A model generated the notes under the pieces. That model searched no databases. It worked only from the letters and a program-made list of their open reading frames with translations, and was not told where the DNA came from. Shown one piece after another: positions 1-64,000 of a stretch of 64,000 bases of DNA (position 1 is the first letter of the stretch; the number at the start of each line of letters is the position of its first letter). The stretch comes from a virus (Duplodnaviria > Caudoviricetes). Position numbers and translations under genes: made by a program. The DNA lies in IMG/VR virus record IMGVR_UViG_3300005739_000025; one strand, 5' to 3'.

Positions 1-2644
1 CACCCCTATTTGATATATCTACATCAACGTTAAACGCTCCTATATTTCTTGAATGTCTGTTATATCTAATAGGACCTATAGGGTTTAAGCCTGAACCATC
101 GCCACTTAATACTGCATTATATGCAGTTAAAGAATTAACTTCTATTCTATTTGCAGTAAAATTGTCTAGGTTGACATTTTCTAATGTAAAATTTTTTGTA
201 ACTAAATCAGTAGTAAATATTGATCTTGCGTAAATTGCGTTATTTGCGCTTAAACTATCAACCTCTAATGGTCCGAAGATTTTTCCAGATATAGGAGTAC
301 CCCATGAGCCTACCAAAAATTGATTACTAGCAGAAGCTGTTACGTTAATACCTAAACCTATTACATTGCTATATGTACTACTAGAACCCATTAAAGGTCC
401 ACCCGCGCTTGCACCTATATAGATATTTTGTAAACCTGTTGAATTACTTGAACCTGCAAAAGCTCCTAAAAATACGTTGTCACCACCGTTTGTAGTGTTA
501 AAGCCCGCTCTATCTCCTAATATTGTATTACTATTAGCGTTATTATTTGCAGCTGCACATGTACCTAATATAACGTTATTGTTACCAACATTATTAGAAA
601 ATCTTCCCGCTTGTAACCCTATTAAAACGTTATTGCAACCTGTTGTATTTCCACAACCTACTTCAGAGCCTATAAACACGTTATTGTTTGCTAATGTAGT
701 ATTGACACCAGCTCTTCTACCAAAAAATATGTTGCAAGTACCAACAGTTATATTAGCACCAGCCTCTCTTCCAATAAACAAGTTATCATTTCCAGCTAAA
801 GTTCTAGCATCAGAATTTGAATCTCTAAACCATGTATTAATGTTAAATAAATCTCTATTATATCTAAATGGTCCAATTGGGTTAATTTCCAAACCATCTC
901 CTGATAAGGTTCTTGCACTCAAGGTTCCTGTTACTAATCCCCCAGATAATGATAAGAAATCTGCTGAACTTAAGGCTGATAGTGTTGTAATTACCGTATC
1001 TAGATAAAACACTCTTACTACATGGGATAGAGATGTAAGAGATGTTGTATACATCTCGTATGAGTTTATTCTAGGTGCGAATAATTCTTCTGTAGCTGAA
1101 AATGTACCCCAGAATGTACCGTCATATCTTGATTGGGATCCAAAATCTGGGGCACCTACCACAAATCTATTATTTCTATCAGCAGCCGCGCTGCGTCCTA
1201 ACAATATACTGTTATTCCACCCTCTACTACTTGCGCTATACCCTATAACAATATTTGAAAAGCCTGGTTCTTTGTCCCATTGTTGGGAATGAGCGTATGG
1301 TCCTAATATAATATTATTATTACCACCACCTGATAGATATTCACCAGCTCCTGTACCAATAATTATATTATGATATGAACCTCTATCGCTTGGTCCAGAT
1401 GATCTAAAACCTGCATATGCTCCTATAATAATATTACCATAAGAGGTATTAAATTTGCCTGCTTGTGGTCCTATATGAATATTATTAGAGTTTTGAGTAA
1501 AACTTCCATACCCTATCGTATCTGTATTAATAATAGTATTATTAAAACCTGTTAAAGGGTATAAAGAATTTATTAAAACTTGGCCATCTCCATTTAGTAC
1601 TGTAATTTTTTCGCCAATTATTATATCATTACTACTAACAGCTGTTTTGTTAGTTCCAATTAATACAACATTTGTATTTCTACTAGAATTATTACCATAA
1701 CCTAAAATAACATTTTGAGAATTATTTACTAAGTGGTAACTACCTAATACAACGTTTCTTCTAACTGATGTGTTAATATTTCCAATATTCCAGCCAGATT
1801 CTCTACCAATATATATATTATCTGAACCAAGTTCATTAAATAAACCTGCGTTATAACCTATATAAACGTTATCGCTACTTAAGTTTCTAAATCCTGCGAA
1901 TTTACCAATGTTTATATTGTTGTTTCCTATTTCGTTAATAAAACCAGATTGATAACCTATACCTAAATTATCGTTGGCAGATATTGTAGCAAACGGTGAA
2001 GCGCAAACACCAAAATAAAAGTTATTACTACCACTTATAGGTAGATTAATGGTAAACATTCTAGCTGTACCAACTGGTCTGTTAAAGATAAGTTCCCCTA
2101 CAGGGTTTAAGTTTCTACCGTCACCGGAAAGAGTGTCAAAAGCAATAGTTTGTGATGATAAAGAATCAAATATTCCAAACTTAGCTTTAATGCCGCCTGC
2201 TCCACCACCTCCTAGGTCAAAGTTTAAAGCCGTTAAATTTCTAAAAAAGGCTTTATCAGCAGAGATAAAATTATCTACAAATAAATTTCCAGCTACTGTT
2301 AAGTTACCTGTAACTTCTTGATTTTCTGTTCTTCTGCTTACAAAACTTACACTAAGAGCTGAGAAGTAAGTAGCTATAATACTATAGGCGGAAATAGATT
2401 CAGCTGATAAAGTATTAACTACAAGGTTTTTTGTATCTATCTGTGAAAACTTTATCCACCCTCTTTCAGTACCCTGGTTATTAGACGAAAGAATATATGT
2501 ATCTGTTTGTTCTAAAGGTAAATTTAACGGCGCGCCTAAATTGGGTTCTACTAAATCTAAAGAAATCCATTTATACCTGCTTGCAATTGATTTTGCAGAT
2601 GCAGCTGGTATTAATAACGTTTTATTGGCTAAGGTGTTATTCAT
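1..2644 (-). CDS. Tail fibre/adhesin-like protein with G-x-x-(A/S)-G and N-x-x-I-G repeats (YadA-head-like); runs off the window edge
   Basis: ATG at 2644 overlaps the upstream stop (TAATG). The frame was translated at both ends and in part of the middle without meeting a stop (MNNTLANKTLLIP...; IGYNAGLFNELGSDNIYIGRESG). Absent from the ORF track, consistent with no stop inside the window. Confidence 0.75.
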   Translation of the reverse strand, partial: MNNTLANKTLLIPAASAKSIASRYKWISLDLVEPNLGAPLNLPLEQTDTYILSSNNQGTERGWIKFSQIDTKNLVVNTLSAESISAYSIIATYFSALSVSFVSRRTENQEVTGNLTVAGNLFVDNFISADKAFFRNLTALNFDLGGGGAGGIKAKFGIFDSLSSQTIAFDTLSGDGRNLNPVGELIFNRPVGTARMFTINLPISGSNNFYFGVCASPFATISANDNLGIGYQSGFINEIGNNNINIGKFAGFRNLSSDNVYIGYNAGLFNELGSDNIYIGRESGWNIGNINTSVRRNVVLGSYHLVNNSQNVILGYGNNSSRNTNVVLIGTNKTAVSSNDIIIGEKITVLNGDGQVLINSLYPLTGFNNTIINTDTIGYGSFTQNSNNIHIGPQAGKFNTSYGNIIIGAYAGFRSSGPSDRGSYHNIIIGTGAGEYLSGGGNNNIILGPYAHSQQWDKEPGFSNIVIGYSASSRGWNNSILLGRSAAADRNNRFVVGAPDFGSQSRYDGTFWGTFSATEELFAPRINSYEMYTTSLTSLSHVVRVFYLDTVITTLSALSSADFLSLSGGLVTGTLSARTLSGDGLEINPIGPFRYNRDLFNINTWFRDSNSDARTLAGNDNLFIGREAGANITVGTCNIFFGRRAGVNTTLANNNVFIGSEVGCGNTTGCNNVLIGLQAGRFSNNVGNNNVILGTCAAANNNANSNTILGDRAGFNTTNGGDNVFLGAFAGSSNSTGLQNIYIGASAGGPLMGSSSTYSNVIGLGINVTASASNQFLVGSWGTPISGKIFGPLEVDSLSANNAIYARSIFTTDLVTKNFTLENVNLDNFTANRIEVNSLTAYNAVLSGDGSGLNPIGPIRYNRHSRNIGAFNVDVDISNRG

Positions 2645-3030
2645 TAGTCAGTATTCTTTGTTTCGAGTAAGCCGAGTGATAAAACTAACCCATCGCTATC
2701 AGCTTTCACAACAAGAATATCTGGAGTTGTTATAGAGGCGCCATCAACACCTTGTAATACAACTCTACCTGTTACTAAAGATCTAGCATCTCTTGCAGGA
2801 ATTGGAAAACTACTAACAATAGGGAAAAAAGTATAACCACTTGAACCCGAATATATGTCTACAGCTGACACCATCATTGTAATACTAATATCATTATTTG
2901 TCGGATTAGCGGCATGCGCATTAATAAGAATAGCTGCTCTTTCCTGCGGAGCTGTATATACACCTGATAGACCTGTGGAAACGTTAATATGTCTATTTCT
3001 AAATTTATTTAAAGGTACTCTTGCGGCCAT
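2644..3030 (-). CDS. Hypothetical virion-associated protein
   Basis: 128-aa ORF tightly coupled between two structural-type genes. Confidence 0.6.
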   Translation of the reverse strand: MAARVPLNKFRNRHINVSTGLSGVYTAPQERAAILINAHAANPTNNDISITMMVSAVDIYSGSSGYTFFPIVSSFPIPARDARSLVTGRVVLQGVDGASITTPDILVVKADSDGLVLSLGLLETKNTD

Positions 3031-3051
3031 ATATTATTATTTATAATTTTG

Positions 3052-4911
3052 TTAAATATTACCCGCAATAGCTATACTAAAGGGTGTAATTGTTGTTAAA
3101 ATAGATCTCTGGAAAGTTTCACCTTCAATTGTACCTGTAGCTTGAACAATAGTTAAGCCTTGCCCAATTCTAAAGTCACCAAATTGGTTCGTTGAAGTGA
3201 AGAATACTCTCCCTTCATTATCGAATACAACTTCTTTTGTAACGTCTGTCTGGCCTCCGTTTTGGGGAACTGCTGATAACAATACTGTTCCCGTTCCTAT
3301 ATATTCAAGAGTATGTGCGGAGGCTGTAATTGTACTTCTTATATAAAACTTGACATTTGAATTTATATGATCTATTACAGTAATCCCTGATAAAGAACTA
3401 TCTAAAGTTGGAGCATAGTTAGCATCTAACACTATGCCGCATCTATATTTTGTACTGCCATCTATATCAGTATAAGGTGTAATAGGTGATGCGGATAATA
3501 TACTAAAATAATCATTGGAGTTGTAGGCTGTTAAAGTTTCAGAAACATTTAGAGGGTTTGTAAACTCTATAGCAAATATTTGACCAGGGTACGGTTGAAA
3601 ATCGTCTCTAAATTCTTGTTGCGCAGATTTTCCCGATAAATTTTCAATAAATATAGTATTAGTTAAACCACTAATTGAAGCTGCTAAATTTCCTAATAAG
3701 GTTGGTCTAGGTGATTTACCATATGATACAAGACCTAAATCACCGAACGAACAGTTAGACGTATTAATTGAGCACGTACCCCCAGATTCACAAATAACTC
3801 CTTCTGTACAGCATATGGTAAATGTAGAAACTAGCTGGGCGTAACCGTTTCTTACAATATGGATACCTTTGCCTCCTTCATTAAACTGAGTAAAAGAGTC
3901 CATAACCATAGAACGTAGAGGACCGTCCACCTTATATCCGTCGACTAATACACCTCCACCTGCATCGTTAGCGTTTGCAGAAGTTGCTTGTGTAATGCTA
4001 GAATTTCCTTGGGGGTACGGAGATGTTAAAGTATAAGCTTTATGTACGTTAGCTTCATAATACTCTGTCGTTAAGAGATCATCTGCATCAATATTTTCAA
4101 GCTCTGTAAAAAATGTTGAGTTTAACCCAGTAAAATATCTTCTTAAAAATGCAATTCTCGCTGGGTCTGTAATAATTTGACCAGGAAAATCTTTAGATAA
4201 ATCATCTGGATTGTTAAAACTATCGTATGTGGCTTTAAAATTATTTGGATTTCTTCTCCAATGCCCTTCAGCCCTAGCCGTAGCAGCAACTACTCTTGTG
4301 TCAGGATATTCTGGAACAGGTAAACCGTAATCTATCGATAGCTCTGGATAGGCAATTGCGTAAGATGGGTTTAAATGTCTTCTAAATGTTACACCCCAGA
4401 CATAACAACCATGGTTAACCCATATAATGTCATAAAATCTATTTTTAGGTATAATAGATACAGATCTTAAGTTATCTCCAATAATGGTGCATCGCGGTGG
4501 GAGATAAATTGGATTATCTTCTTCATAAGTACCGGTTCTAATAAAAATGTTTACTTGTCTAGAACCTATACCCCAAGCTGGTTTACCATAACCGTTTGCC
4601 TGACCTACTTGAGCTTCCAGAGCTGTATTCGCACCATCTCTAGAAATTTCTAAGGCCTTAGCACAAGCTCTTTTTAATGTTTTAAAAGCTCTATATTCAG
4701 ATCTACCAGAGTTTGTATCTTTACCGTTAGGGTTAACGTATAAAACTTCAGGGGCAGCTCTTAAATCTACACTTTTTAATAGTTCAATAGTAAGGTCAGA
4801 GATCTTAGTTCTGATCTCTTTATTAAAATCTCTATAACCTACTAAGTAGTCGTCCTGTAATAGATTTTGATTAGGTACATAATCAAAATCACTAAAATTC
4901 TTAAAAGGCAT
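3052..4911 (-). CDS. Virion structural protein with pectate-lyase-like beta-helix
   Basis: 619 aa. LYVNPNGKDTNSG...FKTLKRA, IRTGTYEEDNPI and SFTQFNEGGKG motifs typical of T4-like phage beta-helix proteins; CATAAATA late promoter upstream. Confidence 0.65.
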   Translation of the reverse strand: MPFKNFSDFDYVPNQNLLQDDYLVGYRDFNKEIRTKISDLTIELLKSVDLRAAPEVLYVNPNGKDTNSGRSEYRAFKTLKRACAKALEISRDGANTALEAQVGQANGYGKPAWGIGSRQVNIFIRTGTYEEDNPIYLPPRCTIIGDNLRSVSIIPKNRFYDIIWVNHGCYVWGVTFRRHLNPSYAIAYPELSIDYGLPVPEYPDTRVVAATARAEGHWRRNPNNFKATYDSFNNPDDLSKDFPGQIITDPARIAFLRRYFTGLNSTFFTELENIDADDLLTTEYYEANVHKAYTLTSPYPQGNSSITQATSANANDAGGGVLVDGYKVDGPLRSMVMDSFTQFNEGGKGIHIVRNGYAQLVSTFTICCTEGVICESGGTCSINTSNCSFGDLGLVSYGKSPRPTLLGNLAASISGLTNTIFIENLSGKSAQQEFRDDFQPYPGQIFAIEFTNPLNVSETLTAYNSNDYFSILSASPITPYTDIDGSTKYRCGIVLDANYAPTLDSSLSGITVIDHINSNVKFYIRSTITASAHTLEYIGTGTVLLSAVPQNGGQTDVTKEVVFDNEGRVFFTSTNQFGDFRIGQGLTIVQATGTIEGETFQRSILTTITPFSIAIAGNI

Positions 4912-4936
4912 ATAAACTATTTATGCCTTTTTTAAT

Positions 4937-5122
4937 TTAGCTTTGAGCTTCTTCAGTATTTTTAGCGGCAGGAGCTATATCGATTCTACTAATAGTTCTG
5001 TCGCCATGATGAATGACGATAGGAACCAAAATGATGTTATATTTTTGAAGAGTAGCTTCGATTTCTTGTTTTGCTGCAAGAAGTTGCTCATCTGTTAAAC
5101 CATTTTTGTTGTTTTCTTCCAT
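4937..5122 (-). CDS. Small hypothetical protein
   Basis: 61-aa ORF directly behind a TATAAATA motif. Confidence 0.55.
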   Translation of the reverse strand: MEENNKNGLTDEQLLAAKQEIEATLQKYNIILVPIVIHHGDRTISRIDIAPAAKNTEEAQS

Positions 5123-5163
5123 AGTAATCTTATTTATAAAGGAGTGTAACTTTTCAACTATTT

Positions 5164-5982
5164 TTAAAAGCCTGTTTCAGGAATTATAAAATCTGTAATT
5201 CTTGGAGAACCGGAAATAGAAATAGTGTTACTATATTCTATTAAATTTTCTTGTGTTACATTTAAACCTAAAGAAGACAAAGTAAAATAATTAGCGCTAC
5301 TCAATTCAATATTTGAGCGAACCGCATAAAAATCTATATCCACGTTATAAATGTTTTTTACTGGACCATCTACATATGGAAATAACCAACCTTTAATAGT
5401 AAATGAAGTATCAGCTATTATTTGTGCTTTCTGATTATTGTTTACTTCTACAGGGTAATTTAATGATACATTTCCATCCCATAAAACTTCTGTTCTTATT
5501 TCTTGGGTATAATTAGGTGTAAATTTATCTGGCACCTTCCACGAAATAACAATATATGGGTTATTATAGGGAATAAAATTCCCCAATATTTGATCCATAT
5601 CTAATTGATTTTTTGTCAATACAGACATGTTTACTTTTAAATTTACTGGTATTGGTGTTTTAAAATATGGTGTCTCTCTTAACACTCTCTCACGGGAAAG
5701 GGTTGATGGTGTTAAAAATCCTGAATTTTTACTAAAGACTCTACCTTCATCTCTTGTTACACTTCCTAGTGTTATTGCTATAACTGGCAAAACTAAATTC
5801 TGGCCAGGGTTAATTAAATCATAAAGCACTCTTTGTTTAGGTGCATATACGTACCTAACTTGTAACTTTTGACCCTTAACTCTATTCTTACCTTCATATC
5901 TATCAATTACTACGTTATTGAAGGCTGCTAAAAATTGAGTTATTAAATCTTGAATTTCAAAAGAAAAGCTCTGCTTTCTCAT
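5164..5982 (-). CDS. gp15: Tail sheath stabiliser/terminator (T4 gp15-like)
   Basis: FxxxFNNVVIDR, VRYVYAPKQR, LPVIAITL, QILGNFIPYNNP resemble the gp15 family. Confidence 0.75.
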   Translation of the reverse strand: MRKQSFSFEIQDLITQFLAAFNNVVIDRYEGKNRVKGQKLQVRYVYAPKQRVLYDLINPGQNLVLPVIAITLGSVTRDEGRVFSKNSGFLTPSTLSRERVLRETPYFKTPIPVNLKVNMSVLTKNQLDMDQILGNFIPYNNPYIVISWKVPDKFTPNYTQEIRTEVLWDGNVSLNYPVEVNNNQKAQIIADTSFTIKGWLFPYVDGPVKNIYNVDIDFYAVRSNIELSSANYFTLSSLGLNVTQENLIEYSNTISISGSPRITDFIIPETGF

Positions 5983-5994
5983 TTTAAGTATTTA

Positions 5995-7623
5995 TTAATT
6001 AATACGGTCAAAGAAATGCTCTGGCAACTTATACTTTACTCTTGGCAATACTTTAAATCCGTTACCGTCTAATATATAAGTGCTACTATAGTCTTGTTTA
6101 CTACGCGTGGCTCGACCACACATTTGCACCAATATATTAAGCATTTGATTTTCATACCAGTCCTTATCTATATCAAACAACTTTTTAATTCTCTTATTAC
6201 CAAGAGGTAAAAACGGTAACTTCACTATAATAGAAAATCTAGCTAAATCATCTCTTAAATCTACACCATGGGTCAATGAAGGACTTACTAGTACTGTAGG
6301 ATCCTTACTGTTATAGTGTTTATTGAGTATATCATCATTAACTGACATTTCATTACGAAATAAAAATCTTTTATCTTTTAAATGTTTTCTCAAAATATTT
6401 GTAATGTCCATGCTTTGTGTATGGATGATTCCTTTTTCGTTTTTGTATACATCACAAAGCTCAACTATTTGTTTTGCTATCTTTGGTAGGACTTTTTCTT
6501 TATTAGCATAGTTTATAGGGTTTGTGCTAGATATATAAATTGGACTTTGTTTAGGATCAAAATTACTTTTAGTTTCTATATACTCGTATTTGTTTATGCC
6601 GAGTGACTCAGCAAATTTCTTATGGTCTATGATTGTTGCTGACATTAGAACTATTTGATCCCCGTAATCAAATATATGTTTTGTGAGCGTGTTAACTTTT
6701 AATGGTGTAATACTAATTACACCCCTTTCTGGTTGATCAATAATCCATTCACAAGAGCTCCACTCATTGGTGCATGTGTTAATTTGAAGAAATAAAGTCT
6801 TCAACGTAGAGATTTTATTTTTTTCACCTAAAACTAAATTTGGATTTTTATTATAATCTTTAATGAGCTGTTCTATGTAATCGCTAATTGTCAGTGAGAG
6901 ATTTGTTAGCCAATCAAGCATATCTTTGTTTGTATATGATTTTGGGGATTTTACATCAATTCCAAGCTTATTGAGTTTTTTAAGATCTAGATATAAAGAA
7001 AACATTTTAACCATTTCATTCTCTAACTCTGAAGCTTCATCGCAAATTATATAATTTTTTCTCTTAACATGTCTCGGTAAATGTAAAAACATCTTATAGT
7101 TTAAGACTGTGTGTCTTGATATAAGAGCTACATTTCTACTATTATAGTAAGGACATCTGTTAGCTTTCCAGCAGTCCTCTTTTAGTCTGGGGGCCAGTAG
7201 ACAGGGTGCTGTATCAATAGTAGAGTTGTTATCGACTTCACATATATAATTTGTTTTACCTTTTAAAGTATTAATTTCATTAAATAATCCTTTATATTGA
7301 TCTTGTAAGCTTTTAGTTATTGTTAATGTAAAGCTACCAAAAGGTGGTTCATCTTCACATAATACTTGATTGGTATAATTACCTGAAAAGTCTTGTTTAA
7401 ACGCCTGATAGGATTCAATCAACTCTACAAATTTTTTAGTTGGATCGTTACTCGCATTAGCCAAAGTCATGGATAAAAAACTCTTACCGGTACCTGTTGG
7501 TGCTGATACTATTGCAAATTTGTTATTACTGGAAAAACATTCATCTACCCTTCTTATTATCTCTATTTGACTTGTGGAAGGCTCAAAGTCTTTAGGAAAA
7601 TAGTTAAGAAGCTTTTTTCGCAC
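5995..7623 (-). CDS. DinG/Rad3-family SF2 helicase
   Basis: Walker A APTGTGKS, DEAS motif II, MSAT motif III, GVDL, QMCGRATR motif VI. Confidence 0.85.
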   Translation of the reverse strand: MRKKLLNYFPKDFEPSTSQIEIIRRVDECFSSNNKFAIVSAPTGTGKSFLSMTLANASNDPTKKFVELIESYQAFKQDFSGNYTNQVLCEDEPPFGSFTLTITKSLQDQYKGLFNEINTLKGKTNYICEVDNNSTIDTAPCLLAPRLKEDCWKANRCPYYNSRNVALISRHTVLNYKMFLHLPRHVKRKNYIICDEASELENEMVKMFSLYLDLKKLNKLGIDVKSPKSYTNKDMLDWLTNLSLTISDYIEQLIKDYNKNPNLVLGEKNKISTLKTLFLQINTCTNEWSSCEWIIDQPERGVISITPLKVNTLTKHIFDYGDQIVLMSATIIDHKKFAESLGINKYEYIETKSNFDPKQSPIYISSTNPINYANKEKVLPKIAKQIVELCDVYKNEKGIIHTQSMDITNILRKHLKDKRFLFRNEMSVNDDILNKHYNSKDPTVLVSPSLTHGVDLRDDLARFSIIVKLPFLPLGNKRIKKLFDIDKDWYENQMLNILVQMCGRATRSKQDYSSTYILDGNGFKVLPRVKYKLPEHFFDRIN

Positions 7624-7643
7624 CTATATAGTATATACTAATA

Positions 7644-7982
7644 CTATTGAGTTTCAATAATTTTAACACAGCTATCAAAATACTTCATATGCTTTTCTTT
7701 ATTGTATATAACTTTAGCTCTTTCATGTATTTCTGATAGTCCCTTTGTAAAGGATTTTAGTTTATAATCTAATATTAAAATATTTTTATTCTTTTCATCT
7801 TTATAACAGTTAAATGGATAGGGGAGCTCAAAACTTTTAGTCATATCATTTGTAACAATGATAAAATGAATATAAAAATCTTTTACACTAAAGAGTAAAA
7901 GTTTTCCTTGTCTCAACAATTTATTTTCTAACATTATTGAGATATCTTTTTGAAAGAATGCTTGTAAATTTTTTTCTAACAT
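7644..7982 (-). CDS. Hypothetical protein
   Basis: 112-aa ORF in the minus-strand operon. Confidence 0.6.
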   Translation of the reverse strand: MLEKNLQAFFQKDISIMLENKLLRQGKLLLFSVKDFYIHFIIVTNDMTKSFELPYPFNCYKDEKNKNILILDYKLKSFTKGLSEIHERAKVIYNKEKHMKYFDSCVKIIETQ

Positions 7983-7983
7983 A

Positions 7984-8361
7984 TTAGCTATCCATGTACA
8001 TCATCTTCTGCGCTGGTGACATGGGTAAAAGCTCCTTTCTAAAGTAATCCCAGAACTCTTCATTTGCTGGAACTGTTTTGATCAAGTTACAGCTTTGACA
8101 ATTAATAGTTCTAAAATCTTGCATTAATACATCCCAGGCTACAATAACATTTTTTTGGGCAAAATTATATTTCGGTGGTCCTTTTGGGGGTGAGTAGTTA
8201 AGTGTTAATCTACCATCTACACCTAGAAGTAATGTATTTGAATTTGTTGCGACCATTCTTCTAAAAGGAGGACGACCGGGTTTAGGTCTTCTCCTTAAAA
8301 ATCTAATCTCACAAACATTATTTCTTAGTACTGCGTTTAGACTTGGTTGTGTTATTAACAT
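7984..8361 (-). CDS. Hypothetical protein, possibly WYL/SH3-like fold
   Basis: VCEIRF...RRMVAT...AWDVLMQDFRTI pattern. Confidence 0.45.
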   Translation of the reverse strand: MLITQPSLNAVLRNNVCEIRFLRRRPKPGRPPFRRMVATNSNTLLLGVDGRLTLNYSPPKGPPKYNFAQKNVIVAWDVLMQDFRTINCQSCNLIKTVPANEEFWDYFRKELLPMSPAQKMMYMDS

Positions 8362-8764
8362 CTTTTTTTCTTGGTTTTACTACTCCGAATATTCTATGTT
8401 CGTTTAAGAATTGACCGGACTCAATTGTTCCGTAATCTACTACATCTACTTTGGAAATGTTTATGCCCATATTATTGGGGAAACATATAAAGTCGCCTTT
8501 CTTTACAAGAGAACAGCCCTTACCACATAACACTACTCTACCAATTCTCCATGCATTGGACTGGGCATTGATAGGTACCACCAAACCATTGCGAATTATT
8601 TCATTACCGGTAGCTGTTACATCTACAAATTCAGCTAAAATAATATCGTCTAAAACATCGACTAGATCGTACCCTATTAATGAACTATCTAGTGAGTTTG
8701 AAGGGAAACCAGTAAGATCGATTAAGCTTCTGGTTGGTATTAATTTATCTACGTTTAAGGCCAT
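8318..8764 (-). CDS. GroES-like co-chaperonin (gp31-like)
   Basis: DDIILAE...GLVVP...GRVVLCGKG...VKKGDFICF matches the GroES pattern. Confidence 0.65.
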   Translation of the reverse strand: MALNVDKLIPTRSLIDLTGFPSNSLDSSLIGYDLVDVLDDIILAEFVDVTATGNEIIRNGLVVPINAQSNAWRIGRVVLCGKGCSLVKKGDFICFPNNMGINISKVDVVDYGTIESGQFLNEHRIFGVVKPRKKDVNNTTKSKRSTKK

Positions 8765-8789
8765 ATACTAACTTATGGCCATAGATTAC

Positions 8790-9065
8790 TTAATCAACAG
8801 TTTTACGCTTTATATAATTGATTCTTTGATACTTATAACGTGGTAGTACAGTTTTGAGGAATGTATATTGGTGTTGCTTGGAAGATAATAAATGTCCAAA
8901 TTTATTTGTAGTTTCGTTTATTATCTTAGCGCTATCTTTATCGACCATCGAACACCATCTATTTACCATGTAAATGTCAAAGGTTTTTTCTTCTTCTACT
9001 GTATTAGATGGTATTTGAGTCTTGGTAAATAGAATACCCTTAAGGTAGTCAAAAATGGTAGCCAT
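8790..9065 (-). CDS. Clamp-loader small subunit (gp62-like)
   Basis: IFDYLKGI...YMVNRWCS pattern of gp62-like proteins. Confidence 0.55.
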   Translation of the reverse strand: MATIFDYLKGILFTKTQIPSNTVEEEKTFDIYMVNRWCSMVDKDSAKIINETTNKFGHLLSSKQHQYTFLKTVLPRYKYQRINYIKRKTVD

Positions 9066-9670
9066 TAAGAAATAGTTTTAGAAGAAGCAATAAACATATC
9101 TTCTACAATCATATAAAACGCATTAATAACATCGTTCATAAATGCTGTAACTTGATCGTTTGCTAGTTCCGTACTATAGGCAAACACTGGAGCTGAATTA
9201 CCAGCCTTAACATTAATACCAGTATGACCTAATGTAACGCCGTTTTTTACATGAACTATACTAACACTGGCCTTACCATTAGGTTGTTCAATACCTCTTT
9301 GGGTAAATGATTTATGAACAATCATATCGTCACCTCTCATTTCAATAGGAGCATTGAGATATTTTTGACCTAATATATTAGCTATTTGACTATTGAATAA
9401 TCTTTGAAAAGCTACTGCACCAAAAGGATTATCTAAAATAGGAATCTCATACAAGAAATGCATCATATCGTCACTATAGATAAAATCTCCATTAATAACG
9501 TCCTCCATATCAATCATACCATGGGCCTCAACTTTAGCCGGAGCTCTAAAAGCAATGATATTACCTTGAGGTAAAGTTCTATTCTTAAAATACCTATAAG
9601 CAAACCGGTTGTGGAGTAAGGGGCCGTCGTAAACCCGACATTCAGGATTTTTATTAGGATCAATAATCAT
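9065..9670 (-). CDS. DUF366-family protein (biotin/lipoate ligase-like fold)
   Basis: YDGPLLHNRFAY, MIDMEDV...IYSDDMMHF, AVAFQRL, RGDD...KASVSI, HTGINV. Confidence 0.65.
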   Translation of the reverse strand: MIIDPNKNPECRVYDGPLLHNRFAYRYFKNRTLPQGNIIAFRAPAKVEAHGMIDMEDVINGDFIYSDDMMHFLYEIPILDNPFGAVAFQRLFNSQIANILGQKYLNAPIEMRGDDMIVHKSFTQRGIEQPNGKASVSIVHVKNGVTLGHTGINVKAGNSAPVFAYSTELANDQVTAFMNDVINAFYMIVEDMFIASSKTIS

Positions 9671-9824
9671 ACAAATATACTAACAACTATAAATACAAAA
9701 TCAACTACAAAATACTTTAAAGAGTAATAGTCTTTTCTATATCTAATTTATTTTAACAAAATATTGCAAAAAATCAACTATATTTTATAAAGTAGATAAA
9801 ACTAAATAAACCCTAAATATAAAC

Positions 9825-11624
9825 GTGGCAGAATACGGAAACGCAGCAACAGGTAGAGAATCTACATTTGGTAAATCGTTAATGAATTACATTAACTCTT
9901 ATTTACCATATGGTTCATACAATACTTTAGAAACAATTGATAAGTTAAATCCTAAATTTACTGAATTTCAAGACACAGGTTCTAGACGTACAGAAGCTCT
10001 CGCTAAACAATCAATTTCTTCTTCCACACAATTTAATAATGAATCTCCTGCTGCCTATTTTAATATAGATACCAATTTCTCACAATATATGTATGCCAAT
10101 ATTCAGGCAGACAAAATTGCTAGATTGAGAGATTATAGAGTGATGGGAGCTTTCTCAGAGGTTTCAAACGCGTTAGATGAAATATGTGATGAATGTGTTA
10201 ATAAAAATGATAACGGTCAAATTATAAAGGTAGCGTTTAGAGAAGATGATTTTTCATCAGAAATTAAAACAGCAGTAGAAGAAGAGTTTCAAAATTATAT
10301 TAGATATTTTGAATTAGAAGAAAAAGGCTGGGAGTATTTCCGTAGTGTGCTGACAGATGGTGAGGTTTATTTTGAACACATAATACATAAAGATTATACA
10401 AAAGAGGGTATTTTAGGTGTTGTTATCATACCTACTGAGCTTGTAGATCCCATTTACGGTAACGTACAAAATATGATTGTAAAGGGTTATCTTTTAAGAA
10501 AGCCTGTATTTGATCCTAAGAACCCACAAAAGATTTTAGATTATCAATTAATACCCTTAGATAAAAACCAAGTTACTTACATTAACTCTGGGGTTTGGAA
10601 TGAAAATAGAACAATGCGCATTCCATTTATCGAAAATTGTAGAAGAGCTTATAGACAATTAAGCTTAATTGAAGATTCTGTAGTTATCTATAGATTAGCT
10701 CGCGCCCCTGAAAGATTAGTATTCAACGTTGATGTAGGAACAATGTCCCCACCTAAGGCTGAAGCTTATTTAAAACGTTTAATGACCCAGTACTGGCAGA
10801 AACGTACTTTTGATTCTTCACAAGGTGGTCAAGTAACTAAATTCAACCCTCAAAGCTATCTTGACAATTATTGGTTTGCAAGAAGACAAGGGTCAGAAGG
10901 AACATCAGTAACAAATTTACCTGGCGCTCAAAACCTAGGTGAATTACAGGATTTAAAATATTTTCAAGAGAAGTTATATGAGGCACTTAAAGTGCCCAAG
11001 AATAGACTAAACAAAGAAAGTGCTTATAACGATTCTATTAATATGCTCAGAGAAGAGCTAATGTTTGCAAAGTTTATTGTTAGAGTTCAACAAAAATTTG
11101 CTGCCGGTCTTAAAAATGGCTTTATTACACACTTAAAATTAAAAGAAGTTTGGGAAAAGTATGATCTCAAAGAATCAGCATTTAATTTAGAGTTTACACC
11201 TCCTACCAATTTCTATGAATTAAGAGAGTTTCAAAAATTAGAGATTAAAGCAAACGCTTTTAACACAATGGTTCAAAATGAGTCTATTTCTAAAACATAT
11301 GCTCAAAGAAAATATTTAAAATGGTCAGATAAAGAAGTAGTTCTTAATAGGGAGTTTTTAAGAAAAGATAAAGAATTCGAATGGGAGCTAGCACAAATTA
11401 CGGCTGGTGGTCCCAACTGGAAGCTACAACAAGCACAAGGCGCTGCACCCGCAGAAGGTCAACCAATGGCCGCTGGCGCTCCAACAGGTATGCCCGGTGA
11501 AGGAGAAGTACCACCACCGACCGAGGGTGGGGAGGTTCCACCTGAGTTCGGACCTGCACCAGCTGCTCCTGCTCCAGAAGGAGGTGCAGAGCCTACTACT
11601 ACAGCTCCTACACCTACAACATAA
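9825..11624 (+). CDS. gp20: Portal vertex protein (T4 gp20-like), with a Pro/Gly/Ala-rich C-terminal tail
   Basis: YRLARAPERLVFNVDVGTMSPPKAEAYL, YWFARRQGSEGTSVTNLPG, LYEALKVP, REELMFAKFI; GTG start. Confidence 0.95.
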   Translation: MAEYGNAATGRESTFGKSLMNYINSYLPYGSYNTLETIDKLNPKFTEFQDTGSRRTEALAKQSISSSTQFNNESPAAYFNIDTNFSQYMYANIQADKIARLRDYRVMGAFSEVSNALDEICDECVNKNDNGQIIKVAFREDDFSSEIKTAVEEEFQNYIRYFELEEKGWEYFRSVLTDGEVYFEHIIHKDYTKEGILGVVIIPTELVDPIYGNVQNMIVKGYLLRKPVFDPKNPQKILDYQLIPLDKNQVTYINSGVWNENRTMRIPFIENCRRAYRQLSLIEDSVVIYRLARAPERLVFNVDVGTMSPPKAEAYLKRLMTQYWQKRTFDSSQGGQVTKFNPQSYLDNYWFARRQGSEGTSVTNLPGAQNLGELQDLKYFQEKLYEALKVPKNRLNKESAYNDSINMLREELMFAKFIVRVQQKFAAGLKNGFITHLKLKEVWEKYDLKESAFNLEFTPPTNFYELREFQKLEIKANAFNTMVQNESISKTYAQRKYLKWSDKEVVLNREFLRKDKEFEWELAQITAGGPNWKLQQAQGAAPAEGQPMAAGAPTGMPGEGEVPPPTEGGEVPPEFGPAPAAPAPEGGAEPTTTAPTPTT

Positions 11625-11663
11625 TTACTTGTAATTTAATAAATATATTTTACACTTGCTTTA

Positions 11664-11861
11664 ATGAATAAGTACGAAATAACCATTGAGGATATATACG
11701 ATTCCAAAAAGGCTAAAAAAATAGCTTTAGAAGGTATAAATGTATATATGGTACATAAACAAGGTCTTAAGCATACAAATGCTTTAAGAGAAGAAATTAG
11801 TAAAATTACACTAAATGGTAGAGTTGTTTATACGTTCAAAAGCGGATTTTCCGAAGAATGA
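11664..11861 (+). CDS. Hypothetical protein
   Basis: 65-aa ORF coupled to the next gene. Confidence 0.5.
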   Translation: MNKYEITIEDIYDSKKAKKIALEGINVYMVHKQGLKHTNALREEISKITLNGRVVYTFKSGFSEE

Positions 11862-12112
11862 CTAGCTTAGAAATAGAAGTTAAGGATAAGACTAAATCCG
11901 GAGCCGTGCACTTACAGGTTAAAAGCTCAGGAGATGATTTAGGTATATTATACCTTTCAGAAGATCAATATAACGAATTTGTAAAGATATTAAGAGCCGG
12001 ATGTTTTAATAAAGAAGTTGACTTATCAGTTGTTGATCCTTATAATATAGAGGAAGAATACGAGGACGAAGATGGAAAAGACAATCTTCATTCATTCTTC
12101 TCTATAGACTAA
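11858..12112 (+). CDS. Hypothetical protein
   Basis: 84-aa ORF with ATGA/TAATG overlaps. Confidence 0.55.
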   Translation: MTSLEIEVKDKTKSGAVHLQVKSSGDDLGILYLSEDQYNEFVKILRAGCFNKEVDLSVVDPYNIEEEYEDEDGKDNLHSFFSID

Positions 12113-12813
12113 TGGTAATTTTAGATCCAATAAATCATGTATATTTAGACGCTGATAACAATCAATACGAAAGCGTTACTAGATTTATTAATAAGTTTGT
12201 TCCTCAGTTTGACTTCGAGAATAAAAGTAAGAAGTACGCAGCAAAATATGGTCTAGATGTGGAGGAAGTACGAGAATCCTGGAAACAAAAGAATAAGCAA
12301 AGCACAGATTTTGGAACTCTTATACACGAACAAATAGAAAATAGACTTCTCAAGAAAGAATTCGATTATGAAAGAATTATTGAAGATGTAGCTTTTGAAA
12401 TAGAAGAAAGTTTTGACGGTGAATATCTATTAGAACATACTTTATGGGATACAAAAAATAAAATAGCAGGTACATCAGATTTAATAGTAGATAAAGAAAA
12501 TACATTTAGTATTGTAGATTTTAAAACTAACAAACAGATAAAGTACACAAATGATTTTGAAGATAAGTTTCTTCTTAAACCTGTAGATCATCTACCTAAT
12601 AGTGAGTACTTTAAATATGCCTTACAGCTATCTTTTTACGCTTATTTGTATAATCTTAAAACAAACAAACAATTAGATAGATTATGTTTTTACTGGCTTA
12701 AAAGAAAAAATAATAGTTACGAGAATATGGATAAAGCTAGTTGGATTAGACATAACGTACCATATCTTAAAGAAGAAGTGGGGAAGCTTCTAGAATATGG
12801 AAAAAAGAATTAG
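12112..12813 (+). CDS. PD-(D/E)XK exonuclease (Cas4/lambda-exo-like)
   Basis: SVT, GTLIHE, E..L, IAGTSDL, IVDFKT, QLSFY motifs. Confidence 0.85.
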   Translation: MVILDPINHVYLDADNNQYESVTRFINKFVPQFDFENKSKKYAAKYGLDVEEVRESWKQKNKQSTDFGTLIHEQIENRLLKKEFDYERIIEDVAFEIEESFDGEYLLEHTLWDTKNKIAGTSDLIVDKENTFSIVDFKTNKQIKYTNDFEDKFLLKPVDHLPNSEYFKYALQLSFYAYLYNLKTNKQLDRLCFYWLKRKNNSYENMDKASWIRHNVPYLKEEVGKLLEYGKKN

Positions 12814-13213
12814 TTGGGAAGAATACGCTTTAAGATTAGCTCAAACAGCAGCGCTTAGAAGCGAAGACCCTTATAAGAAAGTCGGGGCATGCGCTCTTTC
12901 TTATGATAACAGGGTTTTGGGTGTTTCGTATAATGGTTTAAAGTCAGGTAAAAAAGTCAAAAAAGACTTTTGGTATAATAGAGAAGAGAGAAGACATTAT
13001 ATGATTCACGCTGAGGCCAATCTTCTTTCACTTTTTAAAAGAAATGAATGTAAAATATTAGCGTGCAATTTATTGCCTTGTGAAAATTGCGCTAAACTTA
13101 TAGCCGCGTGGAATATACCTACTGTAGTTTACAATGAAGAATATAATTTAGCCCCAAAAACCAAAGATATACTTAAATTTTATAATATAAAGATAGTCAA
13201 ATTAACAGTTTAA
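12797..13213 (+). CDS. dCMP deaminase
   Basis: RSED..KVGAC, YNG, HAEAN, PCENC. Confidence 0.9.
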   Translation: MEKRISWEEYALRLAQTAALRSEDPYKKVGACALSYDNRVLGVSYNGLKSGKKVKKDFWYNREERRHYMIHAEANLLSLFKRNECKILACNLLPCENCAKLIAAWNIPTVVYNEEYNLAPKTKDILKFYNIKIVKLTV

Positions 13214-13242
13214 AAAGCCATTTTATAAATAACTAATAATAA

Positions 13243-14418
13243 ATGGCTGCAACAATTTCTATTAATTTTGCTAATGAGCAAGATGTATATGATGAAAGTC
13301 AAGAGACTTTAACGTTAAGAACAAAGAAGAGTGTTAGTGCTAAACTTCTTCAAGACGTTCTAGGTGGTGGTGTAGTTAGTGGTGGTTACGTTCAAAGAAC
13401 GGGTAGTTCGATGACAGGTTTTTTGACACTCACAAGTCTTCCTCCAACCGATCCTTATCACGCCGCTCCAAAAAGTTATGTTGATTCTAGGGCTTACGCG
13501 AGGAGATATTTTTATGAATGTAAAATTCCTGTAACAGGAAGCGGAATAGTTGCACCAAATTCAACAGTACTATCAGGAAGAGATATAAACGACAATCATT
13601 TATATTTCTTTGAAAAGGGTGATACAATGTCTCTTGCGAATATCTCTAGATATATGGATGTTTACAGGGACGGCATCTTACAATCATTTGGTTCTGACTA
13701 TTCTATTATTAACACTTTTGGTAATACTGTATTTTCTGGAATAACAGCAATTAGATTTAATGAACCGTTTGAAAACGGCACAACATTTCAAGTAACAATA
13801 GGAAATGTTGGCGCATTTCCTGCAACCTTTGGAGTACAAGGCTTAAGTGCTGGTAATGGTTTAAATGCTATACCCTACGGAGGCTATACCGCTACTGGCG
13901 CTGTATCAGGTAATGTTAATGTGTACATAGAACCTAGTGAAATTATAGCATCCTCAGAGACAGTAAGGCTGTCATCAGAAATAAATCAATTTTTAACACC
14001 CAGATATCTCTCTGCATATCCCTTAATTCCTAGAGCGTTTGGCCTATTTAGAAAATTAATGGACCCAGAGTGGAATGATATTGAAGGTGGCACAGAAAAA
14101 ACAGCCACTCAACCATATGGTAGTAGTGATGGGTTGTTCATACCAATTGATACAAAGAAAGTAGTTTCAATTCAGAGCGATCCTAATGGTGAATCTGCAC
14201 CTATTAGATTTAGAGTCGTATTAGAAAATGGAATGATGACAGATACAAACTACAACGCTGTAGTTAGTATAAACTCAAGAAATTTTAATACAGAAGAAGT
14301 TGTTTTTGCTACAGTCAATTCTAATACCAAAGAATTAACATCATTTGATTTTTTTGTATATGACGCACTAGGCTCAGCTCCTATTGACGTTTACGAAATA
14401 AGTACTATGGTATACTAA
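13243..14418 (+). CDS. Virion/tail-associated protein
   Basis: GSSMTGFLTL...HAAPKSYVD tail-fibre-type motif; TATAAATA upstream. Confidence 0.6.
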   Translation: MAATISINFANEQDVYDESQETLTLRTKKSVSAKLLQDVLGGGVVSGGYVQRTGSSMTGFLTLTSLPPTDPYHAAPKSYVDSRAYARRYFYECKIPVTGSGIVAPNSTVLSGRDINDNHLYFFEKGDTMSLANISRYMDVYRDGILQSFGSDYSIINTFGNTVFSGITAIRFNEPFENGTTFQVTIGNVGAFPATFGVQGLSAGNGLNAIPYGGYTATGAVSGNVNVYIEPSEIIASSETVRLSSEINQFLTPRYLSAYPLIPRAFGLFRKLMDPEWNDIEGGTEKTATQPYGSSDGLFIPIDTKKVVSIQSDPNGESAPIRFRVVLENGMMTDTNYNAVVSINSRNFNTEEVVFATVNSNTKELTSFDFFVYDALGSAPIDVYEISTMVY

Positions 14419-14419
14419 T

Positions 14420-14911
14420 ATGGGTAATAATATTGCATCAACATTTGTACAAAGATTAAGACGAAGCGGCCTAGGCACCACCCTAGTATCCCAGACATCA
14501 ACCACACCACCTTTATTTTTAGATCCCATTGATATTCCAGGTGTTGTAAGAGCTTATGTAGTTTTTGATGGATATACATTGCCTAATAGAATTTGTAATA
14601 TCATAAAAAAATCTACTAACGTTAATGGAGTAACAGCACAATCCTTAAGAGGGGATTATTTAATAGAATTTTTACCAGGTACATTTTCTGATAGAGATTA
14701 TTTTGTTTCAGGTAATGTATATGCAGATTCTACAGACCCAATAAGCGCTGCAAATACATTTTTTGTTAAAGGATCTGGCTATAGCATGTCAGGCTTTGTT
14801 ACAACAGGTCAACAACAAACAGAAACATTTTTACGTATTCAAACATTAAATCAAACAAACACAGCATTACCTGCTTATGCGAGAAGAGTATCTCTATTAT
14901 TTTATAAATAA
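14420..14911 (+). CDS. Tail-associated protein
   Basis: RAYVVFDG...GDYLIEF beta-sandwich pattern seen in fibre C-terminal domains. Confidence 0.5.
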   Translation: MGNNIASTFVQRLRRSGLGTTLVSQTSTTPPLFLDPIDIPGVVRAYVVFDGYTLPNRICNIIKKSTNVNGVTAQSLRGDYLIEFLPGTFSDRDYFVSGNVYADSTDPISAANTFFVKGSGYSMSGFVTTGQQQTETFLRIQTLNQTNTALPAYARRVSLLFYK

Positions 14912-14919
14912 ATAAATAT

Positions 14920-16224
14920 ATGCCTGTAGTAGCACAAATAAATGTAAATTTTGCATCGTTACCCCAAACGGTTGCCTCTCCAGCAGCTCTACCAACTAAT
15001 ATTAGAGCAGTAAGCCCCCTAACTTTATCTCAATATCTTTTATACAATAGAGATAAACAAGATAATGATGCCCATCTTAGAGATCCCGTGTATATAAATT
15101 ATCAAGGAGGATTTTTAACTGCAGGTGATAAAGTAAACGTAAAGCACGATGGAAACCTACAACTAAGACAAAATCTAGACGTAGAAAAAAGTTTATTTGT
15201 AGATTCTATTTTTAGTAGAAGAAAAGGCGCCACAAACACTACATATCAATCTGATAGATCCGGGGACAGATCTTTAACTTTAGCACCTAACACAGGCGAT
15301 GTTAGTATAACAAATCAATTAAATTTTATAAGATTAAACTCTACAGGAACCTCAAGAAGTATAACTCTTTCTATAAATTTTGGAGCCGCAGCAGATAAAG
15401 AGAATAGTATAACATTAAACAACGATAATAATACTACAAAAACAATGAACCTAAAAACAGGGTTCTTTGAATTAAGGGCAGATGATATTAAAAACTTTGG
15501 TCCTATTTACAATAGCTCAACAGTAGAAATAGAAGGGCAAACTACAATCACTGATAATATTAGAATTACAGGAAATTTATCTTTAGGAGCAGCTTATAGT
15601 AATTTTATAGTAAATGCAGCAACAGGTAATGTTACTCAAACAGGAAGTTTGACCATTAATGTTAATAAATTTACAGTTAATGCAGCAAACGGAAATACAG
15701 TCATTGATGGAACTTTATTAGTGAATGGCGCTACCGTAACAATAAAAGGCGCCACAACCGTAAGCAACTCTATTACATTTGATACCGGGGGGTCAACAGC
15801 TGATTCAAGAATGATTACCGGGTTAAGAAGAGTCGTAGACTTTTCAGATATTACAAGTGTAGGAAGAACCACAAACGCAATGACTATAGGCGATTTTGTA
15901 GATAGGTTTTACCATATACCTAAAAATGAAAATTCTTCTTATACAGTTACTAATTCAGATAGTCAAACTACAATATTATGTAATAATACTAGTAATATTA
16001 ATATATCTCTTCCCGCTGGTCTAAGAGTAGGAACCCAAGTTTCTTTTATTAGACAAAATACAGGTAAAGTGACTTTTGTAGGTGCGGGGACAACTATAAA
16101 ATCCGCTCCCACGGATAGTTTCAGTAGCCTGGCTTTTACAAGTTCTGTAGGAACTTGTTTTTTTGCAGGTATAGTTAACGGACAACCAACTTGGTATTTG
16201 TTTGGCGATTTACTACCACCTTAA
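14920..16224 (+). CDS. Tail fibre protein
   Basis: Thr/Asn/Gly-rich beta repeats; C-terminal SYTVTNSD...LPAGLRVGTQVSFIRQ domain. Confidence 0.6.
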   Translation: MPVVAQINVNFASLPQTVASPAALPTNIRAVSPLTLSQYLLYNRDKQDNDAHLRDPVYINYQGGFLTAGDKVNVKHDGNLQLRQNLDVEKSLFVDSIFSRRKGATNTTYQSDRSGDRSLTLAPNTGDVSITNQLNFIRLNSTGTSRSITLSINFGAAADKENSITLNNDNNTTKTMNLKTGFFELRADDIKNFGPIYNSSTVEIEGQTTITDNIRITGNLSLGAAYSNFIVNAATGNVTQTGSLTINVNKFTVNAANGNTVIDGTLLVNGATVTIKGATTVSNSITFDTGGSTADSRMITGLRRVVDFSDITSVGRTTNAMTIGDFVDRFYHIPKNENSSYTVTNSDSQTTILCNNTSNINISLPAGLRVGTQVSFIRQNTGKVTFVGAGTTIKSAPTDSFSSLAFTSSVGTCFFAGIVNGQPTWYLFGDLLPP

Positions 16225-16235
16225 TAATTATATAT

Positions 16236-17414
16236 ATGGCTACAGCAGTTAGACCCCCAGGTTATTATACATCCTGGTTACATGTTGTCACAGAGATAAA
16301 AGATACCAATTTAGACAAATACAAAAACGGTATCAATCTTTATAATTGGATAGGCGATTGGACACAAGCCAATTATGGCCATAGGTGGACTAACGCTAGT
16401 AAAAAGTTAAATGCAATTTTAACTATAAATTCTGGATCAATAGTTTACGCTCCCAGTTTTGATACACCAATTAGTTCAACATCTACAGGTTTCACAAATT
16501 CACCCACCCCGGCGTCCAGAATTCCAGCTATATTAATTCCTGATGACTTTAGGGATTTTGATAGAATTACTATTATTAATAATGGTATTATTATAGGACA
16601 ATACGGGGTTAGAAGTTATAGTGGTTCCGGTAGCTTTACACCCCCACAAATTAATTCAAGCAGCACTGTTATTGTTACAGATTTTATATCCCCCGCTACT
16701 CTTTCCGTAGCTGGCGGTGGTGGACGCGGTGGTGAAAACGCAGGTTCAGGCTCTGGAGGTGGAGGAGGTGGAGGAGGCGCCGGCGGACTAAGTACTAAAA
16801 CTGTTACAGTTGCCCCAGGGGTTCCTGTAGTAGCAAGTATAGGTGGGGAAGGGCAAGGATCATCATATTCTCAAAGTGGAAAAGTATTAGTTTCTGCTGG
16901 AGGGGGTGGTGCTGGTGGGAATGGCTTTGGAGGTAACAGAGGTAGATACTGTGGAGGTTTTAATATAGCAGGAATATGTTTTAATTGGTTTAATACTTGG
17001 GCTGACGGCGAAGGTGGCGAAGGCGGAAGAGGGGGTAGCCCTGGGGGACGAGACGGACAAAAAGGAGGGAGCGGGGGATATAGGTATGATAGATCGGGCA
17101 TGCAAAGAAATAGTGGGGGAGGATCCGGTGGCCAAGGAACGGGGGGTAATGGGGGTAAGGGAGCTGATGAACCTAAAGGAAATGCTGGGTCTGGATCCAG
17201 AGGTTGGGCCGACTGGTCGTACAATAGAAGAGAACTTTACGGACCAGCAATAGTTAATTTTCACGATAATGTAAGAATTATTAATAATTCTGTAATAGCA
17301 GGTGGATACGCACAGAGACCGGTATATGCTGTTTACGGAACAGGTCTAATGGAAGCGCCTCCTACTGGAATTATAATAGGAGGCTCATTCTCGGGACCCC
17401 CTCCTAATACTTGA
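16236..17414 (+). CDS. Glycine-rich tail/receptor-binding protein
   Basis: Start reassigned to ATG 16236; long GGGGGG/GGxGG tracts. Confidence 0.6.
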   Translation: MATAVRPPGYYTSWLHVVTEIKDTNLDKYKNGINLYNWIGDWTQANYGHRWTNASKKLNAILTINSGSIVYAPSFDTPISSTSTGFTNSPTPASRIPAILIPDDFRDFDRITIINNGIIIGQYGVRSYSGSGSFTPPQINSSSTVIVTDFISPATLSVAGGGGRGGENAGSGSGGGGGGGGAGGLSTKTVTVAPGVPVVASIGGEGQGSSYSQSGKVLVSAGGGGAGGNGFGGNRGRYCGGFNIAGICFNWFNTWADGEGGEGGRGGSPGGRDGQKGGSGGYRYDRSGMQRNSGGGSGGQGTGGNGGKGADEPKGNAGSGSRGWADWSYNRRELYGPAIVNFHDNVRIINNSVIAGGYAQRPVYAVYGTGLMEAPPTGIIIGGSFSGPPPNT

Positions 17415-17445
17415 TATTTTTAAATTTTATATCAAAATATATTAT

Positions 17446-18009
17446 ATGAATTTAAATGTAGAAATGCCTAAAACATTTCCAAACGTATTAACATCAGAGC
17501 TGTTTAAAAGAGTTAAGGATGATGTGGAATCTAATGGATGGATTTTTAAAAATAGATCTTACGATGGGGATACAATTTTAAGCTGGACACAAAAAAGAAA
17601 TGATAGATCTATTATTTTAGAGGCAGGAAATTACATAAAAGGTGTTATAGAGAAGTATCTAGATGATAAATTTACTCTAATGCGAATACATTTTAACGGT
17701 CAAACCTACGGTCAAAACGGTAAAAGTCATCAAGATTATTATATTCCAGGCATAGTTACCTTCATACTTTATGTAAACGAAGACTGGGAGTATGAATGGG
17801 GAGGTGAAACATATGTAATAGATGATAAAAACAAATTAACTATAAATCCAGTAATTCCCAATTCAGGCATTCTCATTCCCGCTTTTTGGTATCATTGGGG
17901 AAACGCCCCTACAGTTACAAATAAATTAAGAATAACAATAGCCTTTTCGTATTGTTTAGAGGAAATATTTGACACAGTTAAAGAAAATCTAGAAATATTA
18001 ATAGATTAA
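17446..18009 (+). CDS. 2OG-Fe(II) oxygenase (prolyl-hydroxylase-like)
   Basis: HQD, W.YEWGGET, HWG..P, RITIAF. Confidence 0.85.
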   Translation: MNLNVEMPKTFPNVLTSELFKRVKDDVESNGWIFKNRSYDGDTILSWTQKRNDRSIILEAGNYIKGVIEKYLDDKFTLMRIHFNGQTYGQNGKSHQDYYIPGIVTFILYVNEDWEYEWGGETYVIDDKNKLTINPVIPNSGILIPAFWYHWGNAPTVTNKLRITIAFSYCLEEIFDTVKENLEILID

Positions 18010-18056
18010 ACTTGCAATATTCTAACATTCCTTTATAAATATATGTACATTCAAAA

Positions 18057-18131
18057 ATGAAACTACATACATCAATTATGGATTCAGGTCGACCAAGTCT
18101 CTTTGGGAAATGGACAACCTGTATCTTTTAA
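18057..18131 (+). CDS. Leader peptide 1, MKLHTSIMDSGRPSLFGKWTTCIF
   Basis: 24 codons; its stop abuts the antiterminator 5' strand; codons match the array-1 anticodons. Confidence 0.7.
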   Translation: MKLHTSIMDSGRPSLFGKWTTCIF

Positions 18132-18159
18132 GCGGGTATATAGTAGAACTTTTTGTACC

Positions 18160-18191
18160 CGCTACCTAATTAAATAGGTAGCGTTTTTTTT
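18160..18191 (+). terminator. Intrinsic terminator
   Basis: CGCTACCTA-attaaa-TAGGTAGCG followed by T8. Confidence 0.85.
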
Positions 18192-18290
18192 AATCAATAA
18201 AGGCTTTATAGGAGGTGAGCCTGAATCACTGAAACAGCCACCGTGAAACCGTGGGTTCGATAAACGAAGAGGTGTATCGTTCTTTTTTTT

Positions 18291-18361
18291 GCGGGTATAT
18301 CATAGTGGTAATGAGTCTGCTTGCCAAGCAGATTAGAGGAGTTCGATTCTCCTTACCCGCT
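18291..18361 (+). tRNA. trnG: tRNA-Gly(GCC)
   Basis: GCGGGTA/TACCCGC acceptor, TCTGC-TTGCCAA-GCAGA, TTCGA T-loop. Confidence 0.93.
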
Positions 18362-18417
18362 TTTTTACAGTCCCGGGGTAATCCCTCTTAACAATGGATC
18401 CCGGGTAAGATTTCAAT

Positions 18418-18488
18418 GCCTGGTTAGTTTAATGGTAAAACGGTTGATTTGTAATCATCTGACGTCAGTTCGATTCTGTCACTGGGCT
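18418..18488 (+). tRNA. trnT: tRNA-Thr(TGT)
   Basis: Cloverleaf with anticodon loop TTTGTAA. Confidence 0.88.
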
Positions 18489-18501
18489 CATTTTTTTTTA
18501 T

Positions 18502-18577
18502 TGCGGAGTCGACAAGGGGTTAAGTCAGAAGTCTCATAAGCTTCTATGCGCTGGTTCGAATCCAGCCTCCGCAACCA
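18502..18577 (+). tRNA. trnM: tRNA-Met(CAT), initiator-like body lacking the three G-C anticodon pairs
   Basis: TGCGGAG/CTCCGCA-ACCA, A11-U24, loop CTCATAA. Confidence 0.85.
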
Positions 18578-18582
18578 TTTTT

Positions 18583-18666
18583 ATGTCCGCTCACAAGTGG
18601 GATTGTAGACGGTCTCCAAAACCGTTGTCGTTTGACTAAGGGGTTCGATTCCTCACGGACATGCCA
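18583..18666 (+). tRNA. trnW: tRNA-Trp(CCA) with extended variable arm
   Basis: ATGTCCG/CGGACAT-G-CCA, ACGGT-CTCCAAA-ACCGT, ~13-nt variable region. Confidence 0.75.
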
Positions 18667-18670
18667 TTTC

Positions 18671-18741
18671 GCGGTGGTAGTATAATAGTAGTACAGGAGT
18701 CTTCCAAACTTCGGGCCTCGGAGCGTAACCGTGTCACCGCA
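18671..18741 (+). tRNA. trnG: tRNA-Gly(TCC), non-canonical T-loop
   Basis: GCGGTGG/TCACCGC, loop CTTCCAA, T-loop AGCGTAA. Confidence 0.8.
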
Positions 18742-18775
18742 TTTGATTTTACGTTATAATATACTATAATAAATT

Positions 18776-19540
18776 ATGTTTTTTAAGAAAACCAAAACAC
18801 CCTATATAAAGTTTATTCCCATAGTCGAGGGTTTAAAAGAATTTATCCCCATAATACCAGCTAAAAGTTATTTACCTGATTGGTGGGAAAAAATAAACAT
18901 AAACGAAAATGTTAAATTTGCTAATAAACGTCCTGTTTCTACTGGTACAGTTAGAAAATGTCCAGGTATAATGGATTTTTTAAAAACAGGCTATATTATA
19001 CCCGCCTGGACTGATATATATATTACAGTTAAAGGTAGAGAAAGTATAGAATTTGAACTATCCGATAAAAGATTTAATGCTCGTATACACAGCAATGATC
19101 AATTTTTAAACTATATACCTGAACATTCAAAAACAGAGTATCTTTGGACTTTGAAGTTACAGAGTCCTTGGTTTATACAAACCCCACCAGGTTATAGTGT
19201 TATGTATATAAACCCGTATTATCACTTTAACAAATATTATGATATTGCCCCTGGTATACAAGATACAGATATATATCATGATTCCAACCAATTTTTGTTA
19301 ATTAAAAAAGAAGGAGAATTTTTAATAGAACGAGGTTCTCCACTTAGCATAGTTTTTCCTTTTAAACGAGAAGACTATGACTTTACGATGGAAGATTATG
19401 ATTTTTTTAAAACAGAGAAATATAAATCTAGAGAAGAATTTGTATCGTTTTCAAAATTTTCATCAATGCTTTCTTATAAAAAAGAACAACAAAAACAAAG
19501 AAAATGTCCTTTTTTATGGAATCATAGCTCAATCGGTTAG
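18776..19540 (+). CDS. Conserved phage protein (DUF6065-like), paralogue of 22109-22840; stop codon lies inside tRNA-Asp
   Basis: RKCPGIMDFLKTGYIIPAWTD, W.IQTPPGYS, PGIQDTD. Confidence 0.7.
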   Translation: MFFKKTKTPYIKFIPIVEGLKEFIPIIPAKSYLPDWWEKININENVKFANKRPVSTGTVRKCPGIMDFLKTGYIIPAWTDIYITVKGRESIEFELSDKRFNARIHSNDQFLNYIPEHSKTEYLWTLKLQSPWFIQTPPGYSVMYINPYYHFNKYYDIAPGIQDTDIYHDSNQFLLIKKEGEFLIERGSPLSIVFPFKREDYDFTMEDYDFFKTEKYKSREEFVSFSKFSSMLSYKKEQQKQRKCPFLWNHSSIG

Positions 19541-19591
19541 AGCACTGCCCTGTCACGGCAGGGGTTGCGAGTTCGAGTCTCGTTGATTCCG
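19518..19591 (+). tRNA. trnD: tRNA-Asp(GTC)
   Basis: GGAATCA/TGATTCC, loop CTGTCAC. Confidence 0.93.
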
Positions 19592-19596
19592 TGAAT

Positions 19597-19671
19597 GTCT
19601 GTGTAGTGTAATAGAGAGCACGAGAAGCTACGAACTTTTTAGTGTGGGTGCAAATCCTGCCATAGACACCA
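19597..19671 (+). tRNA. trnR: tRNA-Arg(ACG), non-canonical T-loop
   Basis: GTCTGTG/CATAGAC-ACCA, loop CTACGAA, T-loop TGCAAAT. Confidence 0.85.
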
Positions 19672-19678
19672 TTTTAAC

Positions 19679-19755
19679 GCTCTGGAAGCTAAAGTAGTCG
19701 AAGCGTTAGTCTGCAAAACTTTCATTAGTCGGTGCGAGTCCGACCCAGAGCTCCA
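19679..19755 (+). tRNA. trnC: tRNA-Cys(GCA), non-canonical T-loop
   Basis: GCTCTGG/CCAGAGC-TCCA, loop CTGCAAA (weak anticodon stem), T-loop TGCGAGT. Confidence 0.8.
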
Positions 19756-19762
19756 TTTTATA

Positions 19763-20023
19763 GATCTGGCCGTAGCAAATGATATCCAGATCAGGGTGTG
19801 TTCCCTTTGCCTGTTAGTGTGTTGGGGGTGCTCATCTGGGCTAGTCGAGCTAGGCTACATAAAGCTATGACGCTATGCATTAGTACAACACAGGCTATTG
19901 GACGGAAGTATCTGGCTCCAGGCCAGACTCCGTTAAGGAAGGGACAAAATCCGGAACAAAACCCTTCAGCACTAATAATTTAGTAGACCCGTTATGCCTC
20001 TTAGCAATGCACACTTAACGGGT
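19763..20023 (+). ncRNA. Unassigned ~260-nt structured RNA inside the tRNA array
   Basis: GC-rich, no credible ORF, at least six stems (GATCTGG/CCAGATC, GTGTTG/CAACAC, TCTGGC/GCCAGA, GAAGGG/CCCTTC, ACCCGTTA/TAACGGGT). Confidence 0.55.
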
Positions 20024-20028
20024 ATTTT

Positions 20029-20099
20029 CCCTCCTTAGTATAGTAGCATTACAATCGGTTGATAACCGATAGAACTAGGGGCAGTACCTAGAGGAGGGA
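20029..20099 (+). tRNA. trnI: tRNA-Ile(GAT), non-canonical T-loop
   Basis: CCCTCCT/AGGAGGG, ATCGG-TTGATAA-CCGAT, T-loop GGCAGTA. Confidence 0.85.
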
Positions 20100-20135
20100 C
20101 TATTGACTTTTCAAAAGGCGTGATATAATTACTTT

Positions 20136-20351
20136 ATGTACGAGACCGATCTCACATATAAGAGAAAAAAATATAAAATTAAAATAAAAACCATTTTCGA
20201 GGTAGGGGATGGTAAAGAACATTATGATTTAGAAGTCTCAACAAATAAAAGAATGTCTGGTAATGAATTTTTAGCGCTAAGAAAATATCTAGAAGATGAG
20301 GGTTATATAGAACAAGCAAGAATTTATAATGAGGAACTTTATGCCGATTAA
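20136..20351 (+). CDS. Hypothetical protein
   Basis: 71-aa ORF with a sigma70-like promoter upstream. Confidence 0.55.
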   Translation: MYETDLTYKRKKYKIKIKTIFEVGDGKEHYDLEVSTNKRMSGNEFLALRKYLEDEGYIEQARIYNEELYAD

Positions 20352-20497
20352 AGATTGGACAAAAATGACTAAAGATGAACTCTTATATACCTTTGAATGG
20401 GCACAAAAAATAGGTTTTCACTTTTTAGCTAAAGAAGTGTATAATCAATTAAAAGTTAAGGGTCTCATTAAAGAGGATAAGAGCGAAAAATAATTTA

Positions 20498-20569
20498 CGG
20501 GCACGAGGAAGATAGTAATCCGCCAGTTTTGGGAACTGGAAATACTCGGGGCGGAACCGAGGTGCCCGA
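20498..20569 (+). tRNA. trnP: tRNA-Pro(TGG), non-canonical T-loop
   Basis: CGGGCAC/GTGCCCG, CCAGT-TTTGGGA-ACTGG, T-loop GGCGGAA. Confidence 0.85.
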
Positions 20570-20572
20570 TTT

Positions 20573-20647
20573 CGCTGCTTAGCTGAGATAGATTAGCACG
20601 AGTCTGAAGAACTTGATAGGTTGGAGCGTTACCAACAGCAGCGGCCA
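20573..20647 (+). tRNA. trnF: tRNA-Phe(GAA), non-canonical T-loop
   Basis: CGCTGCT/AGCAGCG-G-CCA, loop CTGAAGA, T-loop AGCGTTA. Confidence 0.82.
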
Positions 20648-20650
20648 TTT

Positions 20651-20726
20651 TTGGAGCAACCACAAACCCACTGGTATTAGGCGTTGAGAGTAATTGGAAA
20701 GCGCTCTCGAGTAAGTCCTGCTCCAA
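20651..20726 (+). ncRNA. Unassigned tRNA-sized structured element A
   Basis: TTGGAGCA/TGCTCCAA closing stem, internal GAGAG/CTCTC, flanked by T-tracts; resembles 21552-21617. Confidence 0.45.
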
Positions 20727-20736
20727 TTTTTTAAAC

Positions 20737-20808
20737 GTGGCTCGTGGTGTAATAGAAGCATTAGAGATTGTGACTCTCTCGGTGAGGGGGCAGAACCCTT
20801 CGAGCCAA
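20737..20808 (+). tRNA. trnH: tRNA-His(GTG), non-canonical T-loop
   Basis: G-1, TGGCTCG/CGAGCCA, AGAGA-TTGTGAC-TCTCT, T-loop GGCAGAA. Confidence 0.85.
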
Positions 20809-20848
20809 TTTAGTAGAAAAAAACATTTTTTATTATATAATTCTTTTT

Positions 20849-21550
20849 ATGCGCATTTTATCTATTGATATGGATTTTATCACAACTAGATATGGGCAAT
20901 ATATTATAAACAATTATGATGAGGTTTATAATAAAAATGCCAATATGCATTGGGAAAATATTAGACTACAGTATGGTGACATACACGAGGATTTTAAACC
21001 TGATATTCAAAATTTAGTTTATATATTCGAAGTTTTTTCTAATGCGATTTTGAATAGTAAAAAAGTAGTTTTTAGCAATTATCATGACTGTATTCTAAAT
21101 GAATTAGATTTTAATAAAACTCATTCAATTATTAATATAGATCATCATCACGATTTGTTTTATTTTAACTCACAAAAAGAAAAAGTAGAAAGATATAGTG
21201 TCGTAAGTGATGCTGATTGGGTATGGTATCTATTAAAAAATAATTATTTGATGTCCTATACCTGGATTCACAACCCAACATCTTCTATGCCTAAAGATTC
21301 ATTTTATAGTGACGATAAAAGGATGATTTGTAAGTTTTTATTAAAAGGAGATTACACCTTTAAAAGCTATGATTTCGATTTAGTTTTTGTATGTTTAAGT
21401 CCTATTTATATAAGTCCTATACACTGGCATTATTTTGAACTGCTTAAAGTAATATATAAAAATACTCTAAAAAAAGATTTAATAATAAACAATAAAAGAT
21501 ACGAAATCGATTTTCAAATTGGTTTAAATAATTCTGGGTCATTCTTGTAA
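20849..21550 (+). CDS. UPF0489/arginase-like metalloprotein
   Basis: LSIDMDF, NIDHHHDL, DLVFVCLSP.Y motifs. Confidence 0.65.
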   Translation: MRILSIDMDFITTRYGQYIINNYDEVYNKNANMHWENIRLQYGDIHEDFKPDIQNLVYIFEVFSNAILNSKKVVFSNYHDCILNELDFNKTHSIINIDHHHDLFYFNSQKEKVERYSVVSDADWVWYLLKNNYLMSYTWIHNPTSSMPKDSFYSDDKRMICKFLLKGDYTFKSYDFDLVFVCLSPIYISPIHWHYFELLKVIYKNTLKKDLIINNKRYEIDFQIGLNNSGSFL

Positions 21551-21551
21551 A

Positions 21552-21617
21552 TGGAGCCGACATTCCAATGCTATTGGTTGAGATTAACCCTGGAGCGTCG
21601 CGGGTAAACTTGCTCCA
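21552..21617 (+). ncRNA. Unassigned structured element B (related to A)
   Basis: TGGAGC/GCTCCA closing stem; CGACATTCCA/TGGAGCGTCG; 3' CGRGTAAR segment shared with A. Confidence 0.45.
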
Positions 21618-21624
21618 CTTTTTT

Positions 21625-21708
21625 AGACACACTGACAGAAATGTCTTGGGCGCATGTGCCGCTACAGACTCGTAAGAGTTCATTGAAAGTTATAGCACAA
21701 GTGTGTCT
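21625..21708 (+). ncRNA. Unassigned multi-hairpin RNA
   Basis: 9-bp AGACACACT/AGTGTGTCT stem enclosing GACA-GAAA-TGTC and GACTC-GTAA-GAGTT GNRA hairpins. Confidence 0.55.
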
Positions 21709-21712
21709 TTTC

Positions 21713-21784
21713 GGGGAATTAGTTAAGTGGCTATAACTCCTGATTTGCATTCAGGTGTCACCGGTTCGACTCCGGTATTCTCCA
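21713..21784 (+). tRNA. trnA: tRNA-Ala(TGC)
   Basis: G3-U70 pair, CCTGA-TTTGCAT-TCAGG. Confidence 0.93.
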
Positions 21785-21791
21785 TACTTTA

Positions 21792-21873
21792 GCTCTAGTG
21801 GTGAAATTGGCAGACACGACAGACTTAGGATCTGTTGCTTTACGGCATGGGGGTTCGAGTCCCTCCTGGAGCA
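21792..21873 (+). tRNA. trnL: tRNA-Leu(TAG)
   Basis: Type II cloverleaf, loop CTTAGGA. Confidence 0.93.
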
Positions 21874-21879
21874 TATTTT

Positions 21880-21966
21880 GGAAGTGTGGCCGAGCGGTTT
21901 AAGGCAGAAGTTTACTAAACTTCCGAGGTATCCATTCCTCCGTGGGTTCGAATCCCACTGCTTCCA
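21880..21966 (+). tRNA. trnS: tRNA-Ser(ACT), unusual A34 anticodon
   Basis: Ser-type body with long variable arm; GAAGT-TTACTAA-ACTTC. Confidence 0.85.
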
Positions 21967-21982
21967 TATTAATAATTTTTAT

Positions 21983-22074
21983 GGGCAGATGGCTGAGTCC
22001 GGTCTAAGGCGTCCGACTTGAAATCGGAAGTGGGGGAAACCTCACCGTGGGTTCGAATCCTACTCTGCCCGCCA
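21983..22074 (+). tRNA. trnS: tRNA-Ser(TGA)
   Basis: Type II cloverleaf, loop CTTGAAA, G73-CCA. Confidence 0.95.
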
Positions 22075-22108
22075 TTGAATTTTAAAAATTATAAGTTAAA
22101 ATAATATA

Positions 22109-22840
22109 ATGTTTAATTTGTTTAAAAAGGAAATAGAATTTTTTCCAACAACTTTAGAAATAGATAAAGTAGCTCCTATTGTTCCAGCTAGCAAATTTCT
22201 CCCAAAATGGTGGACGGATATTGATCCAAATAAACATGTAAATTTAGTAAATAATGTACCTGTTATAAGAGGCAATATTAAAAAATGTCCAGGTGTATCA
22301 GATTTTTTAACTAAGGGTTTTATATTACCCGCCTGGACAGATTTTTATTTTTGCTATGAAAATGGTAAAATGAAAAAAATCTCATCGTTACAATCCCACG
22401 GAATAATACACCAACCAGACACATCATTTATTGATTTTTTACCAGATAATATAAAATTTAAAAAACCCATTTCATATAAATTATTAACCCCCTGGCTTAT
22501 CAAAACCCCTCCCGGCTATAGCAGTTTAATTTTAAACCCAACATTTCATTTTAACGATAATTTCGACACTATGCCCGGTATACTCGATACCGACATTTTT
22601 CATACCCTATCTATTGAAATTCTAGTTAAAGAATCAAAAACTTTTACTATACCTTTTAACACTCCATTATGTATAATAGTTCCTTTTAAAAGAAATAAAT
22701 TTAAATATAAAATTAATTTAAATAAAGCAGTAATGGAGAAATTGTCTTCTCTTTCAAATCTTATATCTTTTGCAAAATTTTCTTCTAGCGCTATGTATAA
22801 TTATGTAAGAAGATCAAAATGCCCTTTTAATAATAAATAA
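22109..22840 (+). CDS. Conserved phage protein (DUF6065-like), paralogue of 18776-19540
   Basis: KKCPGVSDFLTKGFILPAWTD, W.IKTPPGYS, PGILDTD, C-terminal KCPF. Confidence 0.7.
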   Translation: MFNLFKKEIEFFPTTLEIDKVAPIVPASKFLPKWWTDIDPNKHVNLVNNVPVIRGNIKKCPGVSDFLTKGFILPAWTDFYFCYENGKMKKISSLQSHGIIHQPDTSFIDFLPDNIKFKKPISYKLLTPWLIKTPPGYSSLILNPTFHFNDNFDTMPGILDTDIFHTLSIEILVKESKTFTIPFNTPLCIIVPFKRNKFKYKINLNKAVMEKLSSLSNLISFAKFSSSAMYNYVRRSKCPFNNK

Positions 22841-22844
22841 TTTT

Positions 22845-23102
22845 ATGAATTTTGAAATTTTAATAAATGACTTATTAAAAAAGAATTATAAAATTAATGA
22901 GCAGTTAGCTAAAGGTAAAACTTTAGAAGATATATCTAAAGAGACAGAAACATCAAAAGAAATATTAAATAAAGAACTTAAAAAAGGAATAGAAATAGAA
23001 AAAGAACATACACCATCAGAAAAAAAAGCTAAAACCATAGCTAAAGATCATCTTATTGAAAATCCTAAATATTATACTAAATTAAAGAAAGTAGGATTAT
23101 AG
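22845..23102 (+). CDS. DUF5661-like small protein
   Basis: ELKKGIEIEKEH...IAKDHL.E.PKYYTKL. Confidence 0.65.
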   Translation: MNFEILINDLLKKNYKINEQLAKGKTLEDISKETETSKEILNKELKKGIEIEKEHTPSEKKAKTIAKDHLIENPKYYTKLKKVGL

Positions 23103-23176
23103 ACCCTGTAGTGTAATGCAAAGCACGTTATGCATATAGCATAAAGATAGAGGTTAGAATCCTTTCAGGGTCGCCA
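23102..23176 (+). pseudogene. tRNA-like gene with collapsed anticodon loop (no reliable anticodon)
   Basis: GACCCTG/CAGGGTC-G-CCA; anticodon arm TTATGC-ATATA-GCATAA, A at position 33; T-loop TTAGAAT. Confidence 0.7.
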
Positions 23177-23902
23177 TTAATTGTTTTTAGTCGCAAAATT
23201 ATTCCACCTTTCTGTATTACTTAATTCCTGCTTGGAGTTTAACTCTACATGTCCATCAAAATAAGCCACTACGGCTTTATTATTATACCTATAATCTACC
23301 TCCCCGACAGCTCCTCTAGTTTCAGGACCCGCCACATCAAAACACCCCCTATGTTCTGCTCCTTCCATTTTACTAATCGCAAATACAACTAGTTTAGAAG
23401 GTTCATTAACCTGAGTGATATTAGTTACTACTGATTTATTGCCTCTATCTGGTGAAACAGGAGTACCGTACTTACCCCCAACATAAGTACCATTCATACC
23501 AAATGTTGTAAAAACTGTTACTAGATAAGAATACATACTATCATCTGGAGGAGCAGCTTTCTGATTGTTAACCATTAAGATGTTAATACTATAATCTATA
23601 TAAGGCGCAAGTCTCCATGGCCATCTTTTTGCAGCATGGGACATGACTGGCTTACCTTTATCGTCTAATACTTTACCTGGTTTAGGGTCCATAGCTTTAA
23701 TTAATCGCCCTCCATTATCAGCTGCGTAAGCATGAAACCCTGCCATTAATGCTCTACCTGCATGAACCTCTCTTCCCTTTTCAGCAGATTTTATATAACT
23801 AGAATAACCTGAAAAACCAATAGCAGCTAAAATGGTTATAACTGCTATAGATACTAATAGTTCAATTAACGTAAAAGCCCTTGCATATCTTAAAAAGTTC
23901 AT
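23177..23902 (-). CDS. Prepilin-type N-terminal cleavage/methylation protein with H-X9-DG-type C-terminus
   Basis: AFTLIELLVSIAVITILAAI; YRYNNKAVVAYFDGHVE. Confidence 0.9.
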   Translation of the reverse strand: MNFLRYARAFTLIELLVSIAVITILAAIGFSGYSSYIKSAEKGREVHAGRALMAGFHAYAADNGGRLIKAMDPKPGKVLDDKGKPVMSHAAKRWPWRLAPYIDYSINILMVNNQKAAPPDDSMYSYLVTVFTTFGMNGTYVGGKYGTPVSPDRGNKSVVTNITQVNEPSKLVVFAISKMEGAEHRGCFDVAGPETRGAVGEVDYRYNNKAVVAYFDGHVELNSKQELSNTERWNNFATKNN

Positions 23903-23918
23903 ATATTATATATATACT

Positions 23919-24680
23919 ATGAAAATATTATTTCTAGGAATTACATATTTTTTTACTTTAATTTCTATTCTACACTCTCAAATTATTACTGTAAATATGG
24001 GAGGAACTACTAGTTTTTCTTCTTGGTCTAATATAAATTCTTTTAACTATTCAGGCTACGGCTCATTTCCAGGAAACACTCCATGGCCTGCACCTATAAG
24101 AGCTACACAAGGTTCAACAAATTCAACTTTAAATAGAGTTACTGGTTCCCCAACAGGTGGAGGACCATTTCTAGCATCAGAATCAATATATTTTGGCAAT
24201 TTCAGTCAAATTCCAAATGCATTAGGAGGAACACTTAGACTGTCTAATTCTATTTCTTTAACAAATATTAAAACTCTTGTACTGCAAATACAAATAGGAG
24301 AAGCAACAGGGTATGATTTCTTTACACCTACTGGTTTTCCTAAACTCTCTTTAAACGGAATAACAAATTTTGCTGCTTACACCAATCTTGTTAATAGATA
24401 TCAAAATGGTACATTTCCTAGTCCTGAAACAGGGTTAGATGAACCCGTATATGTTAATACATGGGCGTACCAATGGAAAATTACAAATGCATCAGTAAAC
24501 AGCTATTTTGTAGATTTTAGCGCGGTAACACACGCCCAGGTCTACAACATCAGATGGGATAGCTCTTCCATGGCATATAACACGCCAGTTATTCCTGAAC
24601 CATCTACTATTGGTTTGCTGGCCTTTAGCGCTGCTGGGTTTGCCGTTTACATTTATAGAAAGAGAAAAAGAAGTAAATAG
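23919..24680 (+). CDS. PEP-CTERM sorting-domain surface protein
   Basis: Start reassigned to ATG 23919 (signal peptide MKILFLGITYFF); C-terminal VIPEPSTIGLLAFSAAGFAVYIYRKRKRSK. Confidence 0.9.
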   Translation: MKILFLGITYFFTLISILHSQIITVNMGGTTSFSSWSNINSFNYSGYGSFPGNTPWPAPIRATQGSTNSTLNRVTGSPTGGGPFLASESIYFGNFSQIPNALGGTLRLSNSISLTNIKTLVLQIQIGEATGYDFFTPTGFPKLSLNGITNFAAYTNLVNRYQNGTFPSPETGLDEPVYVNTWAYQWKITNASVNSYFVDFSAVTHAQVYNIRWDSSSMAYNTPVIPEPSTIGLLAFSAAGFAVYIYRKRKRSK

Positions 24681-24699
24681 CAGCATAATAAATAATTAA

Positions 24700-25113
24700 A
24701 TGAATTGGCTACCATTAGTAATTTTGGTAGCCTTTTTTGTTTTTATTATACCCAATTATAAAGAATTTGAAAAGCCGGAATTAAAAATTTTACCCGATGG
24801 ATGTGTAGTATATTCTATATATCATAAAATGGCTTTAGAGGCTAATGAAAAATTAGAACCTTATCTCTGGTCTAGAGTGCTCGCTATACACTTTTATAAC
24901 AAAGTAGGTCACGCTGTTAATGTATTTGTCTACAAGAATAATACCTTTGTTTATAACCCAGGACTTGGTACTTATCCTATATATGAGAGACCTATATATG
25001 ATCCATTACAATTAGCGGAAATAATTTTTCCAGATACACCTATTAGAAGAGCGTATTTTTTAGAACCCACATTGTTATTGCAATATCAAAAAGAATATCA
25101 TATTATAGAGTAA
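24700..25113 (+). CDS. Secreted papain/transglutaminase-like protein (Cys-His)
   Basis: Signal-like N-terminus; LPDGCVVY...GHAVNVF...YNP; similar to 51717-52094. Confidence 0.45.
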   Translation: MNWLPLVILVAFFVFIIPNYKEFEKPELKILPDGCVVYSIYHKMALEANEKLEPYLWSRVLAIHFYNKVGHAVNVFVYKNNTFVYNPGLGTYPIYERPIYDPLQLAEIIFPDTPIRRAYFLEPTLLLQYQKEYHIIE

Positions 25114-25409
25114 TGCAAGAAATTATTAAGGAAATAGCAGGAGCTATTATGACTATAAGTTTTATGTTTTGCTATGTACCGCAAATAATTAAAATTTTTA
25201 AAAATAAATCCTCTAGAGATGTTTCGTTGATGTTAATAATTATGTCTATGATAGGTTATATTTCAGGAATGGTTTATTTATTTTTAGGTACATTTGGTAT
25301 ATGGTGGTTTTTAAATTACTGCGTAGGGTTAATAATGTGCTCGATTTTAATATACTCTTGGTTTAAATATAGAAAGAACAGCGATACTGATAATTGCTGG
25401 AATAGTTAA
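25113..25409 (+). CDS. PQ-loop/SemiSWEET-family small membrane protein
   Basis: YVPQIIKIFKNKSSRDVS and three TM helices. Confidence 0.8.
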   Translation: MQEIIKEIAGAIMTISFMFCYVPQIIKIFKNKSSRDVSLMLIIMSMIGYISGMVYLFLGTFGIWWFLNYCVGLIMCSILIYSWFKYRKNSDTDNCWNS

Positions 25410-25434
25410 ATAGGTATTTTAAATATAATACACC

Positions 25435-25659
25435 ATGAAATTAAAAATACCTTTTATTAAAAATAATTACTATTTAACACTTAAATCTTACTATTGTGGG
25501 GCTGTAGTAGAGAGTAAAACATCGAGAGCAGGCGAAGATTGGCTAAGAGGTAATGATTTAATTGATGGAAAACTCTGGGCGTTACCTAAAACACTTTGGG
25601 ATATTATTTGCTATGAATTCTATCTTGGCAGATGGTCTAATAAATGTAAAAATAATTAA
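25435..25659 (+). CDS. Hypothetical protein
   Basis: 74-aa ORF. Confidence 0.45.
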   Translation: MKLKIPFIKNNYYLTLKSYYCGAVVESKTSRAGEDWLRGNDLIDGKLWALPKTLWDIICYEFYLGRWSNKCKNN

Positions 25660-26066
25660 TTTAGTTTTCTAAGACGGTACCTTTGATTGTACTGAGAGCG
25701 TTTAGAGTTCTTTTTATTTCTCCCACAAAAAGTTTCTGTTTGAGAATGACAATTTGGGCATAATAATCGAATATTACTAGGTATGTTGTTGTCTGAGTTA
25801 CCATCTATATGATCAAGATGTAACGATATCGGTTTATTGTTCCATTCAGCTATATTACAAGAAACACATTTATACCCTGCTGTTTTAGATAAAAAACTTT
25901 TTAATGTATTAGGTTCGCTGCATTTATTTTCTTTTATTTTTTTTACCGTTACATTTTCAAACCGATAATTTGCTTGACATTTATTATTACAAAATTTGCC
26001 TTTTGAACTAGATGTTTCATAAGTAAAAAAGACGTTGCAATATAAACAGCTTGACTCTTTTTTCAT
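25656..26066 (-). CDS. Free-standing HNH endonuclease
   Basis: CxxC...KFCNNKC; CVSCNIAEWNNKPISLHLDHIDGNSDNN...LCPNCH. Confidence 0.9.
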   Translation of the reverse strand: MKKESSCLYCNVFFTYETSSSKGKFCNNKCQANYRFENVTVKKIKENKCSEPNTLKSFLSKTAGYKCVSCNIAEWNNKPISLHLDHIDGNSDNNIPSNIRLLCPNCHSQTETFCGRNKKNSKRSQYNQRYRLRKLN

Positions 26067-26125
26067 AACATTTATATTTATACGAGCACTTCTAATAAAT
26101 GAACAGGTCTGAATTAATAATTTAC

Positions 26126-26199
26126 GGGGGGTTGTTGTAATGGTAGCGATTCGCGTTTACACCGCGACAGAAGAGGTTCGATCCCTCTACCCCCTACCA
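26126..26199 (+). tRNA. trnV: tRNA-Val(TAC)
   Basis: TCGCG-TTTACAC-CGCGA, ACCA end. Confidence 0.92.
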
Positions 26200-26216
26200 C
26201 CACTTTAAATAAAACA

Positions 26217-26615
26217 ATGAAAGTACTAACAGTAGATTTTGACGAATGTTTAGCTGAAAATAAAATAACAGCTTGGGGTGGTTCTTCTCTAGTTCCGGTA
26301 GAAAGAGTGATTAATTACGTTAAACAAAAGCATAAAGAAGGATATGAGCTTTATTGTGTTACCTTTAGGGGAACTCTAGCAGCTAAAAAAGAAGCCGAAA
26401 GCTTTATCAAAAAGCATTTAATTCCAATAAGATCTGTAATATGTACTGATGGGAAGAATAAAGTTCCTTTTATTCAAAAATTAAACAGTATTCTTCATAT
26501 AGACGATAGTGTTGAGGTTTGTACGCTTTGTGTAATGGCAGGAATCAATGTTCTCCTAGTTGATTGGGGACAAGATAAGAATAACACAACAGCTCAATTT
26601 TTACCTAAAATTTAA
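26217..26615 (+). CDS. HAD-superfamily protein
   Basis: VDFDECL motif I, HIDDS motif IV. Confidence 0.7.
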   Translation: MKVLTVDFDECLAENKITAWGGSSLVPVERVINYVKQKHKEGYELYCVTFRGTLAAKKEAESFIKKHLIPIRSVICTDGKNKVPFIQKLNSILHIDDSVEVCTLCVMAGINVLLVDWGQDKNNTTAQFLPKI

Positions 26616-26713
26616 GTTCCGATAAGTTCCTTATTTTTTTGTTGCAATTCCTTGTAGACACTCTACAATAAATTTGTTGACAATCAACAAAGAAAGGAAA
26701 TAATAACAAACAT

Positions 26714-27748
26714 ATGGCACATCAACTAGACTTCAGTAAAGGTACAGCGGCTATCGCCTACACGGGAGAAACACCCTGGCACCGTTACGGAAATCGATTC
26801 GAAAAAGCTTTTACTTCACAGGAAGCTTTGAAACACGCAGGACTCAATTATGAGGTCGAACTCCAAGAACTATCCACGGGTTCGCAAGTACTTGAGTCGC
26901 ATAAGGCAGTCGTCCGCACAGACACCGATACGGTTCTGGGCGTTGTCGGCAACGGATATGAACCCTTGCAGAACAGAGATGCTTTCCGCTTCTTTGATGC
27001 AGTGGTTGAAGGAAAAGAGGCTCGTTACGAGACAGCTGGCGCACTCAAGGGTGGTCGTCAGATCTGGTTGCTTGCTAAGATTAAAGGACAAATTCCCATT
27101 CTTAAAGACGATGTTATCGACAAGTATTTCTTGTTGACCAATCGTCATGACGGAATGGGTTCGGTTTCTGGACGCGTTACACCTATTAGAGTTGTTTGCG
27201 ATAACACGCTTACAGCTGCTATGAACCGTAACGTCAAGGAAGAGATTCGTATTGTCCATCGCGGTAATGTTGCAGATCGCTTGGAGTTCGCTGGAACTCT
27301 TCTCGCTCGTCTCGGTGCATTCTATGATGAACTCTCTGAGGTTTATCGAAAGTTTGCTAAGATCAACATTAAGGAGAAGCAGATGAAGGCTTATATCGCT
27401 GAAGCTCTTCGTCCTTACAGCGGTGTTCAAACCGAGCAACAGATGATTGAGATGAAAGAAGAAATTGAACCTTCTACTCGTCTTATTACGGAAGTTAACC
27501 GTGTTATGGAGCTCGTTGAGACTGGACGTGGAACAGACTTGAAAGGTGTTCGTGGTACTCTTTGGGGTACTTACAACGCTATTACAGAGTACGTTGATCA
27601 CGTTAAAGTACCTCGCGCTGGCGAAGAAGCCCGTATTCAGTATATGGGATTCGGAACCGGTAAGATGGTAAAAGACGCAGCTCTTAAGCTCGGCGTTCGT
27701 ATTGCTAAACACGGGTTCGTTGAAAAGAACCTAACGTTGCTGAACTAA
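26714..27748 (+). CDS. DUF932/phage-plasmid protein (TIGR03299-like)
   Basis: PWH..G, YEPLQNRDAF.FFD, ETAGALKGGRQIW, TPIRVVCDNTL, GTLWG.YNAITEYVDH; SD AAGGAAA. Confidence 0.9.
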   Translation: MAHQLDFSKGTAAIAYTGETPWHRYGNRFEKAFTSQEALKHAGLNYEVELQELSTGSQVLESHKAVVRTDTDTVLGVVGNGYEPLQNRDAFRFFDAVVEGKEARYETAGALKGGRQIWLLAKIKGQIPILKDDVIDKYFLLTNRHDGMGSVSGRVTPIRVVCDNTLTAAMNRNVKEEIRIVHRGNVADRLEFAGTLLARLGAFYDELSEVYRKFAKINIKEKQMKAYIAEALRPYSGVQTEQQMIEMKEEIEPSTRLITEVNRVMELVETGRGTDLKGVRGTLWGTYNAITEYVDHVKVPRAGEEARIQYMGFGTGKMVKDAALKLGVRIAKHGFVEKNLTLLN

Positions 27749-27775
27749 ATACTTAAGATAGATTTAGTTCTATCA

Positions 27776-27812
27776 CCCCTGGTGGCCCGGGCTGCCAGGG
27801 GTACGTATTTTT
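27776..27812 (+). terminator. Probable intrinsic terminator after the DUF932 gene
   Basis: ACCCCTGGTGGC/GCTGCCAGGGGT hairpin, with a T-tract a few nt later. Confidence 0.55.
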
Positions 27813-27847
27813 ATTGACCGTATTAAAGTTTCCTATAACATATATGT

Positions 27848-28114
27848 ATGCTTTGCTACAATTGCAGCGATGTTATAGAACAAGAAAGATTAGATATTCT
27901 TCCGGAAACTAAAGTATGCTCTCTTTGTGCAAAACAATACGTAAACGTTTCTAAACCTAAAGGAATTATGGTTTGGGGTCATAAAACAGCAGGCGAGATA
28001 CAAATAGTATCTCAAGAAAGTTTTAGAGATTATCGTCGCCATAATCCTTATGGCCGCTATACTGGTAGAGGTTCAGGAATTCATAGAGTTACTAAAGCTA
28101 CAGAATATATTTGA
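27848..28114 (+). CDS. DksA/TraR-type C4 zinc-finger protein
   Basis: CYNCSDVIEQERLDILPETKVCSLCA. Confidence 0.75.
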   Translation: MLCYNCSDVIEQERLDILPETKVCSLCAKQYVNVSKPKGIMVWGHKTAGEIQIVSQESFRDYRRHNPYGRYTGRGSGIHRVTKATEYI

Positions 28115-28512
28115 TGATTAATTACGTTTTTAACGACGCAGGCTCTCCAAGTTATGAGAGAAACGATTGTACAGTTAGAACATTAGCCATAACCACAAAG
28201 ACGCCTTATCTTAGAGCATTTGCTATTCTAAGTAACGCTGGTAGAAAACGGAATAGAGGTTTTCATATTCAAAAATTTTTAAAAACTAATAAAAGAGTTT
28301 GTAACCACTTTTTTAGAAAGCTATCTTTTCGTAATCCTATTACGGTAAATAAATTCGTTAAAAGATACCCCAAAGGTACATATTACGTTTTAATTAGAGG
28401 GCATGTATTTGCTATAATAGATGGTACAGTTTACGACGTGATTCAACCTAAACCAGGACAAAGGATTAAGGTGGCATGGCGCGTTGAGTCTATAGATAAC
28501 ATTTGCATATAG
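28111..28512 (+). CDS. Hypothetical phage protein
   Basis: RNDCTVR...GHVFAIIDG, possible Cys-His catalytic pair. Confidence 0.55.
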   Translation: MMINYVFNDAGSPSYERNDCTVRTLAITTKTPYLRAFAILSNAGRKRNRGFHIQKFLKTNKRVCNHFFRKLSFRNPITVNKFVKRYPKGTYYVLIRGHVFAIIDGTVYDVIQPKPGQRIKVAWRVESIDNICI

Positions 28513-28711
28513 AATAAATATATATGCAGTATGAGCTCCAAAAAAGAAGGGGTAATTCCTTTGTCTTCTGTAGAAGAAGATAAAAAAGAAAAACCATCCT
28601 TAGTAGAAAAAATTGTAGACTCTATTCATCAAGATATTATCGATGTTATAGAAACAATTAAAGAAACAGAAAAATCTTGACTGTCCTATAAAAGTAAATA
28701 CTATATACAAG

Positions 28712-29290
28712 ATGAGTTTTTTGTATAAAGATATAGTATTGGTTCTTAATAGAAACTGGCAGGCTATTGGTGTCAAGACACCAGCTGATACATTCGGGAT
28801 GCTTATGACCGATGCCGCAACAGCTTTGTTTATAGATGGTGAAGCTGCAATGCTTCCTATGAAATGGAAAGACTGGATCAAGCAACCTATAACAGAAGAT
28901 GATCTAACAGTTAATACCCCAAAAGGTAAAATTAAAATACCTAAGGTTATCGTACTATGTAAGTTTGATAGAGTGCCTAAAAAACGTCCAAGGTTTTCTT
29001 CTAAAAACGTTTGGATTAGAGAGCAAGGACGTTGTGCTTATACAGGCAAAAAGCTCAAACCAGATGAAGGTAATATAGATCATTTAGTACCGAAGAGTAG
29101 AGGAGGTAAAACAGATTGGCTTAATTGTGTTCTGGCATGTAAAGAGATTAATTCTAAAAAAGCTAACTTGACTCCTGAAGAGGCTGGATTAAAATTATTA
29201 ATAACACCTACAGTTCCAAAAGAAATGCCAACCTATTTCTATATTAGAAATAAACACAACATTAAGGAATGGAACTACTTTTTAAAATGA
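28712..29290 (+). CDS. HNH endonuclease (McrA-like)
   Basis: LVLNRNWQ, CAYTG...NIDHLVPKSRGG...NCVLAC..N..K. Confidence 0.9.
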   Translation: MSFLYKDIVLVLNRNWQAIGVKTPADTFGMLMTDAATALFIDGEAAMLPMKWKDWIKQPITEDDLTVNTPKGKIKIPKVIVLCKFDRVPKKRPRFSSKNVWIREQGRCAYTGKKLKPDEGNIDHLVPKSRGGKTDWLNCVLACKEINSKKANLTPEEAGLKLLITPTVPKEMPTYFYIRNKHNIKEWNYFLK

Positions 29291-29440
29291 AAGACTCAAC
29301 AAAATTAGTAGACAAGATAATGGAACTTGAAAAAGAAGTAGACTCCATGGTATCATTAAGTAGTAAAGATCTTTCTTACTTCTCTAAAAAATATCTAGAT
29401 CTGCTGGAATTAAAAGAATTAGAGTATAATCTTAGAGAAT

Positions 29441-30073
29441 ATGCCTCTCTCTGACGAAGATCTTTATAAAATAATGGGTCCTACTTCTATTGCTCCAGAT
29501 GAGAGAAGTTTCGTTAATGAAATAACAAATCAGGTAATTGTAAGAAAAGGCTCTTTTGACGCCGGTCATAGAGTAATGAATGAAAGACTTAAATGTTTTA
29601 ATATTCATGGTCATACCTATCTTTACGAGTTGGCGTTTAATTTTAGTAAATCAAAAGATATAGGATATAATATAGATTTTAAAGAAATTAAAAGAGTAGG
29701 CTGTCAATGGATAGACGATCATCTTGATCACGCTTTAATAGTAAACCCTAACGATCACTTTTTAATTCAAGCGGGTATAGGTTTAAAATCTAAAATGTGG
29801 TTTATGTCTCTAAATGGGGTTGGTAAATATTGTAACCCTACAGTAGAGAACATAGCCAAAGAAATATTTCTAGCTATTCAGTTTCTATTAAATGATAAAG
29901 ACTTACATTTACAACATATTAGACTCTATGAGACCCCTAACTGCTATACAGAATGTTATAGACATAGTATATCACCTAGTGAGAAAAATAATTTCTTAGA
30001 TAGATACAAAAAAGATTTAGAAAAATATAAGCAAGAGAAAGGAACAATTGAATATGACGATAGAAAGCTCTGA
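29441..30073 (+). CDS. queD: 6-carboxytetrahydropterin synthase (QueD/PTPS family)
   Basis: FDAGHR...C.NIHGHTY, DFKEIK...LDHA, NPTVENIA, LYETP. Confidence 0.85.
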   Translation: MPLSDEDLYKIMGPTSIAPDERSFVNEITNQVIVRKGSFDAGHRVMNERLKCFNIHGHTYLYELAFNFSKSKDIGYNIDFKEIKRVGCQWIDDHLDHALIVNPNDHFLIQAGIGLKSKMWFMSLNGVGKYCNPTVENIAKEIFLAIQFLLNDKDLHLQHIRLYETPNCYTECYRHSISPSEKNNFLDRYKKDLEKYKQEKGTIEYDDRKL

Positions 30074-30515
30074 TCCAACTAAACATTTTTTTTATTGGGA
30101 AGCTTATTATTCCCTTGTAAAAGGGCTAAAAAATAAAATAGAATCAAAGCCTGATATTATTGTTTCGATAGGTAAAGGAGGTTCTATTCCAGGCGTTATT
30201 TTAGCTGAACATTATAATATTAATAATTTAAATTTTGGTATTAAATCCTACGTTGGGTTTAATCAATCCAAGATACTAGAATATCAATCAATTCCCAGTT
30301 ATGAGAGCTTAAGAGGTATGAAAGTATTGTTGGTTGATGATTTAGCAGATTCAGGTGATACATTCATGTATGCATTAGATAAGTTTAAACAAAATTTTGT
30401 TGATAATGTTGAGACTGCCTCAGTGTTTAAAAAATCAAAGTCAAAATTTGTTCCTAATTATTATGCCCAAGAAATTGATAGTGAAATATGGATTGTTCAA
30501 CCTTGGGAAATTTAA
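30048..30515 (+). CDS. Purine phosphoribosyltransferase
   Basis: IGKGGSIPG, VLLVDDLADSGDT PRPP loop, W..QPWE. Confidence 0.85.
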   Translation: MNMTIESSDPTKHFFYWEAYYSLVKGLKNKIESKPDIIVSIGKGGSIPGVILAEHYNINNLNFGIKSYVGFNQSKILEYQSIPSYESLRGMKVLLVDDLADSGDTFMYALDKFKQNFVDNVETASVFKKSKSKFVPNYYAQEIDSEIWIVQPWEI

Positions 30516-30549
30516 TTGATTTTTTACTAAGTTCCTTCATAATATATTA

Positions 30550-31143
30550 GTGACTGAAGGTATAAAAAAATTAATTGCAGATATATCTCTTAACTGCATA
30601 AAAAATAACATATCCCTTAGGTTTGAGAACAAGCATTTGGTAGATATGGATAATCTTCCATGCAGCGGATATTTTGATGAATCTAGCCTTGTTGTGGCTA
30701 CTAAGAAGTCTAAAACATCAGAATGGGTCACAACTCTACTTCATGAGTCCTGTCACATGGATCAATATCTTGAAAAATCTAAAGTTTATATTTCTGATAA
30801 TGCCGGTCTTAATATTGTAGAAGATTGGATTAATAAGAAATCAATTAGCAAAAACAGACTTTTTAACGGGTTTAAGAATACAATACTATTGGAGCTTGAT
30901 TGTGAAAAAAGAACCGTAAAGAAAATTAAAAAATATAAACTTAATATTTCTATTCCCACATACATTCAAGAAGCTAACGCATATTTGTTTTCCTACATTT
31001 ATGCATTGGAAGAAAAAACTTGGTATGAAGCTCCGTATGAAAATTTGAAAATAGTTAAAGTTATGCCTAAGACATTTCTTACAATAGATGAATATTTTGA
31101 AAAGTTTAAAAATTATAAAAAATATTTTGTTAAAAAATCTTGA
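30550..31143 (+). CDS. Hypothetical protein with HExxH motif
   Basis: LLHESCHMDQ. Confidence 0.55.
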   Translation: MTEGIKKLIADISLNCIKNNISLRFENKHLVDMDNLPCSGYFDESSLVVATKKSKTSEWVTTLLHESCHMDQYLEKSKVYISDNAGLNIVEDWINKKSISKNRLFNGFKNTILLELDCEKRTVKKIKKYKLNISIPTYIQEANAYLFSYIYALEEKTWYEAPYENLKIVKVMPKTFLTIDEYFEKFKNYKKYFVKKS

Positions 31144-31171
31144 TATAATTTATACTAATATATAATAAAGT

Positions 31172-31495
31172 ATGGAAAAATTTAAAACAGTAAAAGAAAA
31201 ACGTGATTTATATATAGATTTTTCTGAAGAAGAAATTGCAGAATTAGGCTGGAAGGATAATCAAAGACTTTCTATTGATATTAAAGATGATGGTTGTATC
31301 GAAATAAAGCCATGGAAGACTATAGAGCTAGACACCACATCTTGGGATCCTAGCATTTTTAGAATGCTTGTTGATATATCCCTAGAACAAGATAAATCTG
31401 TTAATGATGTGATTGTTGATATTATCACCACATCAATAAATAGAGAGACAGCTACAACAAATACACAATTGCTTTGCGAAAATGGGACTGTTTGA
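31172..31495 (+). CDS. AbrB/MazE-like DNA-binding protein (tentative)
   Basis: LYIDFSEEEIAELGWKDNQRLSIDIKDDGCIEIKP. Confidence 0.45.
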   Translation: MEKFKTVKEKRDLYIDFSEEEIAELGWKDNQRLSIDIKDDGCIEIKPWKTIELDTTSWDPSIFRMLVDISLEQDKSVNDVIVDIITTSINRETATTNTQLLCENGTV

Positions 31496-32063
31496 TAGAG
31501 TTATAATAAATTATCCATTACCACTACCGTTAGAAGTGGTTGATTATATACCAGATATATACCAAAAAGAGTTTCAAACCAAAGATTTGTCTAACTTTTT
31601 AGAAGATTATATATTAGAAGAAGATGGGAGGTTGATAGAAGTATCCGTCAAAAGAGAGTGGGTTGACGATGATGACTCTTTTTTAAAGGGCTATTTTAAG
31701 GTAATAGATCAAAAGAATATACCCACAAATTATCACGGTGTTTTAGAATTTTATGCTTATGAAAGAATTCATACCGGAGATGGTAAAGGAACAGATATAA
31801 GTATTGACTATTTAGCCAAATTTAATGATGGAACCTTAACAGATATAGATCTCTTAGAATATGAAGTAAGAGATTCATCTGAAGATATTAAAAGAACTAA
31901 TGAATTTTTTAAACAATTAGAAAATAAAAGAAGTAAATGGTATAATAAGTATTTTTTTGGAACAAAACTAGTAGTTTTCTTTAGAAGAAAAATAGTAAGA
32001 ATATTTGGATCCTTACATAATTTTACAGGAAAGCTACATTCCTTTATTATTAGACATTTATAG
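31482..32063 (+). CDS. Hypothetical phage protein
   Basis: MGLFD...EFQTKDL family pattern. Confidence 0.55.
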   Translation: MGLFDRVIINYPLPLPLEVVDYIPDIYQKEFQTKDLSNFLEDYILEEDGRLIEVSVKREWVDDDDSFLKGYFKVIDQKNIPTNYHGVLEFYAYERIHTGDGKGTDISIDYLAKFNDGTLTDIDLLEYEVRDSSEDIKRTNEFFKQLENKRSKWYNKYFFGTKLVVFFRRKIVRIFGSLHNFTGKLHSFIIRHL

Positions 32064-32080
32064 AATAAATATTCTATAGT

Positions 32081-32740
32081 ATGCCGTTATCATTTGATCC
32101 TTATCACCTTACGTTAATTTTTGTTGCATTAATTACTGGTGTTATATCCCCAGTTGTTATACAGGTTACGAAATATTACCTTTCTCTATTAAGACACCCT
32201 AAAATTAATCAAAGATCTGAAATTGTAAATGTTCTAAAGTTAGAAGAAAAAATTACTTTAAAACTTGAGTCAATTTTAAATAGATATAAAGCTGATAGAG
32301 TATGGGTTGTAGAGTTTCACAATGGAGGACACACATATACAGGTAGAGGAATGCAAAAGTTTTCAGAGACTTACGAGGTATCTAATAAAGGTATATCTTT
32401 AGAAAGTAACAACACTCAAAATCTTCCTACATCATTGTTTAGTACTTCTCTAGTTGCAATTAGTAATAATTATTTGTATATTGAAAATGTAAATGATGAT
32501 GAAAAAAAAATTGTTACATCTACAGCATTTAAAGAATTTTTATTAAATAGAGGAGTTAAAAGTTTTATAGGTCTTCCAATCAAAAATATAGAAAATAACC
32601 TTGTTGGGATTCTTTGTTTAGATAATGTTTTAAACACTTTTCAGCTTAAAGATGCCGAAATTTATGAGCTTAAACAAGACGCCAGTATATTGGCCGGTTA
32701 TTTGGAATCTATTTTAAAATATGTACAAAATAAGGAATAA
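32081..32740 (+). CDS. Putative T4 gpT-like holin (one TM helix plus GAF-like domain)
   Basis: N-terminal TM helix, then ADRVWVVEFHNGG...KSFIGLPI...VGILCLD. Confidence 0.55.
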   Translation: MPLSFDPYHLTLIFVALITGVISPVVIQVTKYYLSLLRHPKINQRSEIVNVLKLEEKITLKLESILNRYKADRVWVVEFHNGGHTYTGRGMQKFSETYEVSNKGISLESNNTQNLPTSLFSTSLVAISNNYLYIENVNDDEKKIVTSTAFKEFLLNRGVKSFIGLPIKNIENNLVGILCLDNVLNTFQLKDAEIYELKQDASILAGYLESILKYVQNKE

Positions 32741-32972
32741 AATCTATTTACTTCTTACTCCAAAACAATCAGTGAAGACTCTCTCTGTACTTTTATTTTT
32801 TATTGGATTGACATGTATTCCTGCTTCTTTGTTTGTTGTGTTATCGTCAGGTTATAATTTAGACAATAAAATTATGGGACTATTTATAGGTCTTTGGGCT
32901 CCTACATTAATAAGTATAGCTAATTTTTTTAAAAATAATTGATTTATAAAAAATTATAATTAATATATAGGA

Positions 32973-34118
32973 ATGGAATATAAAATTTACCGTCTACCGG
33001 AATCCATAACAAAAAATATTAAAGATCTCTCTATAGCATATGGAAGCTCTAATAATATTATTCCAAAATTTTTAATTACCTATCTCACAGGTCTAGGCGT
33101 TCATACAAAAAATTATTCTGACTATTTTAAATCTGATAAGGTTTTAGAAAAACTATTTAAAGAAGGTGAAATTATAGAAATGAGTGAAACTAAAACTCTT
33201 AAAAATGAGTTAATTAGTAGGGATTTATACCCAGGCGATGAATTTATAGACTCAGATAAAAATTATATGTTCTTTTATAAGGATAATATTATTAGAGTAT
33301 GCATGAACGAAGAGGTGAGCTTTGCAACAAACAAAAAGGAAAACTGTAATATTATCTTTTACTACTCTTTAGATAAACAATGCGCTGATGTTGATTTCTT
33401 TGAATTTATTAACAAATCAAAAGAACCAAAAGTATTTTTACTTAATCAAGAATTTGGAGATTATGTATTTTCTAAATTTACTATTTCACTTCCTAAGACT
33501 TTTGATCTTAAATTAAACTATGGAGATGAATTTGAAAAAACTAGTAAAAAACTTATCGAGTCTATTAACTCTAATCATTCTGGTTTATACATGTTTCATG
33601 GACCTCCCGGTACAGGTAAATCTACATATATAAAATATCTGTCTTCAATTTTAAAAAAGGACGTAATATTTTTTCCAACTAGTTTAGTTGGTAATATTAC
33701 TAGCCCTGAAATTGTTAATTTACTAACAAGAAAACAAAATTGTGTTTTGGTTTTGGAAGACGCGGAAAAAGCTATTATTAAAAGAGACTCTAATAATGAC
33801 TCATCTTTAGTTTCAACCCTCTTAAATATGACAGACGGTATCTTAGGTGACGTACTTAAACTTAATGTTATAGTTACCTATAATTGTGATAGAACAGAAA
33901 TAGATGAAGCATTATTAAGAAAAGGTAGATTAAAAGCAGAACACTCATTTAAAGCATTGAGCAAAGAGAATGCTATTAGGTTAGCTAAAAAACTTAAACT
34001 TGACATAAATGTAGAAAGTGAGATGACACTTGCTGATATCTTTAACTACAAGAAAGATGAAGAACTAATAGGCAATAGAGAGACGTTAACTGAAAAGAAA
34101 AGAATAGGGTTTATTTAA
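32973..34118 (+). CDS. AAA+ ATPase
   Basis: HGPPGTGKS, LVLEDAE, LLNMTDGILG, IDEALLRKGRL. Confidence 0.9.
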   Translation: MEYKIYRLPESITKNIKDLSIAYGSSNNIIPKFLITYLTGLGVHTKNYSDYFKSDKVLEKLFKEGEIIEMSETKTLKNELISRDLYPGDEFIDSDKNYMFFYKDNIIRVCMNEEVSFATNKKENCNIIFYYSLDKQCADVDFFEFINKSKEPKVFLLNQEFGDYVFSKFTISLPKTFDLKLNYGDEFEKTSKKLIESINSNHSGLYMFHGPPGTGKSTYIKYLSSILKKDVIFFPTSLVGNITSPEIVNLLTRKQNCVLVLEDAEKAIIKRDSNNDSSLVSTLLNMTDGILGDVLKLNVIVTYNCDRTEIDEALLRKGRLKAEHSFKALSKENAIRLAKKLKLDINVESEMTLADIFNYKKDEELIGNRETLTEKKRIGFI

Positions 34119-34509
34119 TTCTTTTTCTTTTTACCTTCAATCTTTTATACGGTCCTATATCCACTTTAGTAAAGAATATTGATAGTAATTTCCATATATC
34201 ATATGGAGTAAGAATATTAACAATTTTCAATTCTATTCTAGCTACCCAGCCTTCCCAATTTTTAGGGTACAAGTCATGAAGAACTTCATGTATTATTGTT
34301 GGAATTAATTGCTTTCTATGATCTATTTTTATAGATTCATCCCAACAATATTCTCCACAGATTCCTCTCATTCTTTTAAAAACAAAGTAACCTCTAGGTT
34401 TTTCTGAAATTCTTTTAATAATTCTTCTAAAAATATATCTTAATTGAGATCTTGTATATTCTTTAGGGTCTCTATTATGCATGTTTTTATTATAACGTTT
34501 AGAACCCAT
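34111..34509 (-). CDS. Hypothetical protein with HExxH motif
   Basis: IIHEVLH. Confidence 0.5.
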   Translation of the reverse strand: MGSKRYNKNMHNRDPKEYTRSQLRYIFRRIIKRISEKPRGYFVFKRMRGICGEYCWDESIKIDHRKQLIPTIIHEVLHDLYPKNWEGWVARIELKIVNILTPYDIWKLLSIFFTKVDIGPYKRLKVKRKRIK

Positions 34510-34539
34510 ATATCAATATTTACAAAAAAAACTTGACTT

Positions 34540-35124
34540 TTGTTTTTGTTCCGTTATAATATGTTTATGAAAGCTAAAAAACTAATTGATAATTCTAAGA
34601 TTAGTCATTTGCTAGATGGAGTTAATACTAATAATAAACTCTCAGTTTGGTGGTATGATCTTAAGAAATCTATTAGATATATGATACCCTATCAAATAGT
34701 TGACTTTTATAATAAAAAAATTGAAACTATTTGGAAACCAAGACATTCCAGAATCAGAAAAGCTATTCCAAAATACTGGATGGATTTAGATTATGTAATT
34801 GTAGAAGTTAATTTTGAGATTATTAAATCATTTTACGAGGATGAATATAAAGAAGGTTTAGTTGATTGGACCGTAGATAAAAGTCACTCAGAATTTGCTA
34901 ACTGGCTTGAAAGTTCTTATCGCTATATTAAATACATAAAACCGGAATTAGAAAAAGAAAAGGAGGCAGCATATCCAAGCAATGATATCTCAATCAAACA
35001 AAGAGAGAAAATGTCCTATAACGAGCTTTATGGAGAGGTGGACAAAATTGAAAAACACATTCATAGGATGGATACTAAAATTCTAACCGATCTAATAAAG
35101 TATAGAGATTTTCTTTGGACATGA
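34540..35124 (+). CDS. Hypothetical protein (true start probably 34561 or 34567)
   Basis: ORF behind the early promoter at 34533-34560. Confidence 0.55.
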   Translation: MFLFRYNMFMKAKKLIDNSKISHLLDGVNTNNKLSVWWYDLKKSIRYMIPYQIVDFYNKKIETIWKPRHSRIRKAIPKYWMDLDYVIVEVNFEIIKSFYEDEYKEGLVDWTVDKSHSEFANWLESSYRYIKYIKPELEKEKEAAYPSNDISIKQREKMSYNELYGEVDKIEKHIHRMDTKILTDLIKYRDFLWT

Positions 35125-35441
35125 AAAGATTAGACGAAATAGTATTAATTATATTATTATTTGTAGGTTTTGCTGTTGTAGCTTGGTCTATTCCAATAAT
35201 ACTATATAATATAAAGTATATAGCCTATTAATGAATATTGGAAAAATTAATATATGGGTAGGGTGGGTGAGGTTTTTTAAAACCTATTGGGTTCCCAAAT
35301 TTTCTTTTTTTAATGGAGGTAAGTACTGGAAAATAGGATTTTATTGGTTAAAATATTTAATAGAATTATCGGGACCTAAAAAAGATAACACTATTTATAA
35401 AAGAGTTACTTCTGAAGAACTTGATAAAATTTTAAACGAAC

Positions 35442-35852
35442 TTGATGACTATGCAAACTAAAGATACAAATTTAATTAATAATAAAGCGTTAAGACAGAT
35501 TTGGTTTGTCTGTGGACTGATTTGCGTTGGATTGGGTATTATTGGATATATTTTACCGGTAATGCCTGGAACTACATTTATGATTATTGCTTTGTATTGC
35601 TTTGCAAAAAGCAATGAAAGATGGCACCGATGGATGTTAAACAATAAATATTTTGGACAAACATTGAGAGATTTTAAAGCAGGTAAAGGTATGTCACTAA
35701 CAGCTAAAATAACAGCCTACACATCTATTTTTGTTAGCATTGCTATAAGTATGTTTTTTGCTTCCAATTTTTATGTTCGTGTATTTCTTATATTTTGTTT
35801 TGTTTTCGCAACTACATGTGTAGTATTGCAAAAAACTAAAAAGACAAAATAA
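35442..35852 (+). CDS. DUF454/YbaN-family membrane protein
   Basis: LGIIGYILPVMPGTTFMIIALYCFAKS.ERWHRWMLNNKYFG. Confidence 0.85.
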   Translation: MMTMQTKDTNLINNKALRQIWFVCGLICVGLGIIGYILPVMPGTTFMIIALYCFAKSNERWHRWMLNNKYFGQTLRDFKAGKGMSLTAKITAYTSIFVSIAISMFFASNFYVRVFLIFCFVFATTCVVLQKTKKTK

Positions 35853-35882
35853 TTAATTATAAATCTTCTTGGTTATATAAAA

Positions 35883-36746
35883 ATGAGGTCTATAGTTATA
35901 GCTGATATTCATCAACGAATAGATTCGGTAAAGAGAATTTTAGAAACTGAAAAAAATTACGATGAAGTAGTCTTTCTTGGTGATTGGTTTGATTCTTTCT
36001 ACGAACCACCTAGAGTAGCAGGCATGGAAGAGACTGCTGAGTATCTTCGGTATCTTGTTATGGATCACCCAGACAAGTCAAAGTTTACTTTCTTAATTGG
36101 TAATCACGATCTTTCTTACATCTATAACAATAGAGCCTCTTCAACAGCTTCTATTCATAAGTCAATTAAATTTTATTGCTCTGGCTTTTCCACTTCAAAA
36201 GCTAAAAAGTTTCGTAAAGTTTTTTACGATGAAGGTTTAAAAGATGACTTCTTTTATAAAAACTTTAAAATTGCTCATCAGACTCAAGGGTGGACTTTAT
36301 CTCATGCTGGTCTTCATGAAGGGTACATCCCGGTAGGTAAAAATGCAGACATACTAGTTAATGAAATTATTCCTCATGTTTGGAAGAACTTTAGAGACTT
36401 TACTATCCCACATCATTGGCTTATTTCAGGTGCCGGGCATTATAGAGGAGGCGATTGCCCAATTGGAGGCGCTCTTTGGCTTGATTGGCGAGCTGAATTT
36501 GAAGCTTCTGAACATATTGGAAAACAAATTGTTGGACATACTACAATTAAAATGCCAGAAGTAATTCACATGAATACAAACAAAGAGTCATGGAATCTTG
36601 ATACAGAAAAAGATTATGGTGTTATTATTGGGGGAATGATGACAACTAAGCCTATTCCTATTCCAGAACAAAAAAACTATAAATTAAACAAAAATGTCTT
36701 GAGTGTTTCTCAAAATACTCTAAAATGGGATCATTATGACGGTTAG
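35883..36746 (+). CDS. Calcineurin-like metallophosphoesterase
   Basis: DIH, GDWFD, GNHD, SHAG, VGHT. Confidence 0.9.
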   Translation: MRSIVIADIHQRIDSVKRILETEKNYDEVVFLGDWFDSFYEPPRVAGMEETAEYLRYLVMDHPDKSKFTFLIGNHDLSYIYNNRASSTASIHKSIKFYCSGFSTSKAKKFRKVFYDEGLKDDFFYKNFKIAHQTQGWTLSHAGLHEGYIPVGKNADILVNEIIPHVWKNFRDFTIPHHWLISGAGHYRGGDCPIGGALWLDWRAEFEASEHIGKQIVGHTTIKMPEVIHMNTNKESWNLDTEKDYGVIIGGMMTTKPIPIPEQKNYKLNKNVLSVSQNTLKWDHYDG

Positions 36747-37173
36747 AGAATTGATAGAAGAGCTACAAAAACATTCTCCAGATAAGATGGTATTGGTTTC
36801 TGGTTATGAAGAAGGGTATGATGTTCTTAAAAACGTTTATGAGATTAAGGTAAAGCATGATCCTTCTGCAAAAGATAAACATTGGAAGGGTGAATATACC
36901 GATTACCCTCTTGACGAATGCTTAATAAACGCTATACTATTACCTAGATAATATGGCTGGTATATCAGAAAAAGAATATAACGAACAGGTTGACGAGTCA
37001 CTAGTTCTATTTGGTGGAGGCGCCCCGTGCGCTAATATTGATCCTAGAATGTGGGATGACTTTAAGCAACTATATAAACAATACAACGATTCTGTTCCCA
37101 GGGTAGTCGATTGGTCTTACGATCAAGTCTTTGAGTGGGTAGAAGCATATAACGAAAGTAATGAGGGAAATTA

Positions 37174-37725
37174 ATGAGCCCAGAATTAGAGAATAAACTT
37201 ATAGAAAAGTATCCAATACTTTTTAAAGGTGTCAACGAGCCTGTAACTAGATCATGCATGGCTTTTGGTTGTGAGTTTGATGATGGATGGTATAAGCTTT
37301 TAGATGAGCTTTGCGAATATCTTACTAAGCTCTCAAAAAGAGAAGACCTTCTCAAGCTTAATAAGAAATATCACACTGAAGAAAATCACGGTTTTATGTA
37401 TCTTAAGCGACCTACAATCACCTTCACACAAGTTAAAGAGAAGTTTGGGTTAATGAGAATTTACTGGACGGGTAATGGTGTTGAGAATTGGGAAGAGGTT
37501 TGTGCCAAAGTTCATCAAGATGATAGAGAGAAAGCGGTGAACAAATATTATGATGAGGTACAGAACGCTATTGACTATGTTGAGTTTCTTTCTTCTAAAG
37601 TCTGTGAGGTATGCGGTGAGCCTGGAAAGCTCTACACTAACGGTTGGTATATGACAAAATGTAAAAAGCATATTATCGAGCGTTATGGCTTTGATCCAGA
37701 TGAAGGCGAGCAAAAAGAGTTTTAA
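37174..37725 (+). CDS. Hypothetical phage protein
   Basis: GWY..L, QVKEKFGLMRIY, CEVCG.PG. Confidence 0.6.
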   Translation: MSPELENKLIEKYPILFKGVNEPVTRSCMAFGCEFDDGWYKLLDELCEYLTKLSKREDLLKLNKKYHTEENHGFMYLKRPTITFTQVKEKFGLMRIYWTGNGVENWEEVCAKVHQDDREKAVNKYYDEVQNAIDYVEFLSSKVCEVCGEPGKLYTNGWYMTKCKKHIIERYGFDPDEGEQKEF

Positions 37726-37726
37726 T

Positions 37727-38731
37727 ATGAAGAGATCTCTTAACTATAAAGATATACATTTAATTCCAAATTACTCGAGACTTAAATCAAGATCTCAAGC
37801 TGACACTTTTGTCGATTGGGGTAAGTTTACGTTTAAGCTTCCTATCGTCCCAGCCAACATGGCGTCTTGTATTAGCTATGAGAAAGCAACATGGCTAGCT
37901 CAAAACGGATACTTCTACATCATGCATAGGTTTTATGATTATGATGAGATTTTAAACTGGATGCGAAGGATGAATAAATGTAATGATCTTCTACCGTTTA
38001 TCTCAATTTCCGTTGGTATTAAAGAACGTGATGTTAAATTGTTAGAGACAATTGTAGATGAAAAATTACGTTTAGATTTTGTTACTGTAGACGTAGCTCA
38101 TGGAGACCATGAAGAGGTTATTGATATGCTCAAATATCTTAGAGAGCTTAAGAGATTACTTTATCCTGAACTTTTTATTATAGGTGGTAATATCGCTACC
38201 TCTGATGCTTATCTTAGGATGATACCTTATTGTGATGCAGTTAAAGTTGGTATTGCTTGTGGCGCTAGCTGTATAACTTATAATAAGACGGGCTTTTCTT
38301 CTCCTATGTTCTCAACCGTACAAGCAATCGCTAATGAAAGAAGAGAGCTTGGTATAAGTGATTATGATATTTTACCTAAACCTCTACCCTTTATCATAGC
38401 TGATGGGGGTATTAGCTGTAATGGTGATATAGCCAAAGCTCTTGTTGCGGGTGCTGATATGGTTATGGCAGGATCTATGTTCGCTAGATGTATTAATTCA
38501 CCTGCTATAGTTGATCCCACAGATCCAACTAAGAAGCTTTATTTTGGATCAGCATCATCAATGAATGGTAATAAAAAGAATATTGAAGGAAGAACTATAT
38601 CAATGCCTATGAATGGTATGACGTATGAGCAAAAGATGAATGAGATTAAACAAGATTTAACATCAGCTATATCTTATGCAGGTGGAAATGATCTTGACGC
38701 CTTTAAAGATGTGGAATTTAATTTAATTTAA
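37727..38731 (+). CDS. guaC: GMP reductase (IMPDH/GMPR family)
   Basis: Start reassigned to 37727; PIVPANM, VDVAHG, GGNIAT, KVGIACGASCIT, IADGGI, YFGSAS. Confidence 0.85.
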   Translation: MKRSLNYKDIHLIPNYSRLKSRSQADTFVDWGKFTFKLPIVPANMASCISYEKATWLAQNGYFYIMHRFYDYDEILNWMRRMNKCNDLLPFISISVGIKERDVKLLETIVDEKLRLDFVTVDVAHGDHEEVIDMLKYLRELKRLLYPELFIIGGNIATSDAYLRMIPYCDAVKVGIACGASCITYNKTGFSSPMFSTVQAIANERRELGISDYDILPKPLPFIIADGGISCNGDIAKALVAGADMVMAGSMFARCINSPAIVDPTDPTKKLYFGSASSMNGNKKNIEGRTISMPMNGMTYEQKMNEIKQDLTSAISYAGGNDLDAFKDVEFNLI

Positions 38732-39859
38732 TTTGCTTTCTAGATCTTTAATTTTTAAAGATAATTCTTTAATTGATTCTATTATTAAAGGTATAATTTT
38801 TTCATATCTTACCCCGTAGTATCCATTATCTTTTAGAGTCACTGCTTCAGGTAAAACTTCTAAAATTTCTTGAGCTAAAACACCTACATCTTTACTAGGT
38901 AAATCTTTTATATTTTCTATTTTTTTATAAGTTTCATTCCAATTAAAAGTTACTCCTGAAATTTTATCTACTTTTTCTAAAGGATCTGCTATTTTAACAA
39001 TATTATCTTTTAATCTTTTATCTGATGTATTAAAAGCGGTAATATCTCCAGTTGCAGTAATATTTCCCGTTACTGCTAAACCACCATTAGAAATTGTTAA
39101 ACCACCAGCTGTTACTGTTAAACCACCAGCTGTTACTGTTAAACCACCAGCTGTTACTGTTAAACCACCAGATCCTACTGTAATATTAGAAGATGTAGAG
39201 ATGGACCCGTTTATAGAAATACCTGTATTGCCTGTATTGTTTGAAATTCTATCTATTGATAAAGCAGTTCGAATACCGGCAATTGATGTTTGACCTGTCC
39301 CCCCTCTCCCAACTGGCAAGGTACCATCCGTTAATTTATCCGTGCTTAAATTAGCAATATAAGCAGCGGCTACAGCACCAGCTGTTATTTTTCCTCCATC
39401 TATTCCCGTTGCTAGTTTTGCATTTGTAACAGTACCATCTGTTAGTTTAGCTCCATCTATTCCCGTTGCTAGTTTTGCATTTGTAACAGTACCATCTGTT
39501 AGTTTAGCTCCATCTATTCCAGAAGCAATTTTTTCATTAGTAATATTGCCATTTGTTATATTTCTTGATACCACACCATTATTAGCTATGTCTTGTTCAG
39601 TAATTGAAAATCTAGCTATTTGTCCTCCCGCAAAATTAGATCCAGATAAAGTAGCAGTTTGAATTTTATTAGCCGGCAAGGGTCTGATGGCTGCTGCTGG
39701 AATAGAGCCTGTACCAGCTTGACTTAGTAACCCCCCAAAGTTAGGATCTCTAACAAAATCGTAAACTGTTTGAGCTAAAACAACAAAATTAGTAAGTCCT
39801 GTACCTGTAATTAAATTCTGAGGATTGTTTAATGCATTTATTGAAATTTGTGTAGCCAT
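38723..39859 (-). CDS. Tail fibre with C-terminal peptidase S74 intramolecular chaperone
   Basis: SDKRLKDNI...GVTFNW...GVLAQEI..V.PEAV...GVRYEKI. Confidence 0.9.
   Translation of the reverse strand: MATQISINALNNPQNLITGTGLTNFVVLAQTVYDFVRDPNFGGLLSQAGTGSIPAAAIRPLPANKIQTATLSGSNFAGGQIARFSITEQDIANNGVVSRNITNGNITNEKIASGIDGAKLTDGTVTNAKLATGIDGAKLTDGTVTNAKLATGIDGGKITAGAVAAAYIANLSTDKLTDGTLPVGRGGTGQTSIAGIRTALSIDRISNNTGNTGISINGSISTSSNITVGSGGLTVTAGGLTVTAGGLTVTAGGLTISNGGLAVTGNITATGDITAFNTSDKRLKDNIVKIADPLEKVDKISGVTFNWNETYKKIENIKDLPSKDVGVLAQEILEVLPEAVTLKDNGYYGVRYEKIIPLIIESIKELSLKIKDLESKLN
39096..39171. repeat. 21-bp tandem repeat x3.6 (GGLTVTA)
   Basis: GTTAAACCACCAGCTGTTACT exact copies. Confidence 0.9.
39394..39520. 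repeat. 57-bp tandem repeat x2.2 (19 aa, GIDGAKLTDGTVTNAKLAT)
   Basis: Exact copies at 39394-39450 and 39451-39507. Confidence 0.9.
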
Positions 39860-40226
39860 TTATAATATTTAGTAAAAGTTTATTTTTTGTGTAATTAACA
39901 TAATTATTTATATGGACAACGAAATATCCTTTATAAAGCTTATAAATGCATTAAGTAGATGCAAGGACACAGTTCAATTATATATTAAAAAATCTGAACA
40001 CTTAGGAAATATTAATGGAAGAGATTCTAATTATTTTTTATCTATTCAACAAAAATTAGATGATATTATAAAGGAGTTGAATGGGTAAAGGATCAAAGTG
40101 GAGAAAAACAGATTTTAAGAAGTTTTTTAGCAACTTCGATGGAATCAAACCTGCAAACAAAAAACTTCATAAAGAAGAGGTTAAGAAAGCTGGAAAGACA
40201 ATTTATAAGTATTAATAAATACTTTA

Positions 40227-40877
40227 ATGGTTTTTAACTATAAAAAGCTTTTTGAACAGCTATTAAAAGAAATTGATGTAAAAAATATAGGATTTTTTCC
40301 AGGCAAATTTAAACCACCCCATAAAGGTCATTTTAAAACAGCCTCTGTTGCAGCAAAACAAAACGATGTTGTTGTTGTTTTAATATCTGATAAAGAACAT
40401 GAAGGTTATACCGCGGAGAAATCTTTTAATATATGGTCAATATACAAAAAATATATACCAAACATTTTTCCCTATATAGTATCACCAACCCCCGTGCTAG
40501 CGTGTTATGATTTAGCCAATATCTTAAACAATGGAGAATATAAAGCTTCTCCTAAATCACCAACTATTAAATCAAACGCAAATGAAATAGTAGATAACGT
40601 TCAAGAGATTAAATCATACATTAATGTTGGAAATAATATAAATCTTAATCTTTATTCATCTCCAGAAGATCAAAGCAGATTTAAAAATATCTTAAAGGCT
40701 CCATATATGGGCAGAAGTATTATGAAAATAGAATTTAAACCTGTAGATAGACTAACAAGTGCTACCGCGTTCAGAACAGCGCTAAAAACTAAAAAAGGAA
40801 TTAATAATTTCCTTCCAAGTAACATATCTAACGACGATAAATTAAAAATTATAAATATATTAAATGATTCCGTTTAA
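40227..40877 (+). CDS. Cytidyltransferase-like (HIGH-motif) nucleotidyltransferase
   Basis: FPGKFKPPHKGH, TSATAFR. Confidence 0.75.
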   Translation: MVFNYKKLFEQLLKEIDVKNIGFFPGKFKPPHKGHFKTASVAAKQNDVVVVLISDKEHEGYTAEKSFNIWSIYKKYIPNIFPYIVSPTPVLACYDLANILNNGEYKASPKSPTIKSNANEIVDNVQEIKSYINVGNNINLNLYSSPEDQSRFKNILKAPYMGRSIMKIEFKPVDRLTSATAFRTALKTKKGINNFLPSNISNDDKLKIINILNDSV

Positions 40878-42198
40878 AAAATTTCTACATTTAGATAATT
40901 GTATTTTATTAGAATCAAATACAACTTCAAAGCAAATGGAAACTCATTTGACTCATTTAGAAGATTTAGCAATTGAAAGAGGCAAACAGGGGTTTAATGA
41001 TTTTGTTTCAACTGTATCTCAATTTATAAAAAAAATTGAAGGACAGGAGTCTGATATAGATATTAATGCAAAAATAGATGGTTCACCGGCTTTATTATTT
41101 GGAAGAGATCCTAGAAAAGAATTTGAAGGTCAATTCTTTATAGCGTTGAAGTATGCTGTGGACGCTACAAAAGGTATAATAAAAGAAGGAGCTAAGTTAT
41201 TACACTCAGATAGAGAGATTCAACAATTTTATGGGGATAGACCAGATTTTGCTAAGCGATTATCAAACTTACTAAGAGAGTTAAATAGAGCTTATGACAA
41301 CTCTGGACTAATCTATCAATGTGATGTATTGTATGCAGCTGCTACAGACAAACAAGTTCAGGAAATAGATGGTGAGGATTATATAATCTTTAAGCCTAAT
41401 GTAATCGTATATGCTATTCCAGTAGATGAGAAGAGCGAGTTGTTTAACCAAGTTAACAATAGTGAGATAGGGGTTGTGGTTCACGATTCCTTTGAAGGTA
41501 TTCCTAAAGACAGTTATATTAAATTAAAACAAAAGACTAGAAGAATTACCAAATTAGTAAATTTTGCAAAAAACGCTAACGTGTTTATTATGGGAGCTAA
41601 TTTTTCTCAAGTTGATGTAAATGTTAATAACAAATTTACATTTCAAATTAATAGTTTACTAGGAGAGTGTGCACAATTAGTAGCCCAAATACCAGACGAA
41701 TTTAACAATACATATGTTAATAGTCAGATAATGGAATATCTAAAAATCTACATTAACAAACAAGTTGATATGCCAACAGGAGGTATTTTTGGTAAAGACT
41801 TTAAAGATAAAGACGTAAACAGATTTATAAAAGGTTTTATAGTATTTTTAGAAAATAGATTTAAAGTTATAATTGGAAAAAAGAAAACAGAAAGAGGTAG
41901 AATGGGTCAAACAGAAAAATTAAATTCGTTGATCGATTATATCAATAGCAATATTGAAAGTATGTTTTATCTATTAAAGTTGTTTTCCTTAATGATTAAG
42001 ATTAAAAAGCTCATTATGTCTCTAATAGAGCAATTAACTTATGCTCTTAAAAGATCATTCTTTCAAGCTCCAGATGGAACTTTTGTAGCAACTAAAGGCG
42101 AAGGTCACGTTCTCTTTAACGGTGATACCCATGTTAAGATAGTTGACAGATTAGAATTTACAAAAGTAAATAGAGCTGCCGGTGGAAAAAGAGGTTGA
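40864..42198 (+). CDS. DUF6267-like protein with ligase-type KxDG motif
   Basis: THLTHLED, KIDGSPALLFG, FKPNVIVY, EGHV, KIVDRLEF. Confidence 0.7.
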   Translation: MIPFKKFLHLDNCILLESNTTSKQMETHLTHLEDLAIERGKQGFNDFVSTVSQFIKKIEGQESDIDINAKIDGSPALLFGRDPRKEFEGQFFIALKYAVDATKGIIKEGAKLLHSDREIQQFYGDRPDFAKRLSNLLRELNRAYDNSGLIYQCDVLYAAATDKQVQEIDGEDYIIFKPNVIVYAIPVDEKSELFNQVNNSEIGVVVHDSFEGIPKDSYIKLKQKTRRITKLVNFAKNANVFIMGANFSQVDVNVNNKFTFQINSLLGECAQLVAQIPDEFNNTYVNSQIMEYLKIYINKQVDMPTGGIFGKDFKDKDVNRFIKGFIVFLENRFKVIIGKKKTERGRMGQTEKLNSLIDYINSNIESMFYLLKLFSLMIKIKKLIMSLIEQLTYALKRSFFQAPDGTFVATKGEGHVLFNGDTHVKIVDRLEFTKVNRAAGGKRG

Positions 42199-42414
42199 TT
42201 TACACAAATATTCCTATATTATTTTAACAATGGGACACGGAATATTTCCAAATTACGGAAAGCAATGGATTAAGTCTGGAGAATTTAATAGACTTTCTCA
42301 TGCTGAAAAAAGCGCAGTATTTTTTCCTAGACATAAAAAGAAAGTAACCAGAAACATTAAATCGGAAGAAGAAGATGATTCATTTGCTAAGCGTAATAAT
42401 AAGAAAAAATAATT

Positions 42415-42603
42415 ATGTATATTGTTAAAGTAGGAAAAGAAGAAGGGGCTCTTGAAAAAGCTCTTAAAAGGTTGAAATCTAAGATAATAGAAGATGGTCT
42501 TATGGAAGAATTATATAGACTTAGAGCTTTTGAGACCCCCAAGGAAAAGAAAAAGCGAAAACTTAGAATTAGATCTAAAGTATTTACTCGAAATAAATCT
42601 TGA
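42415..42603 (+). CDS. rpsU: Ribosomal protein bS21
   Basis: LEKALKRLKSK...GLMEEL...AFETPKEKKKRK. Confidence 0.85.
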   Translation: MYIVKVGKEEGALEKALKRLKSKIIEDGLMEELYRLRAFETPKEKKKRKLRIRSKVFTRNKS

Positions 42604-42634
42604 CTAAATTTGTAATTCCTCGATAATAGGTACA

Positions 42635-43471
42635 ATGAAAATTGACCTAGAAAAAACAAGCTTCATTAATGTAGAGGAAGTTGAAATTCCTTCCTCTTTT
42701 TACAATCGATTTAAGACTGAAAACAATCTTATCGATACTTTGTTCGGAGGCGGTGGCTTCCTCCCCGGTACTTCTTTCGCTCTAGCCGGGGGCCCCGGTT
42801 CTGGTAAATCTACTTTTCTTCTCCAGATTGGTGGTATTCTAGCTTCTCAAGGCAAGAACGTAGCTTATATTTCTGGCGAAGAGAGTGTTGTTCAAATCTC
42901 GTTTAACTGTAAGCGAATGAACATTAAGGGGGTCAAGGTGTCTAATATGACAGATGTTGACGAAATTTGTCAACAACTTGAAAAGAATAAATTTGACTTT
43001 GTTGTTATTGACTCTTTCCCGACTATCACTGCTAAGAGGGCTAAGTCGTTCAAGAAGCGCGAAGAGTATGTTATTAGTCGCTTGTGCAGTACTGCTAAGA
43101 AGACAGATACAGTCATTGGTTTTATTCAGCACGTTACTAAACAAGGCAATTATAAAGGGTCAACTCTTCTTCCTCACTCTGTTGATATGACCATTAAACT
43201 TACAAAGAACGAGGACGATCCTCAGAATCTTAACCTTCGTGACTTTATGGTCACTAAGAATCGTTTTGGGTCTAATGCGTTTATATCGCTCAATCTCACT
43301 CAACATGGATTTGATCTTGACAAAGACGTTAAAGCTAATGACCCTCTTGAAGGTGTGAGAGCTATTACTATGCAGCAAGCGGTTAGTATGTTCGGAACAT
43401 ACTACAAAGCCCATAAGATTCTTCAGCAGAAGGGTTTTGTTAAGAAGAGTAAGAAGTTTGTTAGAAACTAA
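42635..43471 (+). CDS. RadA/Sms-like RecA-family ATPase (no Zn finger or Lon-like domain)
   Basis: GGPGSGKST, YISGEES, VVIDS, HVTKQG.YKGST.LPHSVD, KNRFG. Confidence 0.8.
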   Translation: MKIDLEKTSFINVEEVEIPSSFYNRFKTENNLIDTLFGGGGFLPGTSFALAGGPGSGKSTFLLQIGGILASQGKNVAYISGEESVVQISFNCKRMNIKGVKVSNMTDVDEICQQLEKNKFDFVVIDSFPTITAKRAKSFKKREEYVISRLCSTAKKTDTVIGFIQHVTKQGNYKGSTLLPHSVDMTIKLTKNEDDPQNLNLRDFMVTKNRFGSNAFISLNLTQHGFDLDKDVKANDPLEGVRAITMQQAVSMFGTYYKAHKILQQKGFVKKSKKFVRN

Positions 43472-43883
43472 ATCTTAATGGCTTTTTACCAGCAGTAGGA
43501 GCTACAGGTTTTGAAGTAGGAGCAGGAGTAGATGTCGGTTGATTATAACCTGTTGCTGAAGGCGAACCAGGCTCACTTACTGATCCAGCTTGAAGGTTTA
43601 CTAAGTCAGGATTACTTTGAGCAGCTGCTGGAATACCCTTAATTTGTTTATAGATAGATAAAACATTACCATTTTGAAGTAATTGTTGCATAGCTTTTTT
43701 AACATCAGCACTTAAATTTGAACCTTGTACTAATGCTAATACTTGAGCAATATCTTTTCCTTCAACTTCTTGTTTAATTTGTCCTACAATATTTTGAACA
43801 TCGTCTTGTTGAACATTCTGCAAATTACTTTGCTCCTTAAGTGCTTTGTAGCTTTCAAAAATAAATTTACTGTCTCTATGCAT
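43461..43883 (-). CDS. Hypothetical late protein
   Basis: TATAAATA upstream; N-terminus MHRDSKFIFESYKALKE resembles a cleavable propeptide. Confidence 0.6.
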   Translation of the reverse strand: MHRDSKFIFESYKALKEQSNLQNVQQDDVQNIVGQIKQEVEGKDIAQVLALVQGSNLSADVKKAMQQLLQNGNVLSIYKQIKGIPAAAQSNPDLVNLQAGSVSEPGSPSATGYNQPTSTPAPTSKPVAPTAGKKPLRFSF

Positions 43884-43941
43884 AATTATATTTATAAAAA
43901 AAGCTTTATCTTTTACAGGGTTCTAGTATAATATATCGTAT

Positions 43942-44027
43942 GCCCGAGTGGTGGAATGGCAGACACAACGGACTTAAAATCCGTTGGCTTCACGGCCGTG
44001 TGGGTTCGAGTCCCACCTCGGGTACCA
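43942..44027 (+). tRNA. trnL: tRNA-Leu(TAA)
   Basis: Type II cloverleaf, loop CTTAAAA, ACCA end; own GTTCT-N2-TATAAT promoter. Confidence 0.95.
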
Positions 44028-44048
44028 TTTTAGACTAAATAAAATAGT

Positions 44049-44102
44049 ATGACACTTTACATACAAAATAAACAATATAGAATAGAACAGCTCCTGGGCT
44101 GA
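44049..44102 (+). CDS. Leader peptide 2, MTLYIQNKQYRIEQLLG
   Basis: 17 codons; an 11-codon run matches the array-2 anticodons. Confidence 0.7.
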   Translation: MTLYIQNKQYRIEQLLG

Positions 44103-44123
44103 GTTCTAACGTTGTTTACTTGG

Positions 44124-44156
44124 AACCCCGGCCTGTATAACAAGCCGGGGTTTTTT
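44124..44156 (+). terminator. Intrinsic terminator
   Basis: AACCCCGGC...GCCGGGGTT followed by a T-tract. Confidence 0.9.
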
Positions 44157-44172
44157 ATTGATCTTTGACAAT

Positions 44173-44340
44173 TTATAATATGAAAGAGAGGAGGTATTTA
44201 ATAGCCCAAGAAAACTTTCTTTTACTAAATCTCTTTTTACGAGGTTTACTTAAAGACTGTTCTCTGCTATTAATATAGCCAATCCCCCCATACATGCTAT
44301 AAACCAGACCAAGACCATTTGTGTAGTGGTGTGTGTTCAT
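44173..44340 (-). CDS. 55-aa basic protein, antisense to the array-2 leader region
   Basis: MNTHHYTNGLG...PRKKRFSKRKF; AATAAATA upstream on the minus strand. Confidence 0.45.
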   Translation of the reverse strand: MNTHHYTNGLGLVYSMYGGIGYINSREQSLSKPRKKRFSKRKFSWAIKYLLSFIL

Positions 44341-44428
44341 AACATGTATATTTATTGAAAAGATAAAGTAAATAAAGTTGAAACAAGTTTAAGATTTCTT
44401 AATACTTGTAGACATCAGTATTAAATTA

Positions 44429-44512
44429 GGGAGTCCGGTAAAGTTGGAGAGTTACTGTGGACTGTAAATCCACCGCCACTTGGCTAAATAGGTTCGAATC
44501 CTTTGGCTCCCA
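44429..44512 (+). tRNA. trnY: tRNA-Tyr(GTA)
   Basis: GTGGA-CTGTAAA-TCCAC with long variable arm. Confidence 0.9.
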
Positions 44513-44517
44513 TTTAT

Positions 44518-45519
44518 ATGAAAACTGCTAAAATTATAGGTTGTGGGTTATCTGGCATTACTTCAGCCGTTCTCTTAAAGGAGAAAGATTATAAGGTAAC
44601 TATATTTGAACAGAGAAACCATATTGGAGGCAATTGCTTTGATCAAGAAATAAACGGAGTTAACGTACACAAATACGGGCCTCATATCTTTCATACTAAT
44701 GATGAAGAAGTATTTGCTTTTCTTAGCAGGTTTACAGGTTGGTTTCCATTTAAGAACCAGCCATTAGGTATAACTGATATAGGTCCTATTCCCTTACCAT
44801 ATAGTCGTAAGACAGTTAAAGTTATAGGTAGAGAGTTATCTCAAGAAGAAATTGTAGATTTGATCTTTAAAGGGTATTCAGAAAAACAATGGGGTGTTCC
44901 ATTTGATCAGATACCAAAGTCTATTACAAATAGAATACCTAAAACAAAAGATTGTGACGATCCTACATGGTATGAAGGAGAGAAGTATCAGTGTCTTCCT
45001 TATCCAAGCTATACAAAGATGATGGAAAATATGTTAGAGGGAATAGAGGTTAGACTTGGTTGTTCTGAAAACGATTGGAAAGAATATAATGCTGATCTAA
45101 CAGTCTATACAGGAAAAATAGATCAATACTTTAACTTCTGTTTTGGTAAACTTCCATATAGATCATTGGATTTTGATTTTAAAATCAATTCTAATAGATT
45201 AGATAACTCTATTTTAAATTACAATCAAAAAGAAAAACCTTATACCAGGGTAGTAGATTATGGTTATTTTACATACAATTACGATAAACCTGAAACAGTA
45301 GTTGTTGCAGAATACCCAAAAGAATGCGGTGATAGTAATATTCCTTACTATCCAATCCCTTTTGGTAATGGAATAGAAATATATAACAAATACAAAGAGC
45401 TTGCAGATAAAGAAGAAAATACTATATTTGTAGGAAGATTAGCTACCTATACATATCTGGATATGTGGATGGCAGTTAGGCAAGCAATGTTGAAAATTAA
45501 AAATTACCTCGTGGTGTAA
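44518..45519 (+). CDS. glf: UDP-galactopyranose mutase; stop codon inside tRNA-Gln
   Basis: Start reassigned to 44518; GCGLSG, E.RNHIGGN, HKYGPHIFHT, PYYP, FVGRLATY.Y.DM. Confidence 0.92.
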   Translation: MKTAKIIGCGLSGITSAVLLKEKDYKVTIFEQRNHIGGNCFDQEINGVNVHKYGPHIFHTNDEEVFAFLSRFTGWFPFKNQPLGITDIGPIPLPYSRKTVKVIGRELSQEEIVDLIFKGYSEKQWGVPFDQIPKSITNRIPKTKDCDDPTWYEGEKYQCLPYPSYTKMMENMLEGIEVRLGCSENDWKEYNADLTVYTGKIDQYFNFCFGKLPYRSLDFDFKINSNRLDNSILNYNQKEKPYTRVVDYGYFTYNYDKPETVVVAEYPKECGDSNIPYYPIPFGNGIEIYNKYKELADKEENTIFVGRLATYTYLDMWMAVRQAMLKIKNYLVV

Positions 45520-45578
45520 TGGTAACACAGAAGCCTTTGGAGCTTTTATTCATAGTTCGAGTCTATGCGAGGTAGCCA
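45505..45578 (+). tRNA. trnQ: tRNA-Gln(TTG)
   Basis: TACCTCG/CGAGGTA-G-CCA, loop CTTTGGA. Confidence 0.92.
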
Positions 45579-45882
45579 TAAATAATTTTTGTGGAATATT
45601 TTAAAACTATCTTTAAACTAATAGGCGAAATGTTTGAAGAGCTGTTTGGAAAATGAATAAACAATCATTAATTATGGAGCTTGCTAAGCTTCAATTAGAA
45701 TACCAACAAGCTGTCAACTCTTTTAGTAACAAAGGGGTTTTTATAGACTTAGAGTCCCGCACACAAAAGGCTTATGGTTCGCTGATGAAGCTTGGAATGA
45801 ACCCTAAAGATATTAAAGAAGAAGTAGAAGAAATGATAAGAAATAGCTGGTAAGTTTTAAAGGTTCCTATATACTATAGATA

Positions 45883-46068
45883 ATGAAATTCGAAAACGCA
45901 TTGCTTATTTTTATAGCCATTTATATTATTATAGATTCTATTCTTTCAGTACTAGATTCTAATAAGATTAATAATCTTCAAACACAAATCGATGAGCTTA
46001 AAATTATTGTTGATCAGAAGTTTTTATCTTCGATGGTTTTAGACACATACAATTTAATGCCCCGATAG
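45883..46068 (+). CDS. Small membrane-anchored protein; stop codon inside tRNA-Ile(TAT)
   Basis: N-terminal TM helix; GTTCC-N2-TATACT promoter upstream. Confidence 0.55.
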   Translation: MKFENALLIFIAIYIIIDSILSVLDSNKINNLQTQIDELKIIVDQKFLSSMVLDTYNLMPR

Positions 46069-46151
46069 TTTAATGGCAGAACACAGGTCTTATACACCTG
46101 AAGCTGGGAGACGCTGGCGTAGTGAAGGTTCGAGTCCTTCTCGGGGTACCA
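46059..46151 (+). tRNA. trnI: tRNA-Ile(TAT) with long variable arm
   Basis: GCCCCGA/TCGGGGT-ACCA, CAGGT-CTTATAC-ACCTG, 23-nt extra arm. Confidence 0.82.
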
Positions 46152-46157
46152 AAAATT

Positions 46158-46298
46158 ATGGCACAGAAAACTAAAAATAACATTATAGGAAAAAGTTCTT
46201 TGGGAACTCATTACACTCAAGCAAAGAACGTTCGTCAGTTCTATAATAAGAATACTAGAGCTCAACGTTCTGATGCTGGTAAACGTAGGAAACCTTAA
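46158..46298 (+). CDS. 46-aa basic RSDAG-motif peptide 1
   Basis: MAQKTK...RAQRSDAGKRRKP. Confidence 0.7.
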   Translation: MAQKTKNNIIGKSSLGTHYTQAKNVRQFYNKNTRAQRSDAGKRRKP

Positions 46299-46299
46299 T

Positions 46300-46434
46300 A
46301 TGGCTAAAAATAAAATTGTAGGCGATTGGGGTGCATGGAGTGCTGGTAATAAGCAGACAGCGGCTAGCCTTAGAAAAGTTGGTATTAAAGCTCGTGCGCG
46401 AAGGTCTGACGCTGGTAAAAAGAGAAAGCCTTAA
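46300..46434 (+). CDS. 44-aa basic RSDAG-motif peptide 2
   Basis: MAKNK...RARRSDAGKKRKP. Confidence 0.7.
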   Translation: MAKNKIVGDWGAWSAGNKQTAASLRKVGIKARARRSDAGKKRKP

Positions 46435-46435
46435 T

Positions 46436-46573
46436 ATGATTATTCAAGCCTGGGGACATAAAAACGCATCTAAAAATGCCGCAAAACAAGCTAGAGCATT
46501 TGGTTATAAGGCGCGTGCAAAAAGATCTGATGCAGGTTACAAGCGCATGCGCAAGCCTAGACCGCCAAAATAA
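46436..46573 (+). CDS. 45-aa basic RSDAG-motif peptide 3
   Basis: MIIQAWG...RAKRSDAGYKRMRKP. Confidence 0.7.
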   Translation: MIIQAWGHKNASKNAAKQARAFGYKARAKRSDAGYKRMRKPRPPK

Positions 46574-46579
46574 AATTAC

Positions 46580-46652
46580 GGCCTTGTAGCTCAATGGTTA
46601 GAGCAGTCGGCTCATAATCGATTGGTTGTAGGTTCGAATCCTACCGGGGCCA
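46580..46652 (+). tRNA. trnI: tRNA-Ile2(CAT) (lysidine type; Met not excluded)
   Basis: GGCCTTG/CGGGGCC-A body resembling ileX, loop CTCATAA. Confidence 0.85.
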
Positions 46653-46656
46653 CAAT

Positions 46657-46777
46657 TTGGCTAGGCGCATGCTCCAAAGGATCCAAATGCTACGGAGACT
46701 CCCGCGCTAGAGACGATGCAATGTTTGCGCAAACAACATCTAATTCTAGAGGAAGGAACTTAAGACCTTCTAGCCAA
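46657..46777 (+). ncRNA. Unassigned structured RNA
   Basis: TTGGCTAG/CTAGCCAA enclosing GCAT/ATGC, TGTTTG/CAAACA and GAAGG/CCTTC stems. Confidence 0.5.
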
Positions 46778-46783
46778 TATTTT

Positions 46784-46857
46784 TTCTTACTTGCATACTC
46801 GGGGTCTTCCATGTAATATTGGAGCTAGTCTAACCCATAAGGTGTTGCAAGTAAGAA
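46784..46857 (+). ncRNA. Unassigned structured RNA
   Basis: Perfect 12-bp TTCTTACTTGCA/TGCAAGTAAGAA closing stem. Confidence 0.45.
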
Positions 46858-46868
46858 CTTTTTTCGTA

Positions 46869-46940
46869 GGGTCGGTAGCTTAATGGTAAAGCAGCTGGCT
46901 TTTAACCAGTTGAGTGCGAGTTCGACTCTCGCCCGACCCA
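46869..46940 (+). tRNA. trnK: tRNA-Lys(TTT)
   Basis: GGGTCGG/CCGACCC, loop CTTTTAA. Confidence 0.93.
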
Positions 46941-46983
46941 TACCAATATCCATATAAGGCACTACTTAAGAATAAATAATAGT

Positions 46984-47400
46984 ATGAAACTTCATAATAA
47001 ACAAAAAGGTAATATAGGAGAAGCTGCTACTGCTCTTTTTTTGCTCAAAAAAGGCTACCCAGTGTTTAAAGAGCTAGGAGATTTATCTAAAGTAGATTTG
47101 TTGACAATTATTAATAACAGATGTTATAAAATACAAGTTAAAAATGCATCACGCGAAACTAACAAAGGTTCATTTACTTTTAATACTATTAAATATGGAC
47201 CAAATTATTCTTACAAATATAAAAAAGAAGATGTAGATATTTTTGCAGTCTATATTTCAACCATAGATGAATTAGTATTTTTGGGTTGGGGTGATTTAAA
47301 AAATGATACCCTTAATATTAGATATAAAAAAAGCTTGAACAACCAAAGTAAAAATATAAACTGGTATGAAGATTTTAAAAATTTTGATAGATTAATTTAA
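46984..47400 (+). CDS. PD-(D/E)XK homing-type endonuclease (PDDEXK_5-like)
   Basis: KGNIGE...VDL...YKIQVK...YKKEDVDIFAVY. Confidence 0.8.
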   Translation: MKLHNKQKGNIGEAATALFLLKKGYPVFKELGDLSKVDLLTIINNRCYKIQVKNASRETNKGSFTFNTIKYGPNYSYKYKKEDVDIFAVYISTIDELVFLGWGDLKNDTLNIRYKKSLNNQSKNINWYEDFKNFDRLI

Positions 47401-47435
47401 GGTATTGGTTCTGGGTTCGAGTCCCACCCGTTCCA
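47396..47435 (+). pseudogene. Orphan 3' half of a tRNA (anticodon to acceptor)
   Basis: TTTAA-GGTAT-TGGTT-CTGGG-TTCGAGT-CCCAC-CCGTTCC-A. Confidence 0.7.
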
Positions 47436-47446
47436 TAAATATTCAT

Positions 47447-47839
47447 ATGCCAGTTTGTACATCTTTTGATTTTATATCAGTAAAAAGCGCAGGACAAGGA
47501 TTGTTTAATGGATACTATGTTCCTATTTCCGGATTTAAAACTACAGAAGATGGGCTAGAGAGATATAGTCATTATGTTTTAAATTTCTTTCAAAATGAAG
47601 GATATCCTAGATTAGAAGTAACAAATTTATCAGGTACACACTATGTGTGGGCTTTAAAATCTGACCCATCTACAATAGTTTATAGAACAAATGCAGTTAC
47701 AACTTCTACAACTATTTCCCAATGTCCTAATGGTCTAACCTGGATGTGGGGCCCCAATACTTCTTCAGGTTCGATACCTTCCTCTTCAGGTAAAACAAAT
47801 AAAAGTATTGCAGCAGAAATGGCAGCTCTCATTTCTTAG
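47447..47839 (+). CDS. Hypothetical late protein
   Basis: Start reassigned to ATG 47447 behind CATAAATA. Confidence 0.55.
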   Translation: MPVCTSFDFISVKSAGQGLFNGYYVPISGFKTTEDGLERYSHYVLNFFQNEGYPRLEVTNLSGTHYVWALKSDPSTIVYRTNAVTTSTTISQCPNGLTWMWGPNTSSGSIPSSSGKTNKSIAAEMAALIS

Positions 47840-47873
47840 TTGATAAAATACCAATTTCTTTTAAACTAATTTT

Positions 47874-48158
47874 ATGATTTATGAAAATTATGGCATTGTT
47901 AGAACTGATGCCCCAGATCAACAGCTTATCAATTTAATTGAGTCCATGAGCAAATGTGTTAGAGAGACCGAAGGACACTTTTCTTACAGCAGATGGAATA
48001 GACTCGTGGAGATTTATTATTATCTTAGATATGGTCTTTATGGAGATGCATGGATTAAGATTAATGATTTAAGAGATGACTTAAGATGGAGAATTCCCGA
48101 GGACGTCTATCACACATTAAAAGACATTTGCAAGGGAATGAATGTTCGAATAGCATAA
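47874..48158 (+). CDS. Hypothetical protein
   Basis: 94-aa ORF. Confidence 0.55.
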   Translation: MIYENYGIVRTDAPDQQLINLIESMSKCVRETEGHFSYSRWNRLVEIYYYLRYGLYGDAWIKINDLRDDLRWRIPEDVYHTLKDICKGMNVRIA

Positions 48159-48164
48159 TTTAAA

Positions 48165-48239
48165 ACCTAGGTAGCTCAATGGTAGAGCTAGCGGCTGTTA
48201 ACCGCTCGGTTGTAGGTTCGAATCCTACCCTAGGTGCCA
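48165..48239 (+). tRNA. trnN: tRNA-Asn(GTT)
   Basis: AGCGG-CTGTTAA-CCGCT, G-CCA end. Confidence 0.93.
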
Positions 48240-48243
48240 TTAC

Positions 48244-48319
48244 GCGTTGGTAGCTCAGTGGATAGAGCAGTAGCCTTCTAAGCTATTGGTCGCAGGTTCG
48301 ATCCCTGCCCGACGCGCCA
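48244..48319 (+). tRNA. trnR: tRNA-Arg(TCT)
   Basis: GTAGC-CTTCTAA-GCTAT, G-CCA end. Confidence 0.95.
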
Positions 48320-48723
48320 TTTTTACTTGCTCTTTAATGAAGAGCTTATAAACTAAAATATATGAATAAATTAATTACCTTTCCAGATGAAAGCAAGTTT
48401 GAACTTATTTTTTGCGTGGAACATCCCAATCAATCGTTTCATGTTAAATATAAAGATAACAATATAGTTCAAGAGCTATTTGTTCCAAAAGATTTTATTT
48501 CTAATGAAAAGTAATTGGAAGGATATTAATATAGGAGACTTTTTTATTCCTGATTTAGTCTTAAACGGAGATACATTTTTGTATCAAAAGATTGACGAAC
48601 AAAAGCATAATGGCTATAATTGTATTTTGTTAAATACCGGGGAGCTTTGCAATATTTTTATTAATCCAACCTTACAAGAGCATTTTGTTAAAGTCGAAGT
48701 AACATTTAATTTAAGGGAGTTTA

Positions 48724-48870
48724 ATGGCTAGTAGAATAATTAAAGGATCAAATCATAGATACGAGACTGCTTCGTGGCTTAGAAAGCAAATCAATGCTGG
48801 TGTACCTAAGGGTTGTAAGATAAAGTTTAGAGCACAACGCAAAGACGCAGGTACCAAGCGAAGTAAATAA
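48724..48870 (+). CDS. 48-aa basic RKDAG-motif peptide 4
   Basis: MASRIIKG...RAQRKDAGTKRSK. Confidence 0.65.
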   Translation: MASRIIKGSNHRYETASWLRKQINAGVPKGCKIKFRAQRKDAGTKRSK

Positions 48871-48876
48871 TATTAC

Positions 48877-48948
48877 GTCGCCATCGTCTAACGGTTAGGA
48901 CACATGGTTTTCATCCATGCAATCGGAGTTCGATTCTCCGTGGCGATG
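48877..48948 (+). tRNA. trnE: tRNA-Glu(TTC)
   Basis: CATGG-TTTTCAT-CCATG. Confidence 0.93.
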
Positions 48949-48992
48949 CTTATAGCTTGCACTATTCTTATCATATATTAAAATACTGGTCT

Positions 48993-49532
48993 ATGATTAA
49001 GAACATTATATATAGTGTTTTGGCAGCTGTAGCTATGGTTACCGTAGCTGTTGCCGGAACTGATTACAAAAAGAATGTTATTGAGGAAGACTGTAACTTT
49101 CGCAATAACGAGTGGCAAATTGATGCATATGGTGCTGGTGCCTTCTATAAGAACGGCCGTCCCGGTTGGGGTGGAGGAATCGGTGTTAACTATATCTTTG
49201 CCCGGTACTTTGGTATCGGAGTCGAGCAAGATTTAGTTGGACGTAATAGTACTGGTTCTAGTGCTTATGCTGAATGGGCTACCCTTGGTAACCTATTCCT
49301 CCGTTATCCAATCTGTTCTTTCAATCTCGCCCCCTACGCGATGGTAGGTGGGGGCGCGATTTACGGAACAAACAAAGGTATCGGCGTTGGGACAGTCGGT
49401 GGAGGCCTTGAGTGGCGCTTTGATGAAAACATTAGTGTTTTCTCAGACGCTCGTTGGCTTTATACCGGCAATGGAAACAACGACCACAGCGGTGCTATTC
49501 TTGGTCGCGCTGGTGTTCGCGTTGCATTCTAA
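48993..49532 (+). CDS. Outer-membrane beta-barrel protein (Verrucomicrobia-style)
   Basis: Signal peptide, AGTDYKK, alternating beta strands, C-terminal GVRVAF. Confidence 0.8.
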   Translation: MIKNIIYSVLAAVAMVTVAVAGTDYKKNVIEEDCNFRNNEWQIDAYGAGAFYKNGRPGWGGGIGVNYIFARYFGIGVEQDLVGRNSTGSSAYAEWATLGNLFLRYPICSFNLAPYAMVGGGAIYGTNKGIGVGTVGGGLEWRFDENISVFSDARWLYTGNGNNDHSGAILGRAGVRVAF

Positions 49533-49549
49533 TTAAATAGAAAAACAAG

Positions 49550-49581
49550 TTAAGAGCCAGTCGAAAGACTGGCTCTTTTTT
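49550..49581. terminator. Bidirectional intrinsic terminator
   Basis: AAGAGCCAGTC-GAAA-GACTGGCTCTT followed by a T-tract, between convergent genes. Confidence 0.9.
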
Positions 49582-49820
49582 TACCAAAAATATATTTCGT
49601 AAGAAGATTCGTAATAAGATGGTTTATCTGGAACTAATTTATCAAAGTTAACTTTATTTCTTATTTTATAATCGTAGTCATTTATTTTTCCTTTATAAGT
49701 TAAGACTAATTCATTCTTATGACTCTCTCTATCTCCTTGCTTTTCATAAGCATAATTACCTGACACGGTACACCCAGTTAAAAATACAACTAAAACTATT
49801 TGCATTAACTTTAAATGCAT
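49581..49820 (-). CDS. Small lipoprotein
   Basis: Lipobox FLTGC. Confidence 0.55.
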   Translation of the reverse strand: MHLKLMQIVLVVFLTGCTVSGNYAYEKQGDRESHKNELVLTYKGKINDYDYKIRNKVNFDKLVPDKPSYYESSYEIYFW

Positions 49821-49833
49821 CTATAATGTATTT

Positions 49834-50226
49834 ATGAACGCTAAACACCAATTCAAATACACTTTTTCAGAATCTAATATGGAAGAATTCTCTCCTGTTG
49901 AGATTACATTTGAAGTTCCAGGAGATATTACAATTCCGCAGATGTTATATAACTTCGAATCATATCTTAAAGCCTGCGGTTTTTATTTTGATGGTCATTT
50001 AGAAATTGTTGATGAGACTTTAAATAATATCGATATAGCCGATGAAGTGTATGGCTATGTGGCTGACTTTGACAAAGAGTGTGGTTGTAAGACTACTTCT
50101 AGTCCTTTAGAGAAGTTTAACGAGGATCTATCTAAGCTTGAAAAAGAAGTAAAGAAAAATAAATGGGTACACGGTATTTGTAACCCTCCTTCATCTGATT
50201 GGAAAGTAACAAATAATGGAATATAG
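49834..50226 (+). CDS. Hypothetical phage protein
   Basis: FESYLKACGFYFDG motif. Confidence 0.55.
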   Translation: MNAKHQFKYTFSESNMEEFSPVEITFEVPGDITIPQMLYNFESYLKACGFYFDGHLEIVDETLNNIDIADEVYGYVADFDKECGCKTTSSPLEKFNEDLSKLEKEVKKNKWVHGICNPPSSDWKVTNNGI

Positions 50227-50709
50227 AATTAAAGAAGAAAAAGTTAACGGACAATTATACTTCTATCCTCAATGGAAGAAAAGATGGTTTTGGCGTAGAT
50301 TTGTATGGTGGGGAGGGGAAGATGGAACTACTCCCCATACAGCCTTTTATAGAGATATGGCTGGTGCTTTGAGAGAGATAGCTGAAGATAAAGAAAATAG
50401 AAAGAAAAAAGCTATGGAAACGCCAAATAAACCGATTTATCATTATATACAATAATAAACCATGATTACAAATAAACATTTTACAAAATTTAAAGAACAC
50501 CCAGAGGATAGAATTTATAGAGATAGAGAATTTATTAAAAGGTTAAATAATTATATTCATTCTGTATTTGATTTACTGGCATATGATTTAAGACTAAACG
50601 AAGAAGGTAAAGACTTCTTGTTTGATTATGTCTTTAATGAAGAAGCAGATATTGATTTTAGTGATTTTTTAAGAAAGTATAAAAGAAAGTATAGCGACTT
50701 TTATAAAAA

Positions 50710-51708
50710 TTAATCGTATCTAAATCTTATAGCTGCAATACCGTTTTGCCCATTATGAGGGCCATTATTTAAACCACTTCTCCAACCATTACCCCCACTT
50801 CCAGGAGCTGACGAACCCCCAGTTACATCACTTCCATAACCTCCTTGACAGATATAGCCTATTAAGCTACTATTTATTCCCGATCTAGGATTATAAGGAG
50901 CTCCCTCAAAGCCTCCAGGACCCCCTCCCCCTCCAGCCCATTGAGCTGAAGGGCTTGAAGTCGCTCCCCCACCTCTTCCTTCCCTTCCAGGAGAATTTCC
51001 CTCAGCTCCCCCTCCTCCATAATTACCTGAGGATCTACCCCCTCCTCCCCCGGACCCACCCCCTGTTCCTGAATTTCCGTTTTGCCCAGGTCTAACTGCA
51101 TTATCAGAAGATCCTCCTCCCCCACCTCCCCCTGCTGTTATTGAACCTCTAGAAGGGTTAGAAGTTATAAGAAAGGTTGTTTCACCCATAGACCCCCTAA
51201 CACTTTGACTTGTAGCTCTAGCCCCCCCTCTTCCGACATCAAATCTCCAAGTTTCTCCTGTAAAAGTTCGCCCTATATTACTTTCTACATACCCCCCGGC
51301 ACCCCCTCCACCACCATCCGTAGAAATTGTATTTCCTCTTCCTCCGCCCCCGCCTCCTGCGACTATTAAATAATCTATTTGTGTAAAACCTGTAATACCT
51401 GGATCTACAATTAATACATTACCTGAGCCAAATCCTGTATTACCAAATCTTACTGTTCTTCTTCCTGTGTTGCCAGCATTAGGATCCAAACCAGAGTCAG
51501 ATTCACTTGTTGATCCGGAATAGGATATTGTAGGGCATTTTGATTTACCAGCTAAATCACTTATTTTTATTGTTGTATCTGCTGTTGTTTTTCTTCCCAA
51601 TTCTCTAAATAAAGACTCATTAAAGTTCGCTTGAGCGTTTGATGTTCTGCCCAGATACGAATTAATCATAGACATTGATATAGGAACATTTGTATTAGGT
51701 AATGGCAT
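50710..51708 (-). CDS. Glycine-rich tail/receptor-binding-like protein
   Basis: Start reassigned to 51708 (MPLP...ISMS); YLIVAGGGGGG...GGGGAGG; GIAAIRF end. Confidence 0.7.
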   Translation of the reverse strand: MPLPNTNVPISMSMINSYLGRTSNAQANFNESLFRELGRKTTADTTIKISDLAGKSKCPTISYSGSTSESDSGLDPNAGNTGRRTVRFGNTGFGSGNVLIVDPGITGFTQIDYLIVAGGGGGGRGNTISTDGGGGGAGGYVESNIGRTFTGETWRFDVGRGGARATSQSVRGSMGETTFLITSNPSRGSITAGGGGGGGSSDNAVRPGQNGNSGTGGGSGGGGGRSSGNYGGGGAEGNSPGREGRGGGATSSPSAQWAGGGGGPGGFEGAPYNPRSGINSSLIGYICQGGYGSDVTGGSSAPGSGGNGWRSGLNNGPHNGQNGIAAIRFRYD

Positions 51709-51716
51709 AAAAGTAT

Positions 51717-52094
51717 TTATTTGATCCAACTAGCATCAAACACTTTCTCTCTCCCCTCTCGAATTGAATGAGAGAGTTGAGCTATTGAAGTAACATTATT
51801 TGTATATGCTCTTATTCTCCAAGATCCCATATTATCATAGGTAAAGAGCTGATTTTTTCCTGGAGGGTATAGATAGGCCACCATGGCATGTCCTCTTAAT
51901 TTACCTGTATCATTATCTTTCCAGGAATATCTAAATACTTCAGACCAAACACCATATTTGTTTAATGATTGTTTAAAAATAATGGCTGTAGGCAAGCAGG
52001 CATTTACTTCTCTCTCCATCCAATATTCGGGATTTTGGGGTGTAGTTTCGCATCCCGTTAACGCTAGAAGAATAAAAACCACCAAAATTTTCAT
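51717..52094 (-). CDS. Lipoprotein with Cys-His motif, similar to 24700-25113
   Basis: LTGC lipobox; NACLP...GHAMV...TYD. Confidence 0.55.
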   Translation of the reverse strand: MKILVVFILLALTGCETTPQNPEYWMEREVNACLPTAIIFKQSLNKYGVWSEVFRYSWKDNDTGKLRGHAMVAYLYPPGKNQLFTYDNMGSWRIRAYTNNVTSIAQLSHSIREGREKVFDASWIK

Positions 52095-52587
52095 AAAAAG
52101 TATTTATCGGAGTATAAATAAAAAAACATGATACTTGTAATATCTTGTTTAATTAGTTTTAGTATTGGCTTTTGTATAGGAAGAAAAAGCTTAAAGCTTA
52201 TTTTCTAGTTGCTTTATATGAAAAGATTTCTATACTTAAAGTATGGATATATCTTTCATGGTTTTAATTTTTACATCGCTCGTAGTTGTAGCAACATGTT
52301 CTTATTGGTGGGGTCACTTTTCAGCAGCAAAATGCAAAAAAAAGAAAAAATCAAAAAAGAAGAAAAAGTAGAAAATTTTTCTGTTAAAACTTTAATTCTT
52401 TTATCTACTCGTCTAGATGAGATAGTAGGTAAGTCTGAACTTATTAATGAGTTACTAGAAGAAGAAGATGACCCTAGACTAATAAAGCTTTTAGATAAAA
52501 AACTTACAAAGTTAGAAAACGAATTAGAATATATAGGAAACAAGATTAGAATAGAGCAAGAGATCATTAAAAACTCTAAATAATCTG

Positions 52588-53169
52588 ATGGAACAAGATC
52601 CTATAACAGGGTTAAAATATAAATTTGTAAAACCTAGCGAGTTCAATTACGCTTATCATGTAGCTGGATCTTTATTTTATAAGATATCAAAAGCGCCAGG
52701 CAATAACACATTTGTTTCTTTTAATGAAGTGCACCCCTCTAGAGATAAAGAATTGCAAGATATATTAAGAAAAGATTTAGGTTACGGTATTCATACAAAA
52801 GGGTTTAATACAACTAATCTTGGAGCTCAAGAGATTAAATCATTGGAAAATTCTAAAGACTGGAACAACTATTATGTAAAGAGTACTCAAGATCTAATAG
52901 ATAAAGGTTTTTTATCTAAAACAAATTATAAAAACCATGGGTGGTCTATTGTGTATCCAGATACCATTCAGACTATTGCACCTTCTGCTCCACCTTGGGT
53001 TAAGGATAAATTAAACATTCTAAAACAAGCTAGTAAAACAAAAATTAATAGAAATATTCTTTCAATGTTTTTAGAGCGTTTATGCGAATTTATGATGCTT
53101 CATGAAGCATGGACTAATTTAAGACCTAAAACGAAAGAAGTGTTTAAAGACATTTTATCTGAGCTATGA
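52588..53169 (+). CDS. Hypothetical protein with shared C-terminal tag
   Basis: ends LRPKTKEVFKDILSEL. Confidence 0.7.
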   Translation: MEQDPITGLKYKFVKPSEFNYAYHVAGSLFYKISKAPGNNTFVSFNEVHPSRDKELQDILRKDLGYGIHTKGFNTTNLGAQEIKSLENSKDWNNYYVKSTQDLIDKGFLSKTNYKNHGWSIVYPDTIQTIAPSAPPWVKDKLNILKQASKTKINRNILSMFLERLCEFMMLHEAWTNLRPKTKEVFKDILSEL

Positions 53170-53579
53170 AACAGAAAGCGCCAAAGATGGAACTTATTCC
53201 AATTACGTCTGAGAACTACGAAAGAGTTTCTTGGCCAGCGCCTCATGGTACATCTTTTAAATTAACAAAAGATAAAAAATATGGAGTTACAAAGTTTACA
53301 GAGATGGGTCCTCTCGGTAAAGATTATATGCTAAAAAACGGGTACAGAAGAATATATTACTTTGATGGAGATGATGTATTAAAGTACTATGTCTATAATT
53401 CTATTCCCCTACCCCACCCCATTGATGCTAAAACAATGTATGAAATTGTTGATAAAAATACCGTTCCTAAAGCTTTAAGAAACGAAATTATGATTGCGTA
53501 TGTTATAGATAACTTAGGAAGACTTCTAAAGCCTAAAACTAGAGAGCATTTTGGGGATATTTTTAGCGAATTATCTTGA
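53166..53579 (+). CDS. Hypothetical protein with shared C-terminal tag
   Basis: ends LKPKTREHFGDIFSELS. Confidence 0.7.
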   Translation: MKQKAPKMELIPITSENYERVSWPAPHGTSFKLTKDKKYGVTKFTEMGPLGKDYMLKNGYRRIYYFDGDDVLKYYVYNSIPLPHPIDAKTMYEIVDKNTVPKALRNEIMIAYVIDNLGRLLKPKTREHFGDIFSELS

Positions 53580-54554
53580 CTAAATTCTGGGTTCCTTCAT
53601 AATAGGCACAATGAAAGATTACCTTTTATTGTTTATTGAATGTGTCTACCATCTTTTTAATGATAATAGACCCTTTAAAAAGAAAATTGAGCCATCATTA
53701 TTGGCAGAAAATATCTCATGGTTTAATAATTGTTCTTGGATCGAACAATTGATTGCATTTAAACAAATTTCCCGTTATTATACTTTTAAATGACATACGA
53801 AGAACAAATAGAACAGGTGCAAAGCGCTCTCAATTATCTCATTGCAGAGGGTATTGCTGTAGAAGATGGAAAAGGTCTCTATAGGCTTAAAACTGATAAA
53901 GAACTTAAACTAGAAATAGAGAGTCTTATTAATGAGTAATAAAGAAAAGATTATTAGAATTGGTACCTGGTTAACTATTTTTACTTTTTCTGTTGCCTTT
54001 TGGGTAGTTATAACTTATTATTCTTATCACTTTGTAAGAAATCTTATAATGTCTAACTAATATGAATAAAGAAACAATCGATTTGTTCAAACAATACGTG
54101 GTAGCAACATTAGATGAGCCTAACGGTATTTCTAAAGAAGCATATTCTTCGCTAATTAACCTTATGCAAGTTAATAGAGATTTTGCTCAAGAAATGCATG
54201 ATGTTGTAGATAAAATTGACTCACATGATAATAGATACTTCCTATTGGAAGATAACGAAGAGGAGTTTTCTTACGAGGAATGATCAAGCTTTCAAATATT
54301 AATGAGGTAGCAGATAAGCTAAAAGAACTTAAAGAGGCTGTTGCTGTTTGCCAGAAAATAGAAGATCAAGTTTCGTGGGCTTGTGACTTTACAACTTATA
54401 GAACTATATCTGATGCCTTAGAGCCTATTTATGAGGCTGTAGATAGTGCAAAAGATTCAATTAATCAAGAAATAAATTATATTGAAGATCGTTTAGAAGA
54501 TTACAAGTGCAAACTTGATATTTTTGAACACGAAAATAAGATAGAAGTAAACGA

Positions 54555-55634
54555 TTGAGTATATGTCTTAACATGATTGTTAAGGATGAATCTAAAAACA
54601 TCCTTAGATGTTTAGATTCAGTCTCACCCTATATAAACTATTGGGTAATTTGCGATACAGGTTCAAGCGATAATACAGTTGAAACTATTAAGAACTACTT
54701 TAACCAGAAAAATATTCCAGGAGAGATTCATGGTCATGGTTGGGTAAATTTTGGAGTTAATAGAAATTTAGCTTTAGAGTTAGCAAAAGATAAAGCGGAT
54801 TATATATTGCTTTGTGATGCTGATATGGAAATGGTAGTTAATCAACCAGATTTCTTTTCTAATATTAATAGCTATGGTTTTGATGAAGCTACTATTATTC
54901 AGGAATCTGATCATTTATCATATCACAACATAAGAATTGTAAGCGGTAAGAAAGATTTCAATTATGTTGGTCCTACTCATGAGTATATAACCGCTAAATT
55001 CAAAGATGTAAACAGATTAGATATAGATAAATCTGTACTATATTTCAAGGATCATGCTTCAGGATTTAATAGAACAAACAAATTTCAAAGAGACATAGAG
55101 TTGTTGGAAAACGAGCTGCTAAAGTTTCCATCCAATCAAAGATATAGATTTTACCTGGCCCAAAGCTACAGAGATAACAACGATAAAGATAACGCCATTG
55201 CCAATTACAAAAAGGTTCTTTATTGTAATGGCTATGTTCAAGAGAAGTACATATCTTGTTTAAATTTAGGTAGATTATATAAAGATAAAGGAGAAAAAGA
55301 ATTAGCAGTCTTTTACTACTTAAAATCTATAGAGTTTGATAGTTCTAGAATAGAGTGTATGGTAGAGGCTACAACTATTCTTAGAGAATTAAATCAACAT
55401 AATTTGGTTTGTTTGCTCTATGATAGATATAAAAATTACTCTAAAAATATACAGCACGCATTATTTCTAGAGCCAAAACTATATAATAACGAGCTTGAAT
55501 TTAATTTTTCAATTTCAGCCTTTTATGTTAATAGAAAGGAAGAAGGTTTACAAGCTATTAAAAAAATACTTGAATCTCCAGATAGTTCAGATCATATTAG
55601 ATTTTTAAGTGAAAAAAACTTGAAATTTTTTTAA
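54555..55634 (+). CDS. Family-2 glycosyltransferase with TPR repeats
   Basis: ICLNMIVKDE, ICDTGSSD, W.NFG.NRN, DAD, HEY, FYLAQSY. Confidence 0.9.
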   Translation: MSICLNMIVKDESKNILRCLDSVSPYINYWVICDTGSSDNTVETIKNYFNQKNIPGEIHGHGWVNFGVNRNLALELAKDKADYILLCDADMEMVVNQPDFFSNINSYGFDEATIIQESDHLSYHNIRIVSGKKDFNYVGPTHEYITAKFKDVNRLDIDKSVLYFKDHASGFNRTNKFQRDIELLENELLKFPSNQRYRFYLAQSYRDNNDKDNAIANYKKVLYCNGYVQEKYISCLNLGRLYKDKGEKELAVFYYLKSIEFDSSRIECMVEATTILRELNQHNLVCLLYDRYKNYSKNIQHALFLEPKLYNNELEFNFSISAFYVNRKEEGLQAIKKILESPDSSDHIRFLSEKNLKFF

Positions 55635-55677
55635 AATTTTAGTTGAGGTTCCTTAGAAAGACTATATATTAATAGAA

Positions 55678-56063
55678 GTTCTTTGACATTTAAGGGGGTA
55701 GCAGATAGCCGGTTGAGTCGTGCACTGCTTTAAACTGATCTTGACTCGATCAAGCCTTCTTAACAACGGTAAGGTATGGTGTTTAACGTCCCTAACAAAA
55801 TGTATCACCTTATAAATGGTATGCGAACTCTACCACTCTTAAGATCTAAAGAGTCTTCACAGTAAGATAAGCCGCAACAGGCTAAAAAATAGAGCGTGTC
55901 GGTTCTAGGTAAGTACCAAGCCGAAGACTATAGATGGTCAAAAACCTATGTAAAATACGGTTAGGTGTTCTTCGAGTGAGTGTATAAAAATATGCTAGGC
56001 ATTACTCACTCGATACCAGATAAGGCGCAACTTAATCTGGTCCGAAGTGCGATAAAAACACCC
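55678..56063 (+). ncRNA. Large (~370-nt) unassigned structured ncRNA with its own promoter and boxA-like leader
   Basis: No ORF; many stems, e.g. TCGAGTGAGT/ACTCACTCGA, ACCAGAT/ATCTGGT, GGTGTT/AACACC, AGCC/GGCT. Confidence 0.65.
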
Positions 56064-57213
56064 AATTTTCCATGCATAGATTAGCTTATTCAATTCTAGC
56101 GTTTTTATTTGGATTCTGGTTATGTGAATTCATAATTAGTTTATTCTTGAAGAAAGATAAAATTCCTTTAGAATAAGAATATGAAAGTAAAACCAGCTTA
56201 CATGTCATTAATGATTTCCTTTGCACTATTTGCTATTTTAGTCTATCTTGTTAGTAGACTTTAATATGACTCAGGAAGAAAAAATATATCAACTTCGCGC
56301 TCTTCTCTCTTACATTAATATGAGAGTAGGGGAGTTTTATAGTATGGGACTCTACAATAACAACCCGACTAGAAAAGAACTATTCTTTATTCTTAAAGAT
56401 ATAAAAAAAACATTAGAACAGACAAGTAATTAATTGCATTTTTATTAAAGTTCCTACATACTTTTAACAATGAAAGAGCTAAACAAATTAAGGGAAGAAG
56501 TAGCTGATCAAGAATTACATAAATATGATTTTTATGGGTACGTAGAGGATTCCAGTAATTGGGTAAAAGATGGAGATGTGTGGTCCTGTAAGGTCTATCT
56601 TGAAAATGAAGATGAGTATGAAGAAGAGGGAACTACTATTCCTTATTCCTTTACAGTATTTTTCGAAGAAGGTACCACCGAGGTTGAGTCTGTAGAATCA
56701 GAGTGTTTAGCTTAATGGCAAAATATAAAAAAGATTTTCAAACTATAATCTACAAAGGTTATAAAATAGAACAAGTTATTAATCACAATCCTTATCTTTT
56801 CTATGGAGGATATGGTTATCCTGAGAATCACCCTAAGCGTAGATATATGAAACCTATATACGCTGTTCAATGGGCTGATAAGAAGGAAGGTTATTGTTAC
56901 GAAACATACTACTATACTTCTTTAGTTGCCGCAAAGAGAATGATAAATTTTACTGTTAATCGCAATAAGGTCCCTGCATAATATTAACAATGACGAAATA
57001 CGATATTAATTCCCAAGTGGAAGAGTACTTTGGTACATTTGCTGCTGAACCTGCTAATGAAGACATGGTCAGTCTTAGCAGCTATTCTATTGAAGAATAC
57101 GAAGAGTATATTTCAAAAGAATCCCAAGAAAATAGTGAAATTTAATTTAGTTGCTGTTCCTATAAGGTTCCTGTACAATATTTACATAATCAAGAAAGGA
57201 GGTGAAACAAATA

Positions 57214-57546
57214 ATGGAAAACGTTATCAAAGTCGAGCGTAAGAACGGTAAGATCGTTCGTCAGACCGAAGGTAAACGCCGTGGACGCCCTAGTGGTTCT
57301 GGCAACCCTTCGCTTAAGTTGACCTGCTTGGTCACGGGTAAGTCCCGTGCTACCAATCAGAAGTATCTCCAGGCTAAGGCTGATCGTTTGGGCGTTACTG
57401 TTGACGAAATCGTTAACAACTATGTCTCTAAGGACGGTCTCAAGCAGATGGATACTTTCAATCACGCTAACAAAGAGTTGCTACGTCGTATCAATGGTGG
57501 AACTCGCATTAGCTCTGAGAAGGTCGCTGTTGCTAAAGCTGCTTAA
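57214..57546 (+). CDS. AT-hook DNA-binding early protein
   Basis: SD AAGGAGGTGA; KRRGRPS; host-like codon usage. Confidence 0.65.
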   Translation: MENVIKVERKNGKIVRQTEGKRRGRPSGSGNPSLKLTCLVTGKSRATNQKYLQAKADRLGVTVDEIVNNYVSKDGLKQMDTFNHANKELLRRINGGTRISSEKVAVAKAA

Positions 57547-58045
57547 TCAATAGAGCGTCTCCAGTTCAATCCTGCAGACGCTTCTATCTTATGAAAAAAC
57601 AAATTCAAAAACAATTAAAGTTTGCTTCTAAACTCTTACAAGAAATTTCCCGGGAACATAAAAAGGGAAACTACTATAGGTTTGGTTATTTGGCATATGA
57701 TGTTCAATTAAAAGAGTACGAAAGACTTAAAGCATTATATGAAAAGCATCGCTAGTATTCTTTGTTTACTGATTACTGGTTGTGCTACCAATCCAGTAGG
57801 AGCGGGATTTCAAAAAGAGTTTCCTTATAAATTTAGACCATATCCTGAATCTCCAGACATTTATAATTTCTCTCTTAATAATATTATCGATTTAACTCCA
57901 TACATATGGTTCCCACAAAAAGATACGCCTATATTTTCACCATTTTAATATTAGTGGTTCTAGTATCGTGTTGCTCAATAAATAATTCAAATAACAACAT
58001 GGACAAAGAGGTCCGTAAGATGTTTGAATTTATTGAACGACCACT

Positions 58046-58402
58046 ATGCGAAAAGAAGCCTTCGTTAAAAGATTAGAAAGCGGAAGACTAGTTTTTAGTT
58101 TTTACCCTCCTTTAAAAGACCTAGGAGGTAATCATTATTTTGATAAGCTTATCGTTGATTTAAACGATAAAAAGGTATATAAAGAGCTAGGAAAAACCAA
58201 AGTAGGTTATTTTTCTGAAGCTAGAGTTATAGAAGACGATGGAAGCGTGGGTAGATCTCTACTTCAAATAACTCATAGTACCCCATTTTCCTTTCAAGAG
58301 TTTGTAGATTTTCTACCTAAAGTTAAAGGTGAATATAAAGTTGTAGAGCTTAAACCTAAGACCGAAGAACACTTCGGAGATATATTGAGAGGACTATCGT
58401 AA
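58046..58402 (+). CDS. Hypothetical protein with shared C-terminal tag
   Basis: ends LKPKTEEHFGDILRGLS. Confidence 0.7.
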   Translation: MRKEAFVKRLESGRLVFSFYPPLKDLGGNHYFDKLIVDLNDKKVYKELGKTKVGYFSEARVIEDDGSVGRSLLQITHSTPFSFQEFVDFLPKVKGEYKVVELKPKTEEHFGDILRGLS

Positions 58403-58803
58403 TGAAACTTAAAGGAAAAGCATATTTTGTAAAAAAATTCTCAAATAATATATTTGGAAGCGATGAAGCTGATAGAATTATAAAATCTTCCAAAAATGTT
58501 AAAGGTAAAAGAAATATAGCACTCTATAAAGTATCTCCCCCCATTAAAGGACATCAATATGTTGTAGTTAGTAGTGTTAAAATAGAGATACCTATGAACA
58601 AAAAAGAAAGTCATATTATTCAAGAGACAATGGTATTTTTTTCTAATCATAAAGGGGATGTGGAATTTGGTCAAGAGTTTAAAACCTTTTACGGCTTCTT
58701 ACCCCATGATAAAGTGTTAATGGATATCGGCTATGAGCTTGTAGAGTTTAAGCTTAAACCAGAAACAGAAAAATATTTTGGAGACATTTTAAGAGAACTA
58801 TGA
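58402..58803 (+). CDS. Hypothetical protein with shared C-terminal tag
   Basis: ends LKPETEKYFGDILREL. Confidence 0.7.
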   Translation: MKLKGKAYFVKKFSNNIFGSDEADRIIKSSKNVKGKRNIALYKVSPPIKGHQYVVVSSVKIEIPMNKKESHIIQETMVFFSNHKGDVEFGQEFKTFYGFLPHDKVLMDIGYELVEFKLKPETEKYFGDILREL

Positions 58804-59222
58804 GTAAAAAATTAGAAGATGGTTATTTTTTAGACGATGGAAGAACGGGTATTGTTTATAAACCTATAAAATTAGGAGATTATGATGTATTTTTTAGTAA
58901 CGGTCTATTTTTTACTTTAGTAAAAGATGAAATAGTTACAGGTTACAAGTTTTACTCGTTAATGCACATAACCGCAAAAAAACATGGATTAAGTATAAAG
59001 TCTGTTCCAAAATGGCCCAAAGAAACGTTAATGTGGGGTCATGACTTTTTAAATAAGTTTGATCAAAATTTACCATATTTGTGTATAGTTAAACCTTGGA
59101 CGGTTCCGAGAAAATATTTTGATACAGGAGCTGCTCAATACTATAGTTTATACAAAAAGCCTTCTAAATTAATGAAACCTAAAACAAGAAAACATTTCGG
59201 AGACATAATAGATAATTTATGA
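58800..59222 (+). CDS. Hypothetical protein with shared C-terminal tag
   Basis: ends MKPKTRKHFGDIIDNL. Confidence 0.7.
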   Translation: MSKKLEDGYFLDDGRTGIVYKPIKLGDYDVFFSNGLFFTLVKDEIVTGYKFYSLMHITAKKHGLSIKSVPKWPKETLMWGHDFLNKFDQNLPYLCIVKPWTVPRKYFDTGAAQYYSLYKKPSKLMKPKTRKHFGDIIDNL

Positions 59223-59332
59223 GTGATAAAGTAGAAGAGATTAAAGAAGCTATTTCTAAACTAACTATTGAAGAGGTAAATGAATTAGCCGAAAAGCTAA
59301 AAGATATACTTAAACTAGATGAAGACATTTAA
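59219..59332 (+). CDS. 37-aa peptide resembling the N-terminal dimerisation domain of ribosomal protein bL12
   Basis: MSDKVEEIKEAISKLTIEEVNELAEKLKDILKLDEDI; ATGA overlaps on both sides. Confidence 0.6.
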   Translation: MSDKVEEIKEAISKLTIEEVNELAEKLKDILKLDEDI

Positions 59333-59780
59333 GACATTTATAACCGAGAATGTGATACAAATGAGTGCTACTAGAGCTACTAAAGAGTATCCTTTTGTTT
59401 CTGAGCTAGACGATCAAAGTATAAAAGAGCTTTTATTAATTAGAAAGCCTGAAGACATTAAATCGGTATCTCTTGAAGCTATGTGGATGGATGATAGTGT
59501 AGAGTGTTACGGTATTATATTAAATGGAGTAGTTATGGGATTGTGGTGGTACGGACCTCATATTAAGGGATATCTACAAAAATTTAACGATAAACTAGAC
59601 GCTAAGAACAGAGCATTTCTACAAAAAGAAGTATTTGAAATTTTAGAAAATGAAAAACAGAGAATATACGATGAAGCAGGAGATGAAAGATTAGATAGAA
59701 TAGAAAAAGAAATAGAAATGCTTGATAAAATGAAACCTAAAACAAAAGAGTATTTCTATGACATAATGAAAGAACTATGA
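59319..59780 (+). CDS. Hypothetical protein with N-terminal MKTFKTFITE propeptide and shared C-terminal tag
   Basis: ends MKPKTKEYFYDIMKEL. Confidence 0.7.
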   Translation: MKTFKTFITENVIQMSATRATKEYPFVSELDDQSIKELLLIRKPEDIKSVSLEAMWMDDSVECYGIILNGVVMGLWWYGPHIKGYLQKFNDKLDAKNRAFLQKEVFEILENEKQRIYDEAGDERLDRIEKEIEMLDKMKPKTKEYFYDIMKEL

Positions 59781-60223
59781 CAAGAGGTAAAGCTATTTTA
59801 ATTAAAGATCTTACCCCTAGAAGTAAGGAAGATTTTCAAAGAGTGGTAAAAAGTGTTCCTAGATTTGATTATCTTTTTAGTAAGTTTGAGGGTCTTAATA
59901 TAGATCATATGGAGCTTAAAGTGTATAAGCTTAACCCAAAGCTATTTGTTGATAATGTTATTAAAGATTGTGAATATGTATTAATAGCTACAATATTCAT
60001 ATCAAAACATAATGAAAACAGATACAAGTATGAGTATAAAGAATCATCTGTTTATAAGAGTAATAAAAATGGAAAGATTTTAAACACCGATGAAATTTAT
60101 ATGACCCATAGAAACACTGATCATGAAGATGTGTTAAATGATATGGGAAGAGAGTGGTATGATCTAATAAAGCTTAAGCCTAAAACATCAGAACACTTTG
60201 GAGATATATTAATGAATATATGA
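59777..60223 (+). CDS. Hypothetical protein with shared C-terminal tag
   Basis: ends LKPKTSEHFGDILMNI. Confidence 0.7.
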   Translation: MTRGKAILIKDLTPRSKEDFQRVVKSVPRFDYLFSKFEGLNIDHMELKVYKLNPKLFVDNVIKDCEYVLIATIFISKHNENRYKYEYKESSVYKSNKNGKILNTDEIYMTHRNTDHEDVLNDMGREWYDLIKLKPKTSEHFGDILMNI

Positions 60224-60651
60224 ACAAATACTTTCAAGCTTTAAATAGGGGTTGGGACGTAGATGAAGATTCAGGGTTTAAATTTAAACATATAAATCCT
60301 TATGAATATGACATGATATATTTTCCATATATTCAAGGTTTTTATAAAATTATAAAGAATAAAAAATTTAAAATGTCTTTCGAGCCTCCTTGGTTTATAG
60401 CGCCTGTTAAGCTTTCTGAATCTTTATTAAATGATGCTAAAAAATGGGAAAAAGCTCATTTAATTCTTCTTAGAGAAATTAACCCAGATACGTTATGGGA
60501 GGATCTTTATATGATAGCTGATAAGTCAAGCACCCCCAACCATTTAAAATCTCAAATACTATCTGCTTCTTTACGTCCTAACTTTATAAAAAGAATGAAG
60601 CCAGAGACTCAAAAACATTTTAAAGATATTTTTATAGGATTAGAAGATTAG
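60220..60651 (+). CDS. Hypothetical protein with shared C-terminal tag
   Basis: ends MKPETQKHFKDIFIGLED. Confidence 0.7.
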   Translation: MNKYFQALNRGWDVDEDSGFKFKHINPYEYDMIYFPYIQGFYKIIKNKKFKMSFEPPWFIAPVKLSESLLNDAKKWEKAHLILLREINPDTLWEDLYMIADKSSTPNHLKSQILSASLRPNFIKRMKPETQKHFKDIFIGLED

Positions 60652-62041
60652 ATCAAGTATTCTATAAAGTCTAGGAACATCAAGCTTAAAATGATAGTTG
60701 ATAAAATTTAGAGTTCCTTTATACTTCTATTAAATCTACAGATCTAATAGCGGGGTTGCTCTATTAGCTCCCCCGCACGCTAATAGATACACATACACAT
60801 ATACGATATAACATTATGCACGTTAACGGATACATGCCTTACGTTGGAATAACGGCCAGTGATATGATTAAAAAACTGGATATACATTTTGTCTCTACAA
60901 AGGATGGATTAATGAAGGTAGATGAGTCTACCAAAGAGTTCAATCCAGTAAATAATTATGAACGGAAACTGTACTATCAGTCCGAGTGGGAAAAGAACGG
61001 ATACAGAGTATATTGATACTCTCTATTGCGATTGTAAGATAGAAGATATTAATAGAGCTTTAGATGAGCTTGATAACTATCTTGGCATCAATCCATTTGC
61101 TACTATAAGTAAAATAAATAGAGACAAGCTTAATAATGTTCTAGATAAAATGTATGAAACCCACGGACGACTCAAACAAAGATTATACAGTTGATTGGTT
61201 AAAATCTAAAGAAGATTTTCCAAAATGGCTTTCTAAGATTTTCTGCTCTAAAGAGTATGAGCTCCGTATGCAGGCCCTCAAAAGAATTAATTCTGAGAGT
61301 ATGAACGTGGATGTAGAGAAGAATTAAGTCTGAACAAACCCTATACCTTACTCTTAATTGATTGTAAATTTTTAATCTAGGAACCTCAACACCATAAATA
61401 ATATGGTGATCAAGATGTATGAGGTTACCGTTAAAGGTAGTTGGGGCTCAAGGAGTTACACAGTAGGTAAAATAGAGAAGGATTTGTTAGTACGTGTATT
61501 TAAAGGTGTTACAAAAGTGAAAGAAATAGAGTTGCCGGATCAGGAAAAAGCCTCCATAATTCCTGGTGATGAATAAGAGAAACACATTCGAAGAAGCCAT
61601 GACAGCTTATAGGCTTCGTTCAGATCAAATGCGCGGTATTCTCCGTAGAATTGCTTCTGCAAGATTAGTTAATGGGGGAGCTGAGGAGGTTGGATCCTCA
61701 GACATCAACCATGAACTCCATGCTATGTATAATGAGTATGGAGGAGATTTCGACGCCATTCTACTTGATTCTCTCTCTGAGTATGCAGCCTGAAACAGCT
61801 ATTGAAAACTTAGGAACGATCTTTGCTTATGACGCCGATGGGTATGAAATCTGCGTTGGAGATTATGTATCCCATAATAGGAAGCTCTATAGAGTGCAAA
61901 AGCTTAAGTGGGATGTTTCCGGTGATGGACTTTATCGTGAGACTGTTTACCTAGAGCTCATACACGTCAAATCAACAAGGATTAAAATTGTTGAGGACAA
62001 AGATGTTGAGCTCCTCAACTAGTTCCGGCATAATAAGGACA

Positions 62042-62332
62042 ATGAAGATCAAAAACGTCAAAAAGTATACGATTAGTGAACCGAAGCGCACTACAAGTCA
62101 TGCGTATTTCTTTCATGATAAAGAGTCTATAGCAGATAACTTTGTCAATAGACGTCAACGTCCCTATGAGGTGTATAAGTATTTGCTTCTTGAACTACTT
62201 CATAAGGAAGGCATTACAGGTGTCAAACCACAATGGAGACAGCGCTGTGGATGTTCCTGTGGCTGTTCGCCTGGGTTTGTTCTCCAGGGCCTGAACAACT
62301 TCCATAAGGACTTCTTTATTGACGTCGAATAA
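62042..62332 (+). CDS. Small early protein with CGCSCGCSPG motif
   Basis: Behind the early promoter at 62006-62034, AGGA SD. Confidence 0.55.
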   Translation: MKIKNVKKYTISEPKRTTSHAYFFHDKESIADNFVNRRQRPYEVYKYLLLELLHKEGITGVKPQWRQRCGCSCGCSPGFVLQGLNNFHKDFFIDVE

Positions 62333-62596
62333 AGGTTCCGATATACTGTTAGGTGATGAATAAGAAACGCGACTACAGGGTCGTTTATTATGACTGGAAG
62401 GAAGATGCACCTGTGGGGGATATTATCCGTTACGGAAGGAAATACAAGAACTTCTTCCAGCTCCCCTATGATGATGGGAACTATATCGTGTTTTCCAACT
62501 TTAAAATCAAGTCCGGAGAGGACTGTGAAAAGCTAATCTTTCTGGACGTCTCAGAATTTTGTTGATCTAATAAAAGGTTCCGGTATAATAAATTGT

Positions 62597-63088
62597 ATGA
62601 ACATCAAAGAAGAATTGAAATTGTTGAAGGCTACTGGACGGCTCTCTACCCACCCGCACATTCATTGTTGTAAGTGTAATGGGAAGACCACGGCTTTTGG
62701 CACTAATCTGCAGGGCAAGATTCAGAAAGCCGGTGGATTAGAAGAACTTCTATCAACTTTTGAGTGTAGAAGTTGTAGAAACGCTGGAAAACCAGTCATC
62801 GTAAAAGTAAATACTGGGATGAAGAAAAAGCGTAAACCCAAGGAGCTCAGGACTTCTGAGCTTTTGAAGAATCCACCAAAGATGAACTTTTCCCCGCGGG
62901 CCCGCTTGAGTCTCTTAGAGCATCCAGAGATTACAGCTGAGTTGACGTCTGTGGCTTGTGTTCGTCCTGATATTTATCTAGATTCTGAACGCACATGTGA
63001 TTACTGCAACCTTTATCAATTGTGCAAAGCACCTTGCCGGAAGCTCTCCAAACATGGATGGCAGGTTAAGGAGCTAATAAATGCATAG
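62597..63088 (+). CDS. Cys-rich zinc-finger early protein
   Basis: CCKC, CRSC, CxxxxxxxxxxxxCDYC..YQLC. Confidence 0.6.
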   Translation: MNIKEELKLLKATGRLSTHPHIHCCKCNGKTTAFGTNLQGKIQKAGGLEELLSTFECRSCRNAGKPVIVKVNTGMKKKRKPKELRTSELLKNPPKMNFSPRARLSLLEHPEITAELTSVACVRPDIYLDSERTCDYCNLYQLCKAPCRKLSKHGWQVKELINA

Positions 63089-63656
63089 AACTATTATTCT
63101 TATTGGACCAGAGGGGGTAGGGAAGTCCTCGGTAAGTGATATATTATCCAAAAGACTTAATTTACCTATGGCCTTCTCTGACTATTTTGTCAGGACAAGG
63201 ATCAACGAATCAAAGAAATTCTCTACCTTAAAAGCCCTATATTATCGTCTAGTCAAAGGCTTCTGGACTTTTTACAAATACATAAAGCCTTTTGAGGCTG
63301 ATGTTGTTGTAGAGGTATTGAATAAGACAAAGAATGGGATTATTGATTTTGGTGCCGGGCATTCTGTTTTTGACGACGAAAAGCTGTTTGATAGGGTAAA
63401 AAAAGCCTTTGAGCCCCATAGATTTGTTTTTTTACTACTACCATCCCCGGACTTAGACAAATCAATTAAAATACTAAATGATGCCAATCCTCACCTCTTA
63501 AAAATCAAACCAAACATAACCGAACACTTTATTAAGAGCAAGTGTAATTACGAATTGGCCAAATATGTTATATACACCAAAGACAAGCTTTTTGATAAAG
63601 TAGCCCAAGAGATCATAGACATCATTCTTAAAGAGGAACGCAAAAAAGAGGAATAG
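63081..63656 (+). CDS. Shikimate-kinase-like P-loop kinase
   Basis: LIGPEGVGKSSV...LS.RL...SD, IIDFGAGH. Confidence 0.75.
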   Translation: MHRTIILIGPEGVGKSSVSDILSKRLNLPMAFSDYFVRTRINESKKFSTLKALYYRLVKGFWTFYKYIKPFEADVVVEVLNKTKNGIIDFGAGHSVFDDEKLFDRVKKAFEPHRFVFLLLPSPDLDKSIKILNDANPHLLKIKPNITEHFIKSKCNYELAKYVIYTKDKLFDKVAQEIIDIILKEERKKEE

Positions 63657-64000
63657 TTCAAAGGACCCTTGAACTTCTCACGAAAAACTACTTTCTGGTT
63701 GACTTTCTTTTCGGTTCCGCAATAATATTAACAATGAACAGATACGAAAAGTATGAATGGTTGGAGCAAACGTGCTCGGAGAAGTTTATGAAAGAAGAGT
63801 TCGTTCTTGAGCTTCTTCATTATATGGGCGAGGATGACTTTGAAGATTTCTACGACAGATTGTGCAGGCTTTGGGATATTGCCAAGAGCCCGGAAGAGCT
63901 GGAGAAACAATTTGCCTAAGATTAAAGGTTCCGGTAATATATTAGGTATGATAATGACACCGAAAGCAAAGCAATACGGACGTAAGCTCCAGGAGATCTC

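Follow-up and report, generated by a model that had tools for sequence, protein, structure and literature searches.

A 37-codon open reading frame (ORF) of a large T4-like phage encodes a protein, P0001, that is almost certainly homologous to the dimerisation and uL10-binding N-terminal domain (NTD) of ribosomal protein bL12 and that ends at the hinge. It is an NTD homologue, yet it fails as bL12 proper on hinge, head and operon, and from its sequence we infer that a dominant-negative or modulatory stalk peptide is the best mechanism for it. The DNA analysed (64,000 nucleotides, hereafter the window) is part of this phage. Its portal gene (9825-11624) matches T4-type portals at approximately 30%, it carries 21 tRNA genes, and a protein identical to P0001 is on record on a 244-kb contig. 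The ORF, its parts and its junctions were located as follows.

59219..59332, + strand: bL12 N-terminal-domain-only protein P0001, 37 aa, net charge -6, ATG to TAA
59219..59222, + strand: 4-nt start/stop overlap (ATGA) with the upstream tagged gene 58800-59222
59225..59257, + strand: predicted helix 1 (P0001 residues 3-13), including K9
59228..59311, + strand: match to PF16320 positions 1-28 and to T. maritima L12 residues 2-29 (P0001 residues 4-31)
59258..59266, + strand: K-L-T turn joining both helices, with no variation at L15 or T16 across 36 family members
59267..59308, + strand: predicted helix 2 (P0001 residues 17-30), with E19, E22, L23 and L27 conserved
59312..59332, + strand: short acidic tail in place of a Gly-Val/Ala-rich hinge, then stop
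59319..59332, + strand: 14-nt overlap with the downstream tagged gene 59319-59780

A bL12 NTD without hinge or C-terminal domain had been proposed here in an earlier reading of the letters (the first-pass annotation), and that proposal is now backed by profile, family, selection and structure evidence. The 37-aa plus-strand ORF was borne out, and the residue pattern by which it had been recognized is present (I8, E10, I12-S-K-L-T16, E19, E22-L23 and L27). The ORF had been called unannotated; it is indeed nameless in public annotation, but public gene callers do call it. Translational coupling on both sides had also been put forward; the two overlaps exist but are ordinary here, because overlaps of 1-14 nt join the genes at every junction of the surrounding cluster, and they do not by themselves establish coupling. 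The last four codons of P0001 double as the start of the next gene, whose product is left unaltered by the one change seen in them (I37V); the tail is thus under constraint from the neighbour.

The best Pfam match of P0001 alone was PF16320, the bL12 dimerisation domain (E 1.1e-4). The HMM comparison proposed in the first-pass annotation gave a divided answer, since P0001 scored 22.3 bits, under the cut-off of 25, whereas its relatives at L212, L227 and L241 exceeded it (28.1, 29.0 and 26.1 bits). PF16320 was the top Pfam match of P0001, P0002 and the L010 copy in identical register, and the best PDB sequence matches of P0001 were N-terminal fragments of T. maritima L12 (E 0.003). Using a profile of nine family members, the T. 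maritima L12 NTD was reached at E 1.8e-7. ESM Atlas features gave PF16320 clusters at 0.85-0.89, taken at the level of a lead.

A bL12-NTD profile was then made from 69 cellular sequences and used for scoring. All 2000 plain shuffles, and likewise all 2000 shuffles preserving the hydrophobic/polar pattern, fell short of P0001, P0002 and the L010 copy; L008, which is the most distant copy, did not beat the pattern-preserving kind. In a search of 5,139 six-frame segments (window plus a complete relative), the P0001 ORF scored 20.2 bits and its homologue 31.1, and the next segment reached 8.3. With the phage profile run over whole bacterial genomes in six frames, rplL was the best match in two Bacteroidota genomes, and a scan in the same direction of 151 Verrucomicrobiota genomes had rplL as its three best matches.

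Single-sequence searches returned little. P0001 retrieved only itself by phmmer among 1.84 billion representatives (E 1e-3), nothing significant by tblastn among 50,697 cultured-phage records, and no useful match in PHROGs or NCBIfam. Pattern and locus searches of viral and metagenome contigs with P0001 or a four-sequence alignment were empty, and it took a looser motif to reach the family; one DNA sequencing run with a small share yielded short pieces only, and no RNA run was listed. A SAP/HeH motif (L-T-V-x-E-L helix, Gly, loop, helix) was considered and rejected, given that in P0001 a helix comes before the L-T turn and the chain terminates after the second helix; neither P0001 nor its homologues matched SAP or Rho_N in Pfam. 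Separately, a 34-aa viral ORF containing K-L-T-V-K-E-L recurs (L243:5011-5115, L194, L258, L261 and L274). Its weak matches are to PF16320 (15.6 bits) and SAP (14.9 bits) alike, and it is probably unrelated to the NTD-only family.

A model predicted from 36 family sequences consists of a helix (3-13), a turn and a second helix (17-30), with a pLDDT of 81. Among 48,161 chains, L12 NTDs took ranks 1, 2 and 4. The structural match named as a test in the first-pass annotation was therefore found, the best being Thermotoga L12 (1dd3_C; Z 4.8, rmsd 0.6 A over 32 residues); the model was also aligned to 1rqt (Z 4.4, 2.4 A over 36) and 6gaw_CL (Z 3.5, 0.9 A over 31). Low Z values are expected for so short a chain, and this line is not independent of the sequence match, because Z is low and the predictor may recall solved L12 structures. 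Foldseek of the 37-residue model against the PDB returned nothing, and VIA-align with a first model from four sequences gave generic helices and no L12 chain. As in the bL12 NTD, P0001 would be predicted to form an antiparallel dimer that binds helix 8 of uL10. A complex of four peptides and the last 51 residues of a verrucomicrobial uL10, predicted from alignments A1 and A3, scored 0.18 against a mark of 0.32, with controls that did not fold, and counts neither for nor against binding.

Syntenic copies reached via neighbouring genes are 95% (L001), 49% (L010) and 32% (L008) identical to P0001, and a loose motif scan of viral contigs yielded a second group of 40-44 aa (L212, L224, L227, L241, L291 and L296). 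Both are joined by a family profile, whose search covered proteins of 18-76 aa only. The family comprises 35 clusters at 90% identity, 29-60 aa in length, from T4-like phages of 150-244 kb, and PF16320 is on record for most. E22 and L27 are, like L15 and T16, invariant across 36 sequences. One member, P0028 (60 aa, on a 546-base contig), has an extended tail that seemingly repeats the end of helix 2.

Eight of nine representatives form one clade (100/99), with the long-branch L008 copy unplaced. Over codons 3-31, the 28 pairs compared in the main clade had pN/pS values of 0-0.24, and the window against L001 gave 0.17; judged from these ratios, the main clade is under purifying selection. Among the diverged copies of the tagged clade the ratio was 0.5-1.26 (1.26 for the window against L010), computed from few and partly saturated sites. 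Family, clade and pN/pS data together indicate a gene that is real and selected, the window copy being among the more diverged. The gene is dispensable, given that two tagged relatives (L004 and L012) have no copy at this locus.

In order to establish what is retained from bL12, the phage family was compared column by column with 93 cellular bL12 NTDs over P0001 positions 8-31. Eleven of these columns (8, 9, 12, 15, 17, 18, 20, 23, 24, 27 and 31) are at least 80% hydrophobic in the cellular NTDs, and the phage family is at least 94% hydrophobic at ten of them. The exception is position 18, which is polar in the phage family and likewise in Bacteroidota. The turn residues T16 and E19 of cellular bL12 are kept. 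At position 9 a hydrophobic residue stands in 95% of cellular bL12 and in 94% of the family members, with Lys only in P0001 and P0002, and P0001 departs from the hydrophobic register at K9 and E18. Position 31 is aromatic in the family (Phe in 88%) and Leu in P0001. Position 30 is hydrophobic in the phage family, unlike in cellular bL12, the Gly after helix 2 is lost, and the G-V (32-33) that opens the cellular hinge is absent. Partner preference may have shifted, since the family differs at 18 and 30 and has lost this Gly.

The phage proteins start no more than 1-2 residues away from where bL12 usually does, and the similarity stops at the hinge. What follows is a short acidic tail (net charge of the family -3 to -7), and no Ala/Gly/Val-rich hinge follows the NTD in family members of 29-60 aa. 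A search for the head domain (PF00542) through all six frames of the window and of 25 phage loci reached 1.4 bits at best, and neither a bL12 head domain nor uL10 was found in three relatives that are 92-100% complete. The ORF as one half of a split or frameshifted bL12 was accordingly dropped, the head being present in no frame of the window, in none of the 25 loci and in none of the three relatives. With head and uL10 both missing from the three relatives, any partner would have to be a host protein. The neighbours of P0001 are phage genes, and the gene does not follow rplJ in an rplJL operon.

Six tagged genes surround P0001 (58046, 58402, 58800, 59319, 59777 and 60220). As the first-pass annotation had observed, P0001 is the sole untagged ORF between them, lacking the K-P-x-T...F-x-D-I C-terminal tag. 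The functional tie to the tag cluster that this implied did not hold up, because three near-complete relatives carry the gene elsewhere, among small accessory genes of a variable region, and have no tag motif across the whole record. Its place in the cluster is therefore incidental, and P0001 as a component of a tag system was dropped. These three relatives (G434, G435 and G436; loci L212, L224 and L241; 92-100% complete) have portals 49-50% identical to that of the window phage and many window genes in common, and since the tag motif is absent from them the tag system is confined to a sub-clade. A sigma-70 promoter scan of the tag cluster found fewer sites than in shuffles.

Several features of the neighbourhood are recorded here in their own right. 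The product of the downstream gene (59319-59780, + strand) starts M-K-T-F-K-T-F-I-T-E and ends in the C-terminal tag; its first ten residues presumably resemble a T4 capsid-targeting sequence, and it has a weak match to PHROG 7857, internal virion protein (E 0.23). The start of this gene is kept in L001, L004, L008 and L010, and a TAAATA box lies 5 nt before its ATG in L008, as it does before the ATG of window gene 52588. In the two relatives without the NTD-only gene, L004:9107-9946 and L012:3482-4285 are two-unit fusions of tagged units, in which L-T-E follows the internal tag. L004:858-8290 (- strand), immediately upstream of the tag cluster, holds three big inserted reverse-strand genes (1271, 933 and 266 aa; LCCL domain) that are absent from the window. 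Between L001 and the window the NTD peptide is 95% identical and the upstream gene only 54%, while between L010 and the window the downstream gene is 82% identical and the NTD peptide 49%. This mosaic at 58800-59332 suggests recombination at gene borders.

The phage also carries its own copy of a second ribosomal protein.

42415..42603, + strand: ribosomal protein bS21, 62 aa (PF01165, 37.7 bits)

Phage bS21 co-occurs with the NTD-only gene: it is present in all three near-complete relatives that have the gene, at a distance of approximately 7 kb in G434. The window bS21 matches Verrucomicrobiota at up to 43 bits and 55% identity (35 of 201 genomes at E 1e-6), and its best score in Bacteroidota was 24.6 bits. 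The window also contains a prepilin-type gene and a PEP-CTERM gene (23177-24680), a host-like envelope pair; homologues of the PEP-CTERM gene were found in 4 of 201 Verrucomicrobiota genomes and in none of 201 from Bacteroidota. By these matches the host is probably a member of the Verrucomicrobiota, a call held as probable rather than firm because the comparison comprised Verrucomicrobiota and Bacteroidota only.

The donor of the peptide was approached in the same manner. A four-sequence profile ranked Bacteroidota NTDs top (median 21.6 versus 4.9 bits), with some verrucomicrobial NTDs scoring equally high. Using the 36-sequence profile several phyla ranked equal, and the tree gave no donor. 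A Bacteroidota-type peptide with a Bacteroidota host was consequently dropped, the larger profile being phylum-neutral and bS21 and the PEP-CTERM gene pointing to Verrucomicrobiota. The bL12 proteins of the genomes with the best bS21 match ranked 26-56 of 104 against the P0001 family and are thus not especially close.

The bL12 NTD (approximately residues 1-37 in E. coli) dimerises and attaches to the C-terminal helix of uL10, while IF2, EF-Tu, EF-G and RF3 are recruited by the head (PMC3299993, PMC6753160, PMC10931766). On the reading we favour, a host rplL copy would have been captured and truncated to its two-helix NTD, and the peptide would pair with itself or with host bL12 and occupy uL10 sites, leaving ribosomes with fewer factor-recruiting heads. 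Judged from sequence, we give a headless stalk peptide of this kind an even chance of being correct. The outcome would be host translation tuned down or biased rather than shut off, because the phage needs the same ribosomes, and there is no obvious benefit in weakening them, which counts against this reading. With one dimer fewer, IF2-driven subunit joining is approximately 2-fold slower and EF-G steps approximately 1.6-fold slower, EF-Tu steps are normal, and the growth rate of cells with such ribosomes is halved (PMC3299993).

These phages invest in translation, with bS21 and the tRNA genes of the window. A Shine-Dalgarno-like word precedes only 4 of 48 long ORFs in the window, and 15 of 27 TAAATA boxes before a long ORF lie 5-6 nt from the ATG. 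Speculatively, messages whose translation begins on intact 70S ribosomes would gain if subunit joining slowed, and this would suit the apparently leaderless late genes of the phage. The full proposal, that large T4-like phages of (probably) Verrucomicrobiota remodel host ribosomes by combining a headless bL12 with their own bS21, so setting head number and shifting initiation to leaderless late messages, is judged unlikely.

Other explanations accept the bL12 origin and place the action elsewhere. The peptide may act off the ribosome, as a decoy or adaptor for a host defence sensor, modifier or protease that recognizes the bL12 NTD, or as a small dimerisation module for phage proteins. The family-specific changes at 18, 30 and 32-33, the conserved acidic tail and the want of a clear match to the bL12 of the probable host would agree with this, as would the location of the gene among small accessory genes of a variable region, where counter-defence genes often reside. 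The bL12 hydrophobic pattern and L-T-x-x-E turn are, however, wholly kept, as expected if the native surfaces are in use, and the literature searched names no defence system that senses the bL12 NTD. An off-ribosome role is for these reasons considered rather unlikely.

The target could instead be free uL10, with a peptide-uL10 complex binding and repressing the rplJL leader, or with uL10 drained so that stalk assembly is starved; either would alter rplJ-rplL and possibly rpoBC expression. Free uL10 is scarce, and a slow effect on ribosome synthesis would fit a lytic cycle poorly. In E. coli and B. subtilis L10(L12)4 represses rplJL translation (PMC10931766), and L10 alone binds RNA far more weakly than the complex does (PMC1635324), so an NTD might serve as co-repressor. 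RNA recognition nevertheless resides in uL10, and the literature searched shows no such regulation in Verrucomicrobiota. The first-pass annotation had raised a mimic affecting L10-operon autoregulation; that is a possible reading, weaker than the stalk reading because uL10, not bL12, is the RNA-binding repressor (PMC10931766). Action through free uL10 is on the whole improbable.

Alternatively, the family may be functional while the window copy drifted or was repurposed after moving into a late tag-bearing operon. The window copy is diverged by the measures used here (below the Pfam cut-off, K9, a long branch): P0001, P0036 and P0049 all sit on long branches, copies of the tagged clade are 32-49% identical to each other whereas the untagged clade is tightly conserved, and the gene is lost in L004 and L012. 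Set against this, the window and L001 differ outside the overlap by seven silent codons and one replacing codon, and all three diverged copies retain frame, start position and hydrophobic register, which makes drift of the window copy quite improbable. A chance likeness (a generic amphipathic helix pair or SAP/HeH-like motif), which could draw on the sub-threshold Pfam score, the lone phmmer match, the K-L-T-V-K-E-L ORFs and the L008 shuffles, is very improbable and largely refuted by the shuffle and decoy tests, the relatives above the cut-off, the profile match to L12, start and end points that coincide with the bL12 NTD, and the structure ranks.

The ribosomal proteins known from phages are understood as replacements for host copies, and the NTD-only copy cannot be such a spare part because the anchor is kept and the working head dropped. 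If P0001 binds the stalk, it would be a regulator or inhibitor and a new phage route to translation control. It would then be a natural tool for asking what ribosomes need four to eight bL12 copies for, and it would mark the uL10-bL12 interface as a target blockable by a 30-residue peptide. Under the full proposal above, it would also be the first natural protein tuning stalk stoichiometry. Phage bL12 head domains are already published; for the NTD-only copy we found no paper, our literature search, of incomplete coverage, having returned no description of such a phage protein. L7/L12 is listed in huge phages with no detail (PMC7162821). Some family members carry the JGI automatic name 'ribosomal protein L7/L12', so surveys may have counted NTD-only members without noting the truncation, and phage 'L7/L12' annotations mix head-only, full-length and anchor-only proteins.

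Compared with bacterial bL12 (L7/L12, rplL; PF16320; 1DD3/1ZAV and 1RQT), the phage family has the same two-helix hairpin, L-T-x-x-E turn, register, start and acidity. It is polar at 18, hydrophobic at 30 and without the Gly after helix 2, and P0001 is phage-encoded and lacks the hinge, C-terminal domain and rplJL operon of the bacterial protein. The phage bL12 of Mizuno et al. 2019 is also captured stalk sequence, often alongside other translation genes; those matches belong to the Ribosomal_L12 family, that is, the C-terminal head with its uL11, EF-G and EF-Tu contact residues, and the main text is silent on NTD-only forms (PMC6375957). P0001, in which the Ribosomal_L12 (C-terminal) domain is absent, is the complementary half.

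Full-length bL12 with both Pfam domains and a diverged hinge occurs on putatively viral IMG/VR contigs (L187:2956-3318, L189:8746-9111, L202:3871-4245 and approximately 50 more loci). The NTDs of these 120-124 aa proteins match the family profile as strongly as any cellular one does (27-35 bits), and hinge and head are kept (PF00542, 79 bits), so they could replace host bL12, whereas the NTD-only family cannot. Phage bS21 (Mizuno et al. 2019; Chen et al. 2022, PMC9723584) is likewise a small exchangeable ribosomal protein in phages, but it is an intact 30S substitute, whereas P0001 is a truncated piece of the 50S stalk. The closest physiological parallel is E. coli JE105, with one L12 dimer (PMC3299993), in which fewer heads correspond to the state predicted from P0001; there the state was made by laboratory deletion of a uL10 site, whereas P0001 is proposed as a natural competitor.
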